This document shows positions 1-64,000 of a DNA stretch of 64,000 bases, in pieces. Location of the stretch: contig CP086569.2 in assembly GCA_009914755.4 (NCBI GenBank), positions 12,640,001-12,704,000 on the forward strand. The letters are read 5' to 3'. Below the pieces are notes generated by a model, which worked only from the letters and a program-made list of their open reading frames with translations, had not been told where the DNA came from and did no database searches. The position numbers and the translations under genes were made by a program. Numbering within the stretch: the first letter of the stretch is position 1; each line of letters begins with the position of its first letter. The stretch is from the human T2T-CHM13v2.0 reference genome, Homo sapiens.

Positions 1-3000
1 GAATGGACTGGAATGGAATAGACTCGAATGGAATGGAATGGAACAAAATCGAATTGAAAGGATTGGAATTGAAAGGAATGGAATGCAATGGAATGGAATG
101 GACTCCAATCGAATGGAGTCAAATAGAATGGAATCGAATGGAAAGGAATTGAATAGAATGGAATTGAATGGAATCAAAAGGTATAGAATGGAATGGAGCG
201 TAATGGAAAGAGATCGTCTGGATTGGAATGGAATAGAACGGACATGAGAGGAATGGACTGGAATGGAATGGACTCGAATGGAATGCACTGGAGTGGAATG
301 GACACGAATGTAACGGAAACGAATAGAATGTAATTTAATGGAAAGTAACAGAATGGAAACAAATCAGATGGAACGAAATGGAATGGAATGGAGTAGAATG
401 GAATACAATCGATTGGAATGGCTTCGAATGAGATGTAATCTAATGGAATGGACTCGAATGGTGTGTACTCAAATGGAATAGAATGGAATGGAATGACATT
501 GAATGGAATGGAATGGACCCAAATGTAATGGAAATGAATGGAATGGAATAAAATAGAATGGACTCAAAAGAATTGGTCTCCAATGGAATTTATTTGAATA
601 GAATGTAATCGAATGGAATGCAATAGTATGGAATGGAATCGAATGTAATGGAATCAAATGGAATTGACTGGAATGTAATGGACTGGAATAAAACTCACTC
701 GAATTTAATGGATTGCAAAGTAATTGCTACAAATGGAATAGAATCGAATGGAATGGACGAAAATAGAATGGACTGGAATACAACGGACTCGAATCTAATA
801 GATTGTAATGTAAGTGATTCGAATGGAATGGAATAGAATGGAATGTAATCAAATGGAATGAAATGGAATTCAATGGAATGGAACAGAATGGAATGAAATG
901 GAATGGAATGGAGTGCAATTGAGTGGAATGCAATAGAATGGAATGGAATCAAATGGATTTGACTGGAATGGAATGGAGTCGAATGGAGTGGACTGGAACA
1001 AAATGGAATCGAAAGGATTGTAAATCAATGGTATGGAATGGAATGGAAAGAATTGGACTCTAACGGAATGGAGTCAAATGGAATGAAATGAAATGGAAGG
1101 GAAAAAAATGAAATGGAATTGAATGGAATCGAAAAGAATAGTGGAATGGAGAGCAATGGAAAGATATCGAATGGAATGAAATGGAAAAAAAATGGAATCA
1201 AATGGAATGGAATCGAGAGGAATGGATTCGAATGAAATGGACTGGAAAGGGAGGTACTCGAATGGAATGGAATGGAACAAAATGGAATGGAACGAATTGG
1301 AGTTGAACTGAATTGAATGGAATGGAAAAGAGTGGAATGTAAGGGATTCGAATTGAATGGATTCGAATGGAATGGAATCAAAAGGAATGGAATCGAATAG
1401 AATGGAAATGAATGGAATCAAAAGAAATAGAATGGAATGGAGTGTAATGGAAAGATATCGAAAGGAATCATATAAAACGGAATGGACTCGAATGGAACAG
1501 ATTGGAATGGAATGGATTCTAATGGCATGGATTGGAGCGGATTGGACTTGAATGGAATGGAAGGGAAAGGAATGGAATGGAATGGCATGAAATGGAATAG
1601 AATGGAATGGAATTGGATGGAACGGAATAGAATGGAATAGAGTTGAATTTAATACAATCGAATGGAAAGGCCTCGAATGGAATAGAATGGACTCGAATGC
1701 AATGGAAACAAATTGAATGGAATGGAATGGAATTGAAAGGAATGGAATGGAAAGGAAAGAGTAGAATGGAATGGAATGCAAACGGATGGAATGGAATGGA
1801 ATGGAATGGAATGGAATGGAATGGAATGGAATGCAATGGAATGGAATCTAAAGGAAAGAACCGCCTAGAATGGCATGGAATGGAATGCAATGAAATCTAA
1901 TAGAAATAACTCGAATGGAATAGAATTAAATGGAATGGAATGGAATGGAATGCATTGGAAAAGAATGGAATCAAATTTAATGGATTGAAATGTAATTGAT
2001 TCGAATAGAATGGAATGTAACCAAAGGGAATGGAATAGAATGTAACCAAATGGAATGGAATGGAATGCAATGGAATGGAATAGAATGAAATGCAATGGAA
2101 TGGAACGGAGTTGAATAGGGTGAAATGGAATTGAATGGAATGGAATCGAAGGGAAAGAAATTGAATTGAATGGAATGGAATCTAAAGGAAAGAAATTGAA
2201 TGGAATGGACTGGAATGGAATGGACTCGAATGGAATGGCCTGGAACTAAATAAAATCGAACGGATTGGAATCGAATGGAATGCAATGGAATGGAATGGAC
2301 TCTATTGGAATGGAGTCAAAAGGAATGGAAACCAATTGAATGGAATTGAATGGGATTAAAAGGGGTAGAATTGAATGGAGTGTAATCAAAGTTATTGATG
2401 GAATGGAATGGCATGGAATGGACTCGAATGGAATAGTTTGGAATGTAGTGGACTCAGATGGAATAGACTGAAGTGAAATGAACTCGAATGGAATGGAAAC
2501 TAGCGGAAGGGAATGGAAGGGAATGGAAAGGAATAGAATGAAATGGAATCAAATGAAATGGAATGGAATGGAATGGAATGGAATGGAATGGAATGGAATG
2601 GAATGGAATGGAATGGAATGGACTCTAATGGAATGGACCCGAAATGAATAGTATAGAATCGAATGGCATCAAATCGAATGTAATGGAATGGAATGGAAGG
2701 GAATGGAATGGACCCTAATGTATTGCACTGGAATGGAGTGGACTCAAATATAATGGACTCAAAAGGAATGGTCTCGAATGGAATTTATTCAAATAGAATG
2801 GAATCAAACGGAATGCAATAGTATGGAATGGAATTGAATGCAATGGGATCGAATGTAATGGACTGGAATTAAATGGACTCGAATAAAATGGAATCGAACG
2901 GATTGGAATGGAATGGAATGGAATGGAATGCACTCGATTGGAATGGAGTCAAATGGAATGGAATGGAATGGAATGGAATCGAAAGGAATAGAATGGAATG

Positions 3001-6000
3001 GAGTGTAAGGAATGATATCAAATGGAAAGGAATGGAATAGACTCGAATGGAATGAACTGGAACGGAATGGACTCGAAAGGAATAGACTGGAGTGGAATGG
3101 ACTCGAATGTCATGTAAGCGAATGGATTGCAATGGAACGGAAAGGTATAGAATGGAATGGAGTCGGATGGAATGGAATGAAATGGAATAGAGTCGAATGG
3201 AATGACATCGAATGGAAAGGAAAGGAACGGAATGGAATAGACCCAAATGTAATGGAATCGAATGGAATGGACTCAAATACAGTGGACTCGTTAGGAATGG
3301 TCTCGAATTGAATTAATTTGAATAGAATGGAATTGAATGGAATGTACTGGAATGGAATGCACTTGAATGGAAAGGACTGGAGTGGAATGGAATAAAATGG
3401 GATGGAAAATAATCGAATGGAATGGAAGGGAAAGGAAATTAATAAAATGGAACGGAATCGGATGGAATGGAAAGGAATGGAATGGAATAGAATCGAATGG
3501 AATGGCATCGGAAGGAATGGAATGCAATGGAATCTGATGGAACGGAATGGTGTGAAATACAAACGAATGGAATGCCTTTTAATGAAATGGAATGGAATGA
3601 ATGGAAAGGAATGGAATGGACTAGAATGGAATGGAATGGACTGCAACTGATTTGACTCGAATGGAAAGGAAATGAATGGAATGGAATGGAAGGGAATGGA
3701 ATGGAATAGAATGGAATGGAATCGGATGGAACGGAATGGATTGGAATGGAGTCGACCGGAATAGAATCGAATGGAATGGAATCAGATGGAATGGAATGGA
3801 ATGGAATGGAATGGAATGGAATGGAATGGAATGGGCTCGAATGGAATGGACTTGAATGGAGTAGAATCGAATGGAATGGCATCAAATGGATTGGAATGGA
3901 ATTTCATGGAACCAAATGTATTGGACTCGAATGGAATGCACTCAAATAGAATAGACTCGAAAGGAATGGTCTCGAATGGAATTTATTTGAATCAAATGAA
4001 ATGCAATAATATGGAATGGAATTGAAAGAACTGGAATGGAATGGAATGGACCAGAATGGATTGGAGTGGAATAGAATGGGCTCGAATGTAATAGAATTTA
4101 ATGTAAACTAATTGAAAGGAATGGAATCGAATGTAATGTAATCAAATGGAATGGAATGGAATGCAATGGAATGGAATAGAATGGAATGCAATGGAATGGA
4201 ATGGAGTGGAACCTAGTGGAAAGGAATTGAATGGAATGAAATCAAATGGAACGGAATCGAATGGAATGGATTGGAATGGAATGGAATCGAATGGATTGGA
4301 CTGGAATAAAATGGAATTGATTGGATTGGAATCAAACGGAATGGAATGTAATGGAATGGAATCGATTTGAATGGAATATAATGGAACAAAACCGAATTGA
4401 ACTGAATCGAAAGAAAGTAAGTGAATGAAATAGAAATGGATAGAATGGAATGGAGTGTAATGAAAAGATATCGAATAGAAAGGAATGGAATGGAATGGAC
4501 GCGAATGGAAAAGAATGGATTGGAATGGATTGGAGTTAAATGGACTCGAATGGAATGGAAAGCAGTGCAATGGAATGGAATGAAATGGAATGGGAAGGAA
4601 TAGAATGGAATGGAATCACATAGAACGGATTGGAATGGAATGGATTCGAATGGAATGGATTCGAATGGAATGGCATCAAATATAATGCAATGGAACGGAA
4701 TTTAATCGAATGGAATGGACTCAAACGGAATAGAATTGAATAGTATGGCATCAAATGGAATGGAATGGAATGGAATGGAATGGAATGGAATGGAATGGAA
4801 TGGAATGGAATGGAATGCAAGTGACCCTAATGTAATGGACTTGAACGGAATATACACAAATAGAATGGAGTAGAATGGAATGGTCTCGAATGGAATTTAT
4901 TCGAATAGAATGGAATTGAATGGAATGCAATAGAATGGAATGGAATCGAATGGAATCGACTGGAATGGAATGGAATGGAATGGAATACAATGGACACGAA
5001 TGTAATGGATTGCAATGCAATTGATTTGAATGGAATGGAATCCAATGGAATGTAATCAAATGGAATGGAAAGGTATATAGTGGAAGGGAATAGAATGGAA
5101 TGGAATGGAACGTAGTGGAATCGAGTGGAATGGAATAGAATAAAATGGAATTGAATGGAGTGCAATGGAATGCAAAGAAGGGGAATAGAGTGGAATGGAA
5201 TCGAATATAATGGAATCTAATGCAATGAAATCAAATGGAATCGACTGGAATGGAATGGACTCGAAACTAATGGACTGTAACAAAATGGAATCGAATGGAT
5301 TGGACTCGAATGGAACATAATGGAATGGATTGGACTCGAATGGAATGCAGTGGAATGGAATGGACTCGAATGGAACAGAAACGATTATAAAGGAATGGAA
5401 GGGAAAGGAAAGGAATAGATTTTAATGGAATAGGATGGAACGGAACGGAACGGAATGCTGTCAAATGGAATAGAATCGAATGGATTGGCATCGATTGGAA
5501 TGGAATGCAATGGACTCGAATGAAATGGACACTGATGGAATAGAATTGAACAGAATGGCATCCAAAGGAATGGAAAGGAATGGAATGGAGTGGAATGGAA
5601 TGGAATGACATGGAGTGGAATGGAATGGAATGGAATGGAATGGAATGGAATGGAATGGAATGGAATGGAATGGACACAAAATTAATGGAATAGAATGGAA
5701 TGGACTCGAAAGGAATGGTCTCGAATGGAATTTATTCAGAAAGAATGGAATAGAAAGCAATGCAATACTATGGAATGGAATCGAATGGAATGGACCAGAA
5801 TGAAATGGACAGGAATAGAACAGATTCGAATGTAATGGATTGCAATGTAATTGATTCGAGTGACTTGGAATCGAATGGAATGTAATCAAATGGAATGGAA
5901 AGGAATGCAATTGAATGGAATAGAATGGAATGCGATGGAATGGAAAGGAATGGAATGGAATCGAGTGGAATGGAATTGAATGGAAGGTTATCGAATGAAA

Positions 6001-9000
6001 TATATTCAAATGGAATGGATTCGAATGGAATAGACTGGAGCAAAATGGAATCGAACGGATTAGAATCGAAAGGAATGGAATGGAATGGAATGGAATGGAG
6101 TCGAATGGAATGGAATCGAATGGAATGGAGTCGAATGGAATGGAATGGAATGGAATAGAATGGAATGGAATGGAATGGAATCGAAAGGAATAGAATGGAA
6201 TGGAGTGTAATAGAAAGATATTGAATGGGATGGAATGGAATGGACTAGAATGGAATGGACTGGAATGGAATGGACTCGAATGGAATGGACTGGAGTGGAA
6301 TGGACTAGAATGGAACGGAAATGAATGCAATGGAATGGAAAGGAATTAAATGGAATGGAATTCGTTGGAACTTAATGGAATGGAATGGAGTCGAATGGAA
6401 TAGAATCGAATGGAATGGCATCGAATGGAATTGAATGGAATGGGAAGGACTCGAACAGAATGCACTCGAATGGAATAGAATCTAATGGAATGGCATCAAA
6501 TGGAATAGAATGGAATGGAATGGAATGGACTCGAATGGATTGGAAAGGAATGGAATGGAATGAAATGGAATTGAAAGGAATAGAATGGAATAGATTTGGA
6601 TGGAATGGAATGGAATGGAATGGAATGGAATGGCATCGAAAGGAATGGAATGGCATCGAAAGGAATGGCATCGAATGGAGTGGAATGGAATGGAATCGAA
6701 TCGAATGGAATGGATTTGAATGGAATAGAATAGAATGGAAAGGGATCGAAACGAATGGAATGGAATGCAATGGAATCGAATAGAATGGAATGGTCCCAAA
6801 TGTAATGGACTCGAACGGAAAGGACTCAAATAGAATGGATTCGAAAGTAATGGTCTCGAATGGAATTTACTCGAGTAGAATGGAATCGAAAGGAATGCAA
6901 TAGCATGTAATGGAATCAAACGGATTGGAATGGAATGGAATGGACGGGAATGTAATGGACTGGAATAGAATGGACTCAAATGTAATGGATTGCAATGTGA
7001 CTGATTTGAATGGAATGGAATCAAATGGAATGTAATCAAATGTAATCAAATTGAATTCAATTGAATGGAAAAGAATGGAATGCAATATAATGGAATGGAG
7101 TGGAATTGAATGGAATGGAATGGAATCGAATAGATTGGACTGGAATGGAATGGACTCGAATATAATGGCCTGGAATAAAATGGAAACAAACGGATTGGAA
7201 TCAATCGGAATGGAATGGAGTGGAATGGAAGAGAATGGATTCGAATGGAATGCAGTCAAAAGGAATGGAAACTAATGGAATGGAATTGAATGGAATCAAA
7301 AAGAATAGAATGGAATGGAGTGACTCGGGAATACATCAAATGGAATGGAATGGACTAGAAATGAATGTACTGGAATGGATTCGACTCAAGTGGAATGAAT
7401 TGGAGTGGAATGGACTCAAACGGAATGGAAACGAATGGAATGGAATGGAAAGGAATAAAATGGAATGGAATGGGATGGAATGGAATGGCATGGAATGGAG
7501 TCGAATGATATACAATCGAATGGAATGGCATATAATTGAATGAAATTAAATGGACTCGAATGGAACAGAATAGAATGGAAAGGCATCGGAGGGAATGGAA
7601 CGGAATGGAATGGAATGGAATTTAATGGAATGGAATGGAAAGAAACAAATGTAATTGACTAAAAAGGAATGGACTCAAATAGAATGGACTCGAAAGAAAT
7701 GGTCTCAAGTGGAATTTATTCGAATAGAATGGAATCCAATGGAATGCAATAGTATGGAATGCAATAGTATGGAATGGAATCGAATGGAATGTACCAGAAT
7801 GGATTGGAGTGGAATAGAACAGACTCGAATGTAATGGATTGCAATGTAATTGATTTGAAAGGAATGGAGTCAAAAGGAATGTAATCAAATGGATGCAATG
7901 GAATGCAAAGAATCCAATAGAATGGAATGCAATGGAATTCAATGGACTGGAATCGAGTGCAATGGAATTGAATGGAAGGGAATCGAATGGAATGGAACTG
8001 AATGAAATGGACTGGATTGGAATGTACTTGAATGGAATTGACTGAAAAATATTTAATTGATCGGACTGAAATCAAATGGAACAGAATGGAATGGAATGGA
8101 ATGGACACTATTTGAATAGAGTAGAATGGAATGTAACCAAATGGAATGGAATCAAATGGAATGGAATTGAATGGAATCGAAAGGAATAGTATGGAATGAA
8201 CTCTAATGGAAAGTTATCGAATGGAAAATAATGGAATACAATGGACTCATATGGAATGCACTGGAATGGAATGTACTGGATTGGAATGGACTCAAATGGA
8301 ATGGAATGGAATGGAATGGAATGGAATGGAATGGAATGGAATGGAATGGAGTGGAATGGAATGGAATAGAATGGAATGGAATCAGATGGAACTTAATGGA
8401 ATGGAATGGAGTCGAATGGAATAGAATCGAATGGAATAACATCAAATGGAATGGAATAGAATGGAATGGAATGGAATAGAATGGAGTGGAATGGAAAACA
8501 CTCAAATGGATTGGACTCAAATGGAATAGAATCGAATGGAATGGCTCGAATGGAAGAGAATGGAATGGAATGGAATGGACTTGAATGGAATGGAAGTGAA
8601 TGCATTAGAATGAAATGGAATGGAAAGGAATAGAATGGAATGGAATCGGATGACACGGAAAGGATTGGAATGGATTCGAATGAAATAGAAATAAATGGAA
8701 TGGCATCGAATGGAATGGAATGTAATATACTCGAATGGAATGGACTCAAATGGAGTAGAATACAATAGAATGGCATCAAAAGGAAAGGAATGGAATGGAA
8801 TGAAATAGAATGGAACCAAATGTAATGGAATCAAATGGAATGGACTCAAATAGAATTGACTCGAAAGGTATGGTTTAGAATGGAATTTATTTGAATAGAA
8901 TGGAATCGAATGGAATGCAACAGTAAAGAATGGTATCAAATGGAATGGAATCAAATGGAATGGACTGGAATGGAACGGACTGAAATAGAACAGACTCGAA

Positions 9001-12000
9001 CATAATGGATGGCAATTTAATTGATTTGAATGGAATGGAATTGAATGGAATGTAACCAAATTGAATGGAATGGAATGCATTTGAATGGAATAGAATGGAA
9101 TGGATCGGAGTGGAATCGAATGGAATGGAATCGAATGAAACGTAATTGAATGGAATGGAATTGAATCGAATGGACTGGAATGGAATGAACTCGAATGTAA
9201 TGAACTGGATAAAGTGGAAACGAACGGATTGGAATCGTACAGAATGGAATGGAATGGAATGGAAGAGACTGTTCTCGAATGGAATGGAGTCGAAAGGAAT
9301 GGAACTGAATGGAATGTAATTGAATGGAATCGAAAAGAATAGAATGGAATGGAACGTTATGGAAAGATATTGAATGGAATGGCATGGACGCGAATGGAAT
9401 GGACTGGAATGGAGTGAACTCGAATGGAATGGACTGGAATGGATTAGACTCGAATGGAATGGAAACGAATGAAATGGAATGGAAAGGAGTAGAATAGAAT
9501 GGAATTGGATGGAATGGAATGGAATGGAATAGAGTCAAATGGAATAGAATCGAATGGAATGGCATCGAATGGAATGGAACGGAATGTAACGGACTCGAGT
9601 GGAATGGACTCTAATGGAATAGAGTAGAATGAAATGGCATTGAATGGAATGCAAAGGAATGCAATGGATTGCAATGGAATGGACCCAAATGTATAGGAAT
9701 CCAATGGAATGGACTCAAATATAATGGATTCAAAAGGAATGGTCCCAAATATAATTTATTCGAATAGAATGGAATCAAAAGGAATGCAATAGTATGGTAT
9801 GGAATCAAATGGAAAGGAATCGAATGGAATTGACCAGAATGGAATGGACTGAAATAGAAAGGACTCGAATGTAATGGATTGAAATGTAATTGATTCGAAC
9901 TCCTTGGAATCGAATGGAATATAATCAAATGGAATGGAATGGAATGCAATGGGAAGGAATAGAATGGAATGCAATGGAATGGAACTGTGTACAATTGAGT
10001 GGAATGCAATCGAATGGAATGGAATCGATGGAATGAACTGGCATGGAAAGAACTCGAAAGGAAAGGACTGAAAAAAATGGAATCGAACAGATTGGAATTG
10101 AATGGAACAGAATGGAAAAAATGGAACGGAATGGAATGGAATGGATTCTAATGGAATGCAGTCAAATTGAATGAAATCAAATGGAATGGAATCGTACAGA
10201 ATGGAATTGAATGGAATCAAAAGGAAAACAATGGAATGGAGTATAACAGAAAGATATTGAATGTAATGGAATGGAATAGAATGGAGTCGAATGGAATGGC
10301 ACGGAGTGGAATTCACTCGAATGGAATGGACTGGAATGGAATCGAATCCAATGGAATGAACTGGAGAGGAATGAAATCTAATGGAAAGGAAATGAATGGA
10401 ATGGAATGGAATGGAAAGGAATGGAGTGGAAAGGATTATAATGGAAACGAATCGGATGGAACAGAATCGAATGGAGTCGAATTTAATAGAATCAATTGGA
10501 ATGACATCGAATATAATGGAATGGAATGGAATGGAATTCATTGGAGTGGAGTTGACTCTAATGTAATGGAAACGAATGGAATGGAATGGAATGGAATGGA
10601 AGGGAAAAGAATACAATGGAATGGAATCGGATGGAAGATAATGGAAAGGCGTCAAATTAAATAGAATCAATTGGAATGGCATCGAATGGAATGGAATGGA
10701 ATGGAATGGAATGGAATGGAATGGAATGGAATTAAATGGACTCGCATGGAATAGAATTGAATGGTATGTCATTGAATGGAATGGAACGGAATGGAATGGA
10801 ATGGAATGGAATGGAATGGAATGGAATGGAATGGAATGGAATGGAATAGAATGGAATGGAATGGTACCAAAAGTAATGGACTCAAATGGAATGGACTCAA
10901 ATAGAAAGGACGCGAAAGCAATGGTCTCGAATGGAATATATTCAAATAGAATGGAATTGAACGAAATGCAATAGTGTGGTATGGAATCTAATGGAATGGA
11001 CAAACATGGAATGGACGGGAATAGAACGGACTCAAATGCCATGGATAGCATGGTAATTGATTCGAATGGAATGGAATTGAATGGAATGGAATCAAATGGA
11101 AAGGAATGGAATACAATGGAATGGAATAGAATGGAATGCAATGGAATGGAACGAGGTGAAATTGATTGGAATGGAATCGAAAGGAATGGAATCGAATGGA
11201 TTGGGATTGATTGGAATAGACAGGAATGGAATGGACTCGAATGTAATTTAATGGAACAAAATGAAATCAAACGGATTGGAACCGAACAAAACGGAATGGA
11301 AGGTAATGCAATGTCCTCGAATGGAATGGAGTCGAATGGAAGGGAATCAAATGGAATGGAATTGAATGGAATGGTACTGAATGGAATCGAACGGAATTTA
11401 ATTTAATGGAGTGTAAAGCAAAGATATCGAATCCAATGGAACAGAATGGAATTGACTTGAATGGAATGGAATGGAAAGGAATGGAAAGGAATGGAATGGA
11501 GTCGAATGGAATGGACTGCAGTGCAATGGACTCGAATGGAATGGAAACGAATGGAATGGAATGTAACGGAATGGAATTGAATACAATGGAAACGAATAGA
11601 TAGAATGGAAAGTAAAGGAAATATATCGAATCTAATAGAAAGGAATGGAATGGACTCGAATGGAAAGGAATGGAATAGAATGGAATCGAATGTCATGGAC
11701 TGGAGTGGAACGGTCTCGATTGGAATGGAAAATAATGGAATGGAATGGATTGGAATGGAAAGGAATAGAATGGAATGGAATCGTATTGAATGGAATGGAA
11801 AGGAATGGAGTCAAATGAAATAGAATCTAATGGAATGCAATCAAATGTAATGGAATGCAATGGATTCTAATGGAATGGACTCAAGTGCAATACAATAGAA
11901 TCGAATGGCATGGAATGGGATGAAATAGAATGGAATACAATAAAATGGAAAGGAGTGGAACCGAGGGGAATGGAATCGAACAGAATGGAATGGAATGGAA

Positions 12001-15000
12001 TCGAATGGAATGGAATGGAATGGAATGGAATGGAATGGAATGGAATGGAATGGAATGGGTTAGAATGCAATGGAATCGGATCGAATGGAATGGAATGGAA
12101 TGGAGTTGAATGGAATAGATTCGAATGAAATGCCAACGAATGGTATGGAATGGAATGGATTGGACTCAAATGGAATAGAATTGAACTGAGTGGCATCGAA
12201 TGGAATGGAATGGAATGGAATGGAATGGAATGGAATGGAATGGAATGGAATGGAATGGACCAAAACGTAATGGACTCTAATGCAATGGACTCAAATAGAA
12301 TGGACACAAAAGGAAGGGTCTCGAATGGAATTTATTGAAAAAGAATGGAATCAAATTGCATGCGATAGTATGGAATGGAATCAAATGGAATGGAATTAAT
12401 TGGAATGGACCAGAATGGAATGGACTGGAATATAACGGACTCGAATGTAATGGATTGCAGTGTATTTGATTCAAAAGGAATGGAATTGAACGGTATGTAA
12501 TTAAATGGAAAGAAATGGAATGCAATCGAATGGAATAGAATGGAATGCAATGGAATGGAACCTAGTGTAATCGAGTTGAATGGAATTGAATGGAATGGAA
12601 TCAAATGGAATGGAGTGGAATTCAATGGACTCGATTGGAATGGACTGGAACAAAATAGAATCGAACGCATTGGAATCGAACTGAATGGAATGGAATGGAA
12701 AAGAATGGACGTCAATGCAATGGAGTCGAATGGAATGGAACCGAATGCAATGGAATTGAAGGGAATTGAAAGGAATAGAATAGAATGGAGTGTAATGGAA
12801 AGATATCGAATGGAATGGAAAGAAGTGGAATCGACTCAAATGAAATCGTGTGGAACGAAATGGACTCGAATGGAATTGAATGGAACAAAGTGGACTCGAA
12901 GGGAATGGACTGGAATGGAATGGATTAGAAAGGAATGGAAACGAACGGAATGGAATGGAATAGAATGGAATGGAATCAGATGGAATGAAATGGAATGAAA
13001 TGGAGTAGAATGGAATAGAATCGAATGCAATGGCATCGGATAGAATGGAATGGAATGGAATCTAATGTACTTAAATGGAATGGACTCGAATGAAATAGAA
13101 TAGAATGGAATGGCATCGAATGGAATTTACTGGAAGAGAGATTAATGGAAAGATATTGAATAGAAAGGAATGGAATGAACTCAAATGGAATGGACTGGAA
13201 TGGAATGGACTCGAATGGAATGGACTGGAATGGAATGGTCTGGAATGGAATGGACTGCAGAGGAATGGTCTCGAATGGAATGGAAACGAATGGAATGGAA
13301 TTGAATGGAATGGACATTAAAGGAATAAAATGGAAGGTATCAATGGAACATAATGCAATGGAATAGATTTGAATGGAATACTTTCAAAAGGAATGGCATT
13401 GAATGGAATGGAATGGAAAGGACTCGAACGGAAAGGACTCGAATGGAATTGAATAGAATGGAATGGCATCGAATGGAATGGAATGGAAGAGAGTGTAATT
13501 GAAAGATATCGAATGGAATGGAATGGACTCGAATGGAATGGCCTGGAATGGAATGAACTCGAATGGAATGGACTGGAGTGGGATGGACTCGAATGGAAAG
13601 GAAACGAATTGAATAGAATGGAATGGAATGGAAACAATACAATGAAATTGAATCGAATGGAACTGAATGTAATGGAATGGAGTCGAATAGAATAGAATCG
13701 AATTGAATGACATCGAATGGAATGGAATGAAATGGAATGGAATGGAATGGAATGGAATGGAATGGAATGGAATGGAATGGAAAGGACTTCAAAGGTGTGG
13801 ACTCTAATGGAATAGAATATAATGGAATGGCATCGAATGCAAGGGAATGGAATGGAACCCAATGTATTGGACTCGAATGGAATGGACTCCAATAGAATGG
13901 ATTCGAATGGAGTGGTCTCAAATTGAATTTATTCAAATAGAATGGAATCGAATGGAATTCAATAGAATGGAACGGAATCGAACGGATTTGATTCAAACGG
14001 AATGGAATGCAATGGAATGGAGTCGAATGGAATGGAATTGAATTGAATGGAATCGAATAGAATGGAACTCAATGGAATCGAAAGGAATACAATGGAATGG
14101 AGTGTAATGGAAAGATATCAAATGGAATTGAATGGACTCGGTGGAATGGACTGGAACAGAACTGACTCGAATGGAATGGAGTGGAGTGGAATGGACTCTA
14201 ATGTAATGGAAACTAATGGAATGGAATGGAATGGAATGGAATGGAATGGAATGGAATGGAATGGAATGGAAAAGAATAGAATGGAATGGAATCGGATGGA
14301 ACAGAATGGAATGGAGTTGAATTTAATAGAATCAATTGGAATGACATCGAATATAATGGAATGGAATGGAATGGAATGGACTTGACTGGAGTGGAATGGA
14401 CTCTAATGTAATGGAAACGAATGGAATGGAATGGAATGGAAGGGAAAAGAATAGAATGGAATGGAATCGGATGGAATGGAATGGAATGGAGTCGAATTGA
14501 ATAGAATCAATAGGAATGGCATCGAATGGAATGGAATGGAATGAAATGAAATGGACACGAATGCAATGGCCTCAAATGGAATAGAATCGAATTGTATGGC
14601 ATCGAATGGAATGGAATGGAATGGAACGGAACGGAACGGAACGGAATGGAATGGAATGGAATGGAATGGAATGGAATGGAATGGAATGGAATCGACCCAA
14701 AAGTAATGGACTCAAATGGAATGGACTCAAATAGAAAGGACTCGAAAGCAATGGTCTCGAATGGAATTTATTCGAATAGAATGGAATCGAATGGAATGCA
14801 ATAGTATGGAATGGAATGAAATGGAATGGACACGAATGGAATTGACTGGAATAGAACGGACTTGAATGCCATGGATAGCAATGTAATCGATTCGAATTGA
14901 ATGGAATCAAATGGAATGTAATCAAATGGAATGGAATGGAATGCAATGGAATGGAATAGAATGGAATGCAATGGAATGGAACGGAGTGAAATCGAGTGGA

Positions 15001-16469
15001 ACAGAATTGAATGGAATAGAATCGAATGGATTGGAATTGATTGGAATAGACAGGAATGCAATGGACTTGAATGGAATTTACTGGAACAAAATGGAATCAA
15101 ACGGATTGGAACTGAACGAAACAGAATGGAATGTAATGGAATGGCCTCGAATGGAATGGAGTTGAATGGAAGGGAATCGATGGAATGGAATCGAATGGAA
15201 TGGAATGGAATGGAATCGAAAGGAATTGAATTTAATGGAGTGTAAAGCAAATATATCGAATCCAATGGAATGGAATGGAATGGACTCGAATGGAATGGAA
15301 TGGAATGGACTCGAATGGAATGGAATGGAATGGACTTGAATGGAATGGACTGGAGTGGAATGGACTCGAATGGAATGGAAAAGAATGGAATGGAATGGAA
15401 TGGAATGGAATGGAATGGAATGGAATGGAATGGAATGGAATGGAATGGAAATGAATGGAATGGAATGGAATAGGATGGAACTAAATGGAATGGAATGGAG
15501 TCGAATGGAGAGGAGTTGAATGGAATGGCATTGAATGGAGTGGAATGGAATGGACTCAAAAGGAATGAACTCGAATGGAATAGAATAGAATGGAATGGCA
15601 TCAAATGGAATGGAACAGAAGGGAGTGTAAAGGCAAGATATCGAATGGAATGGAATGGAATGGAATGGAATGGAATGGAATGGAATGGAATTGACTCGAA
15701 TGGAATGGACTGGAATGGAATGGACTATAATGGAATGGCCCGGAGTGGAATGGACTCGAGTGGAATTGACTGGAATGGAATTGACTTGAATGGTATGGAC
15801 TGGAGTGGAATGGTCTCGAATGGAATGGAAACAAATGGAACGAAATGGATTGGAATGGAAAGGAAAGGAATCGGAAGGAACAGAATGGAGTGGAATGGAG
15901 TCGAAAGAAATAGAATTGAATGGAATGCAATCGAATGGAATGGAATGCAATGGACTCGAATGGAATGGACTCGCATGGAATAGAATTGAATGGAATGGCA
16001 TGGAATGGAATGGAATAGAATGGAATGCAATAAATGCAAAGGAGTGGAATCAAGTGGAATGGAATGGAATGGAATGGAATGGAATGGAATGGAATGGAAT
16101 GGAAGGGAATGGACCCAAATGGAATGGATTCGAGTGGAATGTAACCGACGAATGGAATGGAATTGAATGCAATCGAAACGAATAGATAGAATGGAAAGTA
16201 ATGGAAATATATCGAATCTAATAGAATGGAATGGAATGGACTCGAATGGAATGGACTGGAGTGGAACGGTCTCGAATGGAATGGAATGGATTGGAATGGA
16301 AAGGAATAGAATGGAATGGAATCATATGGAATGGAATGGAACAGAATGAGTCAAAACGGAATAGAATCAAGTGGAATGCAATCGAATGGAATGGAATACA
16401 ATGGACTCGAATGGAATGGATTCTAATGGAATAGAATATAATGGAATGGCATGGAATGGAATGAAATAG
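1..16469 (+). repeat. Pericentromeric (GGAAT)n satellite array, HSat3-type (human satellite II/III family); window starts inside the array
   Basis: Over 16 kb of tandem GGAAT/GAATG pentamers. There are many perfect runs of 9-13 units (e.g. 1790-1840, 2560-2625, 3770-3830, 4755-4815, 5615-5680, 10795-10855, 12000-12060, 15395-15465). Diverged variants such as ggactcgaatgg and ggcatcgaatgg are interspersed. The HSat2-diagnostic aatcatcgaatgg motif is absent. ORF-track peptides MEWNGMEWNG (plus) and HSIPFHSIPF (minus) are periodic translations of GGAAT/ATTCC. Confidence 0.93.
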
Positions 16470-17445
16470 CCAGCTCCCTGTGCAGGTGAAAATCCATGTA
16501 TAACTTTTGACTCCCCAAAAGCTTAGTTACTTATCACCTACTGTTGACTAGAAGCCTGACTCGTAACATAGTCAAGTAATACACATTTTATATGTTATGT
16601 GTATTATATACTGTACTCTAACAAAAAGTAAGCTGAAGAAAGGAATATGTTATTAAGAAAATCGGAGGGAAGTGAAAATATATTTACTGGTTATTAAGAG
16701 GAAGTGGATCATCATAAAATTCTTCATCTTCATTATCTTCACGTTGAGTAGGCTGAAGAGAAAGAGATAGGGTTGGTCTTGCTGTCTCAGGGATGGCAGA
16801 GGCAGAACAAAATCTACGTGCTAGTGGACCCACACAGTTCTAGTCCACGTTGTTCAAGGATCAACTGTAATTACAAGAGTAGACCTTTGAGTTACATGCT
16901 CATTTCATCTGTCTGCATCAGCTAGGTTTTGCCGTGGTGACTAACAACCCCAAACCTCAGTGGCTTAAAGCAACAAAGATTTCCCATTCATTTTGCATGG
17001 CTCATGCGGGTGGATAAGGGAGCTCTGTTTATCAGAGTCACTCTGGGACTCAGTCTGATGAAGGCTTTATCTTAAAAAGTGTTTTCATGATGGCTGGAAA
17101 GTCGTGGACCAATGATTTCCACCGAAACCCATTTGCTAGAACCAATTCCGTGACTATGACTCACTTCAAAGAGACATGAAAAACTATCCTAATGCACTGA
17201 AAGGAAAGGGAAGCTGGATAGCAGTGAAGCGGTCATGTCTACCACATTCCACCCCACGGGTCACTACATACTCAATTCTTTTTTCCCCGTGCAGAGCCCA
17301 CTTGCCCTGTCAAGTCTCTGCTCCAGCACTGCACAGTGGGTAAATGTGTGTTGGTGGTAGGGGAGGGAGTGAGAGCCTATCTTTTCAGCTCATACGTTTC
17401 TAGTTCAAGACGAATTACATCTGACCTGACGTAGAAATAAATGTT

Positions 17446-17960
17446 TATTACCCACTTGTGTTAGTTTCTTAAGGCTGCTGTGACAAATCACCACAAACTG
17501 AGTGGCTCCAAACAACAGATATGTATTGTCTCACTGTTCTGGACACCAGACAGCTGAAATCAAAGGTCAGCAGGGCCACATGCTCTCTGAAGCTTAGAGG
17601 GAGAATCCTCCTTTCTCCCTCGCTGGCTCTGATGGTTTTCCAGTGAGCCTCAGCATTCCTTGGCTTGCAGCCCCAGCACTTTAATCTCTGCTTTTATTGT
17701 CACATGACATTCTTCCCTTGCATCTATCTCTTCTACTCTTCTTATAAGGACACCAGTCATTGGAGTAAGACCACCCGAATTCAGTATGGCCTCATCACAA
17801 CTTAATTACATCTGCACAGACCTTATTTCCAAACAAGGTCACATTCACAGGCACCAGGGATTAGGATTTCAACATATCTTTTTACGGGACACAATTCAAC
17901 TGATAACACCTTCCACCTTCCACTCCCTAATATAACCCTTCATATAGGCACTGTTGCCTC
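17446..17960 (+). mobile_element. Old interspersed repeat, family not assigned; same family as copies at 26745-27120 and 63795-64000
   Basis: Shares the widespread human repeat motifs 'caaactgagtggct..aaacaacag..ttctcac..ttctgga' and 'ttcttataaggacaccagtcat...ggatt..caacata' with the other two copies in this window. Confidence 0.4.
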
Positions 17961-19068
17961 TCACCCAGAAATCATGAATTTTGAGCTCTGTGCCATGACC
18001 GGACAAGACTTTTGTGTTGATTCCCTTAGGAAGGATATTTATGTATTCTGTATGACTGAAGGAGATTGAGCCAAATATTTGGTGTCTAGAATGGTGGGCT
18101 ACAGTAGATATTAGAGATCCCCACCAATATTTCCAGTTGTCTTCCATCCAGTCAAACAATAAGAATAGAACTCCCTGCTCCCATGAAACTAGATGTGACT
18201 ATGAAACTTGCTTTAAGCCAATGTAATGTGAACAGAAGTGATACATTTTATTTCTGGATACTAAAATTTAAGAAGCAAGGTATAATTTTCCACTTTTTCT
18301 TTATCTTCCATGTTGGCAAGTAACTTTCCAGATTGTGAAAATTATGTAATAAAAGTCCTTATGTGAAGACAGCATTAAGAATCCTGCCAAACTGACTTGT
18401 ACTGAATATGTAGCATGAGTAATAAATGAATCCTGATAACAGTAAGACATTGAGTTGTACATGTATACACCCTATAACACAGCAGTTTCATGCATACATC
18501 AGAAAGATTCTTTCACATGTTCATTAAGGAAACATGCACAAGTATTTTAGTTAATAATATTATTTGCAGCAATAAATGGCAATCAGCTCAAATGCTCACC
18601 AATTGTAGGTTGAAATAAATAAATAACTTTTATATACATGAACTGAACAACATACAGCAATGAAAATGAATGGATTATAAACACAAATATCAATATGGAT
18701 AATTTTTAAAACATCATATTAAGCAGTTATAGAAAAACTACACACGTTTGATTGAAATTTTATAATTCAGTCTGAATTAATGGACATATTGCATAAGGAT
18801 ATAAAAATCTATAGTAATAACAGTGGAAAACACCAGGGAACAAAATTCAGCTAATTACTACCTCTGGTGGATATGAAGTATAATGCAATTGAAGAATGCA
18901 CACAGAGAGCTCCTACAGTATGATAATTCATTTTCTAACATTGTTTGCAGGCACATGATATTTGTTTTATTATTGGTCTTCAAACCCCACATATATGCTT
19001 TTATGTACTTTTTGCAATCTATACTTCACAACTGTTAAAAATAAAGCAAATCTTAGGTAAAATATGTT

Positions 19069-19612
19069 TTATATATATATAAATATATATTATATATATT
19101 TTTATATATAAATATATATTATATATATTTTTATATATAATATATATTATATATATTTTTATATATAATTATATAATATATATTTAAGTATAAATATATA
19201 ATAAATATAAATATATTTTTATATAATATATTTTATGTATTTATATATAATATATTCTATATAATATATATTTTATATTATATTCTATATAATATATATT
19301 TTATATTATATTCTATATAATATATATTTTATATTATATTATATACTATATATTTTATATTATATTATATAAGATATATTTTATATTATATAATATAATA
19401 TATATTTAATATTATATTATATAAGATATATTTTATATTATATTATATATAATATATATTTTATATTATGTTATATGTAATATATATTTTATAATATATT
19501 ATATGTAAGATATATTTTATATTATATATTATATATATTTTTATATTATATTATATATATTATATTATATATATTTTATATATTATATATAAATTTTATA
19601 TATAATATATAA
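19069..19612. repeat. AT-rich minisatellite (~545 bp, essentially 100% A+T) with ~28-33 bp repeat units
   Basis: Early units are 'ataaatatatattatatatatttttatat' (x3). Later units are 'tatattctatataatatatattttatat' (x3) and variants 'tatattatataagatatattttatat'. There are no G or C for ~540 bp. Confidence 0.9.
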
Positions 19613-20735
19613 AGCACATTATAGAATGCCCTTGTAGAAGTTGATCTATAGAAGTTAATTTATACAAGTTAACTTCTAGCAATGTTAATTCGTGGTTAAG
19701 AAAGTAATTCCAAGGCTATTTTTTCTGTAAAATGAAGTATAAATTTTTTGCATAAGTAATTATTTTCTCACATCTAACTCTCTGCATCTCTTAGCTTTAT
19801 TAAAGCAGGGCTGGCCTTTCACTTTTTAAATTTTTGTCCCTTTCCCTTTATGGGATTAAAGAGGAAAAATAGAAAATCACAAATATATGAAGGCCTCTTT
19901 TGGGAAAGGGGGATTTTCTTCCCATGCTAGTGAAGCAGCTACTCGATCAGTATATTTCCATTTTGTATCTTTATATGTTTTTACTATTTTAATGGTTTTT
20001 CCTTAAAATGTTTACCATAAATACTTCCTTGTAGCAAGATAAAAATTAATATCTAACCACCTTCCACAATGTTTTAGAACTTTTTAACTCTCATATCTTT
20101 CTTGTTGAATTTTAATTATCATATCCTCCCCTGCTCGTTTTAAGAATATTGGTTCATTCCATTTTTAAACTCTATAAATTATATTAACAATACTAGTATA
20201 AATTTACTTACAGGTTTGACAATTCCTTTGCACCCATACTCCTTGGATCTCATAAAATTCTTCCTCAGATGCTTTGATTTCTTCCTAAAGCATCATTTGG
20301 AATTTCCTTTAGTGAGAATCTGTCGGTGGTAAACTCATATTTTTCTATTTTTGAAAATGTTTTCATTTTGCACTAGGTCCTAAAAGAGATTTCCCGGGCG
20401 TGTAATTCGAGATTAGTAGTTATTTTCACTTAGCACACTGAAGATATTAATCCATTCTTTTCAAGATTCCATTGTTACTGTGCAGAACACCTCTAGCAAT
20501 CTATTTCCATCATCTGTCTTGTCTCCCCATCTGCTTTTATGCTCTTCCGTTTGTCTTTGGTGTTTCATTATAAATCATGAGTTTTTCTTTATTTATTCTC
20601 CTGTGAGCATATTGTTGTGGAAATTTTTCAGCTATTGACGTTTAAGATTTTGCCCTTCTATCATTCTCCCTATGTCCTCCTTTGATGAGAGGCCTGTTAG
20701 ATATTCCCACTCTGTCCTCCATAGCTCTTAACCTC

Positions 20736-21139
<404 letters not shown>

Positions 21140-21650
21140 TAATAATTGAATGTCTTACTTCAACAATTGTATTTTTATTTAAAAACTTTTACATTTTATT
21201 TTTCCAATCCACCTCCTCATTTTGTAAAGCCTTTTGTTTCTTGCTTATTTTCATAATGCAATCTTGTATTTCTTTAGATATTTTATACATAATTAACTTA
21301 TATTCTGTATTTGTTAGTCCAATATCCAAAGTCTTTGAGACCTAAATGTTTTATGTTTTTTCTTACACTGTTTCCCTGTTTGTTTGTTGATGAATGACTG
21401 TGAGGTAGTATTTGGTTGATTTTGTCCATGGAAACCTTAGAGGCCTTATCTCCAAAAGGATCTGTGTTTTCTTCTGCCCAGGCTCTAGGAGAGCATCACT
21501 GAGTTATACTCATTTCAGCTTCCTTCTAAGGTTTCAGGGTTAATGTGGAATTCTCTATCTTAGCTCCCCTGTTTTGCTGCTGGCCCAAAGATTAGACTCC
21601 TAGTCACAGGGATAACATTGAAATTATCCCTAAAATAATTCATCATTTAA

Positions 21651-21822
21651 GCCGGGCATGGTGACATGCACCTGTGATCTCAGCTACCCCAGAGGCGGAG
21701 GCAGGAGGACCACTTGAGCTCAGGAGCTTGAAGCTTATAATATGCTATGATTCTTCCTGTGAATAGTGACTGTATTCCAGCCTGGGCAATATAGTGAGAT
21801 CCCATATCTTTCTAAAAAAATT
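21651..21822 (+). mobile_element. Free Alu monomer (FRAM/AluJ right-arm-like), plus orientation
   Basis: 'gccgggcatggtgacatgcacctgtgatctcagctac..gaggcggaggcaggaggaccacttgagctcaggag..ccagcctgggcaatatagtgagatcc' followed by poly-A. Roughly 170 bp, a single monomer. Confidence 0.7.
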
Positions 21823-21845
21823 CATTTTTGTTTATTGTTTATATC

Positions 21846-24840
<2,995 letters not shown>

Positions 24841-26576
24841 TGTCCCAATTCTTTAGTGACAGCAAGCTATTCAAATTTCTTTTTTAATAATATGATATAA
24901 CTCAACAAAATGCATCTTAGGGACAGCTAGGCCCTATACGCCATGAATTCACAACAACCTCTACTTGGTTTTGTGCTCTTTCATCAAAGAACTTGATATG
25001 TCTCTCTGGGTTAAAATTTGAATAATCTCTCCAAAGTAAATCCAGATGAGCTCCCAGGACTTTGGGCTCCCAGATAGTTTCCAGAGGCAACAGATAAATG
25101 CTGTTACCTCCTCCTCATTTCAAAGTGTGAGATGCACACACGTACAGTTCTTTGCTTGTTGACAAGAGCCTGCATAATCCAGACATCTCACTGACCTTGA
25201 CTTTTCACACTTTCCCTATTTACACTTCACCTTCCAGCAAAGAAGCCATTCTCAGCTCATGGTCTTTGGAAAAAATCATCTTCTGCCTGGAATATTTCCT
25301 CTCCCCTGAACCTGATTAAGCCCTACCCATGCCTTAGATCACAGCTCAAATATCTATTCTTTAAGAAAGGCTGATCACAGCTCAAATGTCTATTCTTTAT
25401 GAAAGCTTTTCCCAGCTCCCCAGGATAGATGATGTTGCCCTATAACACAAACCCTGGTAGCAGGGTATAGGGTTCAAGGGATTTCCTGACTGATCAAGGA
25501 GAAGGATATGAGAGCAATGCATGACAAGCTTTATTGGGCAGAATTGAATGAGAGTGAAAGTCTCCTATGGCATAAGACTGTCCTGAGGCTCACAGCAAAG
25601 GGGCCACCAATCAAGAAGGAGGGCAAGTGAATTCCCAGGGGAAAGGGAATGGGAGAGGGGACTTACTAGATGATGTTGCTCAGCAGTGCAGCAGGGTGTC
25701 TCTGAGTCAGAGAGCTCGTAAGGGCAGTAGCAGCTTGGGATCTTATGGCCTAGGCCCTAGTTTATCAATGGCAAGCAGAAGATAGGTTTCACGGGGTATG
25801 CAAAAGAGGCAAAGTGTACCTGGCTAAAAATCTGCTTGTTGTGTGCTATGTTTAAAACAATTTGATGTATTAAAATTTGAGTTTGGCACCAGAAAGATTT
25901 TGAGGTAATTGGTCTCAACCTCCAGTGAAGAAACAAACAACCTAGGGGCCGATTCGCAGAAGGCATCCTTGGCTCATTGATTAACAGTGGGTAGGGCCAT
26001 TCATCCACTGATAGGCGAGGTAATGCTTGTGGCTAAAGGGTTTAAGTGTATTTCTATATAAATGATACTCAGAGAGTCCAGATTCCTGGAAGTCTCTATG
26101 TTGAATCACTCATTCTGTGACAACCTAAGGCAGTCGCATGGATAGGATCATGGAATGACATGAAACTCCAAAGTCAAAGGCCTTTCAGAAGTTCAGACAG
26201 GGTGACAACTTCACAAAATAGTTTGTCTCCTCTAGTCCAGACTCGTCATTGCACAGCTGATTCCAGGCAGATAACCATAGAAGAGAAGTCTCTACTAAAC
26301 ACAGAAAGTTGCTCCAGAGAGAAGGGCTGTACTTCTGTCTGTTCCAGACAGTCATTTTACATAGATCAGGGAGGAGAGAGCTACTCTTCTTAGGTCTTAA
26401 GATGAAGCAGACTAGAACAATTCTAGTCCTAAGGCTACAGAGAGAAAGTGAAGAGAATCATAAAACACTGATTTTTTACGTAATTCCAGACTTCCATGTA
26501 TAAACATATACAATTTAAGATTTAAGCTGCCTTAAAATCTAAAGCTAACCCGAACAGCTTGGTTTTCAGAGTTATG

Positions 26577-26700
26577 AGGAAAAGACAGCTATCTATCTAA
26601 AAATATTAGAAAGGCATACATAGATGATTGATTGATAGATAATAGATCGATAGGTGATAGATGATATAACAATAGATTGATTAATTTATCTGAATCTATA
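26577..26700. repeat. Degenerate (GATA)n / (GATT)n-like simple repeat
   Basis: 'tatctatctaaa...gatgattgattgatagataatagatcgataggtgatagatgatat..atagattgattaat'. Confidence 0.7.
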
Positions 26701-26744
26701 CACTGATACATACCAAAGACTTTTTTTCCTTTTGTGGTTTTGTT

Positions 26745-27120
26745 GTTTACATACTGTTTTAGTCAGCTCAGTCTGCTATAACAGAATACCATAGACTGAT
26801 GGCTTAAACAGCAGAAATTTATTTCTCACAGGTCTGGAGGACGCAAGTCTGAGATCAGGGTGCCAGAATGATCAGATTCTAGCAAGGGCCCTCTTCCTGG
26901 TTTACAGAGGCTGTCTTCCCATAGTGTCTTCATGTGACAGTGAAAGTGATCATCTCTCTCATGTCTCTTCTAATAAGTGCACTAATCCCATCCATGAGGG
27001 TCCACCCTCTGACCTAATTGCCTCCCAAAGGTTCCACCTACACATACTATCCTATTGCGGATTAGAGCTTCAACATACAAATTTTGGGGGGATACAAACA
27101 TTCAGGCCATAGAACTTGCC
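26745..27120 (+). mobile_element. Old interspersed repeat, same unassigned family as 17446-17960
   Basis: 'ctgctataacagaataccatagactgatggcttaaacagcagaaatttatttctcacaggtctggaggacgcaagtctgagatcagggtgcc...' and '...agagcttcaacatacaaattttgggggga'. Confidence 0.4.
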
Positions 27121-27822
27121 AAATATCCAAGCCCCAAAAACCGCACCTGCTGCAATCCCCAAAAGAATAGCATGGGATCATCAGGAGGCAGTGACCAGAA
27201 TCCAGAGTCCATCAGATGAACAGCTAATGCCCATAAGTTTCATACATCCTCGGTGGGGGTAGCCATCTCTCCTGGGCCATTGATGATCTCTGACTATTCA
27301 CTTTATTCCTGAAGCAACGCTTCTCAAAATTTAACGTGCATTAGGGTCCAATGGGGAGCTTTTTAGACTTGCCATTCTCAAAGTTCTGTGGACTCTGAGG
27401 CAGGAGGTTTGAGAACCCTACCTTGGAGATATTGTCCTAAAACATAACTAGGTCAACCCTTGCCCCTCACTGTCACATGATTAGACTCAGGAGTTTGTCT
27501 GGGTTAATCTCTAAATTAAGAGTCTCTTAGAAGAGAAACCAAGGTTCCAACCTCAAGTGTAGCCATGAGAGAATGTTGCACCAAACCCAAAAGCCATGTG
27601 GCAGCAGGCGCAAAAACCTGGTGCTGTTTTACTCTATGGCACCAGAGTGCCATTAAGTGGCCTTATCACTGGCTATATATCATATAGGCAGGCCAAAGGC
27701 TAAGCTTCTCTATTCAGTCATAATCTGTGTTGCTATGGGATGCTTATGAATAATTGCTGATCCAGAGGAGTCTAAATTCTCTCTTTCAGGATGAGATATA
27801 AGGGTTGCAAAAACTATTTTAC

Positions 27823-28139
27823 TTTTTTGTTTGTTTGTTTTGTTTTGTTTGTTTGTTTGAGACAGAGTCTCGTTCTGTAGCCCAAGCTGGAGTTGCAGTG
27901 GCATGATCTTGGCTCACTGCAACCTCTGCCACCCAGGTTCAAGACGTTCTCTTGCCTCGGCCTCCCAAGTAGCTGAGATTACAGGCACCTGCCACCGTGC
28001 CTGGCTAATTTTTGTATTTTTAGTAGAGACGGGGTTTCACCATATTGGTCAGGCTGATCTTCAACTCCTGACCTCATGATCCACCCGCCTCGGCCTTCCG
28101 GAGTGCTGGGATTACAGGTGTGAGCCACCGCGTCCGGCC
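27823..28139 (-). mobile_element. Alu (AluS-like), minus orientation
   Basis: (TTTG)n/poly-T tail, then 'gagacagagtctcgttctgtagcccaagctggagt...' through to '...gggattacaggtgtgagccaccgcgtccggcc'. Confidence 0.92.
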
Positions 28140-30484
28140 AGGACTATTTTACTTTTTACCTTATAAGCTTTATCTTCAAACACTTTAAATTGAGGAATGA
28201 AAAATAATCCAGTAAAAGATAAGTCAGGAGGTTATGGCCACACTTTACCCAATATATCCCACACATGAAAGTATTGATTTTTTCCTGTCTTATTACACTG
28301 TCCGAGGTGATAGAGAATAAGATCATTTTAGGGCAATTATAATAAGAAGAATGCATTACTAATCATGAAGCATCATATCTCTTATTCATCAAATTAAGTA
28401 ATGCATTCAGCCACTTCATTTCCTAGACATTTACATAAACAGTAAAGGAGGAAGGTGCTTTTCATGCAGCCAAGGCATACCTCAATTCATAACAATATTT
28501 TTGAACTCTTCTTGTGTTTTTCTGCCTGAGCTAGGCCTATAGACTCATGACCTCAAGAAGCTATGTCTTTGTTTTAAAACTATAAATGTGGCATTTATTT
28601 CTCTCCACTGTCAAAAACAAAGAAGATGCACAGGCTCTAAAAATGGTAACATTGAATAATTGATTTCTTGCTTAATTGATGAAAACATTTTCTTTAAACT
28701 TGGAGAAGAAATTAAATGGTTGTAGTAGATAAGAGAAACTAGGCATACACTTAATAAATGTGCTAATGAACGCTTTAGATACAGGGATAAAGGCCCAAAT
28801 TCAGAGTTGGTTAGACAATCATAAAAACAGAAATAAGAATAGAGTTGGTTCTTTAATTACCTAACATTGGCTTTTGCATTTCACTACAAGTTTTCATTCA
28901 GCATTTCTTTTCTAAGGTGCAATTCGCTAAATAATGTGATATTAATTAGTCACAGTGATAGCCCAGGGAGTGAATTTCCATTTCCTCATTATCAAGCTAG
29001 TGCTATCTCCTATGGGCAGTAAGTCATCAACCCCAACATATCATTAGCTTCATCATTTTAGCAAATCAGTTCTGGCTAATAGCTTAAAATTGGTTAAATG
29101 GGATGTTCTTTGACATGCAGCCCTGGGAGTGATGAGAAAATAATGGGTCTCTTCTTTAGGCAGAAGAATAATTAGTAATAAGGAGGTGCCCAAGTTCAAT
29201 TAATTAATGATTTTCCAACACAGTGAATGATGCTTTAGAATAGAGAGTCTAGTTCAGGATTGATCTGTAGCAAAATGAATAAGCAAACCAAAGCAGAAGG
29301 ATACTCATTAGCTGTTTGTTTTTTTCTGTTTAGTCCAACCCCAAGGCATTTGTCAATCAAAAATCTTCCCTACCAGAGAAAGCAAGAATTAAAATGCTCT
29401 CTGGCTAAAGAGATGGGTCTTTAGACCTTTATAGAGTTTGCAAATTACACAGATTTATTACTACAAATATTTTATCAATAAAATCCACCCTATAAATACT
29501 GTATCAAGAGGCATCCTAACCAATTTGAAACACTTGGTTGGGGATTTTTGTGTGTGGGTTAGCTGGCAAAGAAGTTGACTTCCATATATACTTCCCCAGT
29601 TAAGGGTATTCCCATCACCAAGACCATGACAGCTGACTTAGTAAAAGGCAAGAGTTGACCATAGAAACCGGATCACTCTTCATCTGAGCATCTCAGCGTC
29701 ACCAGTTTCTTTGTGTGTGTGTAGATATGGCCTCCTTATTTTCTACAAAGGAGAAAAGTAGGCAGAAGGAGCTGTTTTGAAGATAAAGATTAATGGTATT
29801 TATGGCAAATATTGGGACTTCTTGGAAGAAAGATGCTATGGGCCAGTTGTCCTGAAGCCTGGCTCATTGTTAAGAGCATCTGAGAGCTTCTTACAAATAA
29901 ATTCTCTAGCCCATAGCTTCTCAGACTTTAATGTGTATAACAACCCCAGGGGACTTTTATTAAGCTTCAGATTCTGCTTATTTAGGTTTCGGTTGGAGCT
30001 TTTGATTCTGCATTTCTGACAAGCTCCCAAGTGATGCTGATGCACTGGCCCCATGGTTTAGGAATCACTATGGTAAGCCTTGTTTTGAAATACAATCATT
30101 CTTGTGAAAGTGCTTTGTAAATGGTAATGCATTACCTTAATTGAAGTATTATAATAAACAGGGATTGTGTTACTAAGATAACCATATTACAGTTCATTTT
30201 AGATATGATGTAATATGCGTAATATGGCCCTCAAAATGTTTTCTGTTTTCTCTTAATTTGTTAGTTTTTTAAAATCCAATCTATTAGCAAATTCTGTCAA
30301 GGTTACTTTCTGTGACCTACTCCTTTGATTCAGCATCAACTTTGTAAGATTCATTCCTGTTGTGCAGAGCTACAGTTCATTCACAGAAAAATTACATTTT
30401 GATATAAAAACATTAATTTAAATCTCATAATATCACACCCTACACAAACATAAACTCTAGATTGATTTTTTGAAACAAAACGTG

Positions 30485-30817
<333 letters not shown>

Positions 30818-32068
30818 TCAAAAATATAGAAGAATGTATTTATAGCTCCAAAATAGGGAAGGATTTCTTAACAAGCCCAGAAAGCACAAATTACAAGGAT
30901 ACCACTGTTGGAATTGATCGTACAGCAATTTAAATTGTCAGCTATGATTTAAGAAAAATAAAGTTGAGACAAGTGACAATAGTTGCAGTATATATGGCAA
31001 AGATTAGTAACTAAAATTCACAAAGAACTCTTAAAACTTATAAGAAAATGATGAATGATACAATAGAAAAATGGTTTTGAAGAACAGGTAAGTCACATAG
31101 GAAAAAAAAAAACAAATTGCTAATCAACAGCCAAAGGAGCTCAACCACACTTGGGTAATCAGGAAAAAAAAAAGTGAGAACATTAAGCTACCATTTCATA
31201 CTCATTTGATTGGCAACAATTTTAGTCTAATGATACAAAGTGTTGGTAACAACATCCTTGTTAATGGTGTGGCTGTAAATTAGGAATATTATTTTGGAGA
31301 TCAATCTTGCAATGTCTAGTAAAGTTATGTTACTTTCTACTCCGCTGTTCTACTTCTAGATAGGAAGACTTGTAAATGATTGTTCATTGCAATATTATTT
31401 GTATTTAAAAAAAAGGTAAGGACCACTATAGTGACCAAAAAAGAACTTATTTACTTGCAAAATAAGAGAAGACAGGTAAATCAAGAAACTGAGTATTTCT
31501 CTGGTGGGGGTAGGGAGGCTAATTACAAACTGAAGCTTGCACCCTGGATAAGGTACAATGACTACATATCTATGCAGAGTTGATTAAAATAAATTAGTAG
31601 TAAATGTTGAAAGAGAAAAACATCGTTCAGTATCTGAAACCAAGAAGCAGACAGCTAGGCTGGTCAAATAGCTCATTAAACAAACTTCTCATCTCATAGG
31701 GAAAGTTCTTTGGGAAGAGTTCACGTTGAGTAGTAATGGTTACAGAAGCAGGACTGGGTTGGTGGTAGTCTAAGAAGCATGGATTGTGTTGGCTACAGAA
31801 GCATGCCTTTTGTTAGTTACAGATATGGGAGTATACGTCGGCCTTAGCAGCATATTAACTGGAGTGAATCTGATGCCGATTCGTAGACTTTCAAAGCATG
31901 AGGCTGTCACTGATTGGCAGCTTTCAGAGGCTGTATTCACTGAAGTGAGTTGCCATTGATTTAATAAAGATATTTAAAAACAATGCTGCTGTTTATTTAA
32001 TATCATAGCTACAGACCTATCACTGATTAAATAGATTTAAAACCAGTGCCAATGTTTATTTATTACTT

Positions 32069-32405
<337 letters not shown>

Positions 32406-32991
32406 TGAGATAACCTAAGAAAGGATTGCTGCAGGTACAAATTTCTTCTTTTATACTTGCAATGGGAAAAAATTGGAGATCAAATATATGCTCATCAACA
32501 GAAGAATAAACTGTAATACATGCATATGCAGTATTCTATAGTTGCTAAACAAAACTGGATCCAAATATGTCAACAGAAACAAATATCTAAAACAGAATCT
32601 TTAGTGAGGAATGAAAACTGGAGAATATAAAATGTGGTATAATATTTGTGTAATTTTTTAAAAAACATTAATGTGTTTATGTGTGTGTGTTTCTAGATCA
32701 TCAAATGAGAAAAACATGGACCAGATACAAACTAAATTCACAATTATGTCTAACTTGGTCAGGTGTGAAATATACAGAATCAGGAAAAGAAAAAGAACTT
32801 TGAGGCAAATATTAATTTTGGGGTGATTCATTTTTCTGTGTTTCTGTATGTTGCACATTTCTCTAAAATAAAATAAACCCTAAGCTTTGAGTAATTGTTA
32901 TACTTTTTTCATTAACAACTAATTATCTTTTAAAAAACCTTTCTAAAACCGTGGATTGTCCTGCCCGTAACACAAACATAAAACAGATTAA

Positions 32992-33327
<336 letters not shown>

Positions 33328-33584
33328 CGGATAAAGGATGTTTTAACAAGAAAGATGACCTCACTCCCTTAGTACTGTATTTTAGTTCAGTCAAATTTTG
33401 ACTGGTGCCATTCTCCTCAGCTGCCGTGATTTCCAATTTAGTTGTGATAAACAGTCTTCTCTGAAAGTTTCCTTGACAGGATTTCTCTTTGAAAAAACAG
33501 AAGTTGCTGAAGGGAAAAGACCAGGAGTATAAATAAGCCCCTGCCTTCTTGACTGAAATTTTTACTGAGATAATTATAGAATAG

Positions 33585-33962
<378 letters not shown>

Positions 33963-34920
33963 TAACCAGTTTCCCCCAAGGGTAAAATTTTGCAGAGCTA
34001 TAGTATAACATCACAACCATATTGGCATTGATACAACCCACAGACCTTCTTCCAGCTTTCCCAGTTTTACTTGTACAATAATTCCTCGCTTAACGTGGCA
34101 TATAGTTTCTTGAAAACTGCAACTTTAAGTGAAACCAAGTATAATAAAACCAATTTTACCATAGGCTAATTGATACGAGCAGGAGTTAAATTCCTAGGTA
34201 CATTTCTGGTCCCAAAAATATGACCAAACTTCTAAATAAAGACGTAAAACACTCCTGATTAGTATTAAGCCCTGGAATAAATGTGAACTATACACACATT
34301 TAGGACAGATTAATAAAAACAGGTAAGATAATTGTTTACTCAATTTTGGGTGAATTTGTGAATGGTGGTGGTTGTCTGGTGGTGAGTTCAAAGAATAAAT
34401 GTAAAGCAAACATTGTCTGGGGCACCTCCCACCACCTTGCAGGCCAAAAACAATTACCAACATGGCGGCTTTTGTCAGGCATCATTTATTGTCATGCATT
34501 TGGATGATTATCATAGACTTTGTGAAATTTTATTTTATGATCATTTGTATGCATTCATTCATTTTCCAACCTGCTTATTTCAGTTAAGGGTTATTGGTGG
34601 CTGGAGCCCATCCAGGCAGCTCAGGTCACAAGGCAGAAACCAACCCTGGATGGGATGCCCTCTTATCCCAGGGTGCATTCACATACACCCACGCTGACTC
34701 ACACCACTGGAACCATGTAGACATACCAATGAACCTAAAAGGCACAGCTTTGGAATGTAGGAGGAAACCAAGGCACACAGAGAAAACCCACACAGTCATG
34801 CAGAGAACCCACAAACTCAACACAGACAGGCCCTGGCCAGGACTCTTTTTTTTCATCAGTGTTGTAACAAAATGACATTGAATGAAATGATGTTACTGGA
34901 GAACCTGCTGTACTCATGAC

Positions 34921-34948
34921 TCTGTGTTTGTGTGTGTGTGTGTGTGAA
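34921..34948. repeat. (TG)n dinucleotide microsatellite
   Basis: 'tgtgtttgtgtgtgtgtgtgtgtgaat'. Confidence 0.85.
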
Positions 34949-35184
34949 TCAGGTACTATCTACTTTTATCACATGTATGCTCAGACATCCACCAGCACAG
35001 TCAAGATACTGAGAAGTTCCAACATGACAAGTATCCCTTGTGCTGCACTTTTATAACACAACCCAAGTCCCTCCTAACTCCCCTCCCCACCCCTAACCTC
35101 TGGCAACCACTTATCTGTTCTCCATTTCTAAGGTTTGTTATTTCAGGACTGCTTTACGTAAATGTAATTACACAGTATGAAACA

Positions 35185-36115
35185 TTTGCAGAATCACTTT
35201 TTTCATTCAGCATAATTCTCTGAAGATTCATCCATCAGTGTGTGTATCAAAAATTTGTTCCTTTTTATTACTGGGTTATTCCATGTATATACCACAGTTT
35301 GTTTAACCATTTACCCATAGAAGGACCTCTGAGCTATTTCCAGCTTTTAGATATTATGAATAAAGCTGCTATGAACATTTGTGTACAGGTTTTTGTATGA
35401 ACATAAATTTTTATTTCTCTGAGTTAAATGCTTAAGAATACAATTGCTGGGCCATATGGTAATTGCATCTTTAGCCGGATAAGAGCTGTGAAACTATTTT
35501 CCAAAGTGGCTGTATCATTCCTCCCAGGAATGTAAAAGCTCCATTTTTTTTCTGCATCCCTGCTAGGTTTGGTTTCGTCACTATTTTTTATCTTAGCCAT
35601 TCCAATAGCTGTGTATTGACAATTCATTGTGGTTTCATTTGCATTATCATGATGTCCAATGAGGTTGAACTTCTTTTTATGTGCTTATTTTCTAACTGTA
35701 TAGTCTCCTTGGTGAAATAGCTGTTTATGTGTTTTGCCCACTTTCTAACTGGATTTTTTTTAATGTTGAGTTTTCAGAGTCCTTTATATATTCTAAATAC
35801 TAGTCTTTTGATGGATATGTGATTTGCAAGTATTTTCTCTTGGTCTGCAACCTGTCTTTTCATCTTTTTCACATATGTTCCACAGATAACAAGCTTTCAG
35901 TTTTAATGAGACCCGATTTATCTACTTTTCCTTTTATGGATTGTGCTTTTGTTGTCAAGTCTAAGATCTCTTTGCTTAGCCCTAGATCCTGACGATTTTT
36001 CTCCTTTTTTCAAAAAGTTTCATAGTTTTACATTTAAGTCCATGATCCATTTTGAGTAAATGTAAAAGTGTTTAGATTGAGATTCCATTTTTTTTTTTGA
36101 AACAGTATTTCCTCT
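35185..36115 (-). mobile_element. Older L1 (L1PB/L1M-like) internal ORF2-region fragment, minus orientation
   Basis: Collinear with the minus-strand young L1 at 22260-23400. Examples: 'ttccagcttttagatattatgaataaagctgctatgaacatttgtgtacag', 'cattgtggtttcatttgcatt', 'ctggattttttttaatgttgagttttcagagtcctttatatattctaaatactagtcttttgatggatatgtgatttgcaagtattttctc'. Confidence 0.8.
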
Positions 36116-36226
36116 ACATACATACACCCTAAATCCATAAATCTAAATAGAGGCTATAACTCAATCAAAGAAGCAAAGAGTCAAATAGTTTCTTTTCATT
36201 GTAGAGATTAAATTATCAGATGATGA

Positions 36227-36562
<336 letters not shown>

Positions 36563-37142
36563 TAGTTCTGACATCTTAAAAATCCTCCAAAGGGTGAAAC
36601 AGGAAATATAATAGCAGCCCTCTTGCTTTCAATTTCCATTTTATACTGAATTAGGACCTGAACACTCCTTGCATTAGGCACTATACATCTACACTCTAGA
36701 GAAAGCCCAGTGGCCATTTATTCCTTCCATAGACACCTTGTAGTCTCTGACAGGGAACAGTCAGGGCCCTCACATGATTAAAATACAGGGAGCTCCCTGA
36801 CAAAAGAGAAGTTGAGAAATCTTCAAGACAGGAGTGCCCAGCTCTTTGGTGGGGAGCAGGAGAAGTTTCCCCAGCAGGGAGGAGGGGATGAGATGAAAGA
36901 TTAAATCAGCTTGAATGTGGAATGAAAGGCAACGGGAAAAAAGGCAAAAATTCAAAATATCTGGAAAAACTTGGCATGGCTGGAAGAATGGCTGCAAAAT
37001 GGAAAGAAATGGTGTCGCAGAGGCTCTGGGTGGGGAGTGATATCCATGGGGGTAGGTTGGAGCAGATGATTCTGAGTCTCTGTCTCTCCCTCTGTCTCTC
37101 ATTAACAGAAAGTTTCAGTTCCACTTTTTTTTTTTAAAGGTG

Positions 37143-37215
37143 TTAGGTCAGTGCAAAATTAACTGTGGTTTTAAAAGTAATGGCCAAAACTGCAATTACT
37201 TTTGCACCCACAGAA
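37143..37215. mobile_element. MADE1 (Hsmar1-derived ~80 bp palindromic MITE)
   Basis: 'ttaggtcagtgcaaaattaactgtggttttaaaagtaatggccaaaactgcaattacttttgcaccc'. This matches the MADE1 consensus TTAGGTTGGTGCAAAAGTAATTGCGG...CCGCAATTACTTTTGCACCAACCTAA. Confidence 0.8.
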
Positions 37216-37868
37216 AACCTTAGTCATACTAATTATACTAAGGAACTTATTTGGATTTAATAGAAGAGAGCAAGGCTAATTGAGACTGTGTAATTGTATT
37301 CAGAGCACATCAGAAGCACTATACTGGAGTCAGGAAACCAGGGCTAGACTTCCAGGCTGGCTACTAATCTGAAGAAATCACTGTTTGATCACAGCTTCAG
37401 GGTTTACAGATGGGGTTAAAATGCCTCTATAGTGAGTCTTCATCCGTCATTAAAAATGGAGTGAGTGGATGGTACTCTTCTAGTCACCCAGTTATCGAAA
37501 ATAAATACAATATCATTATCAATAATATGATCATTAAATTTATGTGATATTTACCATATAAAGTGTATATCAAACACGTAAAAATATTATTTTACTCTTT
37601 TTAATCCAATAAACAAATTTGCTTTCTTGGACTAAAAAATAAGTACAATAATTGGAGTCTAAAATTTTGCTGGTGGTTAGCCAATACTGCTTCACTCAGG
37701 TACACATTTCCTCTGATGATTTTTTAAAATTCTGATTAAATATTATGGAAGTTTGTTTACCTTGAACTTATACTGGTGCCTTTTTGAATTTATTGGTTGA
37801 TTCTGTATAAAAGAAACAAACAAACAGTTTCCACCTCTGAGGAAAAAGACACATAGAAAGTGTGATTT

Positions 37869-38209
<341 letters not shown>

Positions 38210-41050
38210 CTAGAAGGTTTCATCTCTCCCAAATCTTTTCACAAACCTTGCTTATACCCCTGTCTTCAACTTGCCCCAGCGTAAGGTATTGGATCCCAGG
38301 GCAACGTGCTTCCAGAGACCCCTCAGTCAGTGTTACACCCGATTTAAGCCAGAAAGCATGAGCACGTAAAAATTCACCAGTTCCCACTAAACCTGAAGTA
38401 ATTATTCTCATATGAATTGAGGGGGTTGAGACATTGTAGGGAAATTAGAGTTCTGGGAAGAAGGCTAAATAACCCCAACATGTATTTTTTAAATTCCAAA
38501 ATATATTTTCTTACTTCAGATTGAGTCTAACACCAAACCTGAGAATTAATTCAATTCACAAGCCAGAGTTAGCTAAACACTAATACTCATACACAAGCCC
38601 TGCCCTCCACAGACATCTGGATTCAAATCTCCACTCTGTCATTTACTAGTAGATGCAAATAACTTTATCTCTTGGTACTCTTTCCTCTTTAGTAAAATAA
38701 GGACAATATAAGAACCTGCCTCATAGGAGTTTGATGAGAACTAAAAAATTTAAATAAAATTTCTGATACACAGTGAGGGATCAATAATGGTCAGACACAG
38801 ATTAGAAGAATCAGGAAAGACTCCCCAGAAGAAGTGATGCCTGAATCAAATCTTGAACTCTGAAGCAGATTATGCATATGAAGGTCAAAGAACAACGATG
38901 TTCAAGCATGAGCTTTGCTTTGGATCAGAGGGAAGCATGGGAAGCTGTGGGAAGTAAAGGAGAAGGAAAATGGGAGGCTAGACCAGGGGAAGGGAAAGCT
39001 GGAGATGGGAATGTTTAACACATTTGGAACAGAAAGCTCATCTCTGGTAGGACCATGAAGTTAGGGCTTTCTTACTAAATCTCTGTGGGGTGTCACTAAA
39101 GGATTTTAAGTAAGGATGAAAAATCATCTAATTTGCTTTTGGAACTGTAGTTGGGCAGCCAGATGGGGAATGAATAAGAAGAACAAGTGGAGTCCAAGTT
39201 CTTACTCAGGAGATTGATGGGGCACTTCAGGTGAAGGAACATGTTCCCAGCTAAAGCACTGAATGAGTAAGACTCGGGGACTGGTTGAAGGTGGGGAGTG
39301 AGGCAGATGACAGAAGTTAAGAAGATTCTGGATCGCTGGTTTGGATGACTGAGGTGGGTGATGGCATGATCAACTGAAACTGGAAACACAAAATAGGTTT
39401 GAGTCAGGGAAAGGGAGAGGTAACAAATCTAGTTTGGTACATGCCTGGTTGTGGAAGCTGTGAAACATACTAATGAAGCTGTTCAGCTGGAAGTTGAATA
39501 TAAGGGTCTGAAGCTTAGGATACTGATGCAAAAATGTAGAAGTCTGACACCATGCAAGGTCACACCAGGAGTGTACATAACATGACAATACTACACAGGA
39601 ATACCAACACAGAAAAAGACAAGCAGAGAAATTGGAGTACAAGGAAAATGAGCATGAATTCATCGAGGTGGAGATGTTAATTTATTTGAGATGTTTGTAA
39701 TCATAAATCAAAGTACTAGACATTGATATAGATTTATAGATGTATAAGTATCTCTACATGCATATCTGCAGCAAATTTTAACATCACCTCAGGTCAGTGA
39801 TGAATGAAGAACAACTTAAAGTTGGAAAACTAAGATAATCATATGAATAAATGTGGTAAACTAAATATGGTATAAAAAACTTATTTTTCTGGGATTTGTA
39901 GGAAGTGATGGTCAATGGATATGCAGTTTAGGAGGTTATCAATGATCAATGATTTAGGAGATTCTGTGATCTTATACACTAAGATCACCTAAGGTTTTAG
40001 GTTTAAGGTTTTAGGTTTTAGCACTGTGTATAATTCTCGCTTTCTGATACCTAAGACAGCATTGCATGTAAAGAAGCCATTAGTGCCTACTCATGCCCCA
40101 TGGTAGTAATATCTGCAAGATCATGTCTAGTTCAAACTCTACTGCATTTTCTAAGGGGAGACACCATCTCCAAATGCAATGGATGCTTTTACAAAGAGGA
40201 TCCTCAGAACGGAGAACACTCCATACAGCTACCAGTGGAAGACACGCATTCGCCTTTCTCATGTAAGTGTGTGGCAGGCTGAGAGGCTGTGGGATAACTG
40301 AATGAATTGATCCAGGATTTTTTACTCCTTAGCTCAGCTAGATCTGGGTTCTTGTCTCATGACCAGGAAAAATTAGACACACGGACATCAAAGAGTGAGT
40401 GAAGTAGAATTTATTAAGTGAAAAGGAAAGCCCTCAGCAAAAAGAGGGGTCCTGAAAGCAGGTTTGGTTGTCCCCCTTCACAGTTGAATACAAAGGCTTC
40501 TGTATTCCACTGATGGGGCTGGGTTCCCTACTTGTGTAAGGCATGAATTCCTGGAAGCCCTACTCCATCTTTCCAGTGCACATGCAGGCCCTTAGTCTGA
40601 GCCACTCTATATTGATTTATTTCTCTGACTGTGCATGAGTTAATGGATGGAATTTTTCACCACAGGCAGGTTTAGGCAAGCCCCCTGTGCAGGTTCCCTT
40701 ACCTGCACAAAGCATCTGGTGCAGATATGTGTGGGGCACGTCAGAAATTCTCTGGGGACCCTCCCCTATCTGCCTAGGAGAGTTCTCTGCTTCCTGCGTC
40801 TATCAAAATGACACAGTGATGAATGGCCTTGGGCTCCACTATTCCTCTAAAAAGCCCCCTAAGCCCAAGTGTTTCCATTTTTCAAAAAACATTTAGAGGG
40901 GAGGCAAAGTGAATAATGACTAGGAACATGAGTTTTGAAATCAAACAGACTTGGATTTGAAATCCTTGCTCCACCTCATAATATTTGCTACTGTTGATTG
41001 AGTGACTACTAGGCTGGGTACTAGTCAGAAAGCGTCATATTCACTAATTA

Positions 41051-41333
41051 ATTTTTTTTTGTTTTTGAGACAGGGTCTCATTCTGTTGCCCAGGTTGGAG
41101 TGCACTAGCATGATCACAGTCACTACAGCCTCAACCTCCCAGTCTCAATTGATCTCCCTGCCTCAGCTTCTTGAGTACCTGGGACTACAGATGTGTGCCT
41201 GGATACTTTTGTTTTTGTAGGGATGGAGTCTACCTATATTGCCCAGGCTTATCTAGAACTCCTGGGATCAAGCAATCCTCCTGCCCCAGCCTCCCAAAGT
41301 GTGGGGATTACAGCCGTGAGCCACCATGCCTGG
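41051..41333 (-). mobile_element. Alu (older, AluJ-like, more diverged), minus orientation
   Basis: Poly-T, then 'gagacagggtctcattctgttgcccaggttggagtgcactagcatgatcacagtcactacagcctcaacctcc...' through to '...ggggattacagccgtgagccaccatgcctgg'. Confidence 0.85.
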
Positions 41334-43309
41334 TTTCACTTATTAAATCTTTACAATAAACCTGGGGGCAAGAATGGGACATGGATGGTTAAGTTGATTA
41401 CTCATAGTCACAAACTGAGTGCCTGAGCAGAGATTGAAACCCAGATAGTTCAATTCCGGAACCAGCAGTCTTAATCGTGACATTTTTCTGCCAGGCTATC
41501 CATGAGACTGGTGAAAGCACACACTCTTTGAGATTCCATTTTCTCATACCTAGTGAGCCTATCTGATACAGTTATGTTGAGCATAAACAAAATAGTCTAT
41601 GTAAAACACATAGTACAGTGCCTAGAATATAGTAAGAACTCAATAGATCATAGCCATATTTTATTTTATTATTTCCTTTTTAAAAGGTATATTCAGTATT
41701 AAGAGGGAAAGGCTAAATTGAGCAATGGAAAAATAGGTCAGATTCAGCCCTTTGTCCCAACCCTAGTAAGAACAAGTACACTTGGTTTTGATGTCTCGAT
41801 ATCTCAAGGTTTTAAATTTATAGATGTTCATGTTCCTGTCTCAAGAGCACCTTGCTGTATCCATCAAAACCTGGTGGCAGATTAACTGAGTGTGAATGAT
41901 CTATCTCAAATAGAATTTGACCTTCAAACTAGAAGCAAAAGCAAGAAATAAATTGCTAAACTGTGAAAAGCATTCGGATGATCTAATATGCTATTCAACG
42001 CAGTGCTTGAGAGAAGATGTCTCACTGTTGGCTAATCTCTTCTTGTTTTTGAGACAGAATACATTGCATTTAATACCTTGCATTTGCAAATATACATCTG
42101 CATTGATATACTCATCACAGGTCAGTGTATGCAAACCTAAATTTTAGATACAACAACAACCATATGCAAGTCTATAAACCGAGACCCAAAACCATGTTTC
42201 CTCCTGACACGTAAAGTGGTTTTGATGTATTTTCCTGTTTATGAATGTATTAGAGCCAATCATGTCTCACCATGAAAACTATATTTTTTTTTGCTGTATT
42301 TCAGATTACCTTTCCCAAGTGGCAGTGAGAATTTGTATTCATTTAATTCAACACAACAAGTATTATAATTTAAAAGTCTGCTACAGGCCAGCAATGTGCT
42401 ACACATTCCCCAGACAGATAAAAGGAAAACCCTGCAGATTACCGGTAAGCCCCGTTTCTGAACCATGGATGTGAGGGCGAAGAGGCTCGATGCAATTGTT
42501 ACAGAGGGGCTGAGGCTGCATTGGTTTGGATGAGAGTAACACGGAGGAAGAGAATACCCACCAGTGTGCACTGCCTCTTCATCAAATGTGTTGTCATTTG
42601 ACTCCGAAAGCTCAATTTCCCCAGGTAAGGTGAGGCAGTCATGTGCCTGGAAAGCCTGGATTCTGGGGCTCAATGCTGCCTCATGTAAAGACGCCACTGT
42701 AAGCCCTGCGTGGTGCTGAGCCTGGCAGAGCAGGCCCTCAGACATCATGAACCTGTATTCAAATGGCCATCTCTAAAGGTTAGTCAATCATGGCATTTTT
42801 TCCATGAACTATGATTTGAAATGTTCCATCTACAGGACAGTAACAAGAAAGACAGTCAGTGGGAAACAATAATAAAATCAGGTCTGAACTTGCATAGGTG
42901 AATAGTTAACTGGGAGACACCAAAGTGGGAACATTCAGTAAGCAGCGGGGTATATAGTCAAGAGCTAGGTCTTGACTAGAAATCCTAACTTGGGAATTAT
43001 CAATTTAGTTGAAGTCGTAGACATAGATAAGAAGAGAAGAGAACCGAAGTGAAACCCAGGGAACCACGCACATCTGAGGGTCAGGAGAAACAAGAGAAGC
43101 TCCTGAAGGAGAGTGGGAAGTAGGAAGTAGGCATTTAAATGTGGAAAAGTCTCGAGATAGTTCCATTCTGAAAATATAGCAAAGTAGATCACTTGAAAGC
43201 TTTCTGTTACAAAACACTTGTATATGCGATATAAAATATATCAAAAAATATTTCTAATGCATAGCTGAGCCTCTAATAAATTAAGGAAAATTCAAATACA
43301 GAAATAGAA

Positions 43310-43710
<401 letters not shown>

Positions 43711-44433
43711 TTAACTGCCCCATGGAGATTGGAGAGGCGGCTTTGGACTTCTGCAAGGCATAGAGTTGAAACAGAGACTCTTGCATGAAGCTGTAACATT
43801 TTTTTCCATGTGTTTGAAGTTTTCCACAATAAAAAGCTCTTTTTAAATAAGAAATGGGCACCAAAAGTGAACCATAATGTAAAGTATGGATTTTGAGTGA
43901 TGATGATGTACTGATGTAGGTTCAATTGTAAGAAATGTAGCATTCTCTTTGGATGGCAGGGGTGGATGCTAACAGTGGAGAAGTCTGTGTATGTGTGGGG
44001 ACAAGGGTTATGAGGAAACTCTGTACTTTTTGCTCAGTTTTGCTGTGAACCTAAAGTTGATCTAAAAATATGAAGTCTATAGAACAAAAAGAGAAAAAAA
44101 GAAATGAACTTCTGGGGTTCCTGGCAGAAGCAGATGCAAATGTCTCCAGAAGACAGATACAGGCAGTACAGAATTCCCACAAATATGGTGTACTCACAAT
44201 CATGAAATCGTGGATATGAACAAGCAAGCTGCATGAAAATCACACGCAACAACCGGTGAAATTAGAGCCTCAGGACTTGCAAAAATGAAGCACTTACGAA
44301 AATCATAGAAAAGAAATAAGTTTCATATTATTAAAAAATAAATCAAATCATAAGTAAGGAACTATTGGCTTTTTAAGGGAAAAAAAGCATATTTTAAAGG
44401 AAATGACCAAAACTTCCAGAAATGAAAAACTTA

Positions 44434-44803
<370 letters not shown>

Positions 44804-44989
44804 CTATAGTGAGTTAAAAAGCAGATTAGACACAGCCAAACAGATAATTTTTACACCTCAAAAATGAAAGATCAGTAGTCTATCCAGATAATAGAACAGG
44901 GAAAAAAAGATATAGAATGCAGAAAGGAGGAATAGCAGTAAGAATTTTTATATATTGCAGAGGGGAGCAGAACTTGGTACAGTCAATTT

Positions 44990-45319
<330 letters not shown>

Positions 45320-46145
45320 ACGCCTGACCTAGATTTGGTATATATCTTTGAAAATAAGTATCAAGTATCACTCATATTCTGCATTTTCTTTTGTCAGCAT
45401 GATCTATCAAAAACTGAGAGGCATATTATCTACCACAACTATTGTGCTACTACCAATTTTTACTTATGTTACAAAGATACTCACTGGCATTTTATACTTC
45501 AAAACTCTGCTATTTGATTTGTAAAATGTCATTATTTTAAAAGCCTCATTGAGGGCTGAACCCCTGATTTTCAATAGCCCTCTTGACTATTTCATATTCT
45601 TACTTAGTATTTTAACTGGTGAAGTTTTCGTCATCATTTCCTTTTGAAGTTTTGAGTTACTTTATTTTAGCTGTTCCTCCTTTAGATGGCATCTTGCTAG
45701 ATGTCTGTTTTTAAGCTCATTCTGAGGAATTTGTTTTCAATAGGCGAGTTCACTCCCTTCTACTGTTAAATCAGTTTAGTGTTGTCATTCATTTCATCTT
45801 GTATATTTGTAATGACTGTTTTTTAGTTTTTTTTTTTACATTATTCCATTTTTCTTTGCTTTTTCTTTAGGATTTTGATAGTTTTATAAGCTGTTGGGTT
45901 CTCTGTGTGCTTGGCTTTCTAAATTTAAGTTTTATGTCTGAAGTTGCATTACTCAGTACCTCAACTTCTGACATAGGAGGAAAAGCAAAGAAATAACACA
46001 AAATTGAGGGGAGTGGTTTTCTTTGGGAGTATGCAGTAGGGTGGCATAGAGTGGAACACATAGGTAAATGCAAATTATAGATATTTGTTCAATACCCTAA
46101 GTTTGGGTGGTGAGCTCTAGGCATTGATTATACTCATGCTTCCTT

Positions 46146-46478
<333 letters not shown>

Positions 46479-47989
46479 TAAACTTACATACATTTCATTT
46501 ATATTCTCATGTATATGCCAAATATTATTTTAAAGAATGAAAATATAATTGTCAAATTCATAAGTATTGACTTCTTCCAAAGCTTTTAATGTTTTTGTTC
46601 CTATCAGCACTCTCTTCTCTATCTCAGCGTACCAGTTTTTCCTGTTATACTCTTGACTTCTTACCCTGCCTGTTTTGGGTAAACCACTATTTTGATAATG
46701 TAGCTTTTAGTAAAAGACTATCAAAAACAAAATGACATGCACGCAATGATTTCAACAATCCTAAACAAGCAAAATCTTATAAAGCATGTAAACAAGGACT
46801 ACAGAATAAGATACAAAATGAAAACATTTTATGTTAGTGTTGTGAGATTATGTATTACAATTTTTCCCTGGAATTGTTTTTTGCTACCTCATCATTTAAA
46901 TTAAAATGTCAACAAGAAACATTAACTATAGCTGTAAAGCCTACTTACCTGTGCCATGATGAAAATATCACACTACAAAATTTTTTGTATTTGTATATTA
47001 TGTTATATTCAAAAGTGTTTTAGATTTTCAAAAGAAAGTTAGAAACAGTATCTTTAGATGAATGGTTTTGGCAGATTATGAAAGCCTAAAATTGTTGGCA
47101 AACTTGAACCTCAAAAAAGTAATTTGATGCTAATTAGCTATTTAAACATGCAGAAGATAACTGACGTGAGAGAAAGGAATGAAAATTCAGACTTATCTGA
47201 ATAGTAACAACACACAGGAAAACAGAATAATTTAGAGCTGGGGAATTAAAATAGTCCTCGTCTTCTCACAGAACAAAAGGAAAAAATACTCTGAAGTCTT
47301 TGTTGCAATGGTGTGGAAAATTTATGTTTGAAAAAGCTGCATGTTTGAAAAATTGCATTTTTAAAATTAGTTCAGATTTTAGCAATTAACTTCAAACTAG
47401 CATAAAAGTGTTCCTACATGGAGCAGATTCAATTCGAGGCTAAAGGAAAAGCACCTGACATTTTAGTTAGCCTATGCAGTCTGTCATGGATAAACCTGTA
47501 AGTGACTTTACGATTTAGGATTTCTGAGGTGTGAAAAACAGCTCTGGACCTCAGAGTCAAAGGTTGAATCAGAGCTGAAAGCGGACTTTGCCGATCAAAC
47601 CTCCGTCAGCAACAGCAAATGTTACACAGACGTTGAGACTATTAGGAGAGCTGAGTGCTTGTGACTGACACTATTTTTATCTGAACCCCCTCTCCAAATA
47701 CCAGTGGGTCCCTGGGGTTGCCAAAATAACTTAAATGCTCTTTATAAGAAAAAGCTTAGGTCATTTTTGTTAATGTGTTCAACTTGCCAGATTCTTTGAA
47801 AGCACCGATTCTTGTCTTCAGTACCATAATGAAGAATCACTTCTAAACATTTCTAAATAACAATCATCATGTTACTACATCCAAAAAGTTGTTTAAAGCA
47901 TGTACTTCAGAATAATCGTATTTAAATTCTTCCTTTGACTTCATGTCCCAGGGCACTTGGAAATGACAGCTGCCGTGAGACATGGAATT

Positions 47990-49230
47990 GGAGGAGTTTC
48001 TGGGAGAATTAGAGGGTAGGGGTTTGTACTCTGGCAGTTTCTGGGTATCATTTCATCTCTCACCATCACCAAGGAGCGGGAGTAACCCATGGCAGCCTGC
48101 TCTGAGAAGACACCATGCAGCGTCTTCATGTCTTGGACCGCAGTGGGAGATGTGGGCTTGTGAGTCCCCTCTGCCCAGTTCACCAAAGATCAGGGACTGG
48201 CCCCAGATGATCTGCAGCCACCATGATGCTCTTCCCATGAGCCAGGCTCCACATTCTCCAGCCACGGATGTTCAGCACTGCTTTCAGGTACATGATAGAC
48301 TCATGGGAAGTGTTGGTGGCCTCCCAGAAAAACACGTCACCCTCTTCACTGACAGCAAAGGACCAGGCATAACCAGCATAGATCTGGGGACCCCATTCCA
48401 GGAAAGCCAAACCGCTTGTGGGAGGTGGACCATCTCGTTTTTCTGCTCCACATGGTCCAGCCAGCAATAGCCACCCCGTGTCAGAAGAAGATGTGCTTCT
48501 GGGAGTCCAGGACCAGCATGTGGTTAGCTCTACAGGCCACATCTGCACAACCACGTGTGGTACTGGCAAAATCTGCTAATCTTTCTTCCTTCTCCATGAA
48601 GACAGCCACTTGCCTGGGCATCAGCTCCCAGCTGGACTCTATCCACAGCAGTGGGGACATGAACTTCTCATCATGAGTTGTATACCAGGTGACCATATTC
48701 AGGGCTCCCAAAGGAATAAAGTTTGGGTTTTTGTTTTTTGTTTTTTGTTTTGGTTTTAGTTTTGGTTTTTGCAGTCCATCATCCCACTGAATTCAGTCCC
48801 ATGGACCATTTTGGTGAATGGCTGGCCTTGTATACCTTCTGCGCAGGGCTAGGAACTGCATCTGTCTGACGACCAAGCCCCACCTTCTGCATCTTGTTCT
48901 TTCCAAAGGCAAATGCAGTGCCCACTTCCAGCAACACTGGGTTGTGGCTCCACCCATAGGCTGCTGACACAGTAACCCCAGGACTGGGACCCTTTATCAG
49001 TTTGGGTGCTTCAGCTTTCTTGGTGTCACCATGTTTCAGCTGCCCCTTTTCATTTCAACTCCAACTCCACAGATTCCCTTCTGTGGTGATAAGTGGACTG
49101 TAGGAAGCATATGTACCCAAAACCACTGCCTGCACCTGGACTCCCAGCAGGCATCCACTTCTATGGGGCACCTACAAATTCTGACTGGGGATCATGGTAA
49201 GCATCCTGTTATGTAAGTACTTATTTAACC
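47990..49230 (-). pseudogene. RCC1-like domain (RLD) pseudogene fragment, minus strand; intron-less run of at least 5 beta-propeller blades with frameshifts, stops and an internal simple-repeat insertion; probably a processed pseudogene, parent gene not identified
   Basis: Minus-strand translations contain tandem RCC1-repeat signatures: 'EGNLWSWS*NEKGQLKHGDTKKAEAPKLIKGP...VSAAYGWSHNPVLLEVGTAFAFGKNKMQKVGLGRQTDAVPSPAQKV', 'FGSPEYGHLV', 'DVACRANHMLVLDS', 'IYAGYAWSFAVSEEGDVFFWEATN' and 'IIWGQSLIFGELGRGDSQAHIS'. These match the [V/I]ACGxxH[T/S]xxLT..G.V..WG.N..GQLG.GD pattern. Successive blades fall in different, overlapping reading frames (minus ORFs 48481-48711 and 48180-48569 overlap). Confidence 0.5.
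48721..48770. repeat. (GTTTT)n-like simple repeat interrupting the RLD pseudogene
   Basis: 'gtttgggtttttgttttttgttttttgttttggttttagttttggtttttgc'. Confidence 0.8.
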
Positions 49231-49539
49231 AATCAAGCCCCAGCCAGTTGCTCTAAAAATCAAGGCTGCCATTTGCACTTAGAACCTTCATCTTTGCTGC
49301 ACTCCTTGGTGTGTTTGGCTCCGTGATGACGACAGCCACACCTCCCACCTTGTTGGCCACCTGGTCTGCCATGCTGGGTGCTTGCCTCTGCAGGGAGCAC
49401 CTCAAGTTCCAAGCTTTCCTTCTCATGCAACTGTTTGATGCTGCTGCTGCTGCTGCAGTACTTGGTCCTTGCATTGTTAATAATCACCTCCCTTGCCACC
49501 AAAGGGTTTATAATGCTTGCAATAATACACAGCTGTGAT

Positions 49540-50535
49540 GTTACTGGCACAAAAACAGACACATGGACCAATGGAACAAAATATAGAACCCAGAAATAAA
49601 GATGCACACCTACAGCCAACTAATTTTTACAAAGTCAAAAAAAAGGGAATGTGGAAAGTACTTCCTATTCAATAAATAGTGCTGGGATAGCAGGCTAGTC
49701 ATATGCAGAAGAATGAAACTGGATCCTTACCTGTCACCATATACAAAAATTAACTCAAGATGAATTAAAAATTTAAATGTACAACCTCAAACTATAAGAA
49801 TCCTAGAAGAAAACCTAGGAAATGCCATTCTGGAAAGAATTTATGATGAAGTCATCAAAAGCAATTGCAAAAAAATAAAATTGACAAGTGGGACCTAACT
49901 AAACTAAAGAGCTTCTCCTCAGCAAAAGAACCTATCAACGGAGTAAACATGCAACCTGCAGAATGGGAGAAAATATTCACAAACTACACATCTGACAAAA
50001 GTCTAACATCCAAAAATCTTTAAGGAACTTAATCAATTGAACAAGCAAAAAACAATTCCATTAAAAACTGAACAAAAGACATGAACAGACACTTTTCAAA
50101 ATAAGACATACAAGTGGCCAACAAACATATGAAAAAATGCTCCACATCACGAATCACCAGGGAAATGCAAATCAAAACCACAATGAGATACTACCTTATG
50201 CCAGTCAGAATGGCTATTATTTAAAAGTTAAAAAACCACAGATGTGGGCATGGCTGCAGAGAAAAATGAGTGCTTATACACTGTTGGTGGGAATGTAAAT
50301 TAATTCAGCCACTGTGAAAAGCAGTTTGGAGATTTCTCAAAGGACTTAGAACTACCACTCAACCCAGCAATCCCATTACTGGGTATATACCCACAGGAAA
50401 AGAAATCATTCTCTCAAAAAAGCACACACATGCGCATGTCCATCATGGCACCATTGGCAATAGCAAAGACATGGAATCAATCTAGATACCCATCAATGAC
50501 AGATTGGAAAAAGAAAATATGGTACATATACACTC
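49540..50535 (+). mobile_element. Older L1 (L1PB/L1MA-like) ORF2 C-terminal region, plus orientation; 5' part of an element split by an LTR insertion
   Basis: The plus strand encodes L1 ORF2-like sequence: 'YWYKNRHMDQWNKIENPEI...', 'ctcctcagcaaaagaacctatcaacggagtaaacatgcaacctgcagaatgggagaaaatattcacaaactacacatctgacaaaag', 'ccagggaaatgcaaatcaaaaccacaatgagatactacc' and 'gggtatatacccacaggaaaagaaatcattc...gattggaaaaagaaaatatggtacatatacac'. Confidence 0.85.
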
Positions 50536-50937
50536 ATATAGTTTGGATATTTGTCCCCACTCAAATCTTATGTTGAAATGTAATCCCGAATGTTGGGGGT
50601 AGGGCCTGGTTGGAGATATTTGGGTCATGGTGGTGGATCCCTTATGGCTTGGTGTTGTCCTTGCAACAGCAAGTGAGTTCTCATGAGATATGGTTGTCAA
50701 GTGTGGGGCACATCACCCACTCTCTTTCTTGCTCCTGCATTCACCAAGTGAAGTGCCTGCTCCTGCTGCACCTTCTGCCATGAGTAAAAGTGCCCTTAGG
50801 CCTCCTCAGAAGCCTAGGAGATGCCAGTGCCATGCTTATACTGTTTGCAGAACCATAAGCCAATTAAACTTCTTTTCTGAATAAATTACCCAGTTTCAGG
50901 TAATTCTTTATAGCAATTCAAGAACGGCCTAACACCT
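50536..50937 (+). mobile_element. MaLR LTR of the THE1/MST family (MSTA/B-like) inserted into the L1
   Basis: 'atatagtttggatatttgtccccactcaaatcttatgttgaaatgtaatcccgaatgttgggggtagggcctggttggagatatttgggtcatggtggtggatccc...' through to '...ttaaacttcttttctgaataaattacccagtttcaggtaattctttatagcaattcaagaacggcctaac'. This matches the TGATATGGTTTGG..CCCCACCCAAATCTCAT...TTATAAATTACCCAGTCTCAGGTAT LTR pattern. Confidence 0.8.
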
Positions 50938-51313
50938 ATACCATAGAATACTATGCAGCCATAAAAAGAATGAAATCATAACCTCTGCAGCAACATGGAT
51001 GCAGCCTGGAGGCCATTATCCTAAGCAAACAAGAACAGATGGAAGAATAGAAAACCTCATACCTCATGTTCTCATTTATAAGCGGGAGCTTAATATTGGG
51101 TACTCATTGACATGAAGATGGCAACAATAGACACTGGGGTCTGCTAGAGCAGGGAGGAAAAGGGAGGAGGGCAAAAGTCAAAAAAACAACTATTGGGTAC
51201 TATGCTCAGTACCTGGGTAACAGGATCTTTCATACCTCAAACCTTAGCATTATGAAATATACTCAAGTAACAAACCCACACATGTAACCACTGAATCTAA
51301 AATAAAAGTTGAG
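50938..51313 (+). mobile_element. 3' end of the same older L1 (ORF2 end plus 3'UTR), resuming after the LTR insertion
   Basis: 'ctataccatagaatactatgcagccataaaaagaatgaaatcat..gcaacatggatgcagcctggaggccattatcctaagcaaa...catttataagcgggagcttaatattgggtactcattgacatgaagatggcaacaatagacactgggg...' with the 3'UTR ending 'gtaaccactgaatctaaaataaaagttgag'. Confidence 0.85.
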
Positions 51314-51625
<312 letters not shown>

Positions 51626-54066
51626 AGAAAATATTGTAGGACAAAATAATATAATACACAGCTCTAGTCTACAGATGAATTTCTCATCGGGTGCAGTTGT
51701 AGTAGTCTAAAAACCCTAATTTGGGGCAATCTGTCATGGGAGAAAGTGAAAGTAGTTTATATTAATAAAAGAAGCTATAAGCTACCTCCCACATGTTCTG
51801 CAGACCATGGAATTGTATGAAAATCCTTTAAAAGCAACATAAGTATATCCAGATATAGTTCGATGAGGCAGTAAGACCACTGCCACCAATTATTTAAGGA
51901 AAGCCTGTCTGGTGACAGTCATGCCAAGACCCTGAATCCACTTGAATGGTGGAAGTGGACACATAGGCTTAGGGAGTTCAAGTACTTTATGAGTAACATT
52001 CTCTTATCATACATAGAATGCAAAATGATGTATTTTTTTTTCTTTTAAAAAAGCAAAAGATGACTGAAGCTGCATTGTTGTTGGACTTTCTGAGGTCTTA
52101 TTTTATAAATGATTCAACTTGTCCTGTATGCTTTGAAAGTGCTTTTTTCTCTTAATGCTTAACTACAATATTTACTCATAGTTTACTTACCAACCCTACA
52201 AAAGAGGTAGTTAACTTGGCTGCTTCCATTTCCTGCCTGCCTGGCTGCTGAACTTCCTGGGACCAGAGAGGCCATGCCATTGCCCAAGTTTGGCTATGGG
52301 GGGCTCCCCTGACTTCCTGCCAAGCTGGCCTGGAGTCCTTGAGGCATGGAGATGCCTGCAACAATGAGGTGGCCCCAGACTCATCCCATGTGCTCCTGCT
52401 GGCCATGGCACAATGATGGCCTCCACAGGACCCCTGCCACTAGCCCTCAATCTACTTCTTTGCTGTGGGAGCTAACAAAGTTGAAATGGCTTCTCCTTCT
52501 GAGCCAAGTGCATTGCCCATTTAAATTTTTTAATTGTTGAATAGTATTCTTATATAGATACACTTTTCTTTTTTTCTTTTGCTAGTTGATGAGTATTTGG
52601 GTTGTTTCCACTTTGGGTTACTATGGATGGTGCTGCTATGAGCTTTCACATGAGTCTTTGAGTGGACATAGGTTTCCATTTATTCTGGGTACCTATCTGG
52701 GAGTGAAGCTGCTGAGTCATATGGTAATTCTACATATGGCACTCTGAGAAACTACCAAATTGCTTAACAAAGTGGCTGCATTCATTTGCATTTCTGTAGG
52801 CAATGTCTGGGGGGTCCCTATTCTCCCCCTCCTTGTCATCACTTGTTATTTTCTATTGTTTGATTACAGCCACTCTAGTGAGTATGAAGTTGTATTGCAT
52901 TGTGATGCCAGTATGGATGTCTGTATTGACTAATGATATTGTACATATTGGAATAGTATATTTTCCTCGGAGAAATGCTATTGAAATCCACTTTACATTT
53001 TAAATAGTTTATCTTTTGTTAATGAGTACTATGAAATGTTTTCGTCTGAATAGTTCATGAGCAGATTTATCATTTGCAAATATGTCATTGCTTTTGGTGA
53101 TTTGTCCTTTCATTTTCAAAGATAAATATGCAAATGGATAACAACCAGTCTACATATAAAAAGAGAACTCTGAACACAACCTACAACAATCAGTCCCAAC
53201 AGTCTAGTCTTGATTAGTAACTGACAGCTGACCTAATTTTTGCCTTTGCTTCCAACTTAGGACCAAACTGAGAAGGCCAAACATGCACTCTTACCAGGAA
53301 AATAGAATATTCAGCTTCTGCTAAGCCTTCCTGCAGCTTCCCTATGTCAAGAGCCTCCAATCAGGACACATCTGGAGCCTTGCCTCTTTTTCCACTGTGG
53401 AGTTTTCCCACTCCTCTTCTTGCCTTTGAGTCTCCAACAAACACAAGTGATGGTGGCTAATTCCCTTGCTAGGGCAAAGTTGGGATACACAGCTTTTCTT
53501 GTTTTCATTTTTGTGGTCTCCAATTATTTCCACTGCTGTTATGGAGGTCCCACTGAGGTATCTGCTGCATTGTCCTTTGCCTTGGACCCTATAGTTTGAC
53601 CAGCACCCACCAAGTCATCTTGTTTCTTCTGTTCATGGCTGCCACAGCAGCACTGATGTGATACATGAGCACTGGTTCTGAACTCTCCGTCTTTGCACCG
53701 AGTTCCTTAGGTATTTATTCTGCATTTGGTAGAATAAATACCTGGTTTTTGTTATTGGTTCCTACTTTTTTGACATTCTTGGTGGAATCTGGTCTTCCCA
53801 TTCATTCATTTTGCTCTCTCTATGTTACTGTTTTGTCTTTTGTCATCCAAGTGTTGTCATAAGGAGAAGAATGAGAAGGTGGAACGTAGTCATAGGCCCT
53901 AGAAGGCTATTGTTCAAGCCAGCCTCACACACCGGCGAATTTGTGGTACTCATTGGTCAGACATCCATTTGGACACACTTCGCTATGGGTCACCAATGAA
54001 ATTGGATGAAGTTCTCCTTTATACTTCTGTCTTAGTTCTGTGCATTCCGGTTGTGATCCAGAGAGT

Positions 54067-54137
54067 TTTTTATTTTATTTTATTTTATTTTATTTTATTT
54101 TATTTTATTTTATTTTATTTTATTTTATTTTATTTAT
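54067..54137. repeat. (ATTTT)n pentanucleotide microsatellite, ~14 units
   Basis: 'ttttattttattttattttatttt...' as an uninterrupted run. Confidence 0.95.
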
Positions 54138-54608
54138 TGACTTTCCACCTGCTAGCAGAACAGATTTTTGTGTCTTCATCTGGAAGTGACCAACTGTCAG
54201 GATGAGGACCCAAGACACGAGGTGCATAAGCATTACTCTCCTACTGCCTGCCACCAGCTCTCATGGGGCTAAGTCGGAGTCCTCTCTGCTTCCCAGAAAA
54301 GCTCCTGCTTCTTGTGTTTACTTTCATTACAATGCTCATTCTTGTGTCGGCCTTTCTAAATAGCATTACTTCATCAAGAACTGGGCCTTCTGTGACCATT
54401 CTGGGGAGCATTTGCTTTGAACAACATTGCTCATTTGAGAGGTTCCTTAAGAAAGAAAAGGAATAAGATTTCTCAGGCCCAATGAGCAGTACATTTTGGT
54501 TGGTAAGCAGAAGCTTTCAAATGCTATTCTGAATCAAGAATCATTTCATTAAATCTTCTCTGGCCAAACCTAAGACACAATTTGACACACTTAAGCAACT
54601 ACAAACTA

Positions 54609-54664
54609 TTAGGTTGGTGCAAAAGTGGTTTTGCAAAACCACAATTACTTTTGCACCAACCCAA
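54609..54664. mobile_element. MADE1-like MITE (shortened, ~56 bp)
   Basis: 'ttaggttggtgcaaaagtggttttgcaaaaccacaattacttttgcaccaacccaa', with palindromic termini matching MADE1/Hsmar1 inverted repeats and a TA immediately upstream. Confidence 0.75.
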
Positions 54665-55264
54665 TGGATTCATTTTCTTAGTAAACTCTCTCCCACTTTC
54701 TTGCCCTCCAGTTGACCTTATATCCAGGTGTCCCCCTTCCCCTTTCTCATCCTAATCTCTCTCCTTCTGTGCCTTCATCCTATCCTCCTTCCACTTCTCA
54801 TTCAGATCCCAGACCCTCCCCAACAACTCTCCTAAAACTCCAAATGACCAGTTTCCTCTGAAGTTTCTTCTGTTCCATAAACAAGTTTTGACAGCAACTG
54901 TAGAATTTAAACCTGGGACCCAGCTGAATCAAGAACTACAATTAAAGATTTTTCTAAACCCAGAGAAGTTTAGCAAACTCCAGAGGAGACCAGCAAATAT
55001 TCATAGAAGATTATAGAATTCTCTGGGTGCAAGAGGGTCAGGGTAACCTGATGCTGTAGACCAGAGGTTTCTGTCCCCTCCAATTCATATGTTGGAATCA
55101 AAACCCTTAAGTGATGTATCTGGAGGTGGAGCCTTGGGAGATGATTAAGTCATGAAGAAGAGACCACATGAATGGATTGGTGTCCCTATAAAAGGGACTC
55201 CAAGATGGCTCCCTCATAGCTTCTGTAATGTGAGGACACAGTAAAAAAAAAAATAACTGTTTCT

Positions 55265-55593
<329 letters not shown>

Positions 55594-55889
55594 TCACCAG
55601 ACCACTTGACCTTGGACTTCGCTATCTCTAGAACTGTGTGAAACACATTTCTGTCGCATATAAGCTGTCTGGTCTATAGTATTCTGTTCTGGCAACCCAG
55701 ATGAGCGAAAACACCTGACACATCAACTGGCACTCATAATTTTTGGAACCTCTGACGCTAAAACCCTGAGGGCAAAAGGTGACTGATCTGACTTAGTAAT
55801 AAATCTACATGATCCATGTTTCCACAGTAAGACTGAGAGTCAAAAAAAAAAAAAAGGCCACGAGCAGGTCGAAGTGTCCTTCAACCTAG

Positions 55890-56945
55890 GCGGCCTCTGT
55901 GCAGGTCGGTTGGCCTGGATGGGGCCTGAAGCATCACGTGCATATTGCTTTTGTGCAGCTGGAGCCTCTGGAGCCCATTGAGGTAGAGGCAGACAGTGAG
56001 GAGGCCTGCAGCCTGGAAGACTTTCCAGGGGTGGTGTTTGAGGGCTCCAATTCCATTAAATTCTGTGCGGTCATTTCTGTGTTTAGAAAGGCCAGTGGGA
56101 AGTGACTGATTTTGGTAACTCATTGTCCTTTTCCAGCTCCTGCTTAATGTCTAGAGACACAGGCAATTCCAGTGCTGGCTCTGGTACATGCTGCCTGCTC
56201 CGGAGCCAGAGTGACTTGCAGCCCTGGGCCTCCCACACATCGATCCAGCACCACGGCCAGCTCCAGAGCCACAGTGCTCCTGCCCCGGTCCTGGGACTGC
56301 GAAGAACCAGCCCGGCGAGGCGTTGCCTGACATCGTGGTGTCTGTTGCCCCCACTCGCCTCAGCACTGGAGCTGGAAGAGGCTCCCCAGGAGAGGCGGCG
56401 GCCAGTGGGGCTCCGGCCAGCAGGCCTCGCGCCGCTCTCGGTCCTGGGCGAAGGGAGAGCCGCGGAGGCGGAGAGCAGGGCTGGCGGGCCGGCTCCTGGG
56501 CCTTGCTGAAGAGCTTCCCGCGTGCCAGCCTCGGCCCCAGCACGACCTGAACAACGTCTGTTTCTCGCAAGCCGCCACCCGGCCTATGGGCGCGAACTCC
56601 ACCAGCTCGCCCCCTCCACGTCCCCGCCTGGCCTGCCGCTGATGGGGGCGGACGGGGCGGAATTCCAGCAACTCCTCCTCCTGCTCCAGGACGTGGTCTC
56701 CTCCTCCGGCGACTGGGACCTGCCCTTAGCTGAGCATCTGAGCTGGGGGCCTCTGAGGTGCTGCCCAGGACGGGCTCTTCCTGGTTGGCAGGCAGGTGGG
56801 AATGTATTTTCCAAAGGGCACAGGCCCAGGCAGGACCTAGCAGCTGTACCTTGGGGTCACCATTGGCCCCATCCTGCCCAATGACTTATTTATATTGTTA
56901 TTACTTCAAATTTCTATAACTTTTAAATAAAGAATTTGGCTTTTT
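55890..56945 (+). other. GC-rich, CpG-dense ~1 kb segment (CpG-island-like), with a possible splice-acceptor at ~56135 and an AATAAA at ~56925; candidate promoter/CpG island or GC-rich terminal exon of an unidentified transcript
   Basis: Dense CpG content between ~56230 and 56700 (e.g. 'ggcctcgcgccgctctcggtcctgggcgaagggagagccgcggaggcggagagcagggctggcgggccggctcc' and 'gggggcggacggggcggaattcc'). A polypyrimidine/AG site 'ctcattgtccttttccag|ctcc' sits at ~56118-56139. 'ttttaaataaagaatttggctttttaac' is at ~56920-56947. Long ORFs in all six frames here reflect GC-richness and are not evidence of coding. Confidence 0.35.
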
Positions 56946-57589
56946 AACTAAAACTCTCATGCCTTCTTTAACACCCTAGTGTCAGATGGAATTGTTGAGG
57001 CTAACATGAAAATCGCCCACAGTTTCCTCTTTTTGTTGTGGATGTTTCCATGAATGAATTGTGATCTGATCAACTGTTACTGTACCTTTCAGATTTAGGA
57101 CAGATTCCTCTCCCAGCACCTAGAGATCCCTGTTCTGTCTGTATTGAGGACAAAGATTAGCTAGAAGGAATCTTAAATCTCCTTTACAAATGTAAAAACA
57201 GATTTGCTGTCTATGTGCTTTGCCAAACAGAGAGAGACAGAGGCCATTGAGACATGATGAAAACAGCTTCTTCTGAGATGGGGGAAAAGAAAAATATGAA
57301 ATATGAACAACCACAGTAGGTCCAACAACCTTTCCACAGAGCCAGGCACTCAGGAGCCACCTGTCATGTCTTAGGCCATTTCATTCCTACAAGAACCTCA
57401 CTGAGATTCATCTTACTACTCCACTTTTCAGAGGTGCAAGTTGAGGCTCAGAAAGCTGCAGTGGCATCCCTAGACACAGCTAGTAGGTAGTAGGGTGTGC
57501 CTTGAAAGAAACAGACACTCACCTGCTGAACAGCTGCTCCAGGTGTAGCAGGACAAGCTGCAGACAAAACCCCTCAGATACTGAGTTAA

Positions 57590-57930
57590 AGAAGTAAGGG
57601 CTTTATTCGGCCAGGAGCTTCAGCAAGACTCACGTCTCCAACAACCGAGCTCCCCGAGTGAGCAATTCCTGTCCCTTTTAAGGGCTCACAACTCTAAGGG
57701 GGTCCGCGTGAGAGGGTCGGGATCCATTGACCAAGCAGGCGGTACGTGACTGGGGGCTGCATGCACCAGCAATTAGAATGGAACAGAACAGGACAGGGAT
57801 TTTCACAGTGCTTTTCTATACAATGTCTGGAATCTGTAGATAACAGAAACGATCAGGTCAGGGGTCGATCTTTAACTACCAGGCCCAGGGTGTGGCGCTG
57901 AGCTGTCTGCCTGCGGATTTCATTTCTGCC
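57590..57930. other. Short CpG-retaining segment of unassigned origin (about 12 CpG in ~330 bp); possible LTR-derived or small regulatory CpG cluster
   Basis: 'cggccaggagc..ccgagctccccgagtg..gggggtccgcgtgagagggtcgggatcc..ggcggtacgtgac..aacgatcaggtcaggggtcgatc..gtggcgctgagctgtctgcctgcggattt'. Confidence 0.25.
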
Positions 57931-59260
57931 TTTTAGTTTTTAGTTCTTCTTTCTTTGGAGGCAGAAATTGGGCATAAGACAATATGAGGGGTGGTATCCT
58001 CCCTTACAAGAACTGTAGGACAGTGGTGAAGTCCCACTAGGAGCCCAGGAAGCTCCTGAAGGAGGGGATGGTTTGACCCTGGAATGCTGGAACCAGGGAT
58101 TCCACCAGCCTCTCCCTTGTGCCTGGCTGGGGGTTCCCTCTGCATAGTACAGATCTCCCCTAGGTTCAGAGTATGCTCATTTTCATACTAGAGAGGACCA
58201 GGAAGGACACGGTCAGTGACAGCATCATGAGCCACCAGGGAATTGGGATCTGGAGATCAGACTAGGAAGCCTCAACCCTTCAGGGACTTGTGCATGTGGA
58301 GGACATGGGTGTTCATGGTGAAAAAGGTTTTAGACTTTCAATGTAAAATGTGATGGGGGGGGAACAGATATTCATTAAATCATTAATAGCTTCAAGGCAC
58401 CATCACAGTATTTGGCAACTGTGGAGCAACAGCACCCACCTGTATTAACAGCCTGTATGAAGAGCACTATCCAAGTGAGTCCTCAAAAAAAAATACACTC
58501 ATTGTATAGATGAGAAGACACAGACTTTTGGATGTCAAATGGCTGCTCAACAGCACATGAGTCAGAACAGAGAATCATCCGCAAGGGAGGCTGCATGAAA
58601 TTCCCTCTAAACTACCTGAGGCTCGGCCTGCTCCTGCCATGGAGGAGAAGGGCCTGGGGAAGCCTCCTTTCCTCTCCTTTTCAGAGACAGTGCACAAGGC
58701 AAGACACTCTAGAAGAACTCTTTGGACTTAAAGCAACATAATTTGTTTTTCTTCCTTTAACATTAAAGGGAGTCTTGAGAAATAGCTAAAACAATCCCAC
58801 ACCTGGCAAAAGGGAAAATGTCAGGAGACTCCAGGGAGAAAGCTCATCAGAGAACCTAGGGGATCTGAGCATTTGGCTCAGGGAAAAGACACCCTGAGCA
58901 GATATTAAACAACTGAAAGACAACAAACACATCCGTTGGGAAACTTGGGAATGAAAGGAACAACGTGATGGTATTTGCCACACAGACACCAGGTTGGCAA
59001 AATATTAGAAATGTTAACCTTCAGGGGAGGCTGAATGCAGGGAACCAGTTACCTTCAGGGACTGCTGGTGACAATGTACCTGCTACAGCCATTTTGGAAA
59101 GTTATCGGGCTGTAGCTATACAATCTGACATATGTGTACTCTGGAGGGAGTTAGTATATGTTATCAGATGAATTGTGTTCCCTCCCACAAATTCATACAC
59201 TCAGTGCCTCAGAATCTCACTGTATTTGGACATATGCTCCTTAAAGAGGTAATTAATATG

Positions 59261-59575
<315 letters not shown>

Positions 59576-59985
59576 TTAACATGAAGTGGGTTCATTGGGG
59601 TGGGCCCTAATCCGCTATGACTAGAGTCCTTATAAGGAGAGACAGCAAGGACACAGGGAGGCACAAGAGAAGACCTTGTGAGCCCAGAAATAGAAGACAG
59701 CTGTTTACAAACCAGGGAGAGAGGCCTCAGAGAAACCAGCCCAGCCAGGAGCTTGATGTCAAATTTCTTGCCTCCAGAACTGTGAGAAACTAAATTTCTG
59801 TTGTTAAAGCCCTTCAGTCTGTGATACCATGTTATGGGAGGTCTAGCAAACTGTTGCAGCCTCTTCAGACACACATAGAATGTACCCTGCAGCCCAGTGG
59901 GGCTCTGTGTTCTGTGAGACAACACATTGCAGACAAACAAATAGAGTGGCTTCACCCACTTTTTTGTACAAGTCCCCTTTTGTAA

Positions 59986-60333
<348 letters not shown>

Positions 60334-60344
60334 CAAGACTGATG

Positions 60345-60622
60345 GCTTTTGCTTTTTTTGAGACAGAGTCTGCCTCTGTCTCCCAGGCTGGAGGGCAGTT
60401 GCACGATCTCAGCTCACTGCAAACTTCATCTCCTGATTCAAAAGATTCTCCTGCCTCAGCCTGCTGAGTAGCTGGGATTAAAGGCACCCGCCACTACACC
60501 CAGCTAATTTTTGCATTTTTAGTAGAGACGGGGTTTCACCATGTTGGCCAGGCTGCTCTCGAACTCCTGACCTCAGGCAATCTGCCCGCTGGGATTACAG
60601 GCGTGAGCCACCACACCCAGCC
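60345..60622 (-). mobile_element. Alu, minus orientation, with a ~20 bp internal deletion near the 5' end; second of the tandem pair
   Basis: T-rich tail, then 'gagacagagtctgcctctgtctcccaggctggagggcagttgcacgatctcagctcactgcaaacttcatctcc...' through to '...aatctgcccgc|tgggattacaggcgtgagccaccacacccagcc'. Followed by 'tagactgatgg' at 60623-60633. Confidence 0.88.
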
Positions 60623-60980
60623 TAGACTGATGGTTTTTAAGGTTTGGAGAAGGTCTACCGAGGCAATGGAACTTTGTGCTACATGAGAGAATTGCGGTAG
60701 ATAGATAAAACAATAAAAACAGTGACAACATGCAAAAGATACTCATGGCCTAGTGTAAAGCGCCATATGGTCAGGCTCTTGTGAGGACTCTCTTCTGAGT
60801 TGCAGAATTCAGACTTCAGGTATTATCCTCACCTGGCAGAGAGGGAGGAAAGAGCTCTGTGAGGTTCCTTTTATAAAGCCAGTAATGCCAATCATGAGGG
60901 TTCTATCATCAGGATAATTTCCTCTCACCTCCTAATACCGTTACATTGAGGATCAGAACATCAACATTTTTTGCAAATTT

Positions 60981-61640
60981 CAGATTCAAGGGTGCACGTG
61001 CAGGTTTGTTACATGGGTATATCGCATGATGCTGAGGTTTGGGCTTCTAATAATCCTGTTGCCCAAATAGTGAAGATAGTACCTAACAGATAGTTTTTCA
61101 ACCCTTGCTCCCCTCCTTTCCTCTCTCTTTTCAGGATCTCCAGTGTCCATTGTTCCCATCTTTGTGTCCATGTATACCAAATGTTTAGCTCCTACTTATA
61201 AATAAGAACATGCAGTATTCAGTTTTTTTGTTCCTGTGTTAATTCACTTAGGATAGTGGCCTCCAGCTGCATCCATGTTGCCGCAAAAGACATGATTTTA
61301 TTCTTTTATGGCTTCATAGTATTCCATGGTGTATATATATGACTTTTTCTTTAGCCAGTCCACAACTGATGGGCACCTAGGTTGATTACATGTCTTTGCT
61401 ATTGTGAATAGTGCTGTGATAAACATACGAGTACATGTTTCTTCCTGGTAGAGTTATTTATTTTCCTCTGAGTATATACCCAGTAATGGGATTGCTAGGT
61501 CGAGTGGTAATTCTATTTTTAGGTCTTTAAGAAATCTCCAAACTGCTTTCCACAGAGGCTAAACTAATTTACACTCCCATCAGTAGTGTATAAGCATTCC
61601 CTTTTCTTCACAAACTCATGAACATCTGTTATTTTTTGAC
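60981..61640 (-). mobile_element. L1 (L1PA/L1PB-like) 3' end (~660 bp, 3'UTR plus ORF2 end), minus orientation
   Basis: Reverse complement of an L1 3'UTR: 'attcaagggtgcacgtgcaggtttgttacatgggtatat..ccaaatagtgaagatagtacctaacagatagtttttcaaccc...catttagctcctacttataaataagaacatgcagtattc..ccatggtgtatatatatgactttttctttagccagtccacaactgatgggcacctaggttgattacatgtctttgctattgtgaatagtgctg...'. Confidence 0.85.
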
Positions 61641-63373
61641 TTAAAAAAAAGTTTATTTTAGGTTCCGGGGTACCAGTTAAGGTTAAATAGGTAAACTGTG
61701 TCATGGGGGTTTGTTGTACGATTATTTCATTACCCAGGTATTAAGCCAGTACCCAACAGTTATCTTTTCTTCTCCTCTCCCATCTCCCACCCTCCACCCT
61801 CCAAGTAGACCCCTGTTTCTATTATTCCCTTCTTTGTGTTCATGAGTTCTCATCATTTAGCTCCTACTTTTACAAGTGAGTACATGTGGTGTTTGGTTTT
61901 CTGCTCCTGTGTTAGTTTGCTAAGGATAATAGCTTCCAGTTCCATCCATGTTCCCTCAAAATATATGATCTTGCTCTTTTTTATAGCTGCATAGTATTCC
62001 ATGGTGTATATGTACCACCTTTTCTTCATCCAATCTGTCATTGATGGGCATTTATGTTGATTCCATGTCTTTGCTATTGTTAATAGTGCTGCAGTGAACA
62101 TTTGCATGCCTGTGTCTTTGTGGCAGAATTTCTATTCATCTGGGTATATACCCAGTAATGGGATTGCTGATTCAAATGGTATAATAAGTCTGCTTTTAGC
62201 TTCTTGAGGAAACTCCACACTGTTTTCCACAATGGTTGAACTAATTTACACTCCCATCAACAGTGTATAAGTGTTCCCTTTTCTCTGCAACCTCGCCATC
62301 ATTTGTTATTTCTTGATTTTTAATAATAGCTGTTTTGACTGATGCGAAGGTGTATTTCATTGCGGTTTTGATTTGCTTTTCTCTGATGATCAGTGATAGT
62401 GACCATTTTCTCATGTGTTTGCTGGCGGCTTGTATGTCTTCTTTTGAGAAGTGTCTGCTTATGTCCTTCACCCACTTCTTAATGAAGTTATTATTCTTTG
62501 GATTTAAGTTCTTTATAGATTCTGAATATTAGTGATTTGTCAGATGTATAGTTTGTGAACATTTTCTCCCATTCTGTAGGTTGTCTGTTTACTCTGTTGA
62601 TAGTTTCTTTTGCTGTGCAAAATCTCCTTGGTTTAATTATATCTCAATTGTCAACTTTTGTCTTTTTGCATTTTCTTTTGAGGACTTAGTCATAAATTCT
62701 TTGCCTAGGCCAATGTCTAGAAGAGTATTTCCTAGGTTTTCTTTTAGAATTGTTGTAGTTTGAGGTCTTACATTCAAGTCTTTAATCCATCTTGAGTTTA
62801 ATTTTTTATATGAGAGGCAGGGGTCCAATTTCATTGTTCTGCATATGGTTAGCCAGTTTTCCCAGCAGTATTTAATAGGGTGTCCTTTGCCCATTGTTTA
62901 TGTTTGTGGACTCTGAGGAAGATTAACTGCTTGTAGATGTGTGGCTTTGTTTCAGGGGTCTCTGTTCTGTTAGTCTATGTGTCTGTTTTTGTACCAGTAT
63001 CACGATGTCTTGGTAACTGTAGCCTTGCAGTACAGTTTGAAGTTGGATAATGTGATGCCTCCAGCTTTATTCTTTTTGCTCACGATTGCTTTGGCTATTT
63101 GTCACTTTTCTGATTCCATATGAATTTTAGAATAGTTTTTTTTCTAATTCTGTAAAAAATGGTGTTGCCAATTTAGTAGAAATAGCATTGAATATGTAAA
63201 TTGCTTTTGGCAGTATGGACATTTTAACAATATTGATTCTTCCAACCCATGAGCATGGAATGCTTCATTATCCATTTGCTTGTTTCATCTCCATTTTTTT
63301 CTCATCAGTGTTTTGTAGTTCTCCTTGTGGAGGTACTTCACCTCCTTGGATAAATGTATTCCTAAGAATTTTA
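61641..63373 (-). mobile_element. Second L1 (L1PA/L1PB-like), ~2.1 kb 3' portion (3'UTR plus ORF2 C-terminal half), minus orientation; continues at 63451-63790 after a MADE1 insertion
   Basis: 'gtttattttaggttccggggtaccagttaaggttaaataggtaaactgtgtcatgggggtttgttgtacgattatttcattacccaggtattaagccagtacccaacag...' plus rc-ORF2 features ('gggtatatacccagtaatgggattgctg', 'ttccacaatggttgaactaatttacactcccatcaacagtgtataag', 'cttttgagaagtgtctgcttatgtccttcacccacttcttaatg'). Minus ORFs 61853-62107, 62241-62471 and 62637-62894 give L1 ORF2 peptides. Confidence 0.88.
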
Positions 63374-63450
63374 TTAGGTTGGTGTAAAATTAATTGCCAT
63401 TTCTGCCATTGAAAGTAGTGGCAAAAACCTCAATTACTTTTACACAAACA
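63374..63450. mobile_element. MADE1 MITE inserted into the L1
   Basis: 'ttaggttggtgtaaaattaattgccatttctgccattgaaagtagtggcaaaaacctcaattacttttacacaaac'. Confidence 0.8.
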
Positions 63451-63790
63451 GAATATTTTTTGTGTGGCCATTATGAATGAGATTGAGCTCTGGATTTGGT
63501 TCTCAGCTTGAGCACTGTTGGTGTAGAAATGCAAATTATTTTTGTACATTAGTTTTGTATCAAGAAACTTTACTAAAGTTATTTATCAGGTCTAGGAATC
63601 TTTGAGCAGAATCTTTAGGGTTTTCTAGGTATAAGATCATGTTATCAGCTAACAGAGATTTGACTTCTCCTTTTCCAGTGTGGATGCCTTTTATTTATTT
63701 CATTTGACTGATTGCTATGTTGAATAGGAATGGCAAGAATGGAGAATTTGCTGCTCTTGGAGTCTTGGCTGGAGATGGGTGTATTATAAT
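63451..63790 (-). mobile_element. Continuation of the minus-strand L1 (ORF2 region) after the MADE1 insertion
   Basis: 'gtttgtatcaagaaactttactaaagttatttatcaggtctaggaatctttgagcagaatctttagggttttctaggtataagatcatgttatcagctaacagagatttgacttctccttttccagtgtggatgcctttt..gttgaataggaatggcaagaatgg' parallels 23640-23900 of the young L1. Confidence 0.8.
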
Positions 63791-63794
63791 AGTT

Positions 63795-64000
63795 TGCTAA
63801 GTCTGCCATAACAAAGTACCACAACCTGGATGGCTTGAACAAAAGAAATTGTATTGTCTCACAGTTCTGGAGGGTACAAGACTAAGATCAATGTATAGGA
63901 AGGGTTGCTTCTTTCTGCTTCATGCCTCTACCCTAACTTCTGGTAGTTTGCTATCTTTGGCATTATTTAGCCTGCAAATAAATCACCCAATCTCTGCCTT
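63795..64000 (+). mobile_element. Old interspersed repeat, same unassigned family as 17446-17960, running off the window end
   Basis: 'gccataacaaagtaccacaacctggatggcttgaacaaaagaaattgtattgtctcacagttctggagggtacaagactaagatcaatgtat..ggttgcttctttctgcttcatgcctct'. Confidence 0.4.

What the first reader, a model, noticed from the sequence alone, without database searches (positions are those of the whole stretch)
19069..19612. 545 bp pure-AT minisatellite with ~30 bp units, resembling AT-rich rare-fragile-site and palindromic AT-rich repeats
Bases 19069-19612 contain essentially no G or C. They are organised as tandem units of about 28-33 bp, for example 'ataaatatatattatatatatttttatat' x3 and 'tatattctatataatatatattttatat' x3, with many TATA self-complementary cores. 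From established knowledge, AT-rich minisatellites of similar unit size underlie rare fragile sites such as FRA16B and FRA10B. Long AT-rich near-palindromes (PATRRs) form cruciforms and mediate recurrent translocations. Such tracts are typically length-polymorphic and unstable. This one lies only 2.6 kb from a pericentromeric satellite edge.
Basis: partly seen in the sequence, partly recalled or inferred. Interest (0 to 1): 0.5.

Follow-up and report, generated by a model that had tools for sequence, protein, structure and literature searches.

The report
Ordinary AT-rich minisatellite beside satellite DNA
This is a real 544-bp stretch of almost pure A/T DNA made of about 20 tandem units of roughly 28 bp; it is a common kind of primate repeat that folds about as readily, base for base, as the FRA16B fragile-site repeat, but it is far too short to be a fragile site and is not a translocation-prone palindrome.

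Summary
Window 19069-19612 is 544 bp with only 12 G/C. It holds about 20 head-to-tail units of 24-35 bp (mode 28, some 26), and every full unit ends in TTTT(T) on the + strand. It starts 2.6 kb from the end of a 16.5-kb (GGAAT)n satellite.

- It belongs to the same physical class as FRA16B-type AT-rich minisatellites and the "AT-dinucleotide-rich sequences" of common fragile sites. AT/TA dinucleotides make up 72.7%. It is the only twist-flexibility peak in the 64 kb. Its single-strand folding energy is -86.5 kcal/mol, against -94/-90 for a 544-nt FRA16B array.
- It shows no sequence similarity to the FRA16B 33-mer beyond shared composition (z about 0).
- It is 10-100 times shorter than alleles that cause fragility.
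- It is not a PATRR. All units point the same way (22 TTTT, 0 AAAA). The best quasi-palindrome is only 77% complementary. Hairpins recover 38% of the duplex energy, against 98% for a true palindrome.

Most likely it is a neutrally evolving, slippage-prone repeat. Three identical adjacent 28-mers point to recent turnover. Length polymorphism could not be tested. Interest is low.

The parts
19069..19612 (+). The whole AT-rich minisatellite: 544 bp, 97.8% A+T, about 20 head-to-tail units. The T-rich strand is the + strand.
   Evidence: 12 G/C only; TRF period 28, 18.9 copies, score 415; 22 TTTT and 0 AAAA.
19071..19160 (+). Left block: three units of 33, 29 and 28 bp with consensus ATATATA(A)ATATATATTATATATATTTTT, each ending in TTTTT.
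19161..19250 (+). Degenerate middle segment with irregular units of 14-40 bp, carrying AAG and ATG variants.
   Evidence: unit alignment.
19251..19518 (+). Central regular block of 10 units with consensus ATATTATATT(A/C)TATA(TA)ATATATATTTT. Start-to-start spacings run 28, 28, 26, 26, 26, 26, 28, 28, 28. It includes three 100% identical 28-mers (19252-19338) and an AAG-variant unit recurring 52 bp apart.
   Evidence: (family D2, 11 copies at 84-100% identity).
19519..19612 (+). Degenerate right end with units of 15-35 bp. It contains the best local hairpin, with 17-18-bp perfect arms at 19576-19612.
19196..19583 (.). Imperfect quasi-palindrome centred at 19389/19390, with 194-nt arms, 77% complementarity and no spacer. 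It is a by-product of nearly self-complementary units laid out in a symmetrical 28/26/28 length pattern.
   Evidence: I1; score 106, against a Markov-2 null of 53 +/- 8 and a unit-order-shuffle null of 66 +/- 11 (maximum 99). Perfect pairing at the centre extends only about 10 bp.
1..16467 (+). Context: a (GGAAT)n classical satellite array of HSat2/3 type. All 1142 exact GGAAT copies lie on the + strand. Its edge is 2.6 kb from the tract.

Best explanation
The tract is a non-coding, AT-rich minisatellite (a variable-number-type tandem repeat) in a primate, most likely human, pericentromeric junction region.

Origin (inferred): it probably grew from a (TA)n-like, T-interrupted microsatellite. 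A 7-bp sub-period (TTATATA) is nested inside a 28-bp unit. The array is then maintained and reshuffled by replication slippage and unequal sister-chromatid exchange.

Behaviour (inferred from experiments on FRA16B and FRA16C/D repeats): each unit is nearly self-complementary and the duplex is very weak. When the tract is single-stranded during replication, it can fold into many alternative imperfect A-T hairpins. These can stall polymerases and produce gains and losses of whole units.

In physical terms it resembles a slightly long 'normal' (unexpanded) FRA16B-type allele, or a short AT-dinucleotide-rich flexibility island. At 544 bp it is expected to be a locally unstable, probably length-polymorphic repeat with no dedicated cellular function. 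It is not expected to be a cytogenetic fragile site or a cruciform-driven translocation hotspot.

Shown here: the anatomy, the composition and the relative folding energetics. Inferred: the slippage mechanism, the polymorphism and the replication stalling.
For: Anatomy:
- 544 bp with 12 G/C.
- About 20 same-orientation units, with a 7-bp sub-period.

Recent unit-level turnover:
- Three 100% identical adjacent 28-mers share a private C variant.
- An AAG-variant unit recurs 52 bp (two units) apart.
- Unit identity declines weakly with distance, from 0.78 for neighbours to 0.70 at ten units apart.

Structure potential:
- DNA minimum free energy is -86.5 (+) and -86.2 (-) kcal/mol, against dinucleotide shuffles of -74.1 +/- 3.45 and -77.7 +/- 3.4, with no shuffle folding as well. 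Mononucleotide shuffles give -67.2 +/- 3.8.
- Among 117 tiled 544-nt windows, only two G+C-richer windows (56033, 63% G+C, in the G+C-rich stretch; 59841, 47% G+C) fold more stably.
- Duplex stability is -0.83 kcal/mol per bp, against -1.22 to -1.55 in controls. Hairpins recover 38% of the duplex energy, against 8-25% in controls.

Equivalence to FRA16B repeat DNA per unit length:
- Minimum free energy -94.5/-90.1, ratio 0.40, AT/TA fraction 0.731 for a 544-nt FRA16B array, against -86.5/-86.2, 0.38 and 0.727 here.

AT-dinucleotide-rich sequence (AT-DRS) criteria from PMC6765107:
- It is the only twist-flexibility peak above 13.7 degrees in the 64 kb (19015-19666, maximum 16.5).
- AT/TA is 72.7%, against 61-71% in the FRA16C fragments.
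- Length exceeds 250 bp.

Experimental precedent: a 921-bp FRA16B fragment forms secondary structure, stalls replication, and gains or loses blocks of repeat sequence (a 33-bp expansion; deletions of 99 to 378 bp) (PMC2875025).
Against: - No allelic or orthologous sequence of the tract could be retrieved, so instability and polymorphism are inferred, not shown.
- The folding excess over composition-matched shuffles is modest at 12-19 kcal/mol. Most of it comes from unit content rather than arrangement: unit-order shuffles give -83.2 +/- 2.0.
- Local perfect inverted repeats (maximum arm 17-18 bp) are no longer than an order-2 Markov null gives.
- The decline of unit identity with distance is weak.
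- A structural or chromatin role next to the satellite cannot be excluded by sequence analysis alone.
Confidence: 0.8

Rival explanations
1. It is a palindromic AT-rich repeat (PATRR). It would extrude a cruciform from duplex DNA, be cut at its centre, and mediate recurrent translocations.
For: It is AT-rich and PATRR-sized: 544 bp, against about 450 bp for PATRR11 and about 590 bp for PATRR22. A zero-spacer quasi-palindrome with 194-nt arms scores above both nulls: 106, against a maximum of 74 for Markov-2 and 99 for unit-order shuffles.
Against: - The arms are only 77% complementary.
- All T-runs lie on one strand (22 TTTT, 0 AAAA), so the array is direct, not inverted.
- Perfect pairing at the centre extends only about 10 bp. 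In PATRR22, a 9-nt spacer plus four mismatches near the centre already greatly reduces cruciform extrusion (PMC1851657).
- Intrastrand folding recovers 38% of the duplex energy, a penalty of about 279 kcal/mol. A palindrome of the same composition recovers 98%, a penalty of about 10.
Confidence: 0.03
2. It is the unexpanded allele of a rare distamycin A/BrdU-type fragile site. Some individuals would carry multi-kilobase expansions of this same repeat that appear as a chromosome gap.
For: It has the same physical class and per-length folding as FRA16B. Its copy number (about 20) is at or above the normal FRA16B range of 7-12 copies. A review states that various AT-rich motifs may become fragile once expanded (PMC9714581). 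Identical adjacent units show ongoing duplication.
Against: - There is no similarity to the FRA16B unit beyond composition, z about 0.
- Immediate adjacency to a (GGAAT)n pericentromeric satellite does not fit the map positions 16q22.1 or 10q25.2.
- AT-rich tracts of this size are, from general knowledge, numerous in the human genome, while mapped AT-minisatellite fragile sites number two.
- No expanded allele was seen, and none could be searched for.
Confidence: 0.05
3. It has a chromatin or replication role. It would act as a base-unpairing or matrix-attachment-type region, an AT-hook (HMGA-type) protein binding site, a DNA-unwinding element, or a boundary between the satellite heterochromatin and the chromosome arm.
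For: It is the least stable duplex in the window at -0.83 kcal/mol per bp. It is the only flexibility peak in 64 kb. It lies 2.6 kb from the satellite edge. Regularly spaced T4-5 runs are typical minor-groove ligand sites; this last point is general knowledge and was not tested.
Against: There is no evidence of conservation or selection. The anatomy, with degenerate ends, identical neighbouring units and variable unit length, looks like neutral turnover. The tools available give no binding, replication-origin or chromatin data.
Confidence: 0.07
4. It is a small outlying block of the AT-rich classical satellite HSat1A (SAR), as might be expected near a pericentromere.
For: It is AT-rich and tandemly repeated, and it lies close to another classical satellite.
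Against: HSat1A has a 42-bp (17+25) monomer and about 77% A+T (PMC9909926). This tract has a 26-28-bp period and 97.8% A+T. The HSat1A consensus sequence itself was not available for alignment.
Confidence: 0.02

Closest known systems
FRA16B 33-bp AT-rich minisatellite, normal (unexpanded) alleles
   Same: Both are head-to-tail AT-rich minisatellites with units of about 30 bp. The AT/TA dinucleotide fraction is nearly identical (0.727 against 0.731). Single-strand folding energy per length is nearly identical (-86.5 against -94.5/-90.1 kcal/mol per 544 nt). The hairpin-to-duplex ratio is 0.38 against 0.40. The size is that of a normal allele: 7-12 copies for FRA16B, about 20 here.
   Different: The unit is 26-29 bp, not 33. 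Similarity to the 33-mer does not exceed the composition null, z about 0. The genomic setting differs: this tract is next to a (GGAAT)n satellite. No expansion or fragility is known here.
AT-dinucleotide-rich sequences (AT-DRS, or flexibility peaks) of common fragile sites such as FRA16C and FRA16D
   Same: It passes the operational criteria: twist flexibility above 13.7 degrees, AT/TA content of at least about 60%, and length above 250 bp. [quoted passage not shown]
   Different: It is 544 bp, against the 3.4 kb shown to create a fragile site and the class of 3 kb or more enriched at fragile sites. Only 3 consecutive 300-nt segments fall below -40 kcal/mol, against the threshold of at least 7. 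It stands alone rather than in a cluster of such islands.
Palindromic AT-rich repeats (PATRR11, PATRR22, PATRR17, PATRR8)
   Same: Both are AT-rich, a few hundred bp long, and structure-prone.
   Different: PATRRs are near-perfect palindromes whose central symmetry is critical. This tract is a direct array with 77% pseudo-symmetry and a cruciform penalty of about 279 kcal/mol.
Classical AT-rich VNTR markers (APOB 3' hypervariable region, COL2A1 3' VNTR). Recalled from general knowledge, not checked here.
   Same: These are several-hundred-bp arrays of almost pure A/T units, about 15-34 bp each and containing T-runs. They are polymorphic by whole-unit gain and loss and have no known function or fragility. 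In size and likely behaviour they are probably the closest analogues.
   Different: They have different unit sequences and different loci. Their polymorphism is documented, whereas this tract's is not.

Membership tests
AT-rich minisatellite (generic VNTR-type tandem repeat) | Head-to-tail tandem units of about 10-100 bp in several copies, more than chance would give | tested here: met
   TRF gives period 28, 18.9 copies and score 415. Eleven in-register copies show 84-100% identity. Autocorrelation z is 3.9-5.7 against a Markov-2 null.
AT-rich minisatellite (generic VNTR-type tandem repeat) | A+T content above about 90% | tested here: met
   97.8% A+T, i.e. 12 G/C in 544 bp.
AT-rich minisatellite (generic VNTR-type tandem repeat) | Copy-number polymorphism between haplotypes | not testable with these tools
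   Logan contigs that match the left flank stop short of the tract. Five other flanking-ORF look-ups and two metagenome scans found nothing.
Rare fragile-site repeats FRA16B / FRA10B | Unit homologous to the FRA16B 33-mer (or the FRA10B ~42-mer) | tested here: not met
   Local alignment of a FRA16B x6 array to the tract scores 168, against a null of 168.6 +/- 9.9. The FRA10B unit sequence was not obtainable, so that half was not tested.
Rare fragile-site repeats FRA16B / FRA10B | Expansion to several kb or more (FRA10B above 5 kb; FRA16B up to about 2000 copies) | tested here: not met
   The tract is 544 bp with about 20 units in this haplotype.
Rare fragile-site repeats FRA16B / FRA10B | Structure-forming potential comparable to FRA16B repeat DNA | tested here: met
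   Minimum free energy is -86.5/-86.2, against -94.5/-90.1 for a 544-nt FRA16B array. The hairpin-to-duplex ratio is 0.38 against 0.40.
Rare fragile-site repeats FRA16B / FRA10B | Cytogenetic gap inducible by distamycin A or BrdU | not testable with these tools
   This needs cytogenetics.
PATRR (palindromic AT-rich repeat) | Near-perfect palindrome of several hundred bp | tested here: not met
   The best arms are 194 nt at 77% complementarity. There are 22 TTTT and 0 AAAA. Hairpin energy is 38% of duplex energy, against 98% for a true palindrome.
PATRR (palindromic AT-rich repeat) | Perfect symmetry at the centre (needed for cruciform extrusion) | tested here: not met
   Only about 10 bp pair perfectly around 19389/19390. 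The requirement is taken from PMC1851657.
PATRR (palindromic AT-rich repeat) | High A+T content | tested here: met
   97.8% A+T.
AT-dinucleotide-rich sequence / flexibility peak (common-fragile-site element) | Twist-angle flexibility above 13.7 degrees in 100-bp windows over more than 200-250 bp | tested here: met
   There is a single peak at 19015-19666 with maximum 16.47, and none elsewhere in the 64 kb. The dinucleotide table was recalled from memory (Sarai et al. 1989 values).
AT-dinucleotide-rich sequence / flexibility peak (common-fragile-site element) | AT/TA dinucleotides at about 60% or more | tested here: met
   72.7%, against 13.9% in the rest of the window.
AT-dinucleotide-rich sequence / flexibility peak (common-fragile-site element) | Length (3 kb or more) or energy run (at least 7 consecutive 300-nt segments below -40 kcal/mol) associated with actual fragility | tested here: not met
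   544 bp, with 3 consecutive segments at -47.3, -40.2 and -41.9. ViennaRNA DNA parameters were used rather than Mfold.
HSat1A (SAR) classical satellite | 42-bp (17+25) monomer with about 77% A+T | tested here: not met
   The period is 26-28 bp and A+T is 97.8%.
Long pure (TA)n microsatellite (cruciform-forming, helicase-dependent class) | Long uninterrupted TA dinucleotide run | tested here: not met
   The longest pure TA run is 11 nt.

The most novel reading that the evidence does not exclude
The tract may be the common short allele of a so-far unmapped expandable AT-rich minisatellite at a pericentromeric heterochromatin-euchromatin junction. Rare multi-kilobase expansions, or its AT-hook-binding and easily unwound character, would then contribute to breakage, rearrangement or boundary behaviour at the edge of the HSat3-type array.
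Probability: 0.05. Interest if true: 0.55.

Novelty: new member of a known kind. Interest (0 to 1): 0.15.

Why it matters
It matters little on present evidence. It is one more AT-rich minisatellite of a well-described class, and automated tandem-repeat annotation of the genome would almost certainly list it already.

Its practical relevance is as a probable length-polymorphic marker. It is also a likely trouble spot for sequencing and assembly right next to a pericentromeric satellite.

It would become interesting only if population long-read data showed large expansions, or if breakpoints clustered at it. In that case it would be a third molecular example of an AT-minisatellite fragile site, and one sitting at a heterochromatin boundary.

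Tried and rejected
1. Retrieving other haplotypes or orthologues to measure length variation.
- Exact-protein look-ups of seven ORFs flanking the tract gave one hit.
- The only hit was the 87-aa ORF at 17896-18159. It gave two short Logan contigs. L001 is 100% identical over 1615 bp. L002 has 3 mismatches in about 700 bp. Both end before the tract.
- Exact-pattern scans of JGI metagenome contigs with the left and right junction flanks each found 0 hits.

2. Rfam scan of the whole window: no family reached its threshold.

3. Literature search for the conserved 22-mer of the unit: 0 papers.

4. Search for open-access sources on the APOB and COL2A1 AT-rich minisatellites: nothing relevant. That comparison therefore rests on memory.

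5. Supplementary sequences of the FRA16C AT1/AT2 fragments: not held. A direct fold comparison with them was not possible, so a synthetic FRA16B array was used instead.

6. FRA10B unit sequence: not found in accessible text.

7. PATRR reading: rejected on unit orientation, arm identity, central symmetry and energetics.

8. HSat1A reading: rejected on period and composition.

9. Local-cruciform enrichment: rejected. Perfect inverted repeats are no longer or more numerous than an order-2 Markov null gives.

Full report
**What is there**

Window 19069-19612 is 544 bp containing T 297, A 235, G 8 and C 4. No other 544-bp window in the 64 kb has fewer than 153 G/C. Tandem Repeats Finder reports one array at 19074-19611 with period 28, 18.9 copies, 78% matches and score 415. 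Nested descriptions give periods of 7 (TTATATA) and 2. Autocorrelation exceeds an order-2 Markov null at lags 5, 7, 21, 28 and 54.

Cutting after each T-run gives about 20 units:
- A left block of three units (33, 29 and 28 bp), ATATATA(A)ATATATATTATATATATTTTT.
- A degenerate middle segment.
- A regular central block of ten units with start-to-start spacings of 28, 28, 26, 26, 26, 26, 28, 28, 28 bp, consensus ATATTATATT(A/C)TATA(TA)ATATATATTTT.
- A degenerate right end.

Three adjacent 28-mers (19252-19338) are 100% identical and share a private C. An AAG-variant unit recurs 52 bp apart.

**Context**

Bases 1-16467 are a (GGAAT)n satellite with all copies on one strand, so the stated 2.6-kb distance is right. 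Downstream lie Alu-like and L1 ORF2 sequences. The window is therefore primate, most probably human. A Logan contig from a public sequencing run is 100% identical over 1615 bp of the left flank. Rfam finds nothing in the window.

**Is it structure-prone?**

Yes, but modestly.
- Folded as single-stranded DNA, the tract gives -86.5 kcal/mol on the + strand and -86.2 on the - strand. Dinucleotide shuffles give -74.1 +/- 3.45 (z -3.6) and -77.7 +/- 3.4 (z -2.5), and none folds as well.
- Mononucleotide shuffles give -67.2 +/- 3.8.
- Unit-order shuffles give -83.2 +/- 2.0, so most of the excess lies in the units themselves, not their arrangement.
- Of 117 tiled 544-nt windows, only two G+C-richer windows (63% and 47% G+C) fold more stably.
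- The duplex is very weak at -0.83 kcal/mol per bp, against -1.22 to -1.55 in controls. Hairpins on the two strands recover 38% of the duplex energy, against 8-25% in controls.

**Is it a PATRR?**

No. PATRRs are near-perfect palindromes in which central symmetry is decisive. In PATRR22, a 9-nt spacer plus four mismatches near the centre already greatly reduces cruciform extrusion (PMC1851657). Here:
- All T-runs are on one strand, with 22 TTTT and 0 AAAA. The array is direct, not inverted.
- The best pseudo-palindrome is centred at 19389/19390 with 194-nt arms and is only 77% complementary.
- It does exceed the nulls: score 106, against a maximum of 74 for Markov-2 and 99 for unit-order shuffles. 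The explanation is that nearly self-complementary units sit in a symmetrical 28/26/28 length pattern.
- Perfect pairing at the centre extends about 10 bp.
- A perfect palindrome of the same composition would fold at about -220 kcal/mol per strand and recover 98% of the duplex energy, a penalty of about 10 kcal/mol. The tract's penalty is about 279 kcal/mol.
- Local perfect inverted repeats with spacers of 4 nt or less reach 17-18-bp arms. This is within the order-2 Markov expectation (mean maximum 15.9, 95th percentile 21), although the other 44 kb of the window has none with arms of 10 bp or more.

**Is it FRA16B/FRA10B-like?**

In physical class, yes. In sequence, size and locus, no.
- The FRA16B unit is ATATATTATATATTATATCTAATAATATATC/ATA. 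Normal alleles carry 7-12 copies and expanded alleles up to about 2000 (PMC2875025).
- FRA10B has an approximately 42-bp unit and is fragile above 5 kb (PMC9714581).
- A 544-nt synthetic FRA16B array folds at -94.5/-90.1 kcal/mol, with a hairpin-to-duplex ratio of 0.40 and an AT/TA fraction of 0.731. The tract's values are -86.5/-86.2, 0.38 and 0.727. Base for base, the two are equivalent.
- Aligning a FRA16B array to the tract scores 168, against 168.6 +/- 9.9 for composition-matched random sequence. There is no specific relatedness.
- The tract is 10-100 times shorter than fragile alleles.
- Its position beside a pericentromeric satellite does not fit 16q22.1 or 10q25.2.

**AT-dinucleotide-rich sequence (AT-DRS) criteria** (PMC6765107)

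The tract passes the descriptive criteria:
- It is the only twist-flexibility peak above 13.7 degrees in the 64 kb (19015-19666, maximum 16.5). The dinucleotide table was recalled from memory.
- Its AT/TA fraction is 72.7%, against 61-71% in the FRA16C fragments.
- It is longer than 250 bp.

It fails the criteria tied to actual fragility:
- It is well under 3 kb.
- Only 3 consecutive 300-nt segments fall below -40 kcal/mol, not the 7 required.

**Other families considered**
- HSat1A has a 42-bp unit and about 77% A+T. It is rejected on period and composition.
- The long pure (TA)n class is rejected, because the longest pure TA run is 11 nt.

**Mechanism**

The most likely account (inferred) is a neutrally evolving AT-rich minisatellite. 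It grew from a T-interrupted TA-type microsatellite, with a 7-bp sub-period inside a 28-bp unit. It is reshuffled by replication slippage and unequal sister-chromatid exchange. Alternative imperfect A-T hairpins on single-stranded template promote gain and loss of whole units, much as a cloned 921-bp FRA16B fragment gained and lost repeat sequence (PMC2875025). The identical neighbouring units and the two-unit recurrence of a variant are direct signs of recent duplication. I put this at about 0.8.

Rival readings:
- Latent fragile-site allele: about 0.05.
- Chromatin, boundary or unwinding role: about 0.07.
- PATRR: about 0.03.
- HSat1A fragment: about 0.02.

**What could not be done**

It could not be examined. 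Seven exact-ORF look-ups around the tract yielded only two short contigs, both ending before it. Both metagenome scans with junction flanks found nothing. The chromosome was not identified.

**Verdict**

This is a real but ordinary feature. It is an AT-rich minisatellite of a well-known kind. Physically it is FRA16B-like and unexpanded, and it is not palindromic. Interest is 0.15.

Noticed in passing
window 21827-22731 and 23936-24840: A large inverted repeat with 905-nt arms, 96% complementarity and a 1204-nt spacer. It is built from L1 ORF2 C-terminal and 3'-end sequence (near-identical 123-aa ORFs on opposite strands, plus a 424-aa ORF2 fragment between them). It is far more palindromic than the AT tract and lies only 2.2 kb distal of it.
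   Followed up: partly
window 1-16467: A 16.5-kb (GGAAT)n classical-satellite array. All 1142 exact GGAAT copies are on the + strand and GC skew is strong (about +0.6). It ends abruptly at about 16467 in unique sequence.
   Followed up: partly
window 54068-54135: A perfect (TTTTA)13.6 pentanucleotide repeat with 100% matches. AT-rich pentanucleotide repeats near Alu elements are described as a highly mutable class (bioRxiv 10.1101/2024.08.07.607105).
   Followed up: no
window about 56000-57000: A G+C-rich stretch with GC 0.597 in a 1-kb bin. CpG observed/expected is only about 0.40 over 55.5-57.5 kb, so it is at best a weak CpG island. It contains the most stably folding 544-nt window.
   Followed up: no
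L002 (ERR3341999 contig) against window about 17750-18450: A public-run contig matches the left flank with 3 substitutions in about 700 bp, while another (L001, SRR33449189) is 100% identical. It could be an allelic variant, a paralogous copy or a close primate; this was not resolved.
   Followed up: partly
window 19635-19672: A short 14-bp tandem repeat (TAGAAGTTAATCTA, 2.7 copies) lies immediately to the right of the AT tract.
   Followed up: no
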